Virus record (IMG/VR): IMGVR_UViG_3300022932_000004
Location: 1-51,536 of that record
Strand: one strand, 5' to 3'
Length of the DNA stretch: 51,536 nt
DNA from: a virus
Lineage: Duplodnaviria > Caudoviricetes
Shown here: positions 1 to 51,536 of the stretch, one piece after another
Layout: each line of letters begins with the position of its first letter
How positions within the stretch are numbered: position 1 is the stretch's first letter
The notes under the pieces: model-generated
The model's input: only the letters and a program-made list of their open reading frames with translations
Database searches by the model: none
What the model was told of the DNA's origin: nothing
Translations under genes and position numbers: made by a program

Positions 1-127
1 CCTTTCTTTTAAGCTGTTTAAAACAAAACCCCACGGTTTCACAACGGCGGGGCTTCTCAAACAGAAATACATATTTTGATTGATCTGACGGATTTACTTA
101 TTAAACGGGTTGTACTTTCTTCTGATT
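1..127. repeat. Terminal direct repeat, copy 1 (probable circular-assembly overlap)
   Basis: Bases 1-127 are identical to 51410-51536; 127 is a common assembler k-mer size. Confidence 0.95.
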
Positions 128-441
128 AATATCAGCATGATTGCCGTGCATAGCATTGCGAATCGATCTGCAAGCCTCCACATGACGATACTGTCTAGTG
201 TAAGATATGGATGAACGATGAATGCTATAATACCGGTATAGGTCGCTATAGCATTGGCGACGAAGAACACCATTGAATTGAACATCTGCATAAAATAGAA
301 GTCTACATCATCAGCGCTTACAGCCTTGTCAATGTCGCTTGCCTTTCGGTATGAAAGATAAATGTTTGAAATCAGCAGGATTAATATTAAAATATTCATC
401 CCCGCGATGATAATTCCTATAGTACTTACGTTATTGTTCAT
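94..441 (-). CDS. Small membrane protein (about 3 TM segments)
   Basis: 115 aa ORF with three hydrophobic stretches; last gene of a tightly packed membrane-protein cluster. Confidence 0.7.
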   Translation of the reverse strand: MNNNVSTIGIIIAGMNILILILLISNIYLSYRKASDIDKAVSADDVDFYFMQMFNSMVFFVANAIATYTGIIAFIVHPYLTLDSIVMWRLADRFAMLCTAIMLILIRRKYNPFNK

Positions 442-727
442 TGTCTCGCTCCCTTTCTATAATCTGCAAAACCCTTTTTGCATTTATTAACCGGAGCAAA
501 CCAATCCCCCCTGAACAGAATATAGACAAGATGCCTACAATAATAATTGCCACAAAAAAAAGCGCATAAAAAGTCTCTAAGTGCGCCCTTACGAAAGCCT
601 TTTCGATAACCTCCAATGACAGAATCCAATAGGCAGATAAAGACCCGCAAGCAAATTGAACGCTGTACAATTGAAATCTTTTCCACTTGTCGGAAAGCCC
701 CAATTGCTCCCTTTGTATATCTGTCAT
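431..727 (-). CDS. Small membrane protein (2 TM, holin-like topology)
   Basis: 98 aa, two hydrophobic segments and a charged C-terminus; overlaps the next ORF by 11 bp. Confidence 0.6.
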   Translation of the reverse strand: MTDIQREQLGLSDKWKRFQLYSVQFACGSLSAYWILSLEVIEKAFVRAHLETFYALFFVAIIIVGILSIFCSGGIGLLRLINAKRVLQIIERERDNEQ

Positions 728-735
728 TTAACATC

Positions 736-996
736 CTATATAGAATACCCTAAATCTTTCAGTCTCTTACTAATTCGTCCAACCTGCACTAAAGAAAATA
801 CACTAAAGCAAGTTCCTATAAAAAGGACTACGCCGTAAATGATAAAGGGAGTATATAAATACTCCACATTTACAAACCTACCATCGGGTCTTATTACAAC
901 TGGAATAGAGCATGACTGCATTATAAGGCTGAAAGAAGCTAGTAACGTTAATATTCCCGCTGGCATTGTCCATATTAAATATTTCACTCTTCTCAT
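736..996 (-). CDS. Small membrane protein (2 TM)
   Basis: 86 aa, two hydrophobic segments; ATGA overlap with the upstream ORF. Confidence 0.65.
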   Translation of the reverse strand: MRRVKYLIWTMPAGILTLLASFSLIMQSCSIPVVIRPDGRFVNVEYLYTPFIIYGVVLFIGTCFSVFSLVQVGRISKRLKDLGYSI

Positions 997-1346
997 GATC
1001 TTGTGGCTTTGATTAACTGGTGCTGTACAATAACACTACCAAAAGACGCTAATATAAGAATTGCCATTGTAACCCGTTGATTGTAGACCCAAAATGAATT
1101 ATGAAAAGAACAGAGTATAAAGAATATCCATGTCCCACATTGCATAATCCTGGCAAAATCAATAAACAGGCGGTCTGATAAAGTTTGCTTATTTAATCCC
1201 CACATCGTAGAGAAAAACGCCATACCTTTCTCCATGCTATAATAGAAGTCAGTCCACGCCACCGTGTTTTTCCCAAAGAAGTTATAACCCACTACGCAAA
1301 AAACGTAGAGGGTTATAGAGCTTTTAATCCAGTAACGCTTAAACAT
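993..1346 (-). CDS. Membrane protein (3-4 TM)
   Basis: 117 aa, rich in hydrophobic and aromatic residues; start overlaps the stop of the upstream ORF. Confidence 0.65.
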   Translation of the reverse strand: MFKRYWIKSSITLYVFCVVGYNFFGKNTVAWTDFYYSMEKGMAFFSTMWGLNKQTLSDRLFIDFARIMQCGTWIFFILCSFHNSFWVYNQRVTMAILILASFGSVIVQHQLIKATRS

Positions 1347-1510
1347 TACTCAGGTTTAGGAGGTGAAAGTGGGACGGTCGGAGGGTGAGGTAACCCATCG
1401 TCGCTAGTTAATCCATCGTATTCAAATTCGTCTCCTACTTTTAATCCGTGTACAGTTTCTAACTCCGGATACTTGTCTAAAAATTCGCGTGTGGCTGTAG
1501 TCTTTTGCAT
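1346..1510 (-). CDS. Small protein with Pro-rich tail (start revised to ATG at 1510)
   Basis: MQKTTATREF...PHPPTVPLSPPKPE; TATATTTG element at 1515-1522 lies 4 nt before this ATG. Confidence 0.6.
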   Translation of the reverse strand: MQKTTATREFLDKYPELETVHGLKVGDEFEYDGLTSDDGLPHPPTVPLSPPKPE

Positions 1511-1610
1511 AGACCAAATATATAAATTATTTACCTCATTTGTAACGATGTAGTTGCGTATGATTAAACCTATCGTTTTAGTTTGCATATTAGCATAACA
1601 AATTGACAAT

Positions 1611-1799
1611 ATGGTTAGGGTAGAGTTTTTAGAACAGTATAGAGGGGTAGAGGATGTGGTTTGCCACCACGTAGCTAACGAGGGGCAAAATATAATCCTG
1701 CATTTTACAAAAGATATTTTTTGGACAATTTCGTGCGAAAGGGTGAAACGGGTTAGCCCGGTCTCGATCTCCCTTCCAAACGATGAAGAATTTAAATGA
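1611..1799 (+). CDS. Hypothetical protein
   Basis: 62 aa ATG ORF filling an otherwise empty gap, divergent from the membrane cluster. Confidence 0.5.
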   Translation: MVRVEFLEQYRGVEDVVCHHVANEGQNIILHFTKDIFWTISCERVKRVSPVSISLPNDEEFK

Positions 1800-1957
1800 A
1801 ATGAGAAAGCTAATTTTACTAATACTCGTTATCAGTGGACTGATTTATTGGGTTAAGCTCGTGTCGGACAAGGCAGACGAAAGTTTCGCGAAGAACTACA
1901 AAACACGAAAACCCTAGTCTTTCGGCTAAGGCTTCATGCAATTATGAAAAAAGTAGA

Positions 1958-2251
1958 TTAAGCGATTTCAGCTTTTATTTTTTCAATTTCCGCGGCAACC
2001 AAAACGATTATCTCAGTATCCGCTTCGATCTGATTGAAGGATACGTTTACATTACCCGCGTTAACGGTGTAGCTGAAATTCTGTCCTAATATTTGTTTGC
2101 CCTCAGCGTCTAAAGGTGTGCCGTTCACCTGCATACGGGAAAGCGTGCCGGCTGAAACTTCATAATCGAAATTCAGGTTAAATTTAGGGGTAAGTAGGTT
2201 ATCTACGAACCGAGATGTTTTGAGTGTATTTGTTCTTTTCGGATTGGCCAT
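1958..2251 (-). CDS. Hypothetical protein, possibly tail-fibre associated
   Basis: 97 aa ORF downstream of the tail fibre, translationally coupled to 2251-2556. Confidence 0.6.
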   Translation of the reverse strand: MANPKRTNTLKTSRFVDNLLTPKFNLNFDYEVSAGTLSRMQVNGTPLDAEGKQILGQNFSYTVNAGNVNVSFNQIEADTEIIVLVAAEIEKIKAEIA

Positions 2252-2556
2252 TATTTTAAGTGTTTAGATTTCAGTTGTATGTATTCGATCAGTGCTTTGT
2301 TCATCATTGCACCGAGTAAGGGCGTAGTTTCTACGGCATTTAATAAAACGTCGATTTCTTCTTTGTCCAGCTCTACGATGTTATCTTTCTTAAAGCTGTG
2401 GTATAACTTACTTCCCAGCTCAGCTATGGCAATAGAACTGCCCTGTATGTATAATCTGTCACCAAATACTTTGGTCCAATCTGAGGGCATAATAACAGGT
2501 GTACCGTCCAGTCCTGTAATTTGCACTTCTTTAAAATCTAAAATTGCTTTTTTCAT
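2251..2556 (-). CDS. Hypothetical protein, possible tail-fibre assembly chaperone
   Basis: 101 aa ORF downstream of the fibre gene; TATATTTG at 2561-2568. Function is a positional guess. Confidence 0.6.
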   Translation of the reverse strand: MKKAILDFKEVQITGLDGTPVIMPSDWTKVFGDRLYIQGSSIAIAELGSKLYHSFKKDNIVELDKEEIDVLLNAVETTPLLGAMMNKALIEYIQLKSKHLK

Positions 2557-2631
2557 ATTTCAAATATAGGGAAAATTGTAATATTCACATTACAAAGAGA
2601 TTGATGTTATAAAAAGGCTTAATATTGTGCT

Positions 2632-2949
2632 ATGAAAAAATTAATCGCTTTATTGGCTTTTACAATCGTGCTAGGCACGAGTTGTAAAAAAGAAAACGTA
2701 ACACCAGAAATTTCTCAATCATCGGAATTGAAAGCTAACAATGCAAAAGCCGGTGTACCGGGGCCAGGTTCAACTGTTCCGCCGCCTGCAACCTACCCAG
2801 ATGGGCCAGATACATTTCCGCATAACACCGGTTTATGCTATTGCGGCAAATACTCGGTGTGTCATCCCGTTTTGACTGTACCCACAGGTACACATCCTTC
2901 ACCAGGAACAGGTGGAGATTCCGGTACACCAAGTACACCACCAAGATAA
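2632..2949 (+). CDS. Lipoprotein with Pro/Gly-rich mature part (moron)
   Basis: Signal MKKLIALLAFTIVLGTS-CKKE (type II signal with Cys); internal H-x4-CxC-x5-CH motif. Confidence 0.75.
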   Translation: MKKLIALLAFTIVLGTSCKKENVTPEISQSSELKANNAKAGVPGPGSTVPPPATYPDGPDTFPHNTGLCYCGKYSVCHPVLTVPTGTHPSPGTGGDSGTPSTPPR

Positions 2950-2961
2950 CACAAGCACGAA

Positions 2962-2996
2962 TAAAAAAGCCCTGCTATGAGAATAGCGGGGTTTTG
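2962..2996 (+). terminator. Rho-independent terminator-like hairpin
   Basis: aaaaaaGCCCTGCTAT-gaga-ATAGCGGGGtttt between the two lipoprotein genes. Confidence 0.65.
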
Positions 2997-3017
2997 AGTT
3001 AACTAAGAATCATAAAA

Positions 3018-3341
3018 ATGAAAAAATTAATCGCACTATCAGCAATTGTATTACTAGGTTTTACAGCTTGCAAAAAAGAAGAAGTTAAACTTAGCACTTA
3101 TGTAACTTACTCAGTGAATTGCAAATCCTGCCAGGTTACCTATAACAACGAATTTGGATTTTCCAAAACACTAAACGTAACCGGCCAATGGGATTTAGTA
3201 CTTGCTAATTACGAAGCGAAAACCGCCAAACTCGATATTATTAAAATACAAGCGTCGCCGGTTCTCGCCTCAATCTCCCTTAGTGGATATGAAGTGGTTA
3301 AGAAATTCGATTTCGGTACCTATGAATATACCGTAAACTAA
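3018..3341 (+). CDS. Lipoprotein (moron)
   Basis: Signal MKKLIALSAIVLLGFTA-CKKE; beta-rich mature domain with CxxC. Confidence 0.75.
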   Translation: MKKLIALSAIVLLGFTACKKEEVKLSTYVTYSVNCKSCQVTYNNEFGFSKTLNVTGQWDLVLANYEAKTAKLDIIKIQASPVLASISLSGYEVVKKFDFGTYEYTVN

Positions 3342-6300
3342 GGGGATATAATAATCCCATTTCTCACAGTCAGCACTACACCGCCATAGCCAGTTACAAA
3401 TCCGTTATAACCTAAAGACCCGCCCATTCTTAAATTTCCATTTGGAATGTCTATAGCGATATTTGTCCTGGCATTTTGCGCGTTAGCTAACATGCCTATG
3501 TTTACAGACCCGCTCTCTACGTTTGAAAATCTAGCTAGCACCTTTACCCCAGCGGCCGCGCTGACCACATTAGACCCTATCCCTGAAAAAGAGCCTGTAG
3601 TGTCGTTTATGAAAGCGATATAACCACCCGAAGGGTTAAGTGCAAATCTGCCTCCAATTGTATCCCCGTTAGTTCCCTGCATGTATCCGCTCGATATGCT
3701 AAATCCACCAATAATACCGCTTGTTGCGTTTATATACCCGGAAATGTTAGCGTCAGTGGCTGTTAACACCCCTGTGTTTGTCACGCTGAAAGCCCCGTTA
3801 CTGGAGGCAATCGAATTGTTGTTAATGCTAATCCCGCCTATCGTTCCGCTTTTTGCTGTCAGCACCCCCGCGCTGGTCACGCTGAAATTATTGTTACTGG
3901 AATAAATTGAGTTATTGGAAAGGATGATTCCGCCGATTGTGCCTTGGTAGAAATTAGCCGCTAAACCTTCAATGTAACCTACGTTAATTACGCTCGCCTT
4001 TAAATACACCGTATCGATCAGCGTATTTTTCAAATAGCCTCCCTGAATAACCGTAGTCCCTAATTTAGCCGTTTCAACTGTATCGAGATAGGCCAGCGAT
4101 TTTAACTGGCTTAGGCTGTAGGTCGTAGCAATTCCCTGCGCCTGAGCATACGCATAGGCTTCCGCATCCTGTTGCGCCTGATCGGTGTAGGTTAAGGAGT
4201 CAATTGTACTGGTCATATCGTACACCGTAGCGGATGCGATATATAAATTGTCCAATACTCCGCCGATGTAAAAGAAAGCAGTACTGGAAAAAGATCCCGT
4301 GGAGCCACATTTTATAGTCCCTATAAATTCCTGCCACCCGCCCGTAAAAACGTTAGATGTATTCCATTGAAACGTCCCCTGGTCACCATAAGCGTTACTG
4401 TTGAAATTTATCGTCTGTCCTATGTTTCCTGCGATTACAAAACGCACTTTAAATACCGCGTTTGGTCTTGTTTGTGTTGCAAAATAAAATCCTCCGTAGT
4501 TAGGCAACGCGGATGCGCTTGGTTGCAAATAAAGAACATAACCGGAACTATTCGGAGACCCCGATAACGCAGTTCGGTTCAAAACTACCGAACTGTCTCC
4601 GCTGTTGTTGTATACAGCTATGCCGTTATATCCTAATAAAAATTCAGGGTCTGTATATAGCATTCTACCCGCGGTATATCCTTGCCCTGCCGCGTAATTT
4701 TGAGCGGAAACTAAAACTGAATCTGCATAGCCTGTTACATCCTCAGGTGCAGGTGTCCAGTCGGTCGCTTTGTTCCCTTTTTCAATTTTAAGTTTACGAA
4801 CATTAAAATACACATAAGGCATTCCGGTAAAGTCTACGAAATTATACACATCAGAACTCCAATTAGTAACATTGACTGTGTGTATGAATCTAGTCCACAC
4901 ATCAGGCCCGTCAAGCGGTTTATAAACACCTCCTTGGTCGCAAATGTCAAAATAAGGATACCACCCAGCGCTGTTGGAAATCATTTCGCCGGATATAGTC
5001 CACTCCCCATTTCCTGTAATAACGTCTATTAACCTAACATTACCCGTTCCGCCCGATATTCCAGTCGAGTAAAAACCATCAGGTGAACCGCCTGCCGATG
5101 GGTAGCCGTTAACATCATCGTGGCTTAACGCCCCCATCTGAAAACTGTCTAAAGGGGTGGTTTTCTTATAATAATTCCTGCCTCCTACCTCTAAAGCGTC
5201 TACCTGCGCCTGTGAACCGGCTATGGTCTGCGCATTACCGCCCGTTACGTTTATCGCACCTGTCAGGTACACGTTTTGCCCGTACAGGCCATAACCAGTC
5301 AAAGCGCCGAAAGCAGGGTCAACTATCCCATCTAAACGGCCTAATCGCACTTTAGTTTTACCCGCTAAACTGGCTGAGTTAATCCCGTCCAAAACATCGA
5401 GGTAGGGCGAATTGCTATCGCTGGAGGTTAGGTATAAAAGCCCTTGCCTGTTGGTATTTGAAATATGCCCAAACCTTGCTACCGTATCCCCATATTCGGG
5501 AATACTAGAGCCCCCCTCTGCTGTTTGGGATAGCGTGAAAGCTTCGCTTTCCACTTTTATAACCCTTCTTACGTAATATTTCACACTTCGACCCGACCAC
5601 ATTTGACAACGTAATAAGTCCCCTATCACAAAAGGTACAGGTATAGTGAACCCTGCACTATCTATGTTGCAATAGTAATCCCCGTTCGTGTCTACAACTA
5701 CAGAGGTCATTTTAATCGTATCGGTAACCGCTAAAGCTCCATTAGTCCCGCTGATCTTATTTACAATCAGCTCATACACGTTAAAAGCTTTACGCACGGT
5801 TAAATTATCGAAAGTGGCTGAGCCGTCCGCCTCAATCTTAAAGCCACTACCGGTAAAACCCGAAACATAGGCAGGGGAAGATAACGACCTATGCCTAACA
5901 TCGCTGTTTACCTTTACAGGCTGGTCTAAGTAATCGGCAAACTGGTAACCGTCCCATTTATCCGAGTCCTGCGCATAATCAGCGTTATAGGCCCGTTGCG
6001 CCAAATCTGCGAAATCAGCATTGTAGGCGCGGGTAGCTAAATCCGCAGTTGCCGCGTTACCAGTAATACTGATCGCCCATGTGCCATAAGCGCCCGTACC
6101 GTTATACAGCGGATAGCGCCCGGCATGGTTGCCCCATGAGTAGGCTTCATCCCATAACGTCGGGTGATAACCTGGCGGATTAATATCTGTTCCGATTGGC
6201 ATGTACCGGCTGTCGGATTCCGGTTTGGTGTAATAGTTTGATAAATCCGTAACAATAGATCGGTTGACCCATTTTTCGCCATTAAAAACTAGACCCTGCC

Positions 6301-7003
6301 CATTTACCGGCGTTACAATCGCAACGTCCGTCAATGAAGAAAGCATGGTTGCCGACCCCGAATTTAAGAACGCCGCTAAAGCTGATACGCGTACCTTTTT
6401 TAAGGTGCCGTTCGGTAAGCTGTGCGGAATTAAACTCTCAGAAGTGAGACCTTCGGTATCTAACTCAGGAACGGTAATCGTTTGAATGTCTGCCCCTAAT
6501 ACATTTTGATATATCCTTAATAAATCTCCATTACCGTCTTCGACAATATCATCCCCGGTAGTGTCTGTGGCTAAAACCTGAACAGTCATTCCTGCAATGT
6601 CCGCGGTAAACGGACCGCTTCCAGTGAACGAACAATTCCATGAGGCTTTCGAGTTGACAGAGGCGCTGATTGTTCCGCTGTTCACATAGGCTTTGCCTTC
6701 TAGAATAAAAGCCGGCATCAGCGTGTCTTTTACCGCAAATCGGATGATTACTTCTTCCCCTGTCAGGTAAGCAGATAAAACAGTCCCCGCGCTAGCTCCT
6801 GCGGCTTGAATTAATAGCCCTGCATTAACCGTCACATTCCATGAACGAACCGCAGGGATAACTTCCTTCCACCTTCCGGCATCAACAGGCGAAGCCCCCT
6901 TCATGTCGGCTTCAAAATTAAATTCACAGGAAGTTTCGCAGGAAATGTATTCTCCGTTGATCTGTACCCCTAAAAGGTTGCCGGAAAGTCTATTGTCGCT
7001 CAT
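3338..7003 (-). CDS. Tail fibre / receptor-binding protein with N-terminal tail-tube-like domain
   Basis: 1221 aa; second gene after the tape measure; KIEKGNKATDWTPAPED motif typical of siphovirus tail proteins; Gly/Ser/Thr-rich repeats; first ~135 aa resemble the tube protein at 13698-14165. Confidence 0.8.
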   Translation of the reverse strand: MSDNRLSGNLLGVQINGEYISCETSCEFNFEADMKGASPVDAGRWKEVIPAVRSWNVTVNAGLLIQAAGASAGTVLSAYLTGEEVIIRFAVKDTLMPAFILEGKAYVNSGTISASVNSKASWNCSFTGSGPFTADIAGMTVQVLATDTTGDDIVEDGNGDLLRIYQNVLGADIQTITVPELDTEGLTSESLIPHSLPNGTLKKVRVSALAAFLNSGSATMLSSLTDVAIVTPVNGQGLVFNGEKWVNRSIVTDLSNYYTKPESDSRYMPIGTDINPPGYHPTLWDEAYSWGNHAGRYPLYNGTGAYGTWAISITGNAATADLATRAYNADFADLAQRAYNADYAQDSDKWDGYQFADYLDQPVKVNSDVRHRSLSSPAYVSGFTGSGFKIEADGSATFDNLTVRKAFNVYELIVNKISGTNGALAVTDTIKMTSVVVDTNGDYYCNIDSAGFTIPVPFVIGDLLRCQMWSGRSVKYYVRRVIKVESEAFTLSQTAEGGSSIPEYGDTVARFGHISNTNRQGLLYLTSSDSNSPYLDVLDGINSASLAGKTKVRLGRLDGIVDPAFGALTGYGLYGQNVYLTGAINVTGGNAQTIAGSQAQVDALEVGGRNYYKKTTPLDSFQMGALSHDDVNGYPSAGGSPDGFYSTGISGGTGNVRLIDVITGNGEWTISGEMISNSAGWYPYFDICDQGGVYKPLDGPDVWTRFIHTVNVTNWSSDVYNFVDFTGMPYVYFNVRKLKIEKGNKATDWTPAPEDVTGYADSVLVSAQNYAAGQGYTAGRMLYTDPEFLLGYNGIAVYNNSGDSSVVLNRTALSGSPNSSGYVLYLQPSASALPNYGGFYFATQTRPNAVFKVRFVIAGNIGQTINFNSNAYGDQGTFQWNTSNVFTGGWQEFIGTIKCGSTGSFSSTAFFYIGGVLDNLYIASATVYDMTSTIDSLTYTDQAQQDAEAYAYAQAQGIATTYSLSQLKSLAYLDTVETAKLGTTVIQGGYLKNTLIDTVYLKASVINVGYIEGLAANFYQGTIGGIILSNNSIYSSNNNFSVTSAGVLTAKSGTIGGISINNNSIASSNGAFSVTNTGVLTATDANISGYINATSGIIGGFSISSGYMQGTNGDTIGGRFALNPSGGYIAFINDTTGSFSGIGSNVVSAAAGVKVLARFSNVESGSVNIGMLANAQNARTNIAIDIPNGNLRMGGSLGYNGFVTGYGGVVLTVRNGIIISP

Positions 7004-7014
7004 TTTTTAATTAC

Positions 7015-8937
7015 TTAATTCGGTGTTACAAACTTGCCGTAATGCTTCATTGAAATACTGATGTTGTCGTCACGAACCTCGACACAACTCATGTTAACTA
7101 CATTAGTTTCAGTATTCCAGCTTGCGCTTAAAGGTAGGAAATTTTTACCCGTCAGCGTCTGTATTTGGTATATCTCGCCATACGACCAATTAGAAGCATA
7201 GATTGACCCCTCAAAAACCAATGATGATTTATACCTGTTTCTTAAGACCGCATGACTATTTAAAGCGGTCAGTGTCCCTGTGTATTTAGAGTCTGTAAAA
7301 AACTTCTCAAACCCAGATTGGCTATATTCGGTCATGTAATTAGAGACGTAAAAACCATTATGCGAACTGCTGATGTTTAAAGAGTATTCCTCTTTTTTGG
7401 TGTTATTCCCTTGTGCATAAGTCGCCTCATAAACATCGTTGTTATTGTCTGTATTGATATATATGTCATCAAAAATCACTTTCCTGCCGGTAGGTATTTC
7501 AAAACTAACCAATAACGAAGGGTCTCTAGTTCTTCCAATTGGACTTGAATTTGGTAATGGAAGAATAATATTTTGCTTGGCGTTGAAGTCGATCTGAGCA
7601 ACGTCATTAAGTTTCAGTCCAGGAACAGTAATGCTAATTGAAGTGAAAGACGGTGTCCAAAATCCGTTCTCATTGAGGTAATAGTTAACATTATCCCCAC
7701 TGCAATACAACACTTGGAATTTAAAGCTAGTCGAAGCCCATACAATAAAGCCGTTTGCGTCTAATGTTGCGCCGTTAACAATGGCAAACTTAAATCCAAA
7801 ATTGATATAAGTGTAAAGCACGTCGCTGTCTATAGGTAGATTAGGATTGAACAATTGAAATCCGGTCGCGCCGTTTGGTGATGGGTTGGTAATTTGAACC
7901 GCACTTCCGGCTGAATCGCTTAAACTGCCGACAGATTCGATATAAGCCCCTGCGCTTGCATTGTATAGCCCCCAATATATCGGCACAGAGAAAGACACAA
8001 TGTCCATGTTGCCGTTAGGTAATATATTGTCTCGCTGGTCCTGCTCATAGGTGCTTACTACTGTCCTTAGGGCGGGCAACACCGTGATGATTGCATCTTC
8101 TTCAACAAAACGGTAGTTATAAGTGTTATCTCCGCCAATGGTGAACAGGTTCGGAGATAACGGTAATGTCGTCACGGAGAACCCTTCTAACGTTGCTGGT
8201 ATTTCTCTGTACACGCTAGAGCCGGTCACAATATCATTTATCCTTTCAATTTCCCATGCACCATTTGATTGATGCATTCGGCATTGTAGAGACCTTAACA
8301 TATTTTCTAAAATATAGAGACAAGATTTGTAGTTGCCTATATAATCCGTAAAACCTTCCCCTCTTGGCGCCCATTCTACAGAACCACTAAATATATCAAA
8401 CTCTCCTGGAAAAGCAGGATTTGTGACGGCGCAGGACCACCTGATCGGTAATGGCATCCCGAGGTTGTTCGTAGCAAACAGAATCTGTCTGAAATAGTTC
8501 AAAATACACCTTCCTCCTTGCAGATTGTTATGGGTGTAGTCTAATGTGTCAAGTAATTTCAACCCATCTGTTGCGGTGATATTTAACTCAAAAGGCGCGG
8601 ATTGAAAAGTTTGCTGAATCCCATCAGGGATAAGAAATCCTTTCCATTTCAATTCTGAATCTACGGAGAATTCGACCACAAAGTCGCGGTCATTTGCCTG
8701 TTGCAATTCTAAAATATCTATCGGGTTGCCTTCGGTTTGAAAAACATTAATTGAAGCTTTGCTGTTTATAATCGGCTCATAAGGGTCATCTCCGCAATCA
8801 TAGCTAATAACGCAAGCCTGACCCTCTACGCCACGCAAAGGAATAATTGCCCCGCTATAAGGAGCGACAGGCGAAATATCAACTCTGCACCTTTGATTAA
8901 AGTTATCCCGGTAGTCAACCCTGTATTTTACCGCCAT
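7015..8937 (-). CDS. Tail tip / baseplate hub protein
   Basis: 640 aa beta-rich ORF immediately downstream of the tape measure gene. Confidence 0.65.
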   Translation of the reverse strand: MAVKYRVDYRDNFNQRCRVDISPVAPYSGAIIPLRGVEGQACVISYDCGDDPYEPIINSKASINVFQTEGNPIDILELQQANDRDFVVEFSVDSELKWKGFLIPDGIQQTFQSAPFELNITATDGLKLLDTLDYTHNNLQGGRCILNYFRQILFATNNLGMPLPIRWSCAVTNPAFPGEFDIFSGSVEWAPRGEGFTDYIGNYKSCLYILENMLRSLQCRMHQSNGAWEIERINDIVTGSSVYREIPATLEGFSVTTLPLSPNLFTIGGDNTYNYRFVEEDAIITVLPALRTVVSTYEQDQRDNILPNGNMDIVSFSVPIYWGLYNASAGAYIESVGSLSDSAGSAVQITNPSPNGATGFQLFNPNLPIDSDVLYTYINFGFKFAIVNGATLDANGFIVWASTSFKFQVLYCSGDNVNYYLNENGFWTPSFTSISITVPGLKLNDVAQIDFNAKQNIILPLPNSSPIGRTRDPSLLVSFEIPTGRKVIFDDIYINTDNNNDVYEATYAQGNNTKKEEYSLNISSSHNGFYVSNYMTEYSQSGFEKFFTDSKYTGTLTALNSHAVLRNRYKSSLVFEGSIYASNWSYGEIYQIQTLTGKNFLPLSASWNTETNVVNMSCVEVRDDNISISMKHYGKFVTPN

Positions 8938-8938
8938 G

Positions 8939-11900
8939 TTAAGTCCCTCTTTGTCTTGATTTAGCCGCCCGGTCTAAAGTGATGAGTAAATCCTGCCCTG
9001 CTATTTTGGTTGTCAGTTGCCCGAACTCGTTGATTTCAACGCCAGTAACGACCCCATTAACCGTATTTCTGCCAATGATAGAAGATGAATAGGCTAATGC
9101 GTTGGCACGTTCCTGTAGTGCTGTTTGCTTTTTCTCTTCTGCTAATTGCTGTTTTTGTAATTCCTCCTGTTTTTTAGCTTTGCTTGCTCCAAAAATCCCA
9201 CCAATTAACCCAGCAACTCCGCCGATAACCGCTCCTGCAACCGTTCCAGCCGGACCACCGACAGCAGTCCCCAGCAAGGCGCCAGTTCCCGCCCCTTTTA
9301 AAGCGCCGGCCGTGCCTTGACCTATCGCGCTTGTCTTTTTGGTTATTCCACCAATGATACTACCTAGAACTATTGCCCCTCCAGCTAATGCCTGTTGATT
9401 TGCGGATAAACTATCAAAAGCTTTATCTAATAATTTAGTTAATTGATCGCCAAATTTCTTAATAAAGACTTGGTTTAGTGAATCTGTTAAATTGGTAGCC
9501 AGTCCTGAGATTACATCTGAAAACGACTTGTCTGCGAATGCGTTTGCTTTAGTCAGCGTCTCAATCAGGTCGTCGCCAAATTTCACTGCGACACCTGACA
9601 GTTGGTTGCCAAAATCTGTTTTTGAAGCCGTTGCGGCATCCTGTTTGAGCTTTCCTTTAGCCCCAGCCTCAGAGGCTCCGATTCCTATTAACGCTAAGGG
9701 ATTATTTTTATTCAGCTCCTTAAGATCGTCGTAAAACTTGGTTACCTTAGTGAGTCTTTCTTTAAGGTCTTTATCTAGCTTAGCCTGAGATTTTTTCGAC
9801 CCGGTAGAAGAATCAAACCCTTTATCTAAAACGTCAGCAATTTTTTCTTGTATATTCTGCTCGGCTTCAAGCCTTTTTTGCCTGTATTTATTTCGTATAT
9901 TTTCCTCTTCCTGTGCTTTTGCATCAACAAGAACCGCTAATATTGCCGCGTTTCCTTCATATTGCCTGGTTAAATCTGCATAATGAGCGGCGTTTTGCTG
10001 TATTTCTTGTTCCTGAGAGACAATACGAGTGATTCCCGCCTCTTGTTCGATACCCGCAATGATGTCAGCTTGTTTTTTAGCAAACGTTGCGGCGTTCTGA
10101 GTCAGTTCATTTTGTTGGTTAGTCGCATTAACCGCGCGCGCAGAAGCCGTTAACGCGTCAAATTGCTCGCGCTCTTTGGAACCAGCTTTATATTTTTGGT
10201 TATACTCTTTTTGAAGCTTATTAAGATTGTCGTTTAAGGCTTTATATTTCTGAGTGGTCTTTTCATTAGTTTTATCGAGCCCCTCTAAACCCACCAAAGC
10301 ATCGTAATTCTCAGCCTTAGACATTTCACTTAAAATAAGTGACTTAAAGTCTTTGGGTATAGCAGGAGCCTTAGGTACAGCTCCATTAGCTAAAGCAAGC
10401 TCTTTCTTGAAGCCAATTATTTGCTTAACATAGTCTTTATATTGTTTTGAAGCAGTGTCTAAAGGTTTTTTTAACTCAGTAACACGCTTAATATCTGCCT
10501 TAATGTCATCAATTGTTCTCGCATCATCCTCTTTTGTTTGGTCGACTAAAGAACCGTCTCCGTACACCTCTCCGCCATTAGGAAGTTTAGACCTGAGCCG
10601 TTTAACGACTGCATTTTGCCTTCTCGCATCCGCACGCAACTTGTTGATGTTTTGAGATACTGGAGCAACTTGAGCCTGTGTATTTTTTGGGTCTGATACA
10701 AATTTTAAAGCGTTCGCTAGTCTGTTTCTTGCGATAACCTCTCGGTTGACTTCGGCGGTCAATTGTTTTCTAATTTCAACCTCGCTTTTTCCGCGGGCTA
10801 ATTGGTCTGCCTTAGCAAATCCCTGGTCTGCGATGTTGTTATTTAAAGCGTCAGTACCTCGCTGTTTTCTCCGTGCGATCGCATCTTTAAACTCCTGAGA
10901 ATTTGTGCCAACGTCCCCACCAAAAAGATACCCACCTACGCGTCCTTTTAAGGAAGTGCTTTTCCGTATTAAGGAATCATCCTCCTGTTGCTGTGTTTTA
11001 TCTAGCGCCGCTTGTAGCTCTGATATAGCTCTAATTGAATAGGTTGCGCCGTCTATAATTCCTTTGAAAAACTTACCTACCGAACCATTGGGGTTTGTGG
11101 TCAGATTAACAAAAGAGTTACTTAATTTATCTACAGAGGCGGCTAACGTATTATTCCTAATTTCAAAGTTATGTGCAACTTTGTCATGTTCTACATAATC
11201 TTTAGTTCCGGACTGTATACGGCTGTTTAACTTATCTTGGTTTTCCGCTAAAATCTTAACCGCATTACTTACCTTTCCAGTCTTAATGCCGACAGATGCA
11301 AGTCTGTCGTTTAATTCATTTACGGTAGGATTTCCGGCTTTTAATCCTTTGAAAAAGGCGGTTAATGCCCCTTGGGTGTCGGTGTTAATTAAGTTATTAA
11401 ATTTGTCAACCGTCAGTGTAGCGTCTGCGATCTGTGCGATTGCATAGTATTTCCCTCGCTTAACACTTAAATCATTCACAAGCCTTGTAACAGCTAGCGC
11501 GGCAGAAGAAGCGATTTGACCGGACTCTCCAAGCACGGCGCCATAAGCACTTACTACTGGAAGCGCTAATTTTGCAGTCGCCGCTGTACCTGCAATACCA
11601 AGAGTGAAGTCTTGAAGGTATTTAACTGTAACGGGTCCGGAATGGGCAAGACCTAAAAAATTCGAGCCGATCTTGGTTAAGGCTGTTCCAAAAGAAACTC
11701 CCTCTTTTTCGGTTATCTTATATATTGTAACGATTTTACCTAAAGATTCAGCAACAGCTTCCGCACCTCCTGGAAACTCCCTTTTTAGAACGACCCCTAA
11801 TTCATCGACTTCTTTAATAAAATCTTTTAAATCTTCCTTGGGTACCTTAAGCCTTCCACCGATGAAACCAATATCCAGCAACCCCTTTAAATCAGTTCTT

Positions 11901-12874
11901 GTATCAAGCCCTTGAAGCTCTTTAGATAACCCATCTACTTCTTTTGCAGACAGTGCGGCAACCCTTTGAACATCTGCTAAATCGTCTGATATTTCAACGT
12001 TATGAGAAAAAGAGGCTTTTGCCGTTGCAAGTGCCGCGGTAAGTAGTGCAAGTGGTCCGATCGCCCCCAGTGCATTGGATTTTATGCTATCAAACAAGGT
12101 GGGCTGAACACCTCCCTTCGTTTGATCTTGAATCCCTTTTATCTGATCTTTAAGTCCAGAAATTATGCCTGAAAGCCTTGTGCCGGATGCAGATTCTCGT
12201 TCTGCTTTTGACAATTGCGCGTAAACCTGCACAAGTCGTATTAACGCCGCTCGCCTTTGCTCTAGTGAGCCTTTGGCGTTAAGCATTTCCCTTGCGTTAT
12301 TTTTTAGTTCTGCTGTGGCGTTTGCTTGTCTCAATCGCTCTTCTGCAAGAGCCTGAGCAAGTTGCTTTTTGCTTAAAACATTTTGGTTTGTAGCTTGAGT
12401 TTGCTGATTGGTCGCTGTGACATTTGCAGAAACTCCAGTATTAAGGGTGTTATTGGCGATAGCTTGCTTTGCCGCCTCGGTATTTAATTGTGCCTTAGCA
12501 ACTCTTTCCGCATTAAGAGCCGTTGTATAGGATATACTCCCCTGCTTGGCTCTTACATACGCGTCTATTTCAGCTTGTGAGTTAGAAACTTGGGTTGGCT
12601 TTCTTTTGTTAGCCTCGTCGTTAGCCGCTCTTTGTGCTTTTTGTTGTTCTTTTATTTCCGCATTTAATGCGGCTTGAGCCTTTCTGTCCGCCTCTTTCTG
12701 TTTGGTCAGCTCTAGAGCTTCCTGCTTTATTTTTAATAAGCCCGCTTGGTAGGCAGATAACGGTTTAGCATCAATACCAAGATTAGAAAAGTCTTTAAGA
12801 GAAGCTTTTGTTTCTTTGAGAACTTGCTTTAAGTTTTCGTTGTTCCCTACAATTTGAATTTCTAATCTTGCCAT
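8939..12874 (-). CDS. Tape measure protein
   Basis: 1311 aa, Ala/Lys/Gln-rich helical protein with a TP901-type core and a Gly-Ala-rich hydrophobic C-terminal segment; follows the tail chaperones. Confidence 0.92.
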   Translation of the reverse strand: MARLEIQIVGNNENLKQVLKETKASLKDFSNLGIDAKPLSAYQAGLLKIKQEALELTKQKEADRKAQAALNAEIKEQQKAQRAANDEANKRKPTQVSNSQAEIDAYVRAKQGSISYTTALNAERVAKAQLNTEAAKQAIANNTLNTGVSANVTATNQQTQATNQNVLSKKQLAQALAEERLRQANATAELKNNAREMLNAKGSLEQRRAALIRLVQVYAQLSKAERESASGTRLSGIISGLKDQIKGIQDQTKGGVQPTLFDSIKSNALGAIGPLALLTAALATAKASFSHNVEISDDLADVQRVAALSAKEVDGLSKELQGLDTRTDLKGLLDIGFIGGRLKVPKEDLKDFIKEVDELGVVLKREFPGGAEAVAESLGKIVTIYKITEKEGVSFGTALTKIGSNFLGLAHSGPVTVKYLQDFTLGIAGTAATAKLALPVVSAYGAVLGESGQIASSAALAVTRLVNDLSVKRGKYYAIAQIADATLTVDKFNNLINTDTQGALTAFFKGLKAGNPTVNELNDRLASVGIKTGKVSNAVKILAENQDKLNSRIQSGTKDYVEHDKVAHNFEIRNNTLAASVDKLSNSFVNLTTNPNGSVGKFFKGIIDGATYSIRAISELQAALDKTQQQEDDSLIRKSTSLKGRVGGYLFGGDVGTNSQEFKDAIARRKQRGTDALNNNIADQGFAKADQLARGKSEVEIRKQLTAEVNREVIARNRLANALKFVSDPKNTQAQVAPVSQNINKLRADARRQNAVVKRLRSKLPNGGEVYGDGSLVDQTKEDDARTIDDIKADIKRVTELKKPLDTASKQYKDYVKQIIGFKKELALANGAVPKAPAIPKDFKSLILSEMSKAENYDALVGLEGLDKTNEKTTQKYKALNDNLNKLQKEYNQKYKAGSKEREQFDALTASARAVNATNQQNELTQNAATFAKKQADIIAGIEQEAGITRIVSQEQEIQQNAAHYADLTRQYEGNAAILAVLVDAKAQEEENIRNKYRQKRLEAEQNIQEKIADVLDKGFDSSTGSKKSQAKLDKDLKERLTKVTKFYDDLKELNKNNPLALIGIGASEAGAKGKLKQDAATASKTDFGNQLSGVAVKFGDDLIETLTKANAFADKSFSDVISGLATNLTDSLNQVFIKKFGDQLTKLLDKAFDSLSANQQALAGGAIVLGSIIGGITKKTSAIGQGTAGALKGAGTGALLGTAVGGPAGTVAGAVIGGVAGLIGGIFGASKAKKQEELQKQQLAEEKKQTALQERANALAYSSSIIGRNTVNGVVTGVEINEFGQLTTKIAGQDLLITLDRAAKSRQRGT

Positions 12875-13185
12875 TACTTAAAGGATGCTAATAGTTTCAA
12901 TGCCTCGGCAACATTGCGTATAGGCAAAATAATATTATCGTTGTCGATCAACGGCAAGGGCATTAAGTCTTGAGGGGATACGTGTTTTTTAACCCCCATG
13001 CCGCCAAAATTAATAATGTCCGAACGAATGGTTCTCAAAAAGTCCTGCTTTTCACAACGAATTTCAAACTGCCCTGTTTCCATCATTGCATACTCCTTGA
13101 GAGTCAGCGCACGAACTTCTTTAGGTTTTAATCCCCACTTATAGGCATTGCTGATGATTTCTCCGAGCGTGTGGATTTTTTTTTT
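12874..13185 (-). CDS. C-terminal (-1 frame) part of tail assembly chaperone, gpGT-like
   Basis: Frame is open from the A10 run (13176-13185) and reads KKKIHTLGEIISNAYKWGLKPKEVRALTLKEYAMMETGQ... through to 12874. Confidence 0.8.
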   Translation of the reverse strand, partial: KKKIHTLGEIISNAYKWGLKPKEVRALTLKEYAMMETGQFEIRCEKQDFLRTIRSDIINFGGMGVKKHVSPQDLMPLPLIDNDNIILPIRNVAEALKLLASFK

Positions 13186-13553
13186 GTATTAACACGGGTC
13201 TCTTCCGGTTCGCTAGCTAATAATTTAGCGATCATTTCATCGTAGCGCTGTTGCATGGTTACCCCTTGAATTTTAGACCGCATAAAATCAACCATAATTT
13301 CATCACCAGTTCCTTGAGGCTCGTTGTCCAGCCAATTCAAAAAATATTTATAATTAAAATCAAGAGAATCGTCGTTGATTTCTGCCCCATTACGCAGTGC
13401 GGCGTAAGTAAGCTTGCTCACCATTACGGTTTCATTGCTGGCGATCTCTAGCTCCAATTGTTGCAATGTGATTCCTAATTCGTCGCACAGGTCTTCGAAT
13501 GCTCCCAGCCCCCAACATAACTGCCTAGGCTTTTCTTTGATTGTTAATTGCAT
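13128..13553 (-). CDS. Tail assembly chaperone, gpG-like
   Basis: 141 aa acidic ORF between tail tube and tape measure, with a slippery A-run near its 3' end. Confidence 0.8.
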   Translation of the reverse strand: MQLTIKEKPRQLCWGLGAFEDLCDELGITLQQLELEIASNETVMVSKLTYAALRNGAEINDDSLDFNYKYFLNWLDNEPQGTGDEIMVDFMRSKIQGVTMQQRYDEMIAKLLASEPEETRVNTKKKSTRSEKSSAMPISGD

Positions 13554-13698
13554 CTAATATTTTTTTTTCGCTTGGTTTGCTTTTTTGGTTGATAGTAATG
13601 CTAAATCGCTCATCACGGCACATGCAAGGATGGGGCGCGGTATACGATACATACCACTCCCCTTCCTTTAGCTTGTTTATTTGCCTGATCGTAATCAT
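13525..13698 (-). CDS. Small hypothetical protein (57 aa, absent from ORF track)
   Basis: MITIRQINKLKEGEWYVSYTAPHPCMCRDERF...; ATG overlaps the stop codon of the tail tube gene. Confidence 0.5.
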   Translation of the reverse strand: MITIRQINKLKEGEWYVSYTAPHPCMCRDERFSITINQKSKPSEKKILDAINNQRKA

Positions 13699-14165
13699 TA
13701 CGGAGTTACTGTAGCCTCCGCATAGGTTAACGCTCCATTACCAGTGATTTCTAAATCATAAGTACTTTCGCCGTCAATCGGTGCGTTGTGAGTAAATGAA
13801 GTCAACGTTCCTGTCCCTTCATAAATGAAGGTTTTAGCGAAATCGTAATCCGTTGTTTTGATGGTCTGGAACGTCATTTCAATAGACGGGTCGCCCGTAA
13901 TCATCAATGCTGCAATATCGCTGTTGTCCAGTACGCCAGTTACCTGGTCGGCAAAAGCTTTAGCGGTTACAGATACCGTCCACCCTTTTGTTGACACGGT
14001 GTGTGTTGTCCAAGAGGCGCCATTGGTAGTATCTGCCTCGGTTGGCTTACATGGGTCGTCATCAGTAGTATTTACTGTGATCGCTAATGTTGCATCCGTC
14101 TGACAACGGATTGAAGTGCCATTGACTTTAACGCCAATTAACTTCCCTGGTAATACTCCTGCCAT
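13698..14165 (-). CDS. Major tail tube protein
   Basis: 155 aa, Thr-rich and beta-rich, W..V..KGWTVS and YDLEITGNGAL motifs, canonical position. Confidence 0.85.
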   Translation of the reverse strand: MAGVLPGKLIGVKVNGTSIRCQTDATLAITVNTTDDDPCKPTEADTTNGASWTTHTVSTKGWTVSVTAKAFADQVTGVLDNSDIAALMITGDPSIEMTFQTIKTTDYDFAKTFIYEGTGTLTSFTHNAPIDGESTYDLEITGNGALTYAEATVTP

Positions 14166-14398
14166 TTTTCTATTTCTTTAATTATTGTTTCAAAATCATT
14201 TGAGGTTTCGCCTGTTATTTCAATACGGGTTCTTCCTTGTATTTTTCCAGTAAAAGCAACCTTGCTCCCTGCGTCTAATTTAAATACGCCCATCACCTCT
14301 CCTTCTGGTTTTCCTACGCAATCAAAAAGACCCTTCATACTAACAATGAGCGTTCTTTTTGCGGTTTTGTCTGGTCTTATATCAAACTCCATCCCCAT
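14138..14398 (-). CDS. Hypothetical protein in tail region (start probably 14398 or 14392)
   Basis: Open frame MGMEFDIRPDKTAK...; a TACCTTTA element at 14464-14471 argues against the longer start given in the ORF track. Confidence 0.45.
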   Translation of the reverse strand: MGMEFDIRPDKTAKRTLIVSMKGLFDCVGKPEGEVMGVFKLDAGSKVAFTGKIQGRTRIEITGETSNDFETIIKEIEKWQEYYQGS

Positions 14399-14517
14399 AA
14401 CAGCCTCTTTACAAGCAGACCACCCTTGCGAATGGGATATAAGTAAAGAACCTGTTCCGATCATAAAGGTAAAGATAGATAAATATAATGTAACAACAAT
14501 AATACTTAAACACGTAA

Positions 14518-14952
14518 TTATTGCACAATATCGCGCTGAGACAGCCAAGACTCGAACTTAATCACCCTGCGTTCAATGGATTGCGTTGAGGTGTCGTCGT
14601 TCAATGACATCGACTCAAGAATGCGCGTATTCTTGTTTGAAAACCCGTTTACAGGAACGCCGTACCGAATGACATTCATCACTTTTTCTTCTACGTCATC
14701 TAGTTCTTTGGTGTGGCTATACCCTTTTTTACCTACATAGTAGATGCTTACATCAATCGTGGTTAACCATTCGAAATAATCTCTTTTAGCATTAACTGTT
14801 TCCTGCTTCGTTTGTCCATCGAGTAAAATGTACATTGCCGGAGCAACCTCATTCAGCGGAACACGAATATCCCAAACCGAAAGACCAGTCGCAGGTTTCA
14901 ATACCGTGATGTACGATTCCCTGATGTGTTTAGAAGGATTTTGTAAAGGCAT
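14518..14952 (-). CDS. Tail completion / terminator protein
   Basis: 144 aa, between the gp10-like gene and the tail tube; typical size and position. Confidence 0.7.
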   Translation of the reverse strand: MPLQNPSKHIRESYITVLKPATGLSVWDIRVPLNEVAPAMYILLDGQTKQETVNAKRDYFEWLTTIDVSIYYVGKKGYSHTKELDDVEEKVMNVIRYGVPVNGFSNKNTRILESMSLNDDTSTQSIERRVIKFESWLSQRDIVQ

Positions 14953-15346
14953 CTAATTTAAGTGTTAGTTCATCAACAATTTTATCTCTTCGCGAAAGGA
15001 AGGCTGGGAACAAGAACGGTTTCGGTCTTGTTGTTCCGCTCCCATCCACATAAAATTCCCTAGCATAAGCTTCGTACCCTGTGGGTATTTCTGTAAATGG
15101 CCCTGCGCCGAACTCTTGATAAGGCGCGTATGTCGCTGAAAAACCAATGACATACCCTCCCTCTGTTTTTTCTATAAAGGCAGACCCTCTAAGTAGCCCT
15201 TTATCTGCCGGCACTCTGCTAATTGCAGAGGTTAATATCTCGTTTGCAATCCTTTTTATTTCAGAATCAACATCTTTTTCGATTTGCTTTCCCGCTTTAT
15301 TAAGCGCCTGTTGCAATTCCTTCATTCCGTTGATCTTGAATTTCAT
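14930..15346 (-). CDS. HK97 gp10-like neck/tail component
   Basis: VPADKGLLRGS, YAPYQEFG and PKPFLFPA motifs. Confidence 0.85.
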   Translation of the reverse strand: MKFKINGMKELQQALNKAGKQIEKDVDSEIKRIANEILTSAISRVPADKGLLRGSAFIEKTEGGYVIGFSATYAPYQEFGAGPFTEIPTGYEAYAREFYVDGSGTTRPKPFLFPAFLSRRDKIVDELTLKLDAFTKSF

Positions 15347-15365
15347 GAGGTAAAGATAAGTTATT

Positions 15366-16814
15366 CTAAAGTGAAGCGCCTACTCCTGAGATTTTAGATT
15401 TGAAAGTCGTCAAATCCGTTACCGATTCCTGCCAAGTAGGGAAATATTTATTATTAAGGTTTTTGATAAACGTTTGCCCGTAATTGTAATTGATCATTTC
15501 AGCTCCGGCAGATAATGGAACATTTTTATTGTCAGACATTTTGTTCATTTCAAAGCCGAGGTTATTGTAATAACTCAGTGTACCTGTGCCTGGGTAATAT
15601 ACATCCACCATTTGCCCTTCCCAGTCCCCGACTGTATTCAAGTGCCCCGCTGTGTTATTAGACACTCTCGCGTCTGTGTAATTTGCTACAGCTGGGTACT
15701 TAGAAATAAAGTCCTGTATGTCCGGGGTAGCCTGTAATTCGAAAGCAGAATATTTAGACGAAGAGTAGGCAACGTTGTTGTAGATCAAAACAGAATCTTT
15801 CTTAGCCTTATTGCCAAAAGTCATCCCCCAAGCTCGGATTACATTCCCCTGAAAACGAGTCACTTTGTTATCGTGCAGAGAACCGTTACCCTGCATTGCA
15901 AATACCCCATTATGCGGACCATTTGGCGCATTCGGGCTAAGCGTAGTGCTGTAATTGTAGTTCACATGGTCAATATCATTATAGGCGATCTCGTAATTTT
16001 CAGCCGCACCAGTCCACACTACATTTCCCACATTTGGAGATTCCCTGACCGTATTATATGTAAATTTGAAATTCTTAATTAAACCGTTAATTTTACCGGT
16101 TTCAATATTTGGTCCGCTTCTCAATCCTACAATATTTCCGCAGGCAGTAAACTTACATTTGCTAATTGTGATGTTCATATTTGCCGTAGCGTCTGTACCG
16201 TCCCACGGCAAATCGTTTTCTGTTGAAATTACGATATTCTGTATGTTGGTAAAACTCGCATCGTGGATATGTAAGGTTTGTACCAAACCCCTAATATTCA
16301 TGCCTCTATAATACCCGTTGGTCATCGAGAAACCGTACAGTTCTAAATTCTTAGGGTCTTGTATATCGATGGAATGTGGCGCAGTTTGCGTGCTATTATT
16401 CACCGTAACGCCGGTCATATCTATTTTCACATTAACCGGGTAGCCGATACTGATGTAGTCGTAGTTACCTGGCTTTACTTTTAGGTTTACATTTTTCTGA
16501 TTATCTAAAGTTAGATTACCTGAGCCCGTACCTACGTTTACCCATACGGTAGCCGGTGGCGTCACCACTGGAGGCACCACAACTACAGGCGGTTTAACCG
16601 GGATGGTGGCATGTTTATACACCTTCGCATAATCCACGTCGCTCAGCGCAACTGTGGCAATTTTTCCATTTGAGAAAGTCACTTTTCCGCTGGCATCCTG
16701 TGCTACAGTGTAGGTGATTCTTTTTTTAGTCGCGGGGTCAACCACATAAGGTAGTGTTTGCGCGCTGACCGTGAAAACGGTAAATAGTGCGCCGAATAAT
16801 AGTAATTTTTTCAT
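15366..16814 (-). CDS. Right-handed beta-helix protein (pectate-lyase-like fold) with signal peptide
   Basis: Asn-rich repeating beta strands; N-terminus MKKLLLFGALFTVFTVSAQ resembles a Sec signal peptide; Pro/Val linker. Start revised from 16844. Confidence 0.65.
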   Translation of the reverse strand: MKKLLLFGALFTVFTVSAQTLPYVVDPATKKRITYTVAQDASGKVTFSNGKIATVALSDVDYAKVYKHATIPVKPPVVVVPPVVTPPATVWVNVGTGSGNLTLDNQKNVNLKVKPGNYDYISIGYPVNVKIDMTGVTVNNSTQTAPHSIDIQDPKNLELYGFSMTNGYYRGMNIRGLVQTLHIHDASFTNIQNIVISTENDLPWDGTDATANMNITISKCKFTACGNIVGLRSGPNIETGKINGLIKNFKFTYNTVRESPNVGNVVWTGAAENYEIAYNDIDHVNYNYSTTLSPNAPNGPHNGVFAMQGNGSLHDNKVTRFQGNVIRAWGMTFGNKAKKDSVLIYNNVAYSSSKYSAFELQATPDIQDFISKYPAVANYTDARVSNNTAGHLNTVGDWEGQMVDVYYPGTGTLSYYNNLGFEMNKMSDNKNVPLSAGAEMINYNYGQTFIKNLNNKYFPTWQESVTDLTTFKSKISGVGASL

Positions 16815-16827
16815 TGTTATGTTTGTT

Positions 16828-17430
16828 TTAAGAATACTCTTCAAAATAAAAAGCGTTCATACATGAATAACCGCCACTAGCATCAGGTGTGAATGTAAGG
16901 TCCGCTATACCACTGGTCGGGTTAACTATATTAACGGTAGCTTTGTAAACGACATTTGCTAAATCAGGGCCATTTAACGGGGAAATTACGCCGTTCACGT
17001 TAGCGCTGGTTTTGTCCCCCGCATCGGTGTAACTTTGCACAGCCGCGAAATGGAATCTGTATTTCTTAGTAGGGCTTAACCCTGTTAGCTGCATAGTTAT
17101 TGCAGAGTTACCACGGTTTAGCATATATTGCAATACGGATGAAGGGAATATTCCCTCAGGATCAGTTTGTACCCCCTCGTCCTCTGCCTCTACCCCTCCA
17201 TCTGCGGGCACAATCAAGTTAAACCCGGTGCCAACACCTACGGAATTCAAAAGGTTGCTTGTGGTGTTCCCTTTTACGCCCATATTCCATGTCGCGGTAA
17301 TATTACGGTAAGCGCTATCTAAATTTATCCTAACCGTTTGCAGCAAAACACTGCCCCCGATAGGCGGAGTACTGACGGACTGGAAAATTAGCCCTCCTGA
17401 TTTCAATATTTTGCTGTTACCGAGTATCAT
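16828..17430 (-). CDS. Hypothetical structural protein, possible carbohydrate-binding beta-sandwich
   Basis: 200 aa beta-rich with LTGLSPTKKYRFHF; inside the structural operon. Confidence 0.55.
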   Translation of the reverse strand: MILGNSKILKSGGLIFQSVSTPPIGGSVLLQTVRINLDSAYRNITATWNMGVKGNTTSNLLNSVGVGTGFNLIVPADGGVEAEDEGVQTDPEGIFPSSVLQYMLNRGNSAITMQLTGLSPTKKYRFHFAAVQSYTDAGDKTSANVNGVISPLNGPDLANVVYKATVNIVNPTSGIADLTFTPDASGGYSCMNAFYFEEYS

Positions 17431-18029
17431 GTTCCTTCGACTCTAAAAACAACGGTAGTACCTGCATTCGCTTTTTGTAAACCAGTAATTACCGCGCCTA
17501 ATAAGGCCGTTAATGTGCCCCCTAAAGTGGTATTGTTCCCTTTAAAAAACAAATGGGTAAGTTGCTTTAGATTTGCACTTAAAACTTTTCTACAGCTCGA
17601 TACCGCATCATTATGGGTAGTCGTGTTTATGGTGGCTTTGCTATCATCGAAAAGAACGACGTTAAAAATAGCCGCTCCATCGGTAGTGTTGTCCATTGTT
17701 AGATTAACAAGCGCATCGCCTGAGGCAGAGACAACCGCGTTATTCGTGAAAAACTCTTTTTTCCCATTGGCGATAAACAGCGTACCATGTGGTAAATTCA
17801 GTACCCTGGTGAATGCGGTAATATACCTGCCTACGCTCATACCTGTAACCTGCACCACATTCCAGTTAGTAGTATCCTCTGCGGTTGTGTTAAGCGAATC
17901 CCAAAAATATAATTTACCTTTATTATCACCTGGGGTTAAAAGCCCTAAAGTCATTACTACGTTATCATTTCCGCCGGGCGCATTCTTCAAATCCGCAAGC
18001 GTAGGTACGCTCGTCATGTGTACTGCCAT
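17427..18029 (-). CDS. Hypothetical appendage protein
   Basis: 200 aa; the N-terminus (TLADLK...G...PGD..G.LYFWD) resembles the N-terminal module of tailspike proteins. Confidence 0.55.
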   Translation of the reverse strand: MAVHMTSVPTLADLKNAPGGNDNVVMTLGLLTPGDNKGKLYFWDSLNTTAEDTTNWNVVQVTGMSVGRYITAFTRVLNLPHGTLFIANGKKEFFTNNAVVSASGDALVNLTMDNTTDGAAIFNVVLFDDSKATINTTTHNDAVSSCRKVLSANLKQLTHLFFKGNNTTLGGTLTALLGAVITGLQKANAGTTVVFRVEGT

Positions 18030-18032
18030 AAT

Positions 18033-18728
18033 CTATACTGCTACTGTGGTTAATACTCCTGTTGTACTTACTGTTTCACGCCATTTTTTACCGGTGGAAT
18101 CTACGATCACATCACCTGATAAAATATAAACCTGGTTATCTGCTATAGCAATATAATATACATTCTGTGTAGGGTTGTAATACATTTGCCCCTGGTAGAT
18201 CACCTTGCTATTTGCGGGGGTAATCGTGACCAGTTTTGTGGTGGCGAAAGTTGCCCCATTTATCGCCGTAATAATGTCACTATCGGTAATAAATAATAAA
18301 GCCAGCTCCTGTAAACCTAAATCACCGGTTGCCCCTGCCGCGGTGACAACACTAGTTGAGGGAGTTCCTTTTAATAAAAAGTTGTTTGTCGAGGTGATTA
18401 AATCCGTCGTAATTGCGTTTTTAACCACCCGGATACGGTTATTTGTCGCCTCATACCACAGCATGCCGCTTGCAAGCGTGCCTGTGAAGGCTACCCCTGG
18501 AGTAATTAACATGGCAACTTTTGCGGCTGTACTTGCCGCTGTTGTGATGTAAGCCAAGGAATTAGCCGCTATGCCCAAACCTATCCCGCCAAATTGAGGG
18601 GTAGCATTTGTGCTGATATTTTGGGGCAACGAAAGCGTGTACGTTACCCCTGACACGTTGACAATGACTTGATTTGCCGTCCCTGATACTACAGGAGCAT
18701 TACGCCTCGCTACTACTGTTACACTCAT
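18033..18728 (-). CDS. Fibre-like structural protein
   Basis: 231 aa Thr/Ala/Val-rich; LSLPQNISTNATPQF and C-terminal DSTGKKWR..V...GVLTT fibre-like motifs. Confidence 0.6.
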   Translation of the reverse strand: MSVTVVARRNAPVVSGTANQVIVNVSGVTYTLSLPQNISTNATPQFGGIGLGIAANSLAYITTAASTAAKVAMLITPGVAFTGTLASGMLWYEATNNRIRVVKNAITTDLITSTNNFLLKGTPSTSVVTAAGATGDLGLQELALLFITDSDIITAINGATFATTKLVTITPANSKVIYQGQMYYNPTQNVYYIAIADNQVYILSGDVIVDSTGKKWRETVSTTGVLTTVAV

Positions 18729-19555
18729 TATTTGCGATAAGAAACCCGGATTTTTTCTCCAGCTAACATTACGTTTAGCATGGTTATCGTTGTTCCGGAA
18801 ATTGTATAATCGTTACCTGACCCACTTTCTTGCAATACCCCGTTTAGGTATAGATGTTCAGACCCTAGTACTGGATTGAACGCTAGCGTATACGTCGTAT
18901 TCGTGCCGTTTATTGCCCCTGATGGAATCTCTTTATCAACAAAATTTGAGTTTTGAAGACCTGCCGCCGCCCCAACAGCAATAAAAGTAATCGCGGTCGT
19001 GCCGATTGTTCCGCCTTGGTTGGCTGTAGATAAATAAATCGTATCGGCATTAACCGTCCCTTCTGTAATTGGAATAGTTGTGCCGGGGATTTCTGCCCAA
19101 GTATCGAAATCCGTTGCCCTCGTTAAAGGAGAAGCAGACCCATTAAATACGTAAATACCATTTTGCGATTGTGTCGTTTGGTCTTTCAACAACACACGAT
19201 CACCATTTGCAAGCGTCACGCCGTCAATCGCAGTCCCTGGCGTTGCAATAGTCACATTTGCAGTAGATGCCGCTCTTGCCGCTTGCTTAGCGGAAAACAT
19301 CGTGTTTAAATTCTGTAATGCGGTGTTAAACTGCGTAAACTCTACAGCTTGTCCGGATTGAGTAGCTTGAGATAATCCGGTAAGATTATTCCCATTCGCA
19401 TTTTGCGCGCCGGTCCACCCGGTAGAGCCATCGCGTTTTAAGAATTCCGCACCATCAGCAAGCTTCGAGGTTTCAATCGCCGCCCCAGCTTGTATTTTTT
19501 CTTTGGTGATAGCGCCGTCTAAGATTTGTCTTGTCCTAAGTTGTGATTGTGACAT
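18728..19555 (-). CDS. Head/neck fibre-like protein
   Basis: 275 aa with AASTANVTI...IDGVTL..GDRVLLKDQT..SQNGIY, a motif common in phage fibre proteins. Confidence 0.7.
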   Translation of the reverse strand: MSQSQLRTRQILDGAITKEKIQAGAAIETSKLADGAEFLKRDGSTGWTGAQNANGNNLTGLSQATQSGQAVEFTQFNTALQNLNTMFSAKQAARAASTANVTIATPGTAIDGVTLANGDRVLLKDQTTQSQNGIYVFNGSASPLTRATDFDTWAEIPGTTIPITEGTVNADTIYLSTANQGGTIGTTAITFIAVGAAAGLQNSNFVDKEIPSGAINGTNTTYTLAFNPVLGSEHLYLNGVLQESGSGNDYTISGTTITMLNVMLAGEKIRVSYRK

Positions 19556-19561
19556 TTTATA

Positions 19562-20014
19562 TTAAGCTTTAGTATAATTAATCAATATTAATTCCCCTAT
19601 CGTGGGGCTAAAAGTTAGTTGTATTTGGTTATTCCCGGACGTCGTAAATTCGTCAATAGGTTTTATTCTTAATCCATTCACTGTTACTACAACAGTTTCA
19701 GGAATAAAGCTAAACTCAGAAACGAACGAGGCGTTTGCCCCGTTTACTAAACCGATTGGGGTCTCATTAAAAACCAATTCAAGACCGGTACCTGAACCGC
19801 CTGAATTTTTGGCAACTAAGTCAACATCTAAGCTCCCGTTTCTCCACCAATATTCAACTATTCCCGCTGAGGTAGACACCGCAACGGTCTTGCCTGAACG
19901 AACAGAAGCAGGCACGGCTAAATTTGCATTGGCCGTGCTGGTATACGGTCCGTACCATTCATCCAAGTTCCCTGGATTCATTAATTTAATACGTTGTGAT
20001 ACCTCGTTCGCCAT
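19562..20014 (-). CDS. Structural appendage protein
   Basis: 150 aa; C-terminal domain (ETPIGLVNGANASF...VNGL) is paralogous to the C-terminus of 18728-19555 (EIPSGAINGTNTTY...LNGV). Confidence 0.6.
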   Translation of the reverse strand: MANEVSQRIKLMNPGNLDEWYGPYTSTANANLAVPASVRSGKTVAVSTSAGIVEYWWRNGSLDVDLVAKNSGGSGTGLELVFNETPIGLVNGANASFVSEFSFIPETVVVTVNGLRIKPIDEFTTSGNNQIQLTFSPTIGELILINYTKA

Positions 20015-20691
20015 TATACTATTGTTACTTTATGAATATGATTGTAAGTAAACGGCAAAGCGTTCTCCATTGTGTACACTGCGTATTGCACTCCGTCTAT
20101 CATTAATAATGCGGGTGTAAAAAGCCACGTAATATCTTCCTCTGAGGTTAAGTCCTCTATTTTCACCACGCGATTTACGGGAACGGCAACGTTGAATATC
20201 CGGTTCAAACCGGAACTATAGGTGAATGATTTACTGTCAGAGGTGAATACGTAAGGCAGTAATTTGACATCAGCCTCGGTAACCGGAATGGTTACAGACC
20301 CTCCTGCATATATTAATCCGTCAAGTGGAATTGGAGTTTCCGAAGCGACACACAACAACCTTAAAAAGGTGCATGGGTCATCCAACTCTTTTACCGTTTG
20401 AACAATGTAGGATTTGCCTAGGTAAAACATAGACATATCTTTCTTCGGTGTGAAAGAAGCCCTTTTTCGGATAACAAAGTACTGATAGGTGTAATATTGC
20501 GTCTGTCCTGCGTTTAGTCCATTAATTGTATATTGGCTAACGTCTTCTTTTCCGGCAAACGTAGATAAAACCAAAGTTCCTGACACCACAGACCCGCCAT
20601 AACCGTCATCGGTTACTACGTCTTGAAGGAATTGCACTTTGTGTCTCAGCCTTCCTGCATCGTAATGGGATTTGTTGTCTTTAGGTTTCAT
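20014..20691 (-). CDS. Head closure (head-tail joining) protein with C-terminal extension
   Basis: N-terminal AGRLRHKVQFLQ...DDGYGG is the SPP1 gp16-type signature; about 105 extra residues follow. Confidence 0.8.
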   Translation of the reverse strand: MKPKDNKSHYDAGRLRHKVQFLQDVVTDDGYGGSVVSGTLVLSTFAGKEDVSQYTINGLNAGQTQYYTYQYFVIRKRASFTPKKDMSMFYLGKSYIVQTVKELDDPCTFLRLLCVASETPIPLDGLIYAGGSVTIPVTEADVKLLPYVFTSDSKSFTYSSGLNRIFNVAVPVNRVVKIEDLTSEEDITWLFTPALLMIDGVQYAVYTMENALPFTYNHIHKVTIV

Positions 20692-20694
20692 TTT

Positions 20695-21147
20695 CTAAAA
20701 CGTTGCCGATCTTTTCATTGGATTCAGTAATAATTGCACATCAAACGGTAAATTCGCTTCGTATACGTCTTTATTTTCAAACAAGTACGTCACAATCTTT
20801 AATACCGCTTCAATAAGATTAGATGGAACATCACCGCTAGCATAACCCACGTTAGCGTTAACCGTAGAGCCTGCTTCTGCCAGTATTGCAGAGCTTAATA
20901 CGTTATGGGTAGTGGTTAGCCCGGAACTAGAGGAGATCACAGCGAAAGGGTAATCGTAAATCTCCAAATACCCCGATGAAGGGATACTGTAAGATTTTTC
21001 CCGTTCATAAAGCATGTGATTCGTTACAACTTCAACTAACGCTACCGCCGTTTTGATGTTGCGAGTGATGTCAGCATCCTTGTCAGGGAAATCTACAACC
21101 AAATGCTCTTTGGCTACAGCAAGAGAAACGACGTCCAGTGCATCCAT
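20695..21147 (-). CDS. Head-tail connector (gp6-like adaptor)
   Basis: VSLAVAKEHLVVD...D and VPSNLIEAVLKIVTYLFENK motifs. Confidence 0.85.
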   Translation of the reverse strand: MDALDVVSLAVAKEHLVVDFPDKDADITRNIKTAVALVEVVTNHMLYEREKSYSIPSSGYLEIYDYPFAVISSSSGLTTTHNVLSSAILAEAGSTVNANVGYASGDVPSNLIEAVLKIVTYLFENKDVYEANLPFDVQLLLNPMKRSATF

Positions 21148-21311
21148 TATTTTGCTTTTTTAGGCTTAACCTCTTCTTTGTGCATTTCTTTTTTCACTTT
21201 CACCTCTTCCGCAACACCCAAAGTAATCATGTACTTACCGATTCCCTCGGATACAGTTTCGGTTTCTCCTAGAGATTTACCGTTATGCGCTCTTAAGTAT
21301 TTAACATCCAT
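21147..21311 (-). CDS. Small basic protein upstream of the connector (54 aa, absent from ORF track)
   Basis: MDVKYLRAHNGKSLGETETVSEGIGKYMITLGVAEEV...; stop overlaps the connector ATG; TATCTTTA at 21317-21324. Confidence 0.7.
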   Translation of the reverse strand: MDVKYLRAHNGKSLGETETVSEGIGKYMITLGVAEEVKVKKEMHKEEVKPKKAK

Positions 21312-21398
21312 GCCCGTAAAGATAGCGATTAGGGTTTATATCATCAATGTTACAATTCTTATATTTTTTATTGGTTAGTTTTGAAAGAAAGACTATAT

Positions 21399-21728
21399 AT
21401 GAATTGGTTTGAAAAGTTATTCAAGAAAAAACAAGAGAAGCCCGAATTACTTCTTGACACGAAGCATCAAGATGTGATGGTTACAACATCTCGTACCCCG
21501 AAAAAGAAAGTTGACGAAGAGGTGAAAACAGAGATTGACAAATACGGAGCTATCCCTGGTAATTCTTACGAAAGCAATTGGATTCCGCCAGTGGTTGACG
21601 ATGGGTTTTCTCCTACGATATATTTCAGCACGTCCGATTCGTCGAGTTCTTCAAGTGAAAGTTCGTCTGACTTCGGGGGCTTTGACGGTGGCGATTTCTC
21701 AGGAGCAGGTTCATCTAGCGATTTTTAA
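21399..21728 (+). CDS. Hypothetical protein with Ser/Gly low-complexity tail
   Basis: MNWFEKLF...SSSSSSESSSDFGGFDGGDFSGAGSSSDF; start revised to ATG at 21399. Confidence 0.65.
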   Translation: MNWFEKLFKKKQEKPELLLDTKHQDVMVTTSRTPKKKVDEEVKTEIDKYGAIPGNSYESNWIPPVVDDGFSPTIYFSTSDSSSSSSESSSDFGGFDGGDFSGAGSSSDF

Positions 21729-21731
21729 GGC

Positions 21732-22286
21732 ATGGCTTTCAACGAAACAAACACCAAGCAAGGCGATATATTCGTAGGGCAGTACGATGACCCTAAAGAC
21801 TCGAAGTTTCACGGAGAAATCATTACAGTCGAAGGCTGGGGTGTAACAATGAAATGTCCTTGGTTAACGTCAATGCCTGTTTGTTCGTGGGGTTGGTCGG
21901 ATTTAAACGAATGCTTTAAAAAGCCGAAAAAATTAAACAACAATGGTCACGTGACTAAAGCGAGAATAGGCAAATTAGAAGGGATTTATAACGGAACAGA
22001 CTTGAAAGGCTACGGGAGTCCAATTGGCACCAAGTATTTCGTAGGTGAAATAAACGTAAATAAAACAATAAACATGAAAAAAATCATTAAAATTACAGAG
22101 GACAGAATTGTCAACCTTAACCAAGACGCTGTGGTTCTTCACAGAAGGCTAGAAGAAGTCACTAATCAAATTAGTGCGATAAACCTTGAGATAAACGAAA
22201 TCTCAGCAGAGCTAAAGGAGTTGCGGGCTCTTGATACGGAAGGGTTTATTACTATTCCCAGCTCAGAATCTGACATTTCATCATAA
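21732..22286 (+). CDS. Hypothetical protein with C-terminal coiled coil
   Basis: 184 aa ORF; an internal ATG with A-rich leader at 22074 may be a second start. Confidence 0.55.
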   Translation: MAFNETNTKQGDIFVGQYDDPKDSKFHGEIITVEGWGVTMKCPWLTSMPVCSWGWSDLNECFKKPKKLNNNGHVTKARIGKLEGIYNGTDLKGYGSPIGTKYFVGEINVNKTINMKKIIKITEDRIVNLNQDAVVLHRRLEEVTNQISAINLEINEISAELKELRALDTEGFITIPSSESDISS

Positions 22287-22609
22287 TGCGACTGTTTAAT
22301 AAATCATTAACATTTCTGCTAATTATAATGGGAATGGCGGGAATTATCATAGGTATAATAGGTGGACTATTTGCTATGCTAGTTCTTGCTATTGTGTTTA
22401 TAGCGAACTTAACTTAAAATCATGAATCATGAAAAGATTAATTAAAATTATTCTAGAAATAGAGACAGATGCCCACATTAACGATATTCATAATGCGGTC
22501 AACATTGGGCTGAACGATGCTTTTCCGGACAACGGAATAACTGATGAAAGGGTTAATGCAGATGTTTTTGAGCTAAAAGTAGAATTATAGCTTCTTTATA
22601 AGAAATCCA

Positions 22610-23095
22610 ATGAACGACGACGAGCCTTTGAGCGAAAAGATGTGGAATCCTCGCAAATCAAGTAAAAAGAATAAGCATAAAACCGAATACAGACCGCCAA
22701 AAGTAAAGAAGCGTAAACACGTGCCGTCAGAAATGGAGTTTTTAATCAGCATGCATCTTGAATTGTTGGGCGTAGAATATAAAACGGAACATAAGTTAAT
22801 CGGTCTTGTATCGCCTCATTCCGGTTCTTGGCTAAGCTGTGACTTCTACGTCGGCAAGTATCCACTTATCATTGAGTACGACGGGATGCAACACTTCTTT
22901 AGGATGTCAAATGATAGGCATTACGATGATTTAAACAAGCGTAGGCTGAACGATAAAGCGAAAGACCTGTACTGCATTCAGAATAACATTACGATGCTTA
23001 GGATTAGCGTCTACCAACGGGCGCATTACAGGGAGATTATTAACGAGTGTATAGATAAATTAGAATGCAACAAGAATTATACTAAAAGCACATAA
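22610..23095 (+). CDS. DUF559/Vsr-like PD-(D/E)xK endonuclease
   Basis: CDFYVGKYPLIIEYDGMQHF...D..KD.YC..NNITMLRI signature. Confidence 0.8.
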   Translation: MNDDEPLSEKMWNPRKSSKKNKHKTEYRPPKVKKRKHVPSEMEFLISMHLELLGVEYKTEHKLIGLVSPHSGSWLSCDFYVGKYPLIIEYDGMQHFFRMSNDRHYDDLNKRRLNDKAKDLYCIQNNITMLRISVYQRAHYREIINECIDKLECNKNYTKST

Positions 23096-23129
23096 GGATA
23101 TTTGCTTATCTTTCTTATCTTTACCACGT

Positions 23130-23233
23130 AATTGGTAGCATTCGAACTCGAACCGATTTAAAGAAATTTACAGGCGCTAACCTTAGCAAGTACCGAGTTC
23201 GAATGCGGGAAAGTTGAGGTTAACGCCTTTTTT
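23130..23233 (+). ncRNA. Structured 5' leader, kissing-loop element 1
   Basis: Loop GCATTCGAACTCG (23138-23150) is the exact reverse complement of CGAGTTCGAATGC (23194-23206), which lies in the loop of a 16-bp stem (23172-23187/23213-23228) followed by a T-run. Confidence 0.7.
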
Positions 23234-23238
23234 ATTAT

Positions 23239-24066
23239 ATGGCAACAGAAAAAATTTGTGGGATATATATTATTCACTCCCCAACAGATAGAATATATAT
23301 TGGACAGTCGAGAGATATTATGAGAAGATTTAAGTCTTATTTATGCGGAAGCTCAAAAACCAAAGGACAACCCAAGTTGCATAATTCATTTGTAAAGCAT
23401 GGGGTTGAAAATCACTTTTTTACCGTATTAGAGGAATGTGAATTGCTTCAATTGAATATCAGGGAACGTTTTTGGCAAGACGAGCATAACGCTATTGGCG
23501 ACATGGGGTTAAATTGCAGGCTAACAGAAACAGATTTAGTTCCGGCTATAACAAGTGAAGAAACGAGAAAAAAGCTTTCAGAAGCAGCAGCGAAAAGAAT
23601 GTCCATATTGCTTAACGATCCTGAATACAAAAAGACAATGCGAATTGCTTATGACAAAAGAATAGGGGTTAAATTAAGACCAAAAACAGACGAAGAAAAA
23701 GAGTCGATTAGAAAAACAGTTACCGCGTATGGCGGTTGGAAAGGCGAAAAGAACCCCTTCTATGGCAAAGACAGGAGTGGAGAAAAGAACACCATGTACG
23801 GTAAAATTCAAAGCGAAGAAGCTCGAGAAAAAATAAGGCAAAAAGCTTTAGGAAGAAAACATACTGATAGCGCAAAATCCTTAATGTCTGCTAAAAGATC
23901 GCTAGGTAATAATATACATGCGAAGCTGGTCTTTAACGAGGAAACTGGGATTTTTTATACCTCAGGAAAGGAGGCCTGGATGGCTATAGGTTATGGAGCA
24001 TACCCTACAATGAAGTCCAAATTAAACGGAGATAATCCGAATAAAACATCATATAGGTATGTATAA
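23239..24066 (+). CDS. GIY-YIG homing endonuclease with NUMOD3-like repeats
   Basis: GIYIIHSPTDRIYIGQS, RERFWQ, GLNC; GEKNPFYGK, GEKNTMYGK and GRKHTD repeats. Confidence 0.9.
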   Translation: MATEKICGIYIIHSPTDRIYIGQSRDIMRRFKSYLCGSSKTKGQPKLHNSFVKHGVENHFFTVLEECELLQLNIRERFWQDEHNAIGDMGLNCRLTETDLVPAITSEETRKKLSEAAAKRMSILLNDPEYKKTMRIAYDKRIGVKLRPKTDEEKESIRKTVTAYGGWKGEKNPFYGKDRSGEKNTMYGKIQSEEAREKIRQKALGRKHTDSAKSLMSAKRSLGNNIHAKLVFNEETGIFYTSGKEAWMAIGYGAYPTMKSKLNGDNPNKTSYRYV

Positions 24067-24101
24067 AAAAAGCCCTGACATAATACATCAGGGCTTTTTT
24101 T
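24065..24101. terminator. Bidirectional rho-independent terminator
   Basis: A-run, GCCCTGA...TCAGGGC stem, T-run, between the convergent GIY-YIG and capsid genes. Confidence 0.85.
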
Positions 24102-24122
24102 GTTTTGTTTATTTATTTCGTA

Positions 24123-25406
24123 CTAAGCAACAACCGGAGGTGTAAGCAACAATTTCTTGAATGCTTCTGGGTAATAGATAGGAAGCGCAATTCTACCTTC
24201 AATACGGATTGAAACAGTATTCGTTGCAAAGTTGTCTTTATGTTCAGAACTATAAGCAATATTCATCGCTTTTCGTTGAAATATAGCCGTGCCCCTTGCA
24301 AAATCACCTACTAAACCTTCATTTTGAAGAAATGAATTACTCCAATAAATAGGAACTCCGCCAATCCTTAATACATTTTGACTATCTAGTAAGATAGGGT
24401 AGGTGTATTCTCCAGAACCAGAGCCTTTATTAATGAACATCTCCATGTAAGCCACAGGAGAAACAAACACAGCAGATGTAGCACGTTTTAATACCCTTAC
24501 CTCTGTGATTCCAGCTGCAACCTTATCTATAACACTAGATGCTGTCGTAACAGTTCCCAATGGAAGAACTTGATTTGCTGCCTGTTGCCATAATCCGAGC
24601 AGATTTTGACCAGTTCCGTTACCTTTGAAAATTTGAGAATCCTCAAAATCCATGTAAACCTTTGGCAATTCGTATGCTAACCATGCACGAAGACCAACTA
24701 CATCATCTAAGTTTTCGTCGCTCACGTCTAAAATCGCCGCAATTTTACGAACCGTAGCGTCTTTAACAGCCGCAATCCAAGCTAGCTGAGGCTTAACCGC
24801 CCCCTCTGCTACAGTTCCAATTCCCGCCTGAGTGGTATCTACAGTATATTGGATGTATTTAATTACATCACTAATAGTTGGGAATACAGGGATCACATCT
24901 CGAGCGTGCGTTTCATCATGACCGGGGCCAACAATTCCTACAAACTGAGGAGCAACGCCGCCAACAGGCTTAAGCATTGCTTTTGCTTCCAAATCTACGC
25001 TTAGGTCTTTTGCTCCTTGTAAGAATCCTTTAAGCATTTTTTCACCTTCTTCGGTAGATAGTTTTTCAACAATCTCCTCAGACATGGTTTTCATGCGCTC
25101 TTTAACTTCGCCAATTTTAGCACGCTGTAATTGCGCCTTAAAAGACTCAATATCACCATCGTACTTTTCTGCAAGTTCTTTTAAAGCTTTTTCGTTTTCG
25201 TCTGAAATTTCTTTCAGTTCAGCAACGCGTTCTTTTTTCAGGTCTTCTTTCATTGCTTCAATAGCGGCTTTAACGCTTTCGTCTGCAATCCTTTTCTGCT
25301 CTTGTTCCTTGTAGGCTTCGAGCTGAATTTCGTACTTAACCTGTTCCCTTTCTGACAGAGCGTCGTACTGGTCTTTGGATAGTACTTTGAAGTTTTTCAA
25401 ATCCAT
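24123..25406 (-). CDS. Major capsid protein (HK97 fold) with N-terminal scaffold (delta) domain
   Basis: 427 aa; coiled-coil N-terminus; VAEGAVKP, ED.QIFKGNGTGQNLLG, IGGVPI, VGDF and F..N.V.IRIEGR motifs. Confidence 0.93.
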   Translation of the reverse strand: MDLKNFKVLSKDQYDALSEREQVKYEIQLEAYKEQEQKRIADESVKAAIEAMKEDLKKERVAELKEISDENEKALKELAEKYDGDIESFKAQLQRAKIGEVKERMKTMSEEIVEKLSTEEGEKMLKGFLQGAKDLSVDLEAKAMLKPVGGVAPQFVGIVGPGHDETHARDVIPVFPTISDVIKYIQYTVDTTQAGIGTVAEGAVKPQLAWIAAVKDATVRKIAAILDVSDENLDDVVGLRAWLAYELPKVYMDFEDSQIFKGNGTGQNLLGLWQQAANQVLPLGTVTTASSVIDKVAAGITEVRVLKRATSAVFVSPVAYMEMFINKGSGSGEYTYPILLDSQNVLRIGGVPIYWSNSFLQNEGLVGDFARGTAIFQRKAMNIAYSSEHKDNFATNTVSIRIEGRIALPIYYPEAFKKLLLTPPVVA

Positions 25407-25409
25407 TTT

Positions 25410-26237
25410 CTAGTGAATAAGTGTGTAAAAATTTGATTTTTTGGTTTGTTGACTGCTCTGTAGCGGGTCAATATTTTTCTGTTCGTCTTCGCTGATGCTG
25501 ATTACCCCCGTAGCCGGATTGCTACCTGCGATAACCAACGAGCTTTCACGAACGTTAGTAGCTTTTTTAACGATAAAAAAGTACGGGATATAGTCAAAGT
25601 CTGCACTATTGGCAATCTTTGGAAAATAAGCATCGTACAGTGTTTTTAAATCTTTGTAATCAGGGTCGTTGCTATCCAAAGCAAACTCAATGTCGTCGTA
25701 CATCATCCTCACAGAGGCTTCGATGTCGTCTTTTGATTCTAACCAGTCTTTAGCAGTTTGATTGATGATCGCGTCTTTTCTGAACTTGTAGATCAATGCT
25801 TGGGTATCGCCTCCATAATTCTTTCCGATTGATGCAAAAGGAATTACTGCTACAAATTGCTCGATATAAGCTTTCTTTACAATCACGTTTGCCATTGCTA
25901 AGCTATGGTCTGAAACCAAATAGTTTTTGCCTTGCTCAGTAACTACGCTATCATTCCAGCAATTGTCGTCGTGCAAATCTCCATGAGAATCCAGGACAAG
26001 GCATGTGTTAACTGCAATGTAGTAATGTTCGTCATCAGTTTCAAAACTCACCTTACCTGTTGAAGTGGCTAATTTTGAAACATCCAGCACACGCAAAGAA
26101 ACGCCAACACCCTTTTCGCAAGAACGATAAATCTGCGCTTTCTTCAAACGGATGATCTCAGGCAGATTCTTTTTAATCTCCTTAAACATCAGTTCTTTGG
26201 TCGTGAAAGACTTGTTAAGCTCTTTGCAGAATATCAT
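25410..26237 (-). CDS. Probable prohead protease
   Basis: 275 aa directly upstream of the capsid gene; LDSHGDLH, SDH and RESSLV..GSNPAT motifs are HK97-protease-like. Confidence 0.65.
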   Translation of the reverse strand: MIFCKELNKSFTTKELMFKEIKKNLPEIIRLKKAQIYRSCEKGVGVSLRVLDVSKLATSTGKVSFETDDEHYYIAVNTCLVLDSHGDLHDDNCWNDSVVTEQGKNYLVSDHSLAMANVIVKKAYIEQFVAVIPFASIGKNYGGDTQALIYKFRKDAIINQTAKDWLESKDDIEASVRMMYDDIEFALDSNDPDYKDLKTLYDAYFPKIANSADFDYIPYFFIVKKATNVRESSLVIAGSNPATGVISISEDEQKNIDPLQSSQQTKKSNFYTLIH

Positions 26238-26369
26238 CTATTTACAGATTGGCTTGTTTACGTATTCTTGTTTTTGCTTGATAGCTTCTTGAGCTTCTTT
26301 AGGCATCGGGCGTTCTTTTAACCTTTCGATTGTTTTTTCTGCCTCTGTTTTTTCCTTTGTCTGCTTCAT
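26238..26369 (-). CDS. Small charged protein (43 aa, absent from ORF track)
   Basis: MKQTKEKTEAEKTIERLKERPMPKEAQEAIKQKQEYVNKPICK; abuts the protease gene; TACTTTTA at 26376-26383. Confidence 0.55.
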   Translation of the reverse strand: MKQTKEKTEAEKTIERLKERPMPKEAQEAIKQKQEYVNKPICK

Positions 26370-26475
26370 GATGTGTAAAAGTAGTTAATATCAATGTAAC
26401 AATGTGAATACACAAAACGTAAAGTTTACCTATATTTGGGTAATGCAATACCATTAGCTATCTTTGAATTCAATT

Positions 26476-26667
26476 ATGACCACAAAAGAAGTCGCAGAAG
26501 AGATTAAAAAAGGCGGTAAACACTATCACGGGGTGATGCCTCAAAGTACTTACTACAACACACTATCTAGGATTAAGAAGGGAACGGCTACAGAAAAAAG
26601 AATTAGGTCTTTTTTTGAGGCTTTTAACTACACCGTTAAACAAGAAACGCAATGGTCAAAACAATAA
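26476..26667 (+). CDS. Small putative DNA-binding (HTH-like) protein
   Basis: MTTKEVAEEIKKGG...MPQSTYYNTLSRIKKG; basic and helical. Confidence 0.5.
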   Translation: MTTKEVAEEIKKGGKHYHGVMPQSTYYNTLSRIKKGTATEKRIRSFFEAFNYTVKQETQWSKQ

Positions 26668-26936
26668 CGATTATATTTCTGTCTGTAGCACTTGTTATTG
26701 AGGTGTACTTGTTCCTTCAAAGGAGGCGAATATCAAAGGCGAAAAATAAAATACACGAACTCTTGTTGCGAGCCGAGAGAAACAAGCAGGTATACGCTTT
26801 TAGAATGCGTATTATACATGAGTATCCTATCCATGTCGCAGAGAAAATGCCTAGTTATGAAGCAATGATGTTTTCGGACAAGCCATTGACGGTAAAAGAA
26901 TGGATTGATGTGGATGAATTCGTAAACTTGAATTAA
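26652..26936 (+). CDS. Hypothetical protein with N-terminal TM anchor
   Basis: 94 aa with a hydrophobic N-terminus. Confidence 0.6.
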   Translation: MVKTITIIFLSVALVIEVYLFLQRRRISKAKNKIHELLLRAERNKQVYAFRMRIIHEYPIHVAEKMPSYEAMMFSDKPLTVKEWIDVDEFVNLN

Positions 26937-26939
26937 TAA

Positions 26940-27155
26940 ATGGACCATCAAAAATACAGAGTTCTTTCTCTTTTGCCACTAGAACACTTCGGAAACGAAG
27001 ACTTAATGTCTTTCCTTAGAAAGGAAGCTGATTTAATGGCAAATAAAGAAGCGAATGGATTTAGTTTTTACTCAAAAAAAATATTTATCGATGATGATGC
27101 TTTTATTTACGACAGAATAACCGTCATATTCGAATATAGAATGTATTTTAAATAA
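26940..27155 (+). CDS. Hypothetical protein
   Basis: 71 aa ORF in the plus-strand island. Confidence 0.55.
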   Translation: MDHQKYRVLSLLPLEHFGNEDLMSFLRKEADLMANKEANGFSFYSKKIFIDDDAFIYDRITVIFEYRMYFK

Positions 27156-27160
27156 CCAAA

Positions 27161-27448
27161 ATGAAGACTATACAGGAATTGCAACAAGAACTAGCCAAGC
27201 ATAGAAAGCTATTGCATCGTGCGGTAGGCAATCAGATTCTACCTCACATAAACTATCACCATTACGAATGTGTCAGAATAATAAATGAGATTCAAGACTC
27301 AGACATGAAAAGAGACAGGTTTTCCGTAATTGGGGTCTATGAAAAGAACGTCAAATCTTTGGGCGATGATTTCGGGAAAATGTTTAGGGAACATTTCTTA
27401 AAATTAGAAGACGAAGCTATATTAAAAGGCAACACTCCTACGCAATAG
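27161..27448 (+). CDS. Hypothetical protein
   Basis: 95 aa ORF converging on the portal gene. Confidence 0.55.
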   Translation: MKTIQELQQELAKHRKLLHRAVGNQILPHINYHHYECVRIINEIQDSDMKRDRFSVIGVYEKNVKSLGDDFGKMFREHFLKLEDEAILKGNTPTQ

Positions 27449-28805
27449 GAGTTGTTCCGGTTTCACCATCAAAAGACCTTTTCAACGTCGTTAGTCCGGA
27501 CTCTACAAAATGTTCATTCATGTAGGCTTCGGACTTTTCACCGTAACGGATAGCTGAACGCATTTCGTTGTAAGTCAACACACCTTTTGGTAAAGTGTTG
27601 AGGTATGTCGCTACTTCTGTCATGTTCACTGCCATTTCCGGCAGTTGGGTGTAGTCTAACTCGATGACATCAATGTCGTAGCCCCTAGCTAAGAATATAG
27701 TCAATGCCTCGCCTACTACATCGCATATAGGCGCTACCGCGTCGTAAATCATTTGCTTAACGGCAGTAGACTGGTTGTTGCTGGTAGATGCTACTTGGTT
27801 ATGGTACTGCAATGGCATGTGGTAGGCACGGTAAACATCTTCTTCACTGGCAGACACGAGTTCCAAAAGCTTCAAATCACCAATAGGCAATCCAATATTC
27901 TGCCACGCCAAAGCAATTGATGAAGGAAATACCCTCGATAATTCATCATTGGAACGCCTGGCTTCAATCATCTTATCCTTGAGCTGTTTCTTTTGGTCGG
28001 TAGTAAGATTGTCTTCTTTATCACGAGGGGAAAGCACGCCAAATACACCTCCATTACGAGCTTGCTTACTAGATTGCGTCTTTCCTTCTTTGATTGCCCT
28101 GAGCGACTCCAAATAGGCACGCAAAGGGGCAACACCATACAGGTATTCCATTCGCCTGTCAATCGGCGCAGGCGTACCGGTTTTGACATGCTGAATCTCG
28201 TCAATTTCAAACTTTGTAGATGAAGTATTTTGCATCGTATACCCTCTGATTGGGTCAAGCAAGTCATCCGGATCAGAATTGATCGTCATATTCGGAAAAC
28301 ACCATAGTTCTTTAGCTTTTCTTTTGCCTACAAAGTTGGCATGTATGTAGGTATTGCCGTTCAAAAGATAAGATAATACGACTGTCCACATGAACTGCGA
28401 ACCTGTTTGGTAAGGATTAGCTGCGCCACGAGTCAACATATCGCTTAGTCCTGACACATCCACCTCTTCGACCGCCTGCATTTTTAACAGGTAAGATTGA
28501 ACAGGGTCGGTCTTGAACAAATGTTTGGACTGTTGCAACTTTTTACGATCCTTAATCTTGTAAAATACGAAAGGGCAATTCAATACTTTCTTACAAATTG
28601 CATCAGTCACTTCATAAACAGCGCCAATGGTTTTGAATGTTTGGTAGTAATCTCCAGCATCCGGATTAATCGTTGGCAACGAATCGTTAAGGCTCACGTT
28701 CAAGGAAGTGATTGCACTGGCAAAGGTAGTAGACTGCTTCTCTGCAATGACTTGGTTTACACGCTTGCTGATTGCGCCGTTAAAGATTGACCCGATTATA
28801 TCCAT
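27438..28805 (-). CDS. Portal protein (HK97 type)
   Basis: 455 aa; NPYQTGSQF...YLLNGNTY, YGVAPL and GVLTYNEMR motifs. Confidence 0.93.
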   Translation of the reverse strand: MDIIGSIFNGAISKRVNQVIAEKQSTTFASAITSLNVSLNDSLPTINPDAGDYYQTFKTIGAVYEVTDAICKKVLNCPFVFYKIKDRKKLQQSKHLFKTDPVQSYLLKMQAVEEVDVSGLSDMLTRGAANPYQTGSQFMWTVVLSYLLNGNTYIHANFVGKRKAKELWCFPNMTINSDPDDLLDPIRGYTMQNTSSTKFEIDEIQHVKTGTPAPIDRRMEYLYGVAPLRAYLESLRAIKEGKTQSSKQARNGGVFGVLSPRDKEDNLTTDQKKQLKDKMIEARRSNDELSRVFPSSIALAWQNIGLPIGDLKLLELVSASEEDVYRAYHMPLQYHNQVASTSNNQSTAVKQMIYDAVAPICDVVGEALTIFLARGYDIDVIELDYTQLPEMAVNMTEVATYLNTLPKGVLTYNEMRSAIRYGEKSEAYMNEHFVESGLTTLKRSFDGETGTTPIA

Positions 28806-28915
28806 ATTTCAAAGGTAAAGATTTTGTTACATAAAGTATAAAACAAAATATTGGCTCAAAAACCAATAGATATTATCTATATTTGTAGCGCTACGTTATC
28901 AAAAATATCAATACT

Positions 28916-28948
28916 ACACCTCTGCAATCCCGTTGTAGAGGTGTTTTT
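28916..28948 (+). terminator. Rho-independent terminator ending a short promoter-proximal transcript
   Basis: ACACCTCTGCAA-loop-TTGTAGAGGTGT plus T-run, about 30 nt after TATATTTG at 28878-28885. Confidence 0.7.
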
Positions 28949-28966
28949 ATATACTTATATTTGTAT

Positions 28967-29332
28967 TATCTGATGTATGGCAGCTTGTTCAGATAGGATG
29001 ACGTAGCAGAAATCTACACAAAAACAACAGTCGACAAAAACTTTCCGCTTAAAAGAGGTAGCAATGACTTCACGGTGTCAACTATCGACCTGCAAGTTTA
29101 TAACTAGCGGACTTGCCTATGCACTATGATTACGGGTTTAATCAAAAAGGGATATAGGGTTATTTTGGGGCATGGATACTGAATGCTATTTATATTAAAG
29201 TATCAAATCTTTACAGGAGGCTTTACTACTCTTGCAGGGATATAGACCGTGTTGTGTCCAATAAAAAAAGCCCTAACATTTCTGATAGGACTCTTTAGAT
29301 TTAACGCATCACCGCGGTCGTCCTTCATACAT
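28967..29332 (+). ncRNA. Candidate large structured non-coding RNA
   Basis: Follows TATATTTG at 28956-28963; no ORF of 60 aa or more; many hairpins and complementary ends (28973-28979/29326-29332; 28996-29002/29317-29323). Confidence 0.5.
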
Positions 29333-29337
29333 ACCAT

Positions 29338-29601
29338 TTAAACCTCGTCATCGGACAAAGCAAGAATTACATATCCATTTTCGAGCCCATAATTTCCACC
29401 CTCAAGTATATAAGATATGTATTTATGAACATGGTTCTTATTCTCTCTTTTATTTATATCGTCAACCTGCTCGTCTCCTTCAAACAAGTCTAACCTATCA
29501 CCAACCTTGAAATTTCTATCATTCTCACGCAATTCAAAGGTTTTTATGCCTTTTACAACTTCATCAAAATAAGGTTGTATTGTTTTTAATTTGTGTATCA
29601 T
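29338..29601 (-). CDS. DUF3850 / ASCH-domain protein
   Basis: HKLKTIQPYFDEVVKGIKTFELRENDRNFKVGDRL...YGLENGYVIL signature. Confidence 0.85.
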   Translation of the reverse strand: MIHKLKTIQPYFDEVVKGIKTFELRENDRNFKVGDRLDLFEGDEQVDDINKRENKNHVHKYISYILEGGNYGLENGYVILALSDDEV

Positions 29602-29910
29602 TTATTTTTCCTCCAATTTTTTATTAATCAATTCTAACCTATTTGCTAGCGTTACGTCTGCGCTATTGCCCTGATCTAACGCTTTCACAGCGAAATACAA
29701 CCCCTGCTTCAAGTCTTCACTTTCTTGCTCGCTGAAAGGCAAAGGGCAATCAGCCTCAATCCACAGGTTAAACCTATGATTTATTTCTTTCGGGAACCGC
29801 TCTTGCAATGACGCCCATTTGCTAACTCTGCACCTCAGCGAGGGTTTGAAAGTTGTTTCTTTTTTAGGTCTACCCCTTTTTAAGTTCACTGATTTCGTGT
29901 TTAAGTTCAA
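29602..29910 (-). CDS. Hypothetical protein with AT-hook-like RGRP motif (possible regulator)
   Basis: 102 aa, KRGRPKKE; start codon uncertain. Confidence 0.45.
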   Translation of the reverse strand: MNLNTKSVNLKRGRPKKETTFKPSLRCRVSKWASLQERFPKEINHRFNLWIEADCPLPFSEQESEDLKQGLYFAVKALDQGNSADVTLANRLELINKKLEEK

Positions 29911-30222
29911 TTAATTTGGCTTGCTTCATTAATTCCCAAAGGATAAGACGAAGTTCTCCGTGATGATTGCCTTTTAAATCTCTGATCTCGTCATTGATTA
30001 GGTCGGATGGTTGTTTGAAATAGTTAGTCATATTTAATGTTTAAAACGTGGAGGGTTAGCGATTGGACCGAAAGGAGTTCCTGTGCGGAACAATGATAGA
30101 ATAGATTTGAGTAATTTTTTCATGCTACTAAACTGATTAATATTTGAAATGGAAGCCAAATGAACCAAGCCAGGAAAAGCGTTCTCCTGTAAAGCTTGTT
30201 GACGTTCACGTGTCTTTGTTGG

Positions 30223-30513
30223 TTAGAATAAAAGGTTTTCGATTTTTGCTGAGCGGTAGCCATTAGCTTCAACGTCAAAGTAAATGAACACTGAGTAATT
30301 AGGATACTTAACCCCTGTTGATGCAGGGACGTCATTCAATGTGCCGATTGCTTTGCGGATTGAACCGTCAACCTTTTTGAAGGCAAAGGATACAACACCA
30401 GCTTTTAGCTTAGCACGAAGACGAATCGTTTTCCATGCCATTTTTAAAGCCTCAGAGAATGAGGCGTAGTTTGCTTTGATTGCGTGTGCGATTTTAAACA
30501 GTCTGCTTTTCAT
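30223..30513 (-). CDS. WYL_2/SH3-like beta-barrel protein
   Basis: FSEALKMAW...GVVSFAFKKVDGSIRKAIGTL...YFDVEANGYRS, characteristic of this Bacteroidetes phage family; start revised to MKSRLF. Confidence 0.75.
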   Translation of the reverse strand: MKSRLFKIAHAIKANYASFSEALKMAWKTIRLRAKLKAGVVSFAFKKVDGSIRKAIGTLNDVPASTGVKYPNYSVFIYFDVEANGYRSAKIENLLF

Positions 30514-30514
30514 A

Positions 30515-30646
30515 TTAATTAGATTTAGCATTACGTAAAACCATCGCGTTAAATTTGATTGTCACCACGTTTAATGATGGAGAGATCTTCAACATAGAAG
30601 CTTTCATGTTGATGTTTTTGTGCAGTTGCAATTGTTGAGTTGTCAT
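30515..30646 (-). CDS. 43-aa peptide, paralog A
   Basis: MTTQQLQLHKNINMKASMLKISPSLNVVTIKFNAMVLRNAKSN; first ORF after a TACCTTTACATCATC promoter motif. Confidence 0.6.
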   Translation of the reverse strand: MTTQQLQLHKNINMKASMLKISPSLNVVTIKFNAMVLRNAKSN

Positions 30647-30754
30647 AATCCAAAACCGGTTTGTTTGTTCCGATGATGTAAAGGTAATCATATTTATTGC
30701 ACCCACAAGTATTATTGTGATTTATTTTTGAATGTATACTATTTTGTTACAAAA

Positions 30755-32005
30755 CTACCATCCGAAGTCTAAATCTTTAACTATCGCAAACCCCAATTCA
30801 AACCCGCCCCAAACCAAAGCGTCAATTCTATTTGGCGATTTATCCCCTGTTTTAGCTTCCCAATTTGTCATCTCGTATTCCAGCATTGTTAATGTTCCGA
30901 CGTGGTGAACTTTGTTTTGTTCGTACATTGCTGCTATAGGCTCGGCACGAGTGTACTTATCTCTAGTGGCGTGAACACCTCTGTAGGGTATATTTGCATC
31001 TACAGTACGTAATAACGCCTCTATTAAATCCCCGCCATTGTTTACTTCTCCAATAACTCGATCAGCCTTCCACTTGTGATATAGGAAAACAGCTTTTTCG
31101 CACCATTTTTGAGGCGTATATATGCCAGTTGCATCTTCAAGAACGTACATATGTCCTTCTGCATCTGCTCCGGACACGATCAGACCTGTTTCATCAGAAG
31201 TGTCTTTGCTAGTAACCGCCGGGTCAATTGAGACAATGATTCGAACTAATTCAGGGCACTCATACACCCTATTTGAATCGATTACATGTGAAGTCCATAG
31301 GGCTTGGTCGCTATCTCCGTCTGACCACTCTCCCTCGACGATATGTAAATACTTTTTAAGGTTTTTTATTTTCAGAGAACGCACCTGATCGATAAAGGAT
31401 TCGTCAAGGTTTTTTATATTATCCTCATACGTGGTATGTATGTAGGTTACGTTGCCAGATACCCCGGCAAACTTTCCGCTTAACTTTTCTGATTCAAAAA
31501 ATCTTTTATAAATCCAGTGAGAGGTTTTAGATGGGTTCATTACTAGTATGACTCGGTTTTGAGTGCCCTTTTGACGAACAGACAAATCAATCCGGTCAAA
31601 TGCGTCTTCGTCCATAACCTCTTCCGCTTCATCGATCACAAGCGTATTTATGCCCTGCAATGACTTTAGATTTGCAGTATTGCTTTTGCTCCCCGACTGA
31701 ATGCCGCGAAATAGTATTGCGCTATTTGTAGACAAGCAAAGGATTTCAGTTTTTGTTACATGAAATAACGAAGAAAGTCCAAGCATTTCAATTTTTTCTT
31801 GAAACTCTGGAATGATCGATATATATGCAGAAGTAAGCGTTTGACGCAAAAAAAGAATCCTTTGGTTAGGTTCCAGCATCAACAAACATAGAATAGTGTT
31901 GACTGTAAAAGACTTTCCGGAGCCCCTACCGCCTGTTACCAAGAAATAACGGGTATTGTTTTTAAGTAATGGTTTATACTTGTGGTTTATGATTAACTTC
32001 CGCAT
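30755..32005 (-). CDS. terL: Terminase large subunit (PBSX-type ATPase + RNase H-like nuclease)
   Basis: GGRGSGKS Walker A, LVIDEAEE Walker B, MNP motif, IDPA and NRIDAL nuclease residues. Confidence 0.95.
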   Translation of the reverse strand: MRKLIINHKYKPLLKNNTRYFLVTGGRGSGKSFTVNTILCLLMLEPNQRILFLRQTLTSAYISIIPEFQEKIEMLGLSSLFHVTKTEILCLSTNSAILFRGIQSGSKSNTANLKSLQGINTLVIDEAEEVMDEDAFDRIDLSVRQKGTQNRVILVMNPSKTSHWIYKRFFESEKLSGKFAGVSGNVTYIHTTYEDNIKNLDESFIDQVRSLKIKNLKKYLHIVEGEWSDGDSDQALWTSHVIDSNRVYECPELVRIIVSIDPAVTSKDTSDETGLIVSGADAEGHMYVLEDATGIYTPQKWCEKAVFLYHKWKADRVIGEVNNGGDLIEALLRTVDANIPYRGVHATRDKYTRAEPIAAMYEQNKVHHVGTLTMLEYEMTNWEAKTGDKSPNRIDALVWGGFELGFAIVKDLDFGW

Positions 32006-32448
32006 TCTTCATCGTCGTCAAATTGGACAAGGTCTTTAATGCGAAGATTGCTTACGCTTACTCTGCTGTCTATTTCTTGTTTATCAGCCCAGCCGAGATT
32101 TTTTAAAGCGAATATTTGTGCTGTTGGAACTTTCGACCAATTCAACGCTTTTTCATATTCGTGCTCTATTCTTAATCTAGCTTTTTTAATAGCGTAAGAA
32201 AACCCTTCTCTCTTTCCGTAGTCATGGAAGCTTTGACGAGACTCAAAACCAAGATAAAGACATAATCCGGTTATAGTAGGGAACTCTGCATCACGACTAT
32301 ATTTCTTAAAGTCTATTTCTTGACCTTCTACGGTTTTACATTGCCAATCAAATTCGCCCTTAATCCACTCAAAGTATGCGTCAACCCTTTCTTCGAGCTC
32401 TTCGACTGAATTGAAGTAAGGAGGTCTTCCGCCTATATTGTCATCCAT
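31993..32448 (-). CDS. terS: Terminase small subunit (P22 gp3-like)
   Basis: GGRPPYF...PTITGLCLYLGF...IFALKNLGWADKQE; directly upstream of terL. Confidence 0.88.
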   Translation of the reverse strand: MDDNIGGRPPYFNSVEELEERVDAYFEWIKGEFDWQCKTVEGQEIDFKKYSRDAEFPTITGLCLYLGFESRQSFHDYGKREGFSYAIKKARLRIEHEYEKALNWSKVPTAQIFALKNLGWADKQEIDSRVSVSNLRIKDLVQFDDDEECGS

Positions 32449-32630
32449 ACTCAAATATAAGCATTTTACTTTTTAAAACGTTCGCTAAAGAAAGTGCCTT
32501 TTATTGAGTCATGGCAATCTGTGTCCCAACTAAACCAAGCTGAAACCCAGCATCCTTCTATGCGTTCGATTTGATTTGCATACTGCCTAACCAAGTGCGG
32601 TTTTGTTTTTTCGTGTCTAGGATTCATAGC

Positions 32631-32885
32631 TCAACCAACTATTTTAAATTGAACCGACATCGTCCCGTCTTTTTCATACGTAGCAATCGCATCATATAAT
32701 GGGACGCTATCACCTTCATGAAGCTCCTTAAACATAGGAGACAGGCAATAGTAACTTACAAAAGAATTCATCGGGTTATCCTCAATGTATCTTGGGATTA
32801 GAAGCGAGAATAAGCTAAGCACTTCCTTCATTTCTCCGTTTAACATTCTTCTATCTATGTTTATTTTACCTTTTCTATTTTTCAT
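32631..32885 (-). CDS. Hypothetical protein
   Basis: 84 aa ATG ORF with A-rich leader. Confidence 0.6.
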   Translation of the reverse strand: MKNRKGKINIDRRMLNGEMKEVLSLFSLLIPRYIEDNPMNSFVSYYCLSPMFKELHEGDSVPLYDAIATYEKDGTMSVQFKIVG

Positions 32886-33003
32886 GTTGAAGTTTTTTGT
32901 TTAAGAAAAGACAGAGAACTTGCTATCCCTAGCGTTGATATAAAGAACGATGTTAAATTTATACCTTATCAAATACCAAATCAATCAACTGTCCTCTGTT
33001 TTT

Positions 33004-33153
33004 TTAGTTTGCGGAAATGGTTCTGTGTAAGAAGTAAATAGACCAAACTGTTTCTAATCCTTCGTATCCCGACACTAACGTCATCATTTCGAAGTCAACT
33101 ATACCGTCTACTGCTTTCTTAAAGTTCAAATTAAAAAGCTCAATTCTTACCAT
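33004..33153 (-). CDS. Small hypothetical protein (49 aa, absent from ORF track)
   Basis: MVRIELFNLNFKKAVDGIVDFEMMTLVSGYEGLETVWSIYFLHRTISAN with A-rich leader. Confidence 0.4.
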   Translation of the reverse strand: MVRIELFNLNFKKAVDGIVDFEMMTLVSGYEGLETVWSIYFLHRTISAN

Positions 33154-33183
33154 TTTCTAATTTTAAATTGGGGGTGTTTTGCT

Positions 33184-33271
33184 GCTAAATTTTAATTTCA
33201 AAATACACACCGCTGTCCGTTTTTTTTTTATTAAGACACTCAAACAGCATTGTGTCAGCTACGAATTTAGC
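33184..33271 (-). ncRNA. Candidate H-type pseudoknot element
   Basis: Minus strand: GACAC/GTGTC stem whose loop GCTGTTT can pair with GGACAGC after an A10 linker, all enclosed by GCTAAATT/AATTTAGC. Confidence 0.45.
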
Positions 33272-33370
33272 ACGCTAGACTTTTAGAATCTTACTCGTCA
33301 TCGCTCATGATTAAGGCTCATGTATATTTCTACTTTAAAAAATTCAAACACCCCTCTCCGGGTTTGCATG

Positions 33371-33567
33371 TGGGTATCTACGGAGTCGAACCGTAGTGAG
33401 TTATTACAATGTTAGTCAGCACCTTCAAAAGGGATATGCCTTAATATTTTCATTGTTATTACTGGACTGCCTCAACTTACCTGTTATTTACCTGACTTGT
33501 CTTACAGTTGAACTCCTTCGCAATCCACTCTATCGGCCCGTTAGGGCTTCCATGCCCAAAAATACCC
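33371..33567 (-). ncRNA. tRNA-like RNA (197 nt) with two long internal hairpins in place of anticodon and variable arms
   Basis: Acceptor GGGTATT/GATACCC plus A; D-like arm GGGC-ATGGAA-GCCC; canonical T arm TACGG-TTCGACT-CCGTA; no canonical anticodon arm. Confidence 0.7.
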
Positions 33568-33847
33568 ATATTTCTTATTTAAATGAACAATAGAAAGGGG
33601 GCTTATAAAAATGTTCGTCTCCTACTTATCAACAAAGCCCCCGTATCTATATTAACGCTCTCGTACCACAAAGCCCGAATCGGTAGCGAACCAATGTCGG
33701 GGCGTTGTAGTTCTAAATTATGTTTCTGTTTTTTCAATACAATGATACGAAATATGCCGATAGTAAAATGCAACAATGTAGTTACAATTAATATATAAAT
33801 CCCGTTCCAAATCTTTTAATTGATTTCCTATTCACCTGCTTATAATA

Positions 33848-34060
33848 CTATTTTCTTCCCTCCTTAACATAATCATAGAAAATCATATTATCTATACTCT
33901 CAGCATACAAACCACCATTTTCATCTATTTTAAGGATGCCTTTAGCTAATTTTTTATAAGTGTACTTGTCCATTTCCCTGCTTTTATATCTTGTGGAAAC
34001 TTTTTCGTAGTCAAATTCAATTTCTATCTCGTCGCCTATTTTTAGATTATTAATTCTCAA
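33848..34060 (-). CDS. Hypothetical protein
   Basis: 70 aa ORF; start uncertain. Confidence 0.45.
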   Translation of the reverse strand: MRINNLKIGDEIEIEFDYEKVSTRYKSREMDKYTYKKLAKGILKIDENGGLYAESIDNMIFYDYVKEGRK

Positions 34061-34127
34061 AATTTCATTTCCATAATTTACTAGGAATTCAGTTTGGAGT
34101 TTTTTAGTGTCCGGAGTGTTATTTGGC

Positions 34128-34322
34128 TCATGGCTTCACTCCGTTAATCTTGTCTAAATATTCAACTGTTTTATCAATGGCTTCAAAAGGGGTAAGCCCA
34201 CCAAAATCTATCAAATCAACATCATCTTTTTCGATGTAAACGTTCGTATTTTCGTCGCCCCAAAATTGAATTGATATTTGGTACTTGTTTGCGTATTGCA
34301 ATAGCTTATCTAGGTTTCTCAT
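34128..34322 (-). CDS. Hypothetical protein
   Basis: 64 aa ORF in a run of small coupled genes. Confidence 0.6.
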   Translation of the reverse strand: MRNLDKLLQYANKYQISIQFWGDENTNVYIEKDDVDLIDFGGLTPFEAIDKTVEYLDKINGVKP

Positions 34323-34542
34323 CGCTTTGATACGGGTTTAATAATTTCCTAATTTTCTCGTCACCTACTATTTGAACCCACTTACCTGATTCATTCAACT
34401 CGTAAAGCTCTGCCGTAGCATACCTGTTGTATCGCCTCCAAACATCATTACCGTATAACCTTAGCTTTTCTAAGCCGACATATTCACGTTGATTATAAAC
34501 ACTATTACCCCCACTTCTTGCTTTTATCCTAAATGCTCTCAT
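34306..34542 (-). CDS. Hypothetical protein
   Basis: 78 aa ORF; ATGA overlap with the upstream gene. Confidence 0.6.
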   Translation of the reverse strand: MRAFRIKARSGGNSVYNQREYVGLEKLRLYGNDVWRRYNRYATAELYELNESGKWVQIVGDEKIRKLLNPYQSDEKPR

Positions 34543-34790
34543 GGCAATTCAATTTCAACATCCAATATAGAATCTTTGTCAACTACGGCAACGGTTGATA
34601 TATGTCTAACTGTCGCTCGCCTTGCACACTTCTTTCGTGTTTCTGTGGCGACCAACAAAGCATACTTTTTCATCGCACGAACAACAGTAGGAGTTACGTC
34701 GGTGTTTAAACTACCCATAAGTTCCGACCATTCCTCTCCGTAAAACTCTGATCTCAAGATTGATTCGGCTGAATTTTTTAATCCTTCCAT
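34539..34790 (-). CDS. Hypothetical protein
   Basis: 83 aa ORF ending VDKDSILDVEIELP. Confidence 0.6.
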   Translation of the reverse strand: MEGLKNSAESILRSEFYGEEWSELMGSLNTDVTPTVVRAMKKYALLVATETRKKCARRATVRHISTVAVVDKDSILDVEIELP

Positions 34791-34944
34791 CCGAACTGAA
34801 TTTTAAAGTGTTCAACAATTTGTTTAGCCTGAGATTCGTTTATGAAAATATCTTTACTTTCAATAATGTCGGCGTCAAATACTTCGATTTGTATTTCAAA
34901 ATCATCATCAATATTTGAAAGCCGTAATTGTTCGCTTCTAAGTG

Positions 34945-35178
34945 TTAGCATTTCGGTGAGGTTATTTTGGTTAGCACTAGTTTAAGATCGAGGGCAGAGC
35001 GTTTAAGTGCGCCTGACTGATTGCAGTTTAAACATTCATAAGATTGATGAACAGATCGTCCTTTTATGACATCGTAAGTGCTATAAGTTGCTGATTCAGC
35101 GAAAACAATCGCGTCTTCAAGCCTTTTAACGAACCTTTCGTTCTCGGCTTTAATTTCTAAGAGTGTTTCTAGTTTCAT
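34945..35178 (-). CDS. Hypothetical protein
   Basis: 77 aa ORF. Confidence 0.6.
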   Translation of the reverse strand: MKLETLLEIKAENERFVKRLEDAIVFAESATYSTYDVIKGRSVHQSYECLNCNQSGALKRSALDLKLVLTKITSPKC

Positions 35179-35182
35179 AAGT

Positions 35183-35452
35183 TTATTTTTTTAGTATTTC
35201 AAGTTTACCAACTTTCATGTTTTTAGAATCGTATGGCTGGTAATAACCAAATAAAATTCCTTTGTCTGTTCCGAACTGTATAAATTCTTCTATTCTTGCT
35301 TGAACTTGCAATCTTGACCAAATTAAGTAGTTCCCCCCATACCCGCCATATCCAGTACAAGGCTTTGTCCCAAAAAAATTATAATCTCCAAATTCTTCTA
35401 TCAACTCAAATATTGATTTCTTAGTAGGTAATCCTTTTATGTATTTTATCAT
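35183..35452 (-). CDS. Hypothetical protein
   Basis: 89 aa ORF. Confidence 0.55.
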   Translation of the reverse strand: MIKYIKGLPTKKSIFELIEEFGDYNFFGTKPCTGYGGYGGNYLIWSRLQVQARIEEFIQFGTDKGILFGYYQPYDSKNMKVGKLEILKK

Positions 35453-35510
35453 TATGATTTAAATCTACGTTTTACTTTTCGTTGTTAATGCTTTGCAACC
35501 AATTTGTTAC

Positions 35511-37295
35511 CTAGAAAGGCGTGTCGTCATCAGTTTCATTGCTTAAGTAATCTTCGTCAAACAACCTACTTGGTCTTAATAATGCGTTTGGCTTTTGTTC
35601 TACAACCTGCCTAGTGAGCCAATTAATATTAGGGTCTGTTCCCGGAATAAAAAACCTTGCGTTTGGCTCATTGTAAATATATTCAACCATTCCGGTTTTG
35701 CCTAAATGTTCCCATTTTACCTTTTGAAAGTGAACCTCTGTCATATTGGTGACATTATTACGGTAGATGGTAAACCCGTTTTGAGTCATATTAAAAAAGT
35801 GAGCTGAACCTGAAATAGAATAAAGATTAGGTACTAAGAAGTTTGAACCATCTGAATTTTTAGGCATTTTAGTAGGGTGAGCCACAAGAAATACATGCAC
35901 CCCCGTCGCCTGTGCGAAGGTGATAATCTTAACTAAACACGAGACAATCCATTCTCCATCCTGCATGCCGTTTGGCTTGGTATTTTCAATCCTATTCCAA
36001 GGGTCAAGTATCAATCCTTTAATTCCTTTTCGAGCTACTAAAATCTTTGCAGATGACAATATTTCGTCTAATGAATATCCTTTATCCGGCTTAATCAAAT
36101 GGTATCGGTCACGCACCCAATCCCGTGACTCGTTCAGTTCATCCAATGAAACATTTGCTTTTGAAAACTTTTTCCCTAATAATCTTTTGATAAGCCTAGT
36201 GAAATAAAACGACATAGGATGACTTTCGGGCGAACAAACGCCAAAACGCCACGAAGAGTTGATACATAGCCCAATACTGATTTGGTCTAAATAGATTGAT
36301 TTACCATGCCCCGGAATACCAGTGACCATTGTCAATTCTCCCGGCATACAGCCTAAATGTTCATCAAAATGAGCGTCACCAGTCTTATCTCCGGTAGGCA
36401 TTCCGTTGTTATAAATATCTAAAATCGATTCCCATTCGTCATCGATACTAAACACGCCTTGTATTGGGTATTCTTTTGCCTCTTTTAGCAGCTCCAACAA
36501 ACTATCTCCGTTGTGACGGGTAATGTACTCGTTTGAATCTTTGCACTCCTTAAAATCAATCTTATAGCATTTCTCGTAACCAAGCCTTCTTGCGAGTTCA
36601 TCACGCAGTTCTATTCCGGGCTGGTCGTTATCTGTGGCAATATATATTTTATCTTTAGAGGAAAGGTATTCAAAACAATTATCCAGCCATTCCATTTTTG
36701 CGTTCTTGCTTGCTCCGTTAGGTACAGATGTTGCAAATTTATATCCTGCCTCGTGCCAAGACATTGCGTCTATCTCTCCTTCTGTAATTAAACACTCCTT
36801 GCTTTCCTTGATGGAATTTAAGTTGTACAAAATCAACTCCGCGTCCTTTACTAGCTTAAAATGTTTGTTGGCAGTCCGGTATTTCACATTGACTAATTTT
36901 TCGTCTCTGAAATAATTAAACTGAACAGTATTCATTTTTTTGCTTTCTTGAGGCATGTATTCCTCTCCTTCTGTGATCTTAAAATCAATTAGGGTTTTTT
37001 GAGAAATTCCCCGTATGAAAAACCAATCAACCAATTGCTGACTTAATTTCGTGCGGTTATTGTAAATTGGGGTGAAATATTCTTTTTTAGGATTCACGTA
37101 TTCAGTTTTAATAACAAAAGAACTTTCACAATGCGCACAGTGACCAACGTTTTTATCGTTGTTCCATGAGAAACAGCGCACTGTTTTCTTTTTTCGGGTA
37201 TGGCTGCATTTCGGACAGACCATTTGTTCCTCCCCAGACGTTCGTTTGTTGTCAATTTCAAAGTCCTGACCTGTGGCTAATTCATGTATAATCAT
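35511..37295 (-). CDS. Primase-helicase (T7 gp4/Twinkle-like)
   Basis: Zn finger CPKC...CAHC; TOPRIM ITEGEIDAMS and ATDNDQPG; SF4 helicase GIPGHGKS, ILDPWN, LVAHP, ISGSAHF. Confidence 0.93.
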   Translation of the reverse strand: MIIHELATGQDFEIDNKRTSGEEQMVCPKCSHTRKKKTVRCFSWNNDKNVGHCAHCESSFVIKTEYVNPKKEYFTPIYNNRTKLSQQLVDWFFIRGISQKTLIDFKITEGEEYMPQESKKMNTVQFNYFRDEKLVNVKYRTANKHFKLVKDAELILYNLNSIKESKECLITEGEIDAMSWHEAGYKFATSVPNGASKNAKMEWLDNCFEYLSSKDKIYIATDNDQPGIELRDELARRLGYEKCYKIDFKECKDSNEYITRHNGDSLLELLKEAKEYPIQGVFSIDDEWESILDIYNNGMPTGDKTGDAHFDEHLGCMPGELTMVTGIPGHGKSIYLDQISIGLCINSSWRFGVCSPESHPMSFYFTRLIKRLLGKKFSKANVSLDELNESRDWVRDRYHLIKPDKGYSLDEILSSAKILVARKGIKGLILDPWNRIENTKPNGMQDGEWIVSCLVKIITFAQATGVHVFLVAHPTKMPKNSDGSNFLVPNLYSISGSAHFFNMTQNGFTIYRNNVTNMTEVHFQKVKWEHLGKTGMVEYIYNEPNARFFIPGTDPNINWLTRQVVEQKPNALLRPSRLFDEDYLSNETDDDTPF

Positions 37296-37606
37296 TAGAA
37301 GTTGAATTGAGAGGGGAAATATTTACTTCCGAATTTAGTTTTTAGCCCTATGAATATATTTTGAACGCCTAACCTATGGTCGTATGCTATTGAGCCTGTT
37401 TTCATTTCACGGATTAATAGTTTCAAATCATCCAATTCAATGTGCGGCAAAATCTCTATAATACTCTGCGACCACTCTATTATCTTCCGGTCGCTAAGGT
37501 CAAATGAAGTCAATTGATTGACATGGTAAATAGCTTTTGCAATTTTAATTGCTTCGGCAGAACTAGTCTGCAAAAATTGACTTTGGTTTGTTGTTTCGAG
37601 TTCCAT
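37295..37606 (-). CDS. Hypothetical protein, possible helicase loader
   Basis: Lies between initiator and helicase (lambda P-like position); likely start MELETTNQ. Confidence 0.55.
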   Translation of the reverse strand: MELETTNQSQFLQTSSAEAIKIAKAIYHVNQLTSFDLSDRKIIEWSQSIIEILPHIELDDLKLLIREMKTGSIAYDHRLGVQNIFIGLKTKFGSKYFPSQFNF

Positions 37607-38330
37607 CGGTTTTATTTTTGATTTCTTTAAGTTCATGTTCCCAGTTTTTAGACTTCCAAGCTCCGTCTTCAAATTGAAGTGAGGCATCACCCATCAATTT
37701 ATCGTAAGAATGTACTATTTGCTTTGATAGCTTTTTAAACTCGCAGTAAGCTAAATACTGCTTTATAAAGTCGTCTTGCTGATTTTTAAAAAACAGATTA
37801 GTTACGAATGACATTATATAACTTTTCTGCTGTTTATACTTCATTTCAGAAAATCCAAATTGCTCAACAAGAGTATTAATCATGTTTGATTTTTTTTCTT
37901 CATCAATTTCAGGGGCAGGATTTTCTTTATATATATCTTCTTTCTTTATTTCATTTACATTAACACTTACACTATCATTTACATTAACACTTACAGTTGA
38001 TTTTGTTGACGTTTGTTGAACAAAATCAACATGTGTTGGATTTGTTGACTTTTGTTGAGATTCTTTGGCTACTTTCTTAGCTTCCGCACTTGCTTTTCCT
38101 GCCTCTGACCTCTTCTCTTTTATGCCTTCCCATCGCTTTAAGTCCCTTTTTAACTGTTGTTTTATAGGTTCAAAAACCAAGTCAACCATTAAATCTTCAA
38201 CTGTAGGGTTTAAGTCATTTACATATTCCAAAATAGCTAAAAGCAATTCCCCAGCCTTTTCCTTTGGCATTTTTTTAATAGTTGGTAGCAAATCTGCATA
38301 CAAAACAAATGATCTTTTTGAATCTGCCAT
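37563..38330 (-). CDS. Replication initiator-like protein (DUF6291-type N-terminus)
   Basis: SFVLYAD...AGELLLAILEY...KRSEAGKASAE N-terminus; low-complexity linker carrying DNA repeats. Confidence 0.75.
   Translation of the reverse strand: MADSKRSFVLYADLLPTIKKMPKEKAGELLLAILEYVNDLNPTVEDLMVDLVFEPIKQQLKRDLKRWEGIKEKRSEAGKASAEAKKVAKESQQKSTNPTHVDFVQQTSTKSTVSVNVNDSVSVNVNEIKKEDIYKENPAPEIDEEKKSNMINTLVEQFGFSEMKYKQQKSYIMSFVTNLFFKNQQDDFIKQYLAYCEFKKLSKQIVHSYDKLMGDASLQFEDGAWKSKNWEHELKEIKNKTDGTRNNKPKSIFAD
37951..38058. repeat. Iteron-like repeats inside the initiator gene (putative origin)
   Basis: TCATTTACATTAACACTTACA twice (37951-37971, 37975-37995) and TTTGTTGA four times (38002, 38012, 38041, 38051), next to an AT-rich tract. 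Confidence 0.65.
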
Positions 38331-38815
38331 TATTTCAATCCCTCCCCATGTTCAAATCTATATTGCTTTGCAATTTTTATTGCAATTTTAGTTTTATCAA
38401 GCATAGTCCACTCGGATATAAATTCATCGGAAGAAAAAAATGGGGTAATCTTTTCCTGTGAACTTGTAAATATCACATTAGTGCCAATGTCACCAGAAAT
38501 TATAGTCCTGTATGAAATAGGCTTTGGTATTCCTTCTAAAAGCAAAACATCTATACTACCGTCAGTTTCCATTCCTAAAGAAAGCTCTTTAACAAGTTTT
38601 ATTTCATCGTAACTTAACTGGACGGGCTTTACCTCTGCATAGCAGTTCCATTGCCTAAAATAAAAGTCGGGCAAGTACCACTTGCTTGGCAATTGATACC
38701 CGTTTTCTTCATATTCATAAACCCATCCCATGCAATCAAAAAAAACAGCCCATCTAGCCTCTAATCTTGACCTAAATCTATTGCCGTTGTATATAGTTGT
38801 TATTGCTTTTAGCAT
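38330..38815 (-). CDS. PD-(D/E)xK nuclease-like protein
   Basis: FRSRLEARWAVFFD...YEYE...YLPDF...YAEVK. Confidence 0.8.
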   Translation of the reverse strand: MLKAITTIYNGNRFRSRLEARWAVFFDCMGWVYEYEENGYQLPSKWYLPDFYFRQWNCYAEVKPVQLSYDEIKLVKELSLGMETDGSIDVLLLEGIPKPISYRTIISGDIGTNVIFTSSQEKITPFFSSDEFISEWTMLDKTKIAIKIAKQYRFEHGEGLK

Positions 38816-38847
38816 ATTACTATCTGTAAAAATTTAAAGCCTAAAAA

Positions 38848-39006
38848 TTATTTCACCACTATTAAAGTAGTTCCTTTTACGTTTATAGTTTTCAACTCTT
38901 TATCTTTTATAAGCTGATCTATTTTAACGCGGTTGATACCAAAAGTTTTGTGATATTCTGTTTTGGTGTATGTTTTTTGTGGATTAATTATAATTTCTTT
39001 TTCCAT
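38848..39006 (-). CDS. Small HTH/excisionase-like protein (52 aa, absent from ORF track)
   Basis: MEKEIIINPQKTYTKTEYHKTFGINRVKIDQLIKDKELKTINVKGTTLIVVK. Confidence 0.55.
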   Translation of the reverse strand: MEKEIIINPQKTYTKTEYHKTFGINRVKIDQLIKDKELKTINVKGTTLIVVK

Positions 39007-39071
39007 GTTGCTAATTTACATATTGTAATCTATATAACCAAATAAAAAGAGGAATTTCACCTCTTAATTTT

Positions 39072-39638
39072 CTACACTATCCCGTACTTCCTCCTTAAAG
39101 CCTCTATGTCGTAGCCCGGGCTTGCCATAACTTCCGTCCTTTGGTTGAGCCTGACTTTGATTTTACCTTCGTCGTTGGATTTAACGACAACTACTTTTTC
39201 TTGTTTGAACATATCCGGTTTAGGCTTTTTGATTTCCTTTTGTTCTTGCGGGGTACGTTTGATGCTTTGTTGCATTTTGACTGGCTTAGTTGGTTTAACT
39301 GTTACTTTCTTTTCTGCGCCAAACCGGAAGTTCTCCGGCTTGGTTTTGTTTTTCTTGCGACTGTAGTTCCTTGATTTTTGTCGGTGGTATTCCCGACGTT
39401 CTTCATCGGTCTTTTCTACTTTGATTCTAGGTGGATTTAAAGCCCTGCGTTCTGCTCTAATCTTTTGCGAATACAAACGCATGCGTAATTTCGTTTCTTC
39501 GCTTAGATCGACTTTAACTGGTTTAATTCCTGATATTCGATCAGCGTCACGTTTGGATTTTTTCAACACAGCAAAGTGTTTTGATCTTGCTTTGTTCCTG
39601 CGTTCAGCTTCTCCGGGTGGTAATTTTTGTCGTGACAT
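39072..39638 (-). CDS. Basic hypothetical protein
   Basis: 188 aa, Lys/Arg-rich. Confidence 0.6.
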   Translation of the reverse strand: MSRQKLPPGEAERRNKARSKHFAVLKKSKRDADRISGIKPVKVDLSEETKLRMRLYSQKIRAERRALNPPRIKVEKTDEERREYHRQKSRNYSRKKNKTKPENFRFGAEKKVTVKPTKPVKMQQSIKRTPQEQKEIKKPKPDMFKQEKVVVVKSNDEGKIKVRLNQRTEVMASPGYDIEALRRKYGIV

Positions 39639-39731
39639 AGTTTTTAATTAAAATCCATTAACAATTGTCCGTTAACATCCTGCTGAACGATTGGCGTTTC
39701 AGATAAGATGTCGCGAATCCATAGTTCGTAT

Positions 39732-40523
39732 TCAGTCATTTAGGTTTTCGTATTCTTGAATTGCTTTGAATATTCTATATGGTATCTCGGGTACTATTGA
39801 ATTTCCATACGCTTTTATTTGCTCTCTTCGCCATGCTCCGGAAGAATAGTCGCCCACTCCAAAGGAAAGCCCATCATCCACGCATACAGCCGGTGGTTCA
39901 CATGCCCAGGCACCGGACCGAAAAGTCTGTACAGATGTTCCGGCAAACTCCCAGGCGATCGGTGATGCCTTCTCGTTAACATAGGAAAAGAAAGTCTGTC
40001 CCTGTTGCAATCTGATGCTGTTGGCGTAAGCAACGATATACAGCCTCGCTCTGTGATGCGGGGCACCAACATCTGACGCTCTGCATACTCTCCATTCTGC
40101 ATTGTACCCCATTCTGGCCAATTCACTGAGGATGATTTTAAAATCAATTCCTGCATTGGTCCTGAGAATATTTTCAACGTTTTCGGCCACCACATATCTT
40201 GGTTCTGTTTCGGAAATAGCTCTGCACATTTGATAAAAGAGTCCTGTCCTGCTACCTTGTAACCCTTGTTTACCACCACCGTTTTGTTTGGCGATACTTG
40301 CGTCTTGACAGGGAAATCCCCCTGTGAGTACGTCGATTGATCCTCTGTGAATACTGAAATCTGTTGATTTAATATCTCCATAACTTATTGAATTAGGAAA
40401 ATTTTTATTTAAAATAATTCGTCCAAATTGGTTGATTTCGCAATGAAATTTATTTTCCCATCCCATCCACTCAGCTGCGAGTTCCGGACCTCCTATACCG
40501 GAGAATAATGATGCATGCGTCAT
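39732..40523 (-). CDS. dcm: DNA (cytosine-5)-methyltransferase, large (alpha) polypeptide
   Basis: Motif I SLFSGIGG, IV GGFPCQD, VI ENV, VIII PHHRARLY and X IKAYGNSIVP; no motif IX in this frame. Confidence 0.92.
   Translation of the reverse strand: MTHASLFSGIGGPELAAEWMGWENKFHCEINQFGRIILNKNFPNSISYGDIKSTDFSIHRGSIDVLTGGFPCQDASIAKQNGGGKQGLQGSRTGLFYQMCRAISETEPRYVVAENVENILRTNAGIDFKIILSELARMGYNAEWRVCRASDVGAPHHRARLYIVAYANSIRLQQGQTFFSYVNEKASPIAWEFAGTSVQTFRSGAWACEPPAVCVDDGLSFGVGDYSSGAWRREQIKAYGNSIVPEIPYRIFKAIQEYENLND
39815..40381 (-). CDS. Overprinted methyltransferase small (beta) polypeptide
   Basis: 188 aa alternative-frame ORF fully nested in dcm, with LLTPTASD and motif-IX-like VNHRLYAWMMGFPLEW. 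Confidence 0.7.
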   Translation of the reverse strand: MEILNQQISVFTEDQSTYSQGDFPVKTQVSPNKTVVVNKGYKVAGQDSFIKCAELFPKQNQDMWWPKTLKIFSGPMQELILKSSSVNWPEWGTMQNGEYAERQMLVPRITERGCISLLTPTASDCNRDRLSFPMLTRRHHRSPGSLPEHLYRLFGPVPGHVNHRLYAWMMGFPLEWATILPEHGEESK

Positions 40524-40867
40524 TATATTTTAGATTTTAAAGTAATAGTAATAGTTGATTCTGATTTTTTTTTAAAGAAAAGCATTGAGGTGTATTTGCT
40601 AATAGTTGGTTGTGCAATATTATATTTCTTGGAAAGAACTATTTCCGATTCATTGTTACACCAAAAATCTTCCATGATAATTGGCATTCTTACTAAATCA
40701 AACCAAGTTTTCCTGCCATGACCTTTATAAAAGCCTAGTAGCCTCCTATGAAGCCCTATTGTTTGATGGGAAAAATTTAATTCTTTAGCTATCTGCAAAT
40801 CGCTCATTTTCGAATGATTTTCTATAACAAAAGAAATGTCTTCACTAGATAGTGTCCGTTGCATCAT
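40523..40867 (-). CDS. Double-HTH DNA-binding protein
   Basis: SDLQIAKELNFSHQTI and LSKKYNIAQPTISKY helix-turn-helix patterns. Confidence 0.7.
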   Translation of the reverse strand: MMQRTLSSEDISFVIENHSKMSDLQIAKELNFSHQTIGLHRRLLGFYKGHGRKTWFDLVRMPIIMEDFWCNNESEIVLSKKYNIAQPTISKYTSMLFFKKKSESTITITLKSKI

Positions 40868-41072
40868 CCAAACGTTTAACCGTTAAAATTCCCTTGCCTA
40901 ACTTAAGCGACCAACGCATGTGTTCGTACTTTGGATTCTTACCCATGTTGGTGCGCGCCCTTCTGGTTACATCGTAATCACCTGATGCTGTTTCGAAGTA
41001 TTGACCCGGTGTGATCGTGGTCATTTTGGCTTGATGCTTCCGGTCTAATTCCGACTTGAATTTGATTTTCAT
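40845..41072 (-). CDS. Hypothetical protein
   Basis: 75 aa coupled ORF. Confidence 0.6.
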   Translation of the reverse strand: MKIKFKSELDRKHQAKMTTITPGQYFETASGDYDVTRRARTNMGKNPKYEHMRWSLKLGKGILTVKRLDDATDTI

Positions 41073-41287
41073 TTTACTTTGTTTTTGAATAAATAATTAC
41101 ACCTCACTACAGCAAGTGACAGGTCATTATAAGCGCTATCACATGTAGCGTGAGTAATACCTGGTACCCACACATGGTAATTAGGATTTGATTTTGTACC
41201 TTCATTTGACACGTAATAACCGTCCACACTATGAAGTATATTCATTTTAATTTCACAATCCGTTCCGTTGGAGATATAATTTAACAT
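41069..41287 (-). CDS. Hypothetical protein
   Basis: 72 aa coupled ORF. Confidence 0.6.
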   Translation of the reverse strand: MLNYISNGTDCEIKMNILHSVDGYYVSNEGTKSNPNYHVWVPGITHATCDSAYNDLSLAVVRCNYLFKNKVK

Positions 41288-41288
41288 C

Positions 41289-41414
41289 TTATTTATTTTT
41301 TGAACTACGTAAAACCATCGCGTTAAACTTGATCGACTCAGGAGTTACTTTTCCGATCAATTTAACCATTGCTTGTTTGCTGTTAATGTTTTTGTGGATT
41401 TGTAAGTTTTTCAT
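41289..41414 (-). CDS. 41-aa peptide, paralog B
   Basis: MKNLQIHKNINSKQAMVKLIGKVTPESIKFNAMVLRSSKNK; follows the same TACCTTTACATCATC motif as paralog A. Confidence 0.6.
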   Translation of the reverse strand: MKNLQIHKNINSKQAMVKLIGKVTPESIKFNAMVLRSSKNK

Positions 41415-41550
41415 AATATTTGTTTTTGTTTGATGATGTAAAGGTAGCCATTTATCCGGATAAAACAATAGGCGAGTGAAAATAATTGCATTTAATTTTG
41501 CAACATTGGTGTTACATAAAGAGCCCGTCGTTAAACGGGCTTTAAGGCGG

Positions 41551-42174
41551 TTAGTATTGGCGGTTCTGCTTGATTTTATGAACCATTTCGTCACGTATTT
41601 CAATTCCCTCGGCAGTCCTTTTCTTGAGTAGATCAATAACTATATCGTTTCTTTGAATTACAATCTCATGCCATTTGGGTTCGCCTCGATGGATAATGTA
41701 GTTGAAGTAATAAGCTTTCTCTCTTGCTGTAACCCATAGCTGGTGTTGCATTTGATTGTAATACTTTTTATCAATAAAACCATTGTAGACGAGTTTGAAA
41801 AATGTATCGTCTTTAGGGCATTTGATTTCTAAAACAGCGTTGTCACTTACAAGACCGTCGGGGCTACCCCCTATGTTATTATTCAACTGGAAGAATCCGC
41901 AGTTTGAAACTTCGAGAAACTCTAATGATTTTAATTGTTTAAACTGTTCAAACGCATAAGGCTCATTTTCTATACCTTTTTGCATATCGTAAGACATAAA
42001 TTGGTTATCCTCGTCTATTCCCTCGGCAATTTCAGTAGCAAGCTTTAGGCAGTAGGATAATCCAGTTTCTCCCAGTCCCCTGATGCCAAGTAAATCATCT
42101 GCTTTTGAAGAAGTGAATTTGCCAAGCCTTTGCGCGTACCACTCAGGGCTACGCTGTTGTATTGTCTCTAACAT
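41551..42174 (-). CDS. YqaJ / lambda-exonuclease family recombination nuclease
   Basis: QRSPEWYAQRLGKFTSS, G.ENEP.A, GGSPDGLV, LEIKCP and YYNQMQHQLWVT; start revised to MLETIQ. Confidence 0.9.
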   Translation of the reverse strand: MLETIQQRSPEWYAQRLGKFTSSKADDLLGIRGLGETGLSYCLKLATEIAEGIDEDNQFMSYDMQKGIENEPYAFEQFKQLKSLEFLEVSNCGFFQLNNNIGGSPDGLVSDNAVLEIKCPKDDTFFKLVYNGFIDKKYYNQMQHQLWVTAREKAYYFNYIIHRGEPKWHEIVIQRNDIVIDLLKKRTAEGIEIRDEMVHKIKQNRQY

Positions 42175-42685
42175 AGTCGCTATATAAAATTTCCATATCT
42201 GCACTGATTGAATAAACCTCTTTTACCTTTTCGATGGTAGCTCCGGCTTTGTGAGCTTTTTCAAAGTTAGCCTCAGTAAAAGTCGGTTTAACTTTTTCAG
42301 CCGGAGGAATCGGAGAAATGCGGATTCCGTCTTGAACTTTCCCAAAAGCTTTTATATCTCTCAAAACAAAAAACTCAATACGTATTCCACCCCAATTTCC
42401 AATGTTCCAACATTCAACTTCGCTAAACCCTTTCTTCCTGGCAAACCCAGCAATTGTCTTTCGGTTTGTAGAGTTCAAAACCATATCCTTTATGTCCTCT
42501 ACAAATGAACAGAAATAACCGTCCGTTTTCTCGCCTGAGACGTCAACTTTGGTATCATACCAAGCTTCCTTTATGGTGAAGATCAGCGACGTTCTGCCAT
42601 CTGTAACCATCGCGTCTAGGTCAGCCGACGCGAGGTGCGTCGACTTCCTATATTTCCTGCAATCAATATTAACCTCTTTTGCCAT
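42149..42685 (-). CDS. Hypothetical protein, candidate recombination partner of YqaJ
   Basis: 178 aa directly upstream of the exonuclease, where an annealing protein usually lies; no family recognised. Confidence 0.55.
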   Translation of the reverse strand: MAKEVNIDCRKYRKSTHLASADLDAMVTDGRTSLIFTIKEAWYDTKVDVSGEKTDGYFCSFVEDIKDMVLNSTNRKTIAGFARKKGFSEVECWNIGNWGGIRIEFFVLRDIKAFGKVQDGIRISPIPPAEKVKPTFTEANFEKAHKAGATIEKVKEVYSISADMEILYSDYVRDNTTA

Positions 42686-43791
42686 TACAGTAATGTTTTA
42701 GAGTCAGAAATAATTAACTTTTTAACCATTAATAAGCTTTCGATAACACGAGCTTGCATAGCTTTACCTTCTGTAGTTGACAGATTAGGAAATTCATTTA
42801 CTAATGAATCAAACTTGCCAAAGAAAATTTTTACTTTTTCCTTGTCTCCTGCGTTAAGCAATGCTTTTTCTTGGGCTAGTTTTTCCGAGGCAACTCGTTC
42901 CTCTTCATTCTTTTTCGCCTTTAGTTCGGCGTTGACCCGGTCATTTTCTGCTTTTAAATTGGCTTGAATTTTAGCGTTTTTGTCGGATTCAATTTTCGAT
43001 AACCTGTCTTTTTCGTCCTGCTCAATTTTAGCAACTCTATTTTGATCAGCGATCTCAGCCTCTCTTTTCTCTTGCTGAGCCTTTAGTTCGGCGTTTTCTT
43101 TTTCTATACGCTCTTTTTCAGCTTTATCTTCTGCTTCTTTTTTAAGCCTATCGTGTTCCGCCTTTTTCTCCGCCGCAATACGATCTTCTTCGGCTTTCTT
43201 CTCTTCTTCGAGTCTCTTAGCCTCAGCAAGACGTTCATTTTCTTTACGCGTGTTGAATGCCAGGGCTTCGTTTTGCAAATAACTATCGAAGGTTGCGTCA
43301 TCCATATTCTTGAGATCAACAAATTTATTTATCTCACCATATGGTGAAAGCAATTCTATTCTTGATTGCTCCAAATCAGAAAGCCGTTGCTCTTCGATCT
43401 TCTTTTGGTGATTTTCAATTGCCTCAGCTTTTTGCTCGGACAGTAAAGAACTGTTTTCAACTACCTTGAAATAGCTATCAATAAGACGAGTTTTAATAAG
43501 CAATCCAGCTTTCAACTCTTCCTTAGTTGCGCTTAGTCCCTTAGACCCTCGGTTAGATACCAAAGCTAATCGACAAGTCCTGGCTAATTTGGCATCCTCT
43601 GCCGTCGGGTTTTCTGAGTTAATTTCAGCGATTTTAACAGCAAAATCGTTAACGACGTTCATGAATGGGGCAAATCGGATTCCGATCTCTTGAGCCTCTG
43701 TTAAAACTAGCCCCGACGTTTCAGCTATAACCAATAGCTCAGGGGTAAGTTCTGTTGTTTTCTCTACTACTTGTAATTCTTGATTTTCCAT
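42685..43791 (-). CDS. Coiled-coil protein
   Basis: 368 aa, Glu/Lys/Ala-rich; first gene of the recombination operon. Confidence 0.75.
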   Translation of the reverse strand: MENQELQVVEKTTELTPELLVIAETSGLVLTEAQEIGIRFAPFMNVVNDFAVKIAEINSENPTAEDAKLARTCRLALVSNRGSKGLSATKEELKAGLLIKTRLIDSYFKVVENSSLLSEQKAEAIENHQKKIEEQRLSDLEQSRIELLSPYGEINKFVDLKNMDDATFDSYLQNEALAFNTRKENERLAEAKRLEEEKKAEEDRIAAEKKAEHDRLKKEAEDKAEKERIEKENAELKAQQEKREAEIADQNRVAKIEQDEKDRLSKIESDKNAKIQANLKAENDRVNAELKAKKNEEERVASEKLAQEKALLNAGDKEKVKIFFGKFDSLVNEFPNLSTTEGKAMQARVIESLLMVKKLIISDSKTLL

Positions 43792-43808
43792 TTTGATTTT
43801 AAATAAGC

Positions 43809-43887
43809 GAACCCAATCGGAGTGAAAATCCGCAAGAACTTTTCACCCCTCATGGGTTCTAATGTTTTCAACAGACTTGCGGCTCTG
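43809..43887 (-). ncRNA. Structured 5' leader, kissing-loop element 4
   Basis: Minus strand: CAGA-gCCGCAAG-TCTG hairpin; its loop is complementary to CTTGCGG in the loop of an interrupted ~20-nt stem (43840-43859/43809-43828). Confidence 0.55.
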
Positions 43888-43928
43888 AGTTATAAATTTA
43901 CTGATAATACGGGAATGCTTTTGTAACG

Positions 43929-44549
43929 TTATTGTTGTTTAGACGTGTAAACATGTGCAATATCTTCTATGTCCGATGGATATAATGAAAATACAGTTTT
44001 GTCTGCGTCTTTTATTAAAATAATCTCGCCACCATATACATGCGCTTCCATTCCACAAAAAAGTTCTACAGTAGTGAACAGAGGCATGTTCATTTTGTTC
44101 ACCCAAGCTTCTGCGCTTTCACGGGTGCTGAATGCCTTGTACGTGTCAGGAGTAGTTATCGCAGGAAAGTCTACGTCAGGTTCTATTACGCCCGATGTGT
44201 CTGGTAAGACAAAGCACTCCTTTTTTAGGAATAAATCCAACTCCCATTTATTTGAGGTTTTATTTAATTGAACTGCCCACATCTCATCACCTGAATACAA
44301 ATCAACACCATCTTCTGATTTTAAGATGAATGTTTTTTTCTCTTCTACTTCGGCAGGGACAATTTTAGCCCAAACAGACCCGTTTGATTCTGAATCATAA
44401 ACACAAAATCCCTGTCCGTCATGAATTTTGTGTTTACCCACCCACTTGTAAGTGCCGTCAACAGTAAGAGGAAAACCGTCTATCCACTTAATTACTGTCC
44501 CTTTAGGGTAATTGTCATAAGATATTTTTATTGCTTCGTGTTTTTTCAT
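43929..44549 (-). CDS. Hypothetical protein
   Basis: 206 aa with SEDGVDLYSGD and FSTRESAEAWV segments. Confidence 0.7.
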   Translation of the reverse strand: MKKHEAIKISYDNYPKGTVIKWIDGFPLTVDGTYKWVGKHKIHDGQGFCVYDSESNGSVWAKIVPAEVEEKKTFILKSEDGVDLYSGDEMWAVQLNKTSNKWELDLFLKKECFVLPDTSGVIEPDVDFPAITTPDTYKAFSTRESAEAWVNKMNMPLFTTVELFCGMEAHVYGGEIILIKDADKTVFSLYPSDIEDIAHVYTSKQQ

Positions 44550-44641
44550 TTTGTTATTTGCTAAAGGTGAAATAAATCATTGTTGCTATTACTGTTGCCG
44601 TTCCGATTGAGATCGCAAACCTCAGGAACGCGGCATATTTT

Positions 44642-44959
44642 TCACTGGGCTGTCTCATTTGATATTTTTATTAAACGCTCGTTGTTCTTAAGCATTGATT
44701 TCAATTTTCTGTGATAGCTTTCCCGTTTGATTATAAAAGCCTCTAAAGCCCTCTCTTTAGTCTCGTAAGCATAACGCTTGCCGGATTGATCTTTTAAAAT
44801 ATTCCTTTTATTTTTCCCGTGATTCACCACGTAGCATTTTGTAGTTTCCTTAACTACGGTTAATTCTTCGTAAATAATTACTATTGTTTGCTCTGAATAG
44901 AACTCCGCGTAAGGATTCGTGTTTTTCCAACCACAACGATACAGAATTTTAGCTACCAT
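44642..44959 (-). CDS. Hypothetical protein
   Basis: 105 aa; VVKETTKCY...KRYAYETKERALEAF. Confidence 0.65.
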   Translation of the reverse strand: MVAKILYRCGWKNTNPYAEFYSEQTIVIIYEELTVVKETTKCYVVNHGKNKRNILKDQSGKRYAYETKERALEAFIIKRESYHRKLKSMLKNNERLIKISNETAQ

Positions 44960-45467
44960 TTTTCGCCTCCATTTCTTTTTTCATCAAAGGCAACAACACC
45001 AAGTAAAAGTACTCAGAGGTAATGCTTTGAAAGTTCTTCGTTAAGCACTCGTTTGCAGGGTATCTTTTAAAGTCATCCTCGCTTACTTGAACGGTATTGA
45101 AGCCCATTTCGATGATGTAATTATGAATATCCTCAATCGGGACAGTTATTTCAAATTCACCGTTAAGTCCAAAGCAAAACATAATACTGTCGTCTTTAAA
45201 TTTAGCATTGATAAAATAATACGTGCTTGAAATGTGCTTAGTTAAAAGCGTAATTACTTGGTCAAGCTTGTAAGTTCCATCAGCAAAAAAAGCCTCAAAA
45301 TGATAAAGGTAGTCTCGTTTAGGAGTTCCGTCTTCCCGTGGAAAATCATAAACTGATATGTTTTTAACTTCTAAATTCATTGAGATTTTAGCGTTCTGGA
45401 TAAGCAATCCCAACTTAACGATTTGTAGAACTTTTGCCATTTCTTCGGCTGTCAAGTTGTTTTCCAT
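44949..45467 (-). CDS. Hypothetical protein
   Basis: Likely start MENNLTAEE; about 172 aa. Confidence 0.6.
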   Translation of the reverse strand: MENNLTAEEMAKVLQIVKLGLLIQNAKISMNLEVKNISVYDFPREDGTPKRDYLYHFEAFFADGTYKLDQVITLLTKHISSTYYFINAKFKDDSIMFCFGLNGEFEITVPIEDIHNYIIEMGFNTVQVSEDDFKRYPANECLTKNFQSITSEYFYLVLLPLMKKEMEAKNGS

Positions 45468-45611
45468 AACTAAAACCCCCACCATGAAAGATTAGAAACT
45501 TGACCCTTTACGAGCATTGCAACAACGACCGAAGCGAACAATGCGCTTAATGTTAAGATTGCCCATGTAGGCAAAATCTGATTTCTTTTTTGAGTTTGCA
45601 TAATATTTATT

Positions 45612-45845
45612 TTAAACGTTTGTGAAAGCTTCTAGGTAACCGCCTAGCTCGTTTTTAACATAGTTGCTGTCTACCGATGTGCCCAACACTTGAAAGTAAT
45701 GATCTCTTATCAAGTAGTCCGCATCAACAGGAATACCGTCCCCGTCCAAGATCGGGTCTTCGCTTCCTGGCGTTGGATATAAGGTCTCTTGGAAATACTC
45801 AGCGTTTGGATATTCCGATTTTATTTTCTGTAGTTCTGTTGCCAT
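45612..45845 (-). CDS. Hypothetical acidic protein
   Basis: 77 aa ORF. Confidence 0.6.
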   Translation of the reverse strand: MATELQKIKSEYPNAEYFQETLYPTPGSEDPILDGDGIPVDADYLIRDHYFQVLGTSVDSNYVKNELGGYLEAFTNV

Positions 45846-45847
45846 GA

Positions 45848-46114
45848 TTAATACGTTTTAAATTGAAGTTTGCCTGCAATAAAATGACCGTCAATATCCT
45901 TTTTGAAAAAGTGATGCCATTCGCCGTCTTCGTTGACTTCTGCTGTCAACCCTTTAACAAACCCATTGCTAACATACACGTTTTCTTTTTCGTCAGCGAT
46001 CATGTCGAATACAGAGTTAATGTTAAATCCTTTTTCTTCTAAATAGCTTTCAATTTCAGAAAATTGAATCTTGTTTATTTCTGTTCCACGGATGTTATAT
46101 TTTTGAAGGTGCAT
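45848..46114 (-). CDS. Hypothetical protein
   Basis: 88 aa ORF, first after a divergent promoter region. Confidence 0.6.
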   Translation of the reverse strand: MHLQKYNIRGTEINKIQFSEIESYLEEKGFNINSVFDMIADEKENVYVSNGFVKGLTAEVNEDGEWHHFFKKDIDGHFIAGKLQFKTY

Positions 46115-46250
46115 AGTATTTAGTCGTGTTGTTTGCTTGACGACAGGACAATGATACGGACTATATAATTAAGATGCAAATTATTAATACAAATTAATTA
46201 AAATAAATTTTATCCTTGTATTATTGATATTAATAATATAGATTTGCTGA

Positions 46251-46436
46251 ATGAAGAAATCAAAGGCAGGACGCCCGGCGTCAACAGAACAGACAAAGCA
46301 GATAAACGTAAGGGTAAGGCTTTCTAAGTTGGAAGACCCAAGGTTGCAGAATAAGATTAAATATACTTCTTTCAGTAACTACGTAAATAGTCTAATAGAT
46401 AATGACCTTATAGGGGTTCCTGAAAAACAACTTTAA
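46251..46436 (+). CDS. Ribbon-helix-helix-like transcription regulator
   Basis: AGRP..., QINVRV strand, SFSNYVNSLIDNDL helix; sits at the divergence point; TAGATTTG at 46239-46246. Confidence 0.65.
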   Translation: MKKSKAGRPASTEQTKQINVRVRLSKLEDPRLQNKIKYTSFSNYVNSLIDNDLIGVPEKQL

Positions 46437-46554
46437 CATGAGCAACTCGGACGTATGCACCTCGTTATTCATATTCGGAATGATGTGTCTAGCAATTTAC
46501 GCGCTAATCTGCGCAAGAAATAAACAAAGTAATTAACCTTTAAAATTTAAAACC

Positions 46555-46749
46555 ATGTCAAACGACAGAAAAACAGTAAGCAACGACGATTACGAAATCT
46601 CAAATATTGCAATTGAGTTATCTATGCCTCGTTTTGTAATTCACTTAGCGAAAGATAAAGCTAAGACAACAAATAGATTAGCTATCCAGCACTGGATTGA
46701 AGATCATAAATTTTTAATCGATTACTTAATGTCCGATGAAATTAAGTAA
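46555..46749 (+). CDS. Hypothetical protein
   Basis: 64 aa ORF with A-rich leader. Confidence 0.55.
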   Translation: MSNDRKTVSNDDYEISNIAIELSMPRFVIHLAKDKAKTTNRLAIQHWIEDHKFLIDYLMSDEIK

Positions 46750-46836
46750 AGACAAAACTACGCTACTCGTATTCGGAATATGGGTAGCGATGCTGGTCGG
46801 GGTAGGCGTATTGGTTGACCATTTAACAAATTACTA

Positions 46837-47049
46837 ATGACAACAGAAGAGAAAAACAGCCTTATCGCAAAGGCGCAAAGGGAATATCCGGAATTTGAGG
46901 TTTTTTATTCAGCGATAAGCACTATAAAAAGCGTTTCAACAGGTGAGTTTTATATCAGCGAAAATGGCGACGTATTGACGACCGCTGGACGCGCTGTTTA
47001 TAACGGCAGAAGTCGGGAATGGGCAGACAAAATTAAAAAAGGAAATTAA
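46837..47049 (+). CDS. Hypothetical protein
   Basis: 70 aa ORF. Confidence 0.6.
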   Translation: MTTEEKNSLIAKAQREYPEFEVFYSAISTIKSVSTGEFYISENGDVLTTAGRAVYNGRSREWADKIKKGN

Positions 47050-47050
47050 A

Positions 47051-47317
47051 ATGAAAAAACTGATAACAAATGCCATCGAAGAAAGAGGCTGGGAAGAATT
47101 TAGAGAAACAGGGCTGTTTATGTTTATAAATACTGTTTTGCACGCTTTCGGATGGGCTATAGTTTGCAAAATAAATGCAAACGGAAACATACTCAACGTT
47201 TATCCTGCTAGAGTCAAATTTAGAGGATTCGATAACGAAGATCAATCAGAAATGCACACTCGTATAGCTAACTATTTAAAGGATAATGCCCCTAATTTCC
47301 CCGAAGAAATAAAGTAA
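47051..47317 (+). CDS. Hypothetical phage protein
   Basis: 88 aa; WEEFRETGLFMFINTVLHAFGWAIV...YPARVKFRGF. Confidence 0.7.
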   Translation: MKKLITNAIEERGWEEFRETGLFMFINTVLHAFGWAIVCKINANGNILNVYPARVKFRGFDNEDQSEMHTRIANYLKDNAPNFPEEIK

Positions 47318-47319
47318 AT

Positions 47320-47829
47320 CTACTTACGAACCCATTTTAACCACGCAAGAACCCCAAGGATAAGTAATCCGAATCCGCCAAGCACAAATAAGCCATTTCG
47401 ATTAGTCGAAGTGGCTTTTTCCTTGTTAGCGGATTTCACCGAGTTTCGGGTAACAGTCACTATTCTAAGCTTTTCAACATCGTGTAAATAAGCCTCTTTA
47501 ACAGTTTTATTTTTTTCGGTGCTGTTATCCCTGCTTTTACCGGTTTCGCTTGTTTTCGTGTAGCCTGTAGGCTTGCCTGTGTCTTTATCGTAATTGGTAT
47601 GTTCCGTGGTTTTGGTGTAAGTGTTTTCTGTGTCAGTTTTGCGCTCCGTTTCACTGCTCGAACTTTGGCCGCTTTTACTTTCTTTACTGCTTTCGGTATT
47701 CCCGCTTTGTTCATTTTTAATCTCCGTTTTCTCTGTTTTTAAATTAACTTTCCTTGTCCCACATCCTGGAACTAACGCAATCAGGACCAAAAGCGCCAAA
47801 AGGATTAATATGTTAAATAGCTTTTTCAT
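47320..47829 (-). CDS. Candidate unimolecular spanin (lipoprotein with C-terminal TM)
   Basis: Signal ending LVPG-C, hydrophilic Ser/Thr/Lys middle, C-terminal TM helix; third gene of the lysis cassette. Confidence 0.7.
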   Translation of the reverse strand: MKKLFNILILLALLVLIALVPGCGTRKVNLKTEKTEIKNEQSGNTESSKESKSGQSSSSETERKTDTENTYTKTTEHTNYDKDTGKPTGYTKTSETGKSRDNSTEKNKTVKEAYLHDVEKLRIVTVTRNSVKSANKEKATSTNRNGLFVLGGFGLLILGVLAWLKWVRK

Positions 47830-47846
47830 CTTTAGAAGGGTTAATG

Positions 47847-48095
47847 TTAATGTCGCCTGTGTTTGTTGTAGCAGGGGGGGTTAGATGTGAGCCGGCTAAT
47901 CGTATCATCTTTAGCTGAGCTACTTTTACTGCCCCCGAAATAAAACGTTGCCGTTAATAAAGCAATATCTAATATCCGGTTGTTTATGCCCTCGGTCAAG
48001 TGACCAAACTCAAGTAACGTGCCCACCCCTATCACTACCACGAAGGCTAAAATTGCTTGCGTCTTGGTCGAGTGGATGAAGTCAAGGAATTTCAT
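47847..48095 (-). CDS. Holin (2 TM)
   Basis: 82 aa, two TM segments, FYFGGSKSS.AKDDTI; between endolysin and spanin. Confidence 0.75.
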   Translation of the reverse strand: MKFLDFIHSTKTQAILAFVVVIGVGTLLEFGHLTEGINNRILDIALLTATFYFGGSKSSSAKDDTISRLTSNPPCYNKHRRH

Positions 48096-48216
48096 TATCC
48101 GTGAAATTTAGATTTTTGCAAAATAGGCTCTTCGTGCTTGAAATAAATTGGCAGAAACATGTTCATCCCGATACCTAAGCACATTGTATAAAATTTGTTT
48201 TTGAAATACTTCGACA

Positions 48217-48759
48217 TTACGCTTCGTTTTTAGAAAGTTCACCTGTTTCTGAAATATAAACTTTACGCACATTTGAGGGTTCTCCAATTTTATAGGCGGG
48301 TCTACGTACAGATACACAGCGGTCTTTGGCGATAAATGCAAATCCCACAGCATTTGATTGATTGCCCCCGTATACTAAATAAGCATGACTATTTTCGGCT
48401 ACATAAAACCCAACATGACCGCCTCCGGTTCTTGAAAACACCAAAACGTCCCAAAGTTTTGCATTTTCTTTAGAAACACCAACACCCCAATTAGCCCATT
48501 CTTTAGCCGCTAATAATTTAGCAGAAGAAAACGGATACCCTGCCCTTTTAGCAATCACCCCAACAAATAGCCCACACCAGGGAATATCATCATCAGTATA
48601 CCAGCCGGATACACCAACCTCTTTAGCCCATTTGGTAATATCTACATTCGAGCCTTTGCCGACATGTTCCATAACTCCGTAATGTTTTAATGCTTCTACA
48701 AGCATTTTTGGCGCTCCTTCTTTGGATAGCCAGTTGTATTTAGTTGGTAATGTTGCCAT
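48217..48759 (-). CDS. Endolysin, TIGR02594-like NlpC/P60/CHAP peptidase
   Basis: DDIPWCGLFV (Cys), GGGHVGFY (His) and GGNQSNAV. Confidence 0.85.
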   Translation of the reverse strand: MATLPTKYNWLSKEGAPKMLVEALKHYGVMEHVGKGSNVDITKWAKEVGVSGWYTDDDIPWCGLFVGVIAKRAGYPFSSAKLLAAKEWANWGVGVSKENAKLWDVLVFSRTGGGHVGFYVAENSHAYLVYGGNQSNAVGFAFIAKDRCVSVRRPAYKIGEPSNVRKVYISETGELSKNEA

Positions 48760-48813
48760 TGCGATGCCTTTTTTAAACTCAAATATACTAAGATTTATGT
48801 ATATTTATATTGT

Positions 48814-48912
48814 AATTGGTAGTCTTCGAATTTAAACCGATTTAAAAACATTATTACCCTTATCTCATTGAGTAACGAGTTCGAAGACGTGAAAGGTGGG
48901 ATAAGGGTTTTT
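48814..48912 (+). ncRNA. Structured 5' leader, kissing-loop element 2
   Basis: Same AATTGGT/ACCGATT hairpin as element 1; loop GTCTTCGAATTT (48822-48833) pairs with GAGTTCGAAGAC (48877-48888) in the loop of stem 48856-48869/48895-48908, followed by a T-run. Confidence 0.7.
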
Positions 48913-48916
48913 ATTT

Positions 48917-49453
48917 ATGATAGGAATTTATAGAATAACGTCTCCGTCAAACAAGGTTTACATAGGGCAAAGCAGCAATATAGAGACAAGATTTAAAACA
49001 TATAAATACAACGCATGCAAAGGTCAGCCTAGGCTATTCAATTCTTTTAAGAAATACGGATTTGAAACCCACAAACTGGAAGTCATAGAGCGGTGTGCGA
49101 TTGACAAATTAAATATTAGAGAAAGATATTGGCAAGATTTCCATGACTCTACTAATAAAGGATTAAACTGCATGTCTGTAAAAACAGAATTGATAAATGG
49201 GAGTCATTGCAATACGACTAAATTAAAAATAAGCCAAACCAAGATGGGCGTTCCTAGCAAATTAAAAGGCAGAAAAATGCTGAAAAAAGCATATAACCCA
49301 AGGATAAACGGACGCCTTGTTCTTAATACTGAAAATGGGATATATTATTCTAGTGTAGTGCAAGCGGCGCATGCGTTTTGCTTAAACAGGACTACTTTAG
49401 ACGCTATGCTTAGAGGCAGAAGAAGGAACAAAACACAAATGAAACTAGCATAG
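48917..49453 (+). CDS. GIY-YIG homing endonuclease
   Basis: GIYRITSPSNKVYIGQS, RERYWQD, GLNC; paralog of 23239-24066. Confidence 0.9.
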   Translation: MIGIYRITSPSNKVYIGQSSNIETRFKTYKYNACKGQPRLFNSFKKYGFETHKLEVIERCAIDKLNIRERYWQDFHDSTNKGLNCMSVKTELINGSHCNTTKLKISQTKMGVPSKLKGRKMLKKAYNPRINGRLVLNTENGIYYSSVVQAAHAFCLNRTTLDAMLRGRRRNKTQMKLA

Positions 49454-49527
49454 TCTATTTTGCAACATATTCGATACATCTTAGCAACTTTAAAATATTG
49501 CGCTTACATTCGGTCAAAAACAAATTC

Positions 49528-50232
49528 ATGATAAAACATTATTCTTTTGACTTATGGCTGACACTCATAAAGTCAAACAGCGTCTTCAAGGAAGAGCGCG
49601 CCAAATATTTTCAAAAAAAGTTCAACCCATTTAGCAGGACGTTAGCCGAAGTAAAAGACATTATTCGAAATGTTGACTTGTCTTGCAATTACACAAACGA
49701 AATCGTAGGCAAGAACATCGATGCACTGGAAATGTATTGCATGGTGCTTTATAATTTAGGGGTTGATCTATCGGATATTTCGACAACTAAGATCAACGAA
49801 ATTTACGCTGAGATTGAGCAAATATTTTTTAATTACACCCCTCAAATGTACGACGAGGATACGGTTTCGACCCTATGGTGTTTACAGGAACATGGTAAAA
49901 CCCTTTCTATTTTGTCCAATACCGGATTTATCAAAGGGCATACCCTTAAAACTTTCATTCAGAAAAGCGACTTGTCCCAAATTGACTTTAGGTTTATGCT
50001 GTTTTCAGATGAACACAGGATGTCTAAGCCTAACCCTTTTTTCTTTAGCAAAATCAATAAATTAACAAATGGCAGGTTAGACAAACACGAAATCTTGCAC
50101 GTAGGGGACAATCCGAATGCAGACGGCGTAGGCGCTCAATTTGCCGGGATAGGTCATGTAATCATCAACAATATAAATCACTCACCATTTACTATTAAAG
50201 ACGTGTTAAATGAAGAACTATTCATTACATAA
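49528..50232 (+). CDS. HAD-superfamily hydrolase
   Basis: FDLWLTLI (motif I), ILSNT (II), SKP (III), HVGDN..ADG.GA (IV); start revised to ATG at 49528. Confidence 0.85.
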   Translation: MIKHYSFDLWLTLIKSNSVFKEERAKYFQKKFNPFSRTLAEVKDIIRNVDLSCNYTNEIVGKNIDALEMYCMVLYNLGVDLSDISTTKINEIYAEIEQIFFNYTPQMYDEDTVSTLWCLQEHGKTLSILSNTGFIKGHTLKTFIQKSDLSQIDFRFMLFSDEHRMSKPNPFFFSKINKLTNGRLDKHEILHVGDNPNADGVGAQFAGIGHVIINNINHSPFTIKDVLNEELFIT

Positions 50233-51025
50233 AATATACGCCGAAGACGAAATCCCGTTTTCGGCAATCGACTATTCGAAGTTTAAATTTGGCGACAAAG
50301 ATATTGCCAGGGATTTTGGTTATGCCTTAGCGGATGGGTTTATTAAAAGAAACGGATTGCGTCACTGTAAATACGAGCAGATAGTAGTGATCTCTTCTCC
50401 GTATTGTTTTATTCCTACCGCAACCTTTGCAATGAAAGATTACTTCGTTCAAAGACTCAATGAATTTCTAGTTGAAAGAAACCATAGGGTAGTTGAAGAG
50501 GCAAAGATTCATCGTACAATCACCTATAAAGAAGACTACGGCGCATTATCAGCAGAGGATAGAATGAAGTTAATCGGGAACGATGGATTTCATATTGATG
50601 CTAATTTTGTGGATAATAAGACATTGTTGTTCTTGGATGACATCATCATCACAGGAAGTCATGAGCGGGTAGTCAAAAGAATGCTGGAAGAGTACAAAAT
50701 ATCTGCTGATTGCAAATTCTTATACTTTGCTGAGCTTGCAAATAAAGACATTCATCCGAAGATCGAAAACGATTTGAATTTTGCTTTTGTGAAAGACCTG
50801 TACACCTTAGACAAGGTCATCAAGAATGAATCTTTCCTTTTCAATACACGCGTTGTTAAGTTCATGCTGAATGCTCCAGCTAGCGAGTTTAGTACATTCA
50901 TTAGATTTCAGAAAGAAGCGTTCTTACAGACGTTTATTCACCTCGCAATCGGGAACTCGTACCACACGATACCGGATTACCATTTCAATTTTACTACGCT
51001 TAAGAATTACCTCAAAACTTTTTAA
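50210..51025 (+). CDS. Type I phosphoribosyltransferase-like protein
   Basis: PRPP-binding loop LLFLDDIIITGSHE; overlaps the HAD gene, suggesting an operon. Confidence 0.8.
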   Translation: MKNYSLHKIYAEDEIPFSAIDYSKFKFGDKDIARDFGYALADGFIKRNGLRHCKYEQIVVISSPYCFIPTATFAMKDYFVQRLNEFLVERNHRVVEEAKIHRTITYKEDYGALSAEDRMKLIGNDGFHIDANFVDNKTLLFLDDIIITGSHERVVKRMLEEYKISADCKFLYFAELANKDIHPKIENDLNFAFVKDLYTLDKVIKNESFLFNTRVVKFMLNAPASEFSTFIRFQKEAFLQTFIHLAIGNSYHTIPDYHFNFTTLKNYLKTF

Positions 51026-51070
51026 GTATTAACAATGTTACATAAATAGTAAATACGTATATTTGTGTAT

Positions 51071-51203
51071 TGTTTACCTTTGGACGGGCGAACGAAAGAA
51101 TAAAACAGCTCATAATATTTTAAATGGGTTAGTAGATTTAAAGTAATACCAAAGCCCCGTCCAAAGGAATACAGGTATTATTTAAGTTTGCTAACCCATT
51201 TTT
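51071..51203 (+). ncRNA. Structured element, kissing-loop element 3 (no clear downstream gene)
   Basis: CCTTTGGACGGG (51077-51088) is the exact reverse complement of CCCGTCCAAAGG (51156-51167), in the loop of a ~28-bp stem (51122-51150/51174-51201); TATATTTG at 51058-51065. Confidence 0.65.
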
Positions 51204-51409
51204 AGTTTGGACAATTCTACTTGATATTTATTTCTGACAACGACCTAGACAAAGGCGTTTGTAAAAGTTGCACTTATATCTCTCCGGTATTTGGAACGTG
51301 TACATTTAACTATGGTTAAGAATAAAGATTGTTTTTCTAGGGGGAGTCTTTTTCTTTCCTTTCTTCTTTTCCTTATTTTCTTATGGTTGTTTTATTCCTT
51401 TTCTTCTTT

Positions 51410-51536
51410 CCTTTCTTTTAAGCTGTTTAAAACAAAACCCCACGGTTTCACAACGGCGGGGCTTCTCAAACAGAAATACATATTTTGATTGATCTGACGG
51501 ATTTACTTATTAAACGGGTTGTACTTTCTTCTGATT
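51410..51536. repeat. Terminal direct repeat, copy 2
   Basis: Identical to 1-127. Confidence 0.95.

Follow-up and report, generated by a model that had tools for sequence, protein, structure and literature searches.

The virus genome analysed here carries a leader that appears to represent a class of gene-control cassette not described before, in which, judging from its sequence, a host-type promoter would precede two hairpins with mutually complementary loops, the second hairpin being terminator-shaped and lying beside the start codon of a nuclease gene. Comparison of aligned copies argues that RNA-level selection acts on the first hairpin (H1), on the second (H2) and on the loop-loop helix between them. 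Our preferred reading, to which we give a probability of about 0.55, is that of a self-contained, cis-acting expression cassette made up of a portable promoter, an attenuating leader and a gene.

Leader elements in the phage genome

The virus record is complete and equals the whole window (the entire stretch of DNA that was analysed, 51,536 bp), and direct repeats of 127 bp lie at its ends. Among its products are a portal, a terminase and a capsid protein of the HK97 type; a search of the window for tRNA and tmRNA genes found none. Comparison with 50,697 phage records gave no DNA match in near mode, and the distant mode returned only chance pieces against the same records (25-29 nt, E of at least 2). 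The leader-bearing phages probably infect Bacteroidota; the closest cultured relative of the GIY-YIG protein belongs to Flavobacterium phage FL-1 (34.7% identity), the window capsid has weak similarity to that of Cellulophaga phages (27.5% identity), and one member of the leader family sits on a contig binned as Pseudopedobacter. Bacteroidota are described as lacking Shine-Dalgarno sequences and tuning initiation through mRNA structure (PMC6847099), and such a sequence is absent between the U-run and the ATG in copies 1 and 2 of the leader. The first-pass annotation was accurate in all its statements about the sequence, except that it spoke of four copies; the window holds two copies of one family plus a divergent third element built on the same plan (Table 1).

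Table 1. Features of the three leader elements in the window
Feature	Position	Strand	Basis
Copy 1, putative -7 promoter box TATCTTTA	23116..23123	+	TAnnTT(T/A/C)(G/A) box, 13/13 members
Copy 1, hairpin H1	23130..23158	+	MFE fold, covariation
Copy 1, loop-1 kissing strand GCATTCGAACTCG	23138..23150	+	exact reverse complement of 23194-23206
Copy 1, A-rich single-stranded spacer TAAAGAAATTTAC	23159..23171	+	invariant alignment columns; unpaired in MFE fold
Copy 1, hairpin H2 and U-run, intrinsic-terminator shape	23172..23233	+	fold, covariation
Copy 1, apical domain of H2	23189..23212	+	tip-stem covariation, conserved AGTA and GAAA
Copy 1, downstream gene, GIY-YIG + NUMOD3 endonuclease, 275 aa	23239..24066	+	Pfam PF01541 1.3e-07, PF07460 4e-11
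Copy 2, putative -7 box TATATTTA	48800..48807	+	box pattern; predicted start ~48812
Copy 2, hairpin H1	48814..48842	+	fold, covariation
Copy 2, A-rich spacer TAAAAACATTATT	48843..48855	+	alignment, fold
Copy 2, hairpin H2 and U-run	48856..48912	+	fold, covariation
Copy 2, downstream gene, GIY-YIG endonuclease, 178 aa	48917..49453	+	Pfam
Third, divergent element, same design	51056..51205	+	fold, loop complementarity

In copy 1 the transcript is predicted to start near position 23128, 2 nt 5' of H1, whose stem joins AATTGGT (23130-36) to ACCGATT (23152-58) around a 15-nt loop; the 13-mer of this loop has no further occurrence in the window. H2 (23172-23228) has 15 pairs and one C/A mismatch and runs into T6 (23228-33), ATTAT and the ATG at 23239. 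Its apical domain consists, in order, of AGTA (23189-92), a tip stem CCG/CGG (23193-95 with 23206-08), a 10-nt loop and GAAA (23209-12), and the loop-2 kissing strand occupies 23194-23206. H2 of copy 2 (48856-48908) has 14 pairs, with T5 at 48908-12 and the ATG at 48917, and its apical part reads AGTA-ACG...CGT-GAAA. There the loop-2 strand TTCGAAGAC (48880-88) pairs with the loop-1 strand GTCTTCGAA (48822-30), which reaches 48833 by way of two G-U pairs. The loop-loop complementarity extends over 13 nt in copy 1 and 9 nt in copy 2. Long identical blocks are common to the two leaders, and two conserved leader blocks have exactly two matches each in the window (expected 0.24 and 0.03); the two GIY-YIG proteins are 41% identical (59/144).

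Both H1 and H2 appear in single-sequence folds, which are blind to the loop-loop pairs and beat shuffled sequences only modestly (copy 1, z = -2.40, with 8 of 200 shuffles equally good; copy 2, z = -2.16, with 6 of 200). The main evidential weight is carried by comparison across copies, not by single-sequence folding. In the MFE folds of both copies the ATG is unpaired, and neither pairing between the spacer and the U-run nor sequestration of the ATG was found in them. Two further ideas about the loops were rejected: copies 1 and 2 do not have orthogonal codes, because a helix of 10 contiguous bp can form between loop 1 of copy 1 and loop 2 of copy 2, and GTTCGAA is not a T-arm or tRNA-like motif, its flanks forming no T stem and the motif being absent in other subfamilies.

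Covariation in the leader family and the wider class

Pattern scans of IMG/VR, JGI metagenomes and one genome collection gave a family of 14 members, comprising the two window copies and 12 further loci (L003, L004, L007, L109, L010, L012, L161, L205, L207, L219, L222 and L365). L219 is cut at a contig end, and the alignment holds 13 sequences. Most pattern-scan matches were unrelated and largely coding (6/11, all but one of at least 119, 3/9, 89/98 and 57/58), and the 76 distinct non-complementary matches of the 98-match scan were inspected. A covariance model, R1, was built on the nested helices only and scored the 12 further members at 69-118 bits. From the 98 metagenome candidates it selected the same nine loci as the complementary-dinucleotide filter; since R1 is blind to loop-loop pairs, the filter therefore biased no count and lost no true member.

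Across the 13 aligned sequences, 95.2% of the 393 pair cells hold standard pairs, compared with 74% for shuffled sequences and 27-48% for slid partners, and none of 500 shuffles reaches any of the covariation measures. Compensatory changes, on both sides of a pair, occur at 22 of the 31 pairs. All seven pairs of the H1 helix have changed on both sides (91% of cells paired), as have all 13 modelled pairs of H2 (95.6%). In the loop-loop helix, columns 14/88 are CG in seven sequences and UA in six, columns 15/87 are CG in nine and AU in four, and no sequence is unpaired at these columns (0/13), the dinucleotide variants being CA/TG, TC/GA and CC/GG. These results bear out the structured RNA with compensatory loop-loop pairing that had been proposed from the window alone. 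The H2 loop also contains a tip stem of 3 bp, the outer pair of which covaries (CG 7, GC 4, AU 1, GU 1). G-U combinations outnumber A-C ones by 39 to 8 among 419 cells, and this excess argues that the sense-strand RNA is the folded and selected strand.

The tip stem is flanked by AGTA in all copies except L109, which has ATTA (12 of 13), and by GAAA in all except L003 and L012, which have CAAA (11 of 13), a combination which we take to resemble the loop-E or sarcin-ricin (bulged-G) motif, with AGUA opposite GAA. The family consensus of the spacer is AAAnAnATTtAT, a motif also present in divergent subfamilies, and the conserved spacer (AAAnAnAUUUAU) presumably resembles an RNase E-type site, a likeness we treat as a lead only.

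The leader design is much wider than the 14-member family. Weak R1 matches and GIY-YIG loci share its arrangement, running from the box through a 5' hairpin, an A-rich spacer and a terminator hairpin to the ATG, but with quite different loop sequences, the loop pairs of sister subfamilies including CCACTAC/GTAGTGG, GTGGTCG/CGACCAC and CCTGAGA/TCTCAGG, and their loop-loop helices having 6-10 bp. A loop-blind scan of IMG/VR required the box GTATATTTG and the spacer word AAAACATT, suitably spaced from each other and from a T-run; it gave at least 98 distinct matches, and in 31 of them a single strong hairpin separated the spacer word from the T-run. Complementarity was scored between the promoter-proximal segment and the unpaired apical stretch of that hairpin. 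Among the matches listed, 24 of 31 had at least 6 nt, against 1 of 31 for same-sense and 4.7% for cross-locus comparisons, and 19 of 31 had at least 7 nt, against 0 of 31 and 1.8%. Five of the seven misses among the matches listed have 6-9 nt of complementarity masked by the MFE fold, and the other two are chance-like.

A laxer pass collected at least 25 elements, among which the different loop words numbered about 20, and in 22 of 25 elements among the matches listed both loop words fall inside hairpins when the parts are folded separately. Medians among the matches listed are 5.5 bp for H1 and 7.5 nt for its loop, 15 bp for H2 and 8 nt for the apical loop, and H1 begins a median of 4 nt 3' of the box, which is the predicted 5' end. 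At GIY-YIG loci a fold-based detector, which overlooked cases visible by eye, found complementarity of at least 6 nt in 7 of 35, compared with 2 of 35 (same-sense) and 2.6% (cross-locus). Upstream of the FL-1 GIY-YIG gene there is a promoter box and a hairpin, and no loop-loop complementarity was seen there; an R1 match elsewhere in FL-1 was dismissed as lying inside coding sequence.

Promoter, terminator and pairing of the loops

Immediately upstream of H1, where the first-pass annotation had placed a promoter, a TAnnTT(T/A/C)(G/A) box is found in 13 of 13 members at a distance of 5-8 nt (16 nt at two loci). The Flavobacterium sigma-A -7 box, given as TAnnTTTG in PMC9723704, lies at -12 to -5, and from this known position the RNA is expected to start at or just before H1. 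The box is a probable active promoter; a search for a sigma-70-type site at the leaders of copies 1 and 2 found none. H2 had been called terminator-like, and it does have the shape of an intrinsic terminator, with a stable stem, basal G-C pairs and then T6 (copy 1) or T5 (copy 2). It abuts the ATG, the distance from the terminal U-run to the start codon being 0-5 nt in most copies and 27 nt in one. H2 escapes a simple terminator scan that accepts only loops of 3-8 nt; the shape of the hairpin suggests that transcription terminates at the U-run.

On the cassette reading, the host-type promoter (-7 box TAnnTTTR) would start an RNA of about 105 nt, the first bases of which would form the 5'-terminal H1. 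Its loop and the apical loop of H2 would pair, locking both hairpins into one compact fold. Most transcripts would stop at the U-run, giving a small RNA with a hairpin at each end, and a minority would read through and be translated from the unpaired U/A-rich stretch beside H2. A potentially harmful nuclease would thus be made at a low level and be insulated from neighbouring transcription at any landing site. The attenuation of a toxic nuclease suggested at first pass is plausible. The role of the loop-loop lock in the cassette is the more conjectural part: it may ensure the same fold in any context together with resistance to RNases, or it may be the point at which a trans-factor acts. A promoter right before its own terminator would be an odd arrangement for low expression unless the short RNA is itself useful.

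Regulation by the leader is unproven, as the kissing strands do not compete with the H2 stem. The partner of loop 1 is the apical loop of H2 (23194-23206 in copy 1) and not the stem, as an antiterminator would have it, and H1, H2 and the loop-loop helix are conserved jointly in the copies compared. With no competing antiterminator fold apparent, the RNA switch of the first-pass annotation is unsupported. A ligand- or protein-responsive switch, in which the kissing fold would be an aptamer or binding platform setting read-through at H2, is distinctly unlikely. Its attractions are an aptamer-plus-terminator layout that resembles riboswitch leaders and a set of conserved unpaired nucleotides (in the TTCGAA family, AG past H1, AGUA/GAAA and the A-rich spacer), and kissing loops do occur in purine and lysine riboswitches. 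The loops of the subfamilies, however, are only 7-8 nt long, nearly all paired and wholly changed in sequence, which leaves no conserved ligand pocket; in addition, H2 has no competing alternative fold, the genes that follow encode nucleases and replication proteins rather than metabolic functions, and Rfam has no match.

Whether the two loops can meet within one molecule depends on the spacer. Under a crude comparison of rod length with spacer reach for a straight coaxial kissing complex, the spacer is long enough in 14 of the 22 elements among the matches listed and too short in the other 8. In the window copies rough arithmetic sets a stack of about 38-43 bp against a 13-nt spacer, which is short for such a complex, and because of this the loop-loop pairing may require a sharp bend or be intermolecular.

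The third element gives a second reason to consider RNAs acting on their own. It has a box CGTATATTTG (51056-65), an H1 (51070-75 with 51090-95) followed by an A-rich spacer and then, at 51122-51201, a hairpin of about 20 pairs with a T-run at 51199-51203; its transcript is predicted to start near 51070. The loop-1 strand CCTTTGGACGGG (51077-88) has its 12-nt complement CCCGTCCAAAGG in the apical loop (51156-67), and neither the 12-mer nor its complement occurs anywhere else in the window. Its fold, at -41 kcal/mol, is better than all shuffles (z = -4.28, 0 of 200 equally good). R1 does not detect it, and no ORF starts directly 3' of it, an absence that fits a stand-alone RNA better than a cis leader. 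The other hairpin-plus-T-run candidates in the window with at least 9 nt of complementarity have weak stems of 7-9 pairs or form part of the bidirectional terminator at 24046-24103.

Together, the orphan third element and the marginal spacer keep both a stand-alone and an intermolecular reading in play. If the element were a stand-alone sRNA gene, the RNA of about 105 nt would be the product, acting in trans or assembling head-to-tail through its two complementary loops in the manner of the interlocking loops of phi29 pRNA, and the downstream gene would ride on read-through. We hold this as a tentative possibility: a promoter, a compact structured RNA and a terminator are the anatomy of an sRNA gene, one window element has no adjacent ORF, covariation is blind to whether pairing is intra- or intermolecular, in 8 of 22 elements the reach of the spacer is marginal for a straight complex within one molecule, and about 20 different loop k-mers occur in 25 elements (both among the matches listed). 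The stand-alone reading does not, however, account for the ATG of a co-directional ORF 0-27 nt past the U-run in all 13 readable members, and a search of the rest of the window for target-like copies of the loops gave one 12-mer of doubtful meaning (13491-13502) and nothing else.

Rather unlikely, in our estimate, is a related proposal in which the loops pair between molecules and the dose of leader RNA feeds back on read-through into the nuclease gene. Terminated leaders would build up, and each would pair head-to-tail with another of its kind or with a nascent leader bearing the same "address". Were this so, each mobile cassette would contain antisense-style control of dose or timing, with private, fast-evolving loop codes comparable to plasmid incompatibility determinants.

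Known systems, downstream genes and mobility

The first-pass annotation could match the leader to no named family, and Rfam agrees: at gathering score, Rfam 15 has 0 matches in the window and 0 in 10 sister-subfamily loci, and with E up to 10, none of the 19 matches on L001 and L002 falls on the leader. A literature search found no description of such a leader; the 8,495 candidate structured RNAs from IMG/VR reported in PMC10690425 may include the motif unnamed.

By analogy, the closest described kind would be the PeSL cassettes of T4-type phages, as presented in PMC2839356. Like the leader, a PeSL is an intergenic unit of about 100 bp with a strong host-type promoter and a terminator or attenuator stem-loop, is repeated within a genome directly before variable or accessory genes, and varies in presence between close relatives; the genome studied here has such promoter and stem-loop units before variable genes, with three elements in all. 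PeSLs differ in having a sigma-70 -35/-10 promoter, one variably placed stem-loop and a Shine-Dalgarno site, with a second hairpin or loop-loop pairing not described in that text, whereas the leader has a Bacteroidota-type -7 box, two hairpins with covarying loops, an A-rich spacer and no Shine-Dalgarno site (PMC2839356). The hosts of PeSLs are T4-type myoviruses, unlike this 51.5-kb phage with its HK97-type capsid.

The likeness raises the question of whether the leader, too, is primarily a DNA-level recombination linker, its sequence being kept for gene shuffling and its hairpins being an ordinary terminator. A cassette of about 100 bp repeated before variable genes, with long identical blocks within one genome and presence or absence differing among relatives, would suit this, as would the description of PeSLs as recombining promoter and stem-loop units before ORFans (PMC2839356). 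We nonetheless consider it highly unlikely, for a linker predicts neither a compensatory loop-loop helix with about 20 sequences (among the matches listed), nor the preference for G-U over A-C (39 to 8), nor stems that are wholly changed and still pair. A role as DNA linker could coexist with RNA roles.

Other systems share single features with the leader. In ColE1 RNA I/RNA II, R1 CopA/CopT and pT181, loop-loop helices of about 7 nt form and a few loop bases set specificity, and in pT181 attenuation the outcome of loop pairing is terminator formation. These antisense systems pair two separate transcripts, whereas both loops of the leader are on one sense RNA, and its terminator stem, unlike that of pT181, is independent of the loop pairing. 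At T4 I-TevI a hairpin hides the ribosome-binding site and an internal late promoter relieves the block; I-TevI and Aeh1 mobE resemble the leader in placing a structured RNA before nuclease genes, whether intron-borne or free-standing, with low or delayed expression, but the leader differs from I-TevI in its unpaired start codon and terminator-shaped hairpin. The phi29 pRNA builds a ring on the packaging motor through a 4-nt intermolecular loop pairing, and, as in the leader, two complementary loops of one RNA covary between phages; it is, however, no terminator leader, and nothing seen here ties the leader to packaging. Lambda pR'-tR' (6S RNA) is a single late operon in which the Q protein overcomes the terminator from a DNA site. 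It shares with the leader a promoter close to a terminator, which yields a short RNA unless termination is overcome, and it contrasts with many small cassettes that have private loop sequences and no identified antiterminator. To our knowledge, none of the antisense systems, riboswitches or phi29 pRNA is a promoter-proximal terminator leader.

A homing endonuclease gene has to bring along the signals for its expression and do no harm at whatever site it enters, and we know of little on how this is achieved outside T4-like phages. The leader would be a compact and portable solution with an unusual covarying lock between a 5'-terminal hairpin and a terminator, and the class appears to be widespread in uncultured phages of a phylum with non-textbook transcription and translation signals. 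It could serve as a test case for the effect of tertiary contacts on termination, RNA stability and Shine-Dalgarno-less initiation, as a source of possible orthogonal, programmable regulatory parts for Bacteroidota, and as a marker of mobile nuclease cassettes in metagenomes.

In each of the 13 family members whose downstream region can be read, a co-directional ORF begins 0-27 nt past the U-run. Seven of these encode GIY-YIG proteins (six by Pfam, L365 by reading of its N-terminus), two HNH proteins (L012 by Pfam, L003 by PHROGs) and one, at L207, a DnaG-zinc-ribbon/DUF6371 primase-like protein; three are small, unrelated ORFs of no family. Among the matches listed in the wider sample (22 proteins), HNH_3 was found seven times, NUMOD4 six and GIY-YIG four, with Cpn10, DUF6291, Lin1244_N and others as single cases. 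This spread bears on the suggestion, also made at first pass, of a short RNA acting together with the GIY-YIG nuclease. Such a specific cofactor or inhibitor would explain why both window GIY-YIG genes and 7 of 13 family members carry the leader. The leader, however, also precedes HNH genes (L003, L012), the primase-like gene (L207) and the three small ORFs, HNH_3 exceeds GIY-YIG in the wider sample (7/22 against 4/22, among the matches listed) with Cpn10, DUF6291 and Lin1244_N also represented, and one element stands alone; a leader common to such different genes makes a GIY-YIG-specific partner RNA most improbable.

The portability claimed from the window is matched by its relatives, among which the leader and nuclease are, on synteny, a cassette-like unit that is either present or absent. 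In the syntenic relative L222 the leader is 119/123 identical, compared with 376/486 for the upstream ORF and 490/841 for the GIY-YIG ORF. The relative L315 keeps both flanking genes (upstream 84% and convergent capsid gene 51% amino acid identity) and has an 83-aa ORF in place of the promoter, leader and GIY-YIG gene. Beyond copy 2 of the window, genes for a HAD-hydrolase and a ComF-like PRTase lie 3' of the GIY-YIG gene on the same strand.

Paired elements and variant loop words

The occurrence of two elements with differing loop words (the short loop stretches that form one side of the loop-loop pairing) on one genome is also seen in other phage contigs, namely L422, L164 and L219. In L422, one element lies ahead of an HNH gene and the other ahead of a GIY-YIG gene, with under 2 kb between the two genes. 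The contigs L507 and L463 hold a subfamily that is sister to the TTCGAA leaders and has the loop pair GCATCTCAA/TTGAGATGC, so that the palindromic core is itself altered on both sides relative to the TTCGAA leaders, while the flanking AG..., CGAG and GCG are retained.

A different arrangement lies approximately 60 nt ahead of the start of related GIY-YIG genes at six loci (L241, L246, L250, L252, L259 and L266). Here, a simple terminator hairpin, its loop 6 nt long, is followed by a TATATTTG box and then by the ATG. The order is thus terminator then promoter, whereas the leaders of the window run from promoter to terminator.

Features of the window and of other phage contigs (window positions unless a contig is named)
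Feature	Position	Strand	Remarks
GTCTTCGAATGC	13491-13502		within minus-strand ORF 13128-13553
Gene immediately upstream of leader 1	22610-23095	+	PHROG matches
Strong hairpin	24046-24103		16 pairs, T-runs on both strands; between GIY-YIG gene end and convergent capsid gene end
HAD-family hydrolase and ComF-like phosphoribosyltransferase	49498-51025	+	phosphoribosyltransferase: PF15610, 3.6e-86; both downstream of second GIY-YIG gene
Hydrophobic ORF, 58 aa	start about 51313		~108 nt downstream of third element
CT-rich low-complexity stretch	about 51330-51420		immediately ahead of right-hand terminal repeat
Direct terminal repeat, exact	1-127 and 51410-51536		127 bp
L422 elements	2797-2889 and 4661-4751		loop words GTGGACG and GTAGTCG
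L164 elements	8081-8179 and 2212-2320		loop words CCTGAGA and GTCTTCGAA
L219 elements	2970-3060 and 5930-6018		loop words GTGCCT and GTCTTCGAA
Sister subfamily, L507	about 3764-3880
Sister subfamily, L463	about 3573-3690

A loop-like site within an ORF

The sequence GTCTTCGAATGC is a fusion of two loop words, that of loop 1 in copy 2 and that of loop 2 in copy 1, and lies in an ORF that matches no Pfam family. Beyond the leaders, TTCGAA occurs at 10 sites in the window, and only at this one do both flanks match, the chance of which is about 0.01 by a rough, post hoc estimate. Since the mRNA strand reads GCATTCGAAGAC, this transcript has two possible pairing partners, judging by complementarity: either loop 1 in copy 2 or loop 2 in copy 1.

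Genes neighboring the leaders

Leader 1 is preceded by a gene with matches to PHROG families (phrog_559, 3e-17; phrog_9084, 5e-15) whose annotation is HNH or homing endonuclease, and with a weak match to DUF5889. Based on the PHROG matches, this gene and the GIY-YIG gene may represent two nuclease-like genes in tandem. The hairpin beyond the GIY-YIG gene looks like a bidirectional terminator, and its matches to Rfam sRNAs and leaders are weak and sub-threshold. Behind the second GIY-YIG gene, the hydrolase and phosphoribosyltransferase form a pair that is unusual in a 51-kb phage and that may be linked to nucleotide or DNA modification.

What the first reader, a model, noticed from the sequence alone, without database searches (positions are those of the whole stretch)
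33371..33567. 197-nt tRNA-mimic with intact acceptor, D-like and T arms but two long hairpins instead of an anticodon arm
Seen (minus): acceptor GGGTATT/GATACCC-A, D-like GGGC-ATGGAA-GCCC, canonical T arm TACGG-TTCGACT-CCGTA. The ~150-nt interior forms hairpin A (TGGATTGC/GCAGTCCA with inner TCAACT/AGTTGA) and hairpin B (ACAATG/CATTGT with inner CCTT-ttg-AAGG). It lacks the G3-U70 alanine determinant and the length of tmRNA, has no encoded CCA, and the insert is too short for a group I intron. Inference: a tRNA-shaped scaffold processed by RNase P that displays cargo hairpins, for example a decoy for anticodon nucleases or other tRNA-sensing defences, or a Y-RNA-like molecule.
Basis: partly seen in the sequence, partly recalled or inferred. 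Interest (0 to 1): 0.8.

Follow-up and report, generated by a model that had tools for sequence, protein, structure and literature searches.

The report
Phage tRNA-like gene lacking an anticodon arm
A bacteriophage genome carries one gene shaped like the upper half of a transfer RNA, with about 150 loosely folded bases where the decoding arm should be, so it probably cannot read codons; many other uncultivated phages carry genes built to the same plan.

Summary
The tRNA "top half" (7-bp acceptor, 4-bp D-like arm with GG, canonical T arm GG-UUCGACU-CC, A73) exceeds chance: 1 of 1000 simulated windows met the same descriptor. ARAGORN in intron mode called 6 tRNAs in 1000 simulated windows. The element lies sense-oriented in a ~960-nt ORF-poor gap of a complete 51.5-kb phage, probably of Bacteroidota.

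The two "cargo hairpins" are not supported: interior z=+0.74, hairpin A p=0.04, hairpin B p=0.15. ARAGORN default and Rfam call no tRNA, tmRNA or Y RNA. No deletion restores a clean tRNA. No homologue turned up in INPHARED, IMG/VR, JGI metagenomes or complete relatives, so covariation cannot be tested.

While searching I found a large IMG/VR family with the same design: an invariant tRNA-Leu-like top half (AGUCAGG...CCUGACU-A) around a hypervariable 20-130-nt interior. It has 169 distinct sequences, of which ARAGORN default.

Best reading (0.4): a non-decoding, tRNA-derived RNA matured by tRNA-processing enzymes, whose top half is the working part. Main rival (0.28): a rearranged tRNA relic.

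The parts
33371..33567 (-). whole tRNA-like element (197 nt)
   Evidence: Sequence read. It is the only ARAGORN -i call in the window, and the only locus in the window that passes the top-half descriptor.
33561..33567 (-). acceptor 5' strand GGGUAUU
   Evidence: Pairs 7/7 (one G.U) with 33372-33378. The base before it is U.
33544..33557 (-). D-like arm GGGC-AUGGAA-GCCC
   Evidence: A 4-bp G-C stem with a 6-nt loop carrying GG. A similar D arm, CGG-UAAAUGGAAG-CCG, occurs in a tRNA of the complete relative G409. The GCCC strand can alternatively pair with the next GGGC (seen in the sequence).
   Evidence: The helices exist. Stability is only marginal: -14.9 kcal/mol, z=-1.9, and 4.2% of shuffles fold as well.
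   Evidence: The helices exist. Stability is not beyond chance: -8.0 kcal/mol, z=-1.0, and 14.8% of shuffles fold as well.
33379..33395 (-). T arm UACGG-UUCGACU-CCGUA
   Evidence: Canonical G53-C61 pair and UUCGA loop. The window's only other canonical T arm lies inside a coding region at 14561.
33371..33378 (-). acceptor 3' strand GAUACCC plus discriminator A; no encoded CCA
   Evidence: The 3' flank reads CAU. The tRNA-like genes of L050 and L060 likewise lack CCA and continue with C.
33413..33497 (-). nested AGUCAG...CUGACUA pair inside the interior (unexplained)
   Evidence: This is the best hit in the window of model R1, built from the AGUCAGG family: 12.4 bits, E=0.76, with only the acceptor halves aligned. 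It is the only such motif pair in the window, and simulations give 0.074 pairs per window. An HMM of the family's 5' part matches only the first 8 nt (E=17).
33557..33564 (-). TATTTTTG, a match to the Bacteroidota -7 promoter motif TAnnTTTG, inside the 5' end of the element
   Evidence: The same motif sits directly before start codons at 48787, 38360, 32459, 28817, 2568 and 1522. Overall it is not enriched: 33 copies on the minus strand and 37 on the plus strand.
33337..33366 (-). weak hairpin CAAACCC-GGAGA-GGGGUGUUUG followed by AAUUUUUU, a possible terminator 5 nt after the discriminator
   Evidence: Sequence. The fold is -8.3 kcal/mol with z=-0.96. The consensus terminator scan did not call it.
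33597..33642 (-). upstream hairpin GGGGGCUU...AAGCCCCC followed by UUUCU
   Evidence: 8-bp G+C-rich stem with a 30-nt loop; the 133-nt region has z=-1.65.
32886..33847 (-). ORF-poor gap that holds the element, between small early ORFs and the 84-aa ORF/terS/terL
   Evidence: ORF lists. PHROGs finds nothing for the 49-aa and 57-aa ORFs. The 65-aa plus-strand ORF overlapping the element has 0 homologues among 1.84 billion representative proteins.

Best explanation
The element is a tRNA-derived gene that no longer decodes. It keeps the upper half of a tRNA: the acceptor stem, the T arm, and a D-like arm whose GG can dock on the T loop. The anticodon arm and variable region are replaced by about 148 nt of AU-rich, weakly structured sequence.

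Inferred mechanism. The RNA is transcribed with, or just after, the early genes. RNase P cuts it at 33567. It is trimmed after A at 33371 (RNase Z-type, since no CCA is encoded) and receives CCA from the host enzyme. It then persists as a stable tRNA-like RNA that cannot read a codon.

Inferred function. The working part is the top half, meaning binding to, or use by, a factor that recognises the tRNA minihelix and elbow. The interior is largely unconstrained filler. This is the same design as the large AGUCAGG family of uncultivated phages, although by sequence the element is not a member of that family.

Shown: the anatomy, its improbability by chance, the lack of a usable anticodon arm, and the recurrence of the design. 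Inferred: expression, processing, and any function.
For: The top half is present and rare by chance: 1 of 1000 simulated windows. ARAGORN -i made 6 calls in 1000 simulated windows against 1 call in the real window, exactly here. The element lies in an ORF-poor gap on the strand of the flanking genes; only 7.9% of 197-nt windows are free of ORFs >=80 aa. The overlapping 65-aa ORF has no homologue.

It has no anticodon arm. ARAGORN default and Rfam tRNA find nothing. None of 1106 in-silico deletions gave a tRNA above ARAGORN threshold 115, and only 4 passed 110. The intron-mode model (Val-AAC) has an A.A mismatch in the anticodon stem, an 8-nt variable loop and a 3-nt 8/9 linker.

The interior is not structured.

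The same design recurs. That gave 188 elements, 169 of them distinct, 54-191 nt long. The 5' 18 nt and the 3' 26 nt are conserved and the interior shares no motif. ARAGORN default calls only 32 of 169, with scattered anticodons. Acceptor variants of the family change on both sides, for example GGUCAGG/CCUGACC and UGUAAGG/CCUUACA.

The D arm resembles that of a tRNA in a complete relative.

Relatives carry irregular tRNA-like genes without CCA in comparable accessory positions: L050 and L060.
Against: The element is a singleton. It has no homologue by blastn in INPHARED, nor in 85 TerL/TerS-related loci. It is absent from 11 loci sharing the primase at 58-76% identity and from 5 complete relatives. 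The IMG/VR and JGI metagenome pattern scans found no homologue, and nothing turned up in 151 or 401 genomes of the presumed host phylum. There is therefore no covariation and no evidence of selection on this particular RNA.

There are no expression data: the only listed holder is one DNA run.

The top half is irregular (UUU linker, 6-nt D loop). The thermodynamic optimum disrupts the T arm.

A TAnnTTTG promoter-like motif lies at RNA positions 4-11. If it is used, transcripts would start after the 5' acceptor strand.

The downstream 'terminator' is weak.

The family that supports the design has a different top-half sequence, and its model does not align to the outer arms of this element.
Confidence: 0.4

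Rival explanations
1. Non-functional relic. A phage tRNA gene, or a small tRNA array, was rearranged or interrupted. The two halves of one tRNA type now flank about 148 nt of leftover sequence. The RNA may still be made but does nothing and is on its way to loss.
For: The element sits in a hypervariable accessory region: the small ORFs between primase and terL are not shared with any of 11 relatives, and 5 complete relatives lack the element. The interior is as unstructured as shuffled sequence. The interior contains a pair of AGUCAG/CUGACUA acceptor-like halves that could be a decayed second tRNA-like gene, and a T-arm-like hairpin AUUGG-UUCGCUA-CCGAU lies 110 nt upstream at 33679-33695. Some AGUCAGG-family members hold internal T-arm-like motifs (sequences), as rearranged arrays would. 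The phage has two free-standing GIY-YIG endonuclease genes.
Against: All 16 stem pairs of the acceptor, D and T arms are intact, as are the invariant T-loop and GG positions. This is unexpected after long neutral decay, though a recent event would explain it. Phage genomes are compact. The AGUCAGG family shows that such shells can be kept across many unrelated phages.
Confidence: 0.28
2. Chance resemblance inside a regulatory leader. The T-arm-like hairpin, its 7-nt complement and the G+C hairpin are fortuitous. The region is really a promoter/leader for the late genes, with TATTTTTG acting as the -7 box.
For: The TAnnTTTG motif lies inside the 5' end, and the same motif sits directly before six start codons. 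A T arm plus a 7/7 acceptor partner alone occurs in 75 of 1000 simulated windows. Many windows were screened by the first stage, so events at the 1-in-1000 level are expected somewhere. The MFE z-score is only -1.39.
Against: The full descriptor occurred in 1 of 1000 simulations and ARAGORN -i gave 6 calls in 1000, before counting the location in an ORF-free stretch (7.9%) and the matching strand. TAnnTTTG is not enriched overall (33 and 37 copies). terS has its own TATATTTG at 32459.
Confidence: 0.1
3. The tRNA shell is a scaffold, and the interior is the active payload: displayed hairpins acting as a decoy for anticodon nucleases or other tRNA-sensing defences, or an antisense or aptamer RNA.
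For: Hairpin A is marginally stable (p=0.04). An anticodon-loop-like CUUUUGA/UUUUGAA loop caps hairpin B. There is a 14-nt exact complement to the mRNA of the 492-aa ORF at 15564-15577 (E=0.022). AAUAAC occurs three times in the RNA (sequence). In the AGUCAGG family some sub-groups keep their interior, for example ...AUAGAAUAUCAUAGGUCGUAAGCCCUAA... with compensatory D-stem changes (sequences).
Against: The interior overall is no more stable than shuffles (z=+0.74), and hairpin B is at p=0.15. The anticodon-like stems have at most 4 of 5 pairs, except one with a non-anticodon loop. The antisense match is at chance level for this search space. Family interiors are close to random.
Confidence: 0.08
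4. An intron-bearing tRNA gene. A 123-nt intervening sequence is removed to give a decoding tRNA; ARAGORN's model is Val, anticodon AAC.
For: ARAGORN -i calls tRNA-Val(AAC) with a 123-nt intron at the default threshold. GUU is the commonest Val codon in the phage, 294 of 770.
Against: The spliced product would have an A.A mismatch in the anticodon stem, an 8-nt variable loop and A34. No deletion gives a better tRNA. There is no group I or other ribozyme match at E<=10, and 123 nt is well below the size of known bacterial tRNA group I introns (recalled). The host appears bacterial, and bacteria have no protein tRNA-splicing endonuclease (established knowledge). A 2014 review states that all phage group I introns then known lie in protein genes, not in phage tRNA genes (PMC3984707, passage seen).
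Confidence: 0.08
5. A miniature tmRNA-like molecule: a tRNA-like domain plus a short internal reading frame, for example AUG AAA ... GAC UAA of 13 codons.
For: The top half carries an internal open frame with an A-rich leader (sequence).
Against: Pair 3-70 is G-C, so the alanine determinant is missing. ARAGORN tmRNA mode finds nothing, even at a lowered threshold. There is no Rfam tmRNA match. The frame does not end in the hydrophobic Ala-rich tail typical of tags (recalled). No SmpB appeared among the scanned ORFs.
Confidence: 0.02

Closest known systems
AGUCAGG-type tRNA-Leu-like shells of uncultivated phages
   Same: Intact acceptor, D-loop and T arm. A73. No encoded CCA. The place of the anticodon arm and variable region is taken by sequence of arbitrary content and length (20-130 nt) that is barely more structured than shuffles. 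ARAGORN default calls only 32 of 169, and Rfam tRNA reached its gathering score for few of the members in the 7 loci checked. Found in phage accessory regions and tRNA arrays.
   Different: The top-half sequence differs: GGGUAUU/GAUACCC with a short D arm, against AGUCAGG/CCUGACU with a tRNA-Leu-type D arm. The family model does not align to the window element's outer arms. The window element is longer (197 nt), single-copy, and not inside a tRNA array.
Irregular bacterial and phage tRNAs (8/4 and 9/3 'allo-tRNAs', tRNA-Sec-like; PMC5389517, abstract and passages seen)
   Same: Non-canonical tRNA-shaped genes found in metagenomes and phages that standard detectors miss. The authors consider possible roles as regulatory non-coding RNAs. 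An 8/4 reading of this element is possible.
   Different: Those keep an anticodon arm and were shown to decode. This element has none, and it carries a 148-nt insert.
tRNA-Other of Bacillus cereus, a pseudo-tRNA that does not act in translation (PMC3399842, abstract seen in the listing)
   Same: A tRNA-derived gene with a non-translational role.
   Different: It is a chromosomal gene of normal tRNA size. Its structure was not compared here.
tmRNA tRNA-like domain, and bacterial Y RNA (YrlA; PMC4201824, listing and abstract seen)
   Same: Acceptor/T-arm mimicry joined to a non-tRNA body.
   Different: tmRNA needs G3-U70, a tag frame and SmpB. YrlA has its free ends in the Ro-binding stem rather than in the acceptor (recalled) and sits beside rsr. 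None of this is met here.
Bacterial tRNA genes with group I introns (review PMC3984707, passage seen)
   Same: A tRNA gene interrupted in the anticodon region.
   Different: No group I core is detected. The insert is only 123-148 nt. The exons do not rebuild a normal anticodon arm.

Membership tests
tRNA (Rfam RF00005 / ARAGORN) | 7-bp acceptor stem, T arm with GTTCRANNC, D arm with GG | tested here: met
   Irregularities: a 3-nt linker and a 6-nt D loop.
tRNA (Rfam RF00005 / ARAGORN) | anticodon arm (5-bp stem, 7-nt loop with U33) at the canonical place, overall length 70-95 nt | tested here: not met
   ARAGORN default finds 0 genes. Rfam finds no tRNA at gathering score or at E<=10. The best contiguous candidates pair 4 of 5.
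intron-containing tRNA, group I type | group I catalytic core in the insert, and exons that rebuild a normal anticodon arm | tested here: not met
   There is no Intron_gpI or other ribozyme hit at E<=10. Of 1106 deletion variants, 4 passed ARAGORN threshold 110 and 0 passed 115. The Val-AAC model has a mismatch and an 8-nt variable loop.
intron-containing tRNA, archaeal bulge-helix-bulge type | BHB motif at the exon-intron junctions, and an archaeal host | tested here: inconclusive
   No formal BHB scan was run. Host signals point to Bacteroidota: Shine-Dalgarno-like motifs before 7 of 34 genes, TAnnTTTG directly before start codons, and TerL relatives mostly on Bacteroidota MAG contigs.
tmRNA | G3-U70 pair, tag reading frame, detection by ARAGORN or Rfam | tested here: not met
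   Pair 3-70 is G-C. ARAGORN -m finds 0, also at -ps80. Rfam finds none.
Y RNA / YrlA | match to the Rfam model, and a neighbouring Ro60 (TROVE) gene | tested here: not met
   There is no Rfam hit. No TROVE domain appeared among 29 ORFs scanned against Pfam; not every small ORF was scanned.
   Model R1 gives no hit on the outer arms. Its best window hit (12.4 bits, E=0.76) is a nested AGUCAG...CUGACUA pair inside the interior. The HMM of the 5' part matches only 8 nt.
   window element; family.
8/4 allo-tRNA-like | 8-bp acceptor plus 4-bp T stem, a long variable arm, and an anticodon arm | tested here: inconclusive
   An 8/4 pairing is possible from the sequence (U8 with A at the base of the T stem) and gives a normal 2-nt linker. 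No anticodon arm is present.

The most novel reading that the evidence does not exclude
Phages widely encode 'hollow' tRNAs: shells that keep the acceptor stem, elbow and discriminator but carry free-running sequence instead of the decoding arm. The window element would be an extreme 197-nt, independently derived example. The AGUCAGG family is the main body of the class, with at least 169 distinct versions, up to 6 per genome, and tRNA-Leu identity features retained. Such RNAs would be matured, and possibly aminoacylated, like tRNAs but never decode. They could serve as sponges or substrates for host factors that act on the tRNA top half. Examples are defence toxins that modify or sense the acceptor end, RNase P/CCA enzyme/synthetase titration, or non-ribosomal use of the charged amino acid. 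Alternatively they could be selfish tRNA-shaped mobile units that nest inside one another, as the AGUCAG...CUGACUA pair inside this element hints.
Probability: 0.3. Interest if true: 0.75.

Novelty: new variant of a known kind. Interest (0 to 1): 0.5.

Why it matters
Standard annotation (ARAGORN default, Rfam) sees nothing here, and it sees little of a family with at least 169 distinct members built the same way. A recurrent class of phage RNA genes may therefore be going unannotated. If these shells are expressed and processed, they offer a testable case of tRNA mimicry that works through the minihelix and elbow rather than the anticodon. That bears on how phages deal with tRNA-directed host defences and with the host's tRNA-processing and charging enzymes. 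If they turn out to be relics or selfish units, they document how phage tRNA arrays are scrambled. For this single element the evidence is limited to one sequence, so on its own it is a moderate finding.

Tried and rejected
Detectors. ARAGORN default, tmRNA mode and lowered thresholds found nothing, or only low-threshold noise. Rfam at gathering score and at E<=10 gave only chance-level miRNA/snoRNA hits.

Sequence homology. blastn against INPHARED gave no match. nhmmer and blastn against 85 TerL/TerS-related IMG/VR loci found nothing, and nhmmer plus ARAGORN found nothing in 11 primase-related loci. BLAST found no homologue in 5 complete relatives; the single 22-nt hit had E=0.04. In 151 genomes of the presumed host phylum there was one 25-nt hit inside a coding region, judged chance.

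Pattern scans. The 25-mer of the 3' end found 0 in IMG/VR. The D-arm...T-loop pattern gave one chance hit in a tRNA array in IMG/VR. In JGI metagenomes it gave 4 hits, all ordinary tRNAs preceded by a fortuitous 14-mer. The 3' end with free T-stem bases hit two ordinary phage tRNA-Tyr genes. The 3' 22-mer with up to 2 mismatches found 0 in 401 genomes of the phylum of a Flavobacterium MAG. This argues against an attP copy of a host tRNA end in those genomes, and no integrase was seen among the scanned ORFs.

Expression. No RNA holder was listed: the one run listed is a DNA run that may be the source sample.

Coding rivals. The 65-aa plus-strand ORF has 0 homologues. The small gap ORFs have no PHROG.

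Interior repeats and antisense. Only chance-level matches turned up.

Terminator. The hairpin after the element is weak, and the consensus scan called none.

Family membership. R1 and the HMMs do not place the outer arms in the AGUCAGG family.

Neighbours of the family. No protein cluster is shared by more than 16 of 136 loci.

Literature. Six searches found no description of a phage tRNA shell with a variable interior. Supplementary tables of PMC10690425 (10,006 candidate viral RNAs) could not be opened and may list such elements.

Full report
WHAT AND WHERE. The window is a complete 51,536-bp virus record with direct terminal repeats. It encodes portal, HK97-type capsid, terS/terL, a primase-helicase, a YqaJ recombinase, a C5 methylase and two GIY-YIG endonucleases. 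The finding lies on the minus strand at 33371-33567. It sits inside a ~960-nt stretch (32886-33847) that holds only weak small ORFs, between a run of small early genes and the 84-aa ORF/terS/terL block.

HOST. Three things point to a Bacteroidota host. Shine-Dalgarno-like motifs precede only 7 of 34 genes. The Bacteroidota -7 promoter motif TAnnTTTG sits directly before the start codons at 48787, 38360, 32459, 28817, 2568 and 1522. TerL relatives in genome collections are mostly on contigs binned with Flavobacterium, Crocinitomicaceae and Bacteroidales. This is an inference, not a demonstration.

OBSERVATION. There is no G3-U70 pair and no encoded CCA. An 8/4 reading of the acceptor/T branch would restore a 2-nt linker.

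IS THE TOP HALF CHANCE? I wrote a descriptor requiring four features:
- a T arm with 5 pairs, G53-C61 and a TTC[GA]ANN loop;
- a 7/7 acceptor partner within 400 nt;
- a 4-bp D stem after 2-3 nt;
- GG in the D loop.

I ran it on 1000 first-order Markov simulations of the window. There were 275 T arms, 75 with an acceptor partner, and 1 with the D arm as well. ARAGORN with introns allowed made 6 calls in the same 1000 simulations. In about 630 kb of related phage loci it made 2 calls, and in the real window 1, exactly this element. Only 7.9% of 197-nt windows of this genome are free of ORFs of 80 aa or more. The plus-strand 65-aa ORF that overlaps the element has no homologue among 1.84 billion representative proteins. 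I conclude the top half is very probably tRNA-derived. Because the first stage screened very many windows, I keep 10% for chance.

THE INTERIOR IS NOT A STRUCTURED CARGO.
- Whole RNA: z=-1.39.
- The 148-nt interior: z=+0.74.
- Hairpin A: z=-1.9 (4.2% of shuffles fold as well).
- Hairpin B: z=-1.0 (14.8% of shuffles fold as well).

The free-energy optimum even prefers a pairing that opens the T arm: -49.4 against -46.1 kcal/mol for the tRNA-like fold. No contiguous anticodon-type stem-loop with U33 has more than 4 of 5 pairs. Matches of the interior elsewhere in the genome are at chance level.

IS IT A SPLIT tRNA? ARAGORN's intron model is Val(AAC) with a 123-nt insert. Its anticodon stem has an A.A mismatch and a G.U, its variable loop has 8 nt, and A34 is unusual in bacteria. 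I tested 1106 deletion variants: 178 passed ARAGORN's default threshold, 48 passed 105, 4 passed 110 and none passed 115. Rfam finds no group I intron or small ribozyme at E<=10. A 2014 review states that all phage group I introns then known lie in protein genes despite many phage tRNA genes (PMC3984707, passage). Splicing is therefore unlikely (0.08).

tmRNA AND Y RNA. Both are rejected on their defining features.

HOMOLOGUES. None was found.
- blastn of the 801-nt region against 50,697 phage records: no match.
- 4 TerS-related and 80 TerL-related IMG/VR loci: nothing by nhmmer or blastn.
- 11 loci whose primase-helicase is 58-76% identical: no element. Apart from primase, two TerL matches and one small-ORF match in a single locus, none of the genes between primase and terL is shared. 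This is a hypervariable accessory region.
- Five complete relatives of 39-50 kb: they lack the element. Only one of them, G409, has tRNAs. Its first tRNA has a D arm CGG-UAAAUGGAAG-CCG resembling the element's.
- Pattern scans of IMG/VR and of JGI metagenome contigs: only ordinary tRNAs or chance hits.
- The 3' 22-mer: absent, at up to 2 mismatches, from 401 genomes of the presumed host phylum.
- Sequencing runs: the only listed holder is a DNA run that may be the source sample.

Covariation and expression therefore cannot be assessed for this RNA.

A RECURRENT DESIGN. My descriptor flagged a 97-nt tRNA-like gene in L060, a phage whose TerL is 58% identical. It has good acceptor, D and T arms, no anticodon arm, and no Rfam tRNA hit at E<=1.

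Its 3' end led to 17 IMG/VR loci. From these I extracted 188 elements; in 8 further pattern matches no 5' acceptor was found. Of the 188, 169 are distinct, and they range from 54 to 191 nt.

All share AGUCAGG/CCUGACU plus A73 and the T arm; this part is forced by the pattern. A tRNA-Leu-type D region UGGCGGAAU(U)GG is also conserved at 80-90% per column, and this part is not forced. The sequence between has no common motif. ARAGORN default of 169, with scattered and often impossible anticodons. A further 62 are called only in intron mode, and 75 are not called at all. Rfam tRNA reaches its gathering score for only a few.

The interiors are only slightly more stable than shuffles: -1.0 kcal/mol on average, 62% more stable, and a closing helix of >=4 bp in 43% against 31%. 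Relatives with altered acceptors change both strands, for example GGUCAGG/CCUGACC and UGUAAGG/CCUUACA. No neighbouring protein family is shared by more than 16 of 136 loci. Cultured phages show only partial matches to annotated tRNA-Leu genes, and 0 of 393 matching records cover 80% of a member. The literature searches found no description.

The window element is not a sequence member of this family, but it has the same architecture.

AN UNEXPLAINED DETAIL. The best hit of the family model anywhere in the window lies inside the element's interior: AGUCAG at RNA 71-76 and CUGACUA at 149-155 (12.4 bits, E=0.76). Such motif pairs occur 0.074 times per simulated window, and this is the only one in the real window. 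Falling inside a given 197-nt strand segment is then nominally a 1-in-10,000 event. This estimate is post hoc, and the family's D-loop and T-arm profiles do not match there. It could be a decayed nested shell, a relic of an array, or coincidence.

INTERPRETATION. The anatomy says tRNA-derived and non-decoding. The choice between 'kept for its top half' (0.40) and 'recent relic' (0.28) rests on indirect arguments.
- For function: all stems and invariant loop bases are intact, the gene is oriented with its neighbours in a compact genome, and the same hollow design is kept across many unrelated phages.
- For a relic: the element is a singleton, it lies in a hypervariable region, its interior is unstructured, and there are possible tRNA fragments inside and upstream (33679-33695).

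The TATTTTTG motif at RNA positions 4-11 is a real caveat. If it is a working promoter, the 5' acceptor strand is not in the RNA.

The processing steps (RNase P at 33567, RNase Z-type cut after A33371, CCA addition) follow from what those enzymes are known to recognise. They are inferred, not shown.

LIMITS. There is one sequence, no RNA data, and exact-pattern searches only in the large collections. Supplementary tables of the viral structured-RNA survey (PMC10690425) could not be read.

Noticed in passing
L060:146-242; L120-L255 (e.g. L126:6172-6293, 6460-6558, 7608-7715; L148 six copies): A large family of phage tRNA-Leu-like 'shells'. They have an invariant AGUCAGG/CCUGACU acceptor, A73, T arm ACAGG-UUCRANU-CCUGU and a conserved D loop, around a hypervariable interior. 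There are 169 distinct sequences of 54-191 nt. Only 32 are called tRNA by ARAGORN default. They are often multi-copy and sit in tRNA arrays. I found no description in the papers searched.
   Followed up: partly
L060:249-350; L182 (168 nt), L150 (156 nt): A second set of long tRNA-like genes with acceptor UGUAAGG/CCUUACA-G or UGUCAGG/CCUGACA-G. The L060 copy has a cloverleaf with a ~33-nt variable arm and an odd anticodon loop, CAGUCUA.
   Followed up: no
L050:3539-3611: A tRNA gene in a TerL relative with a perfect top half (Rfam 48.6 bits) but an anticodon stem with only 3 of 5 pairs; ARAGORN calls it 'Phe AAA'. It also scores with the shell-family model (27.4 bits).
   Followed up: partly
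window 48787, 38360, 32459, 28817, 2568, 1522 (minus strand): TAnnTTTG motifs lie only a few bases before start codons, and Shine-Dalgarno sequences are nearly absent. This is Bacteroidota-style expression with very short leaders.
   Followed up: partly
window 33679-33695 (-): A T-arm-like hairpin AUUGG-UUCGCUA-CCGAU, extended by CCGA/UCGG, lies 110 nt upstream of the element. It may be a terminator of the upstream gene or a tRNA fragment.
   Followed up: no
window 23239-24066 (+) and 48917-49453 (+): Two free-standing GIY-YIG homing-endonuclease genes (one with NUMOD3) lie on the strand opposite to most genes.
   Followed up: no
window 49498-51025 (+): A HAD-type phosphatase gene is followed by a ComF-like phosphoribosyltransferase gene (PRTase_3, E=3.6e-86) at the right end of the genome.
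   Followed up: no
L006/L002 (one IMG/VR contig of 21,880 bp): Mosaicism at the packaging module: TerL is 99% identical to the window's, but the adjacent TerS is only 58% identical.
   Followed up: no
L257:1417-1732 (record G409): A complete relative carries a 3-gene tRNA cluster between two strong terminators. Two of the three score low with Rfam (29.8 and 24.6 bits) because of odd D arms and long variable regions.
   Followed up: partly
window 33269-33306 (-) and 33585-33636 (-): Weak C/D-box-like matches (ceN65 E=3.9, sR42 E=6.4) flank the element. They are at chance level, and the host appears bacterial.
   Followed up: no
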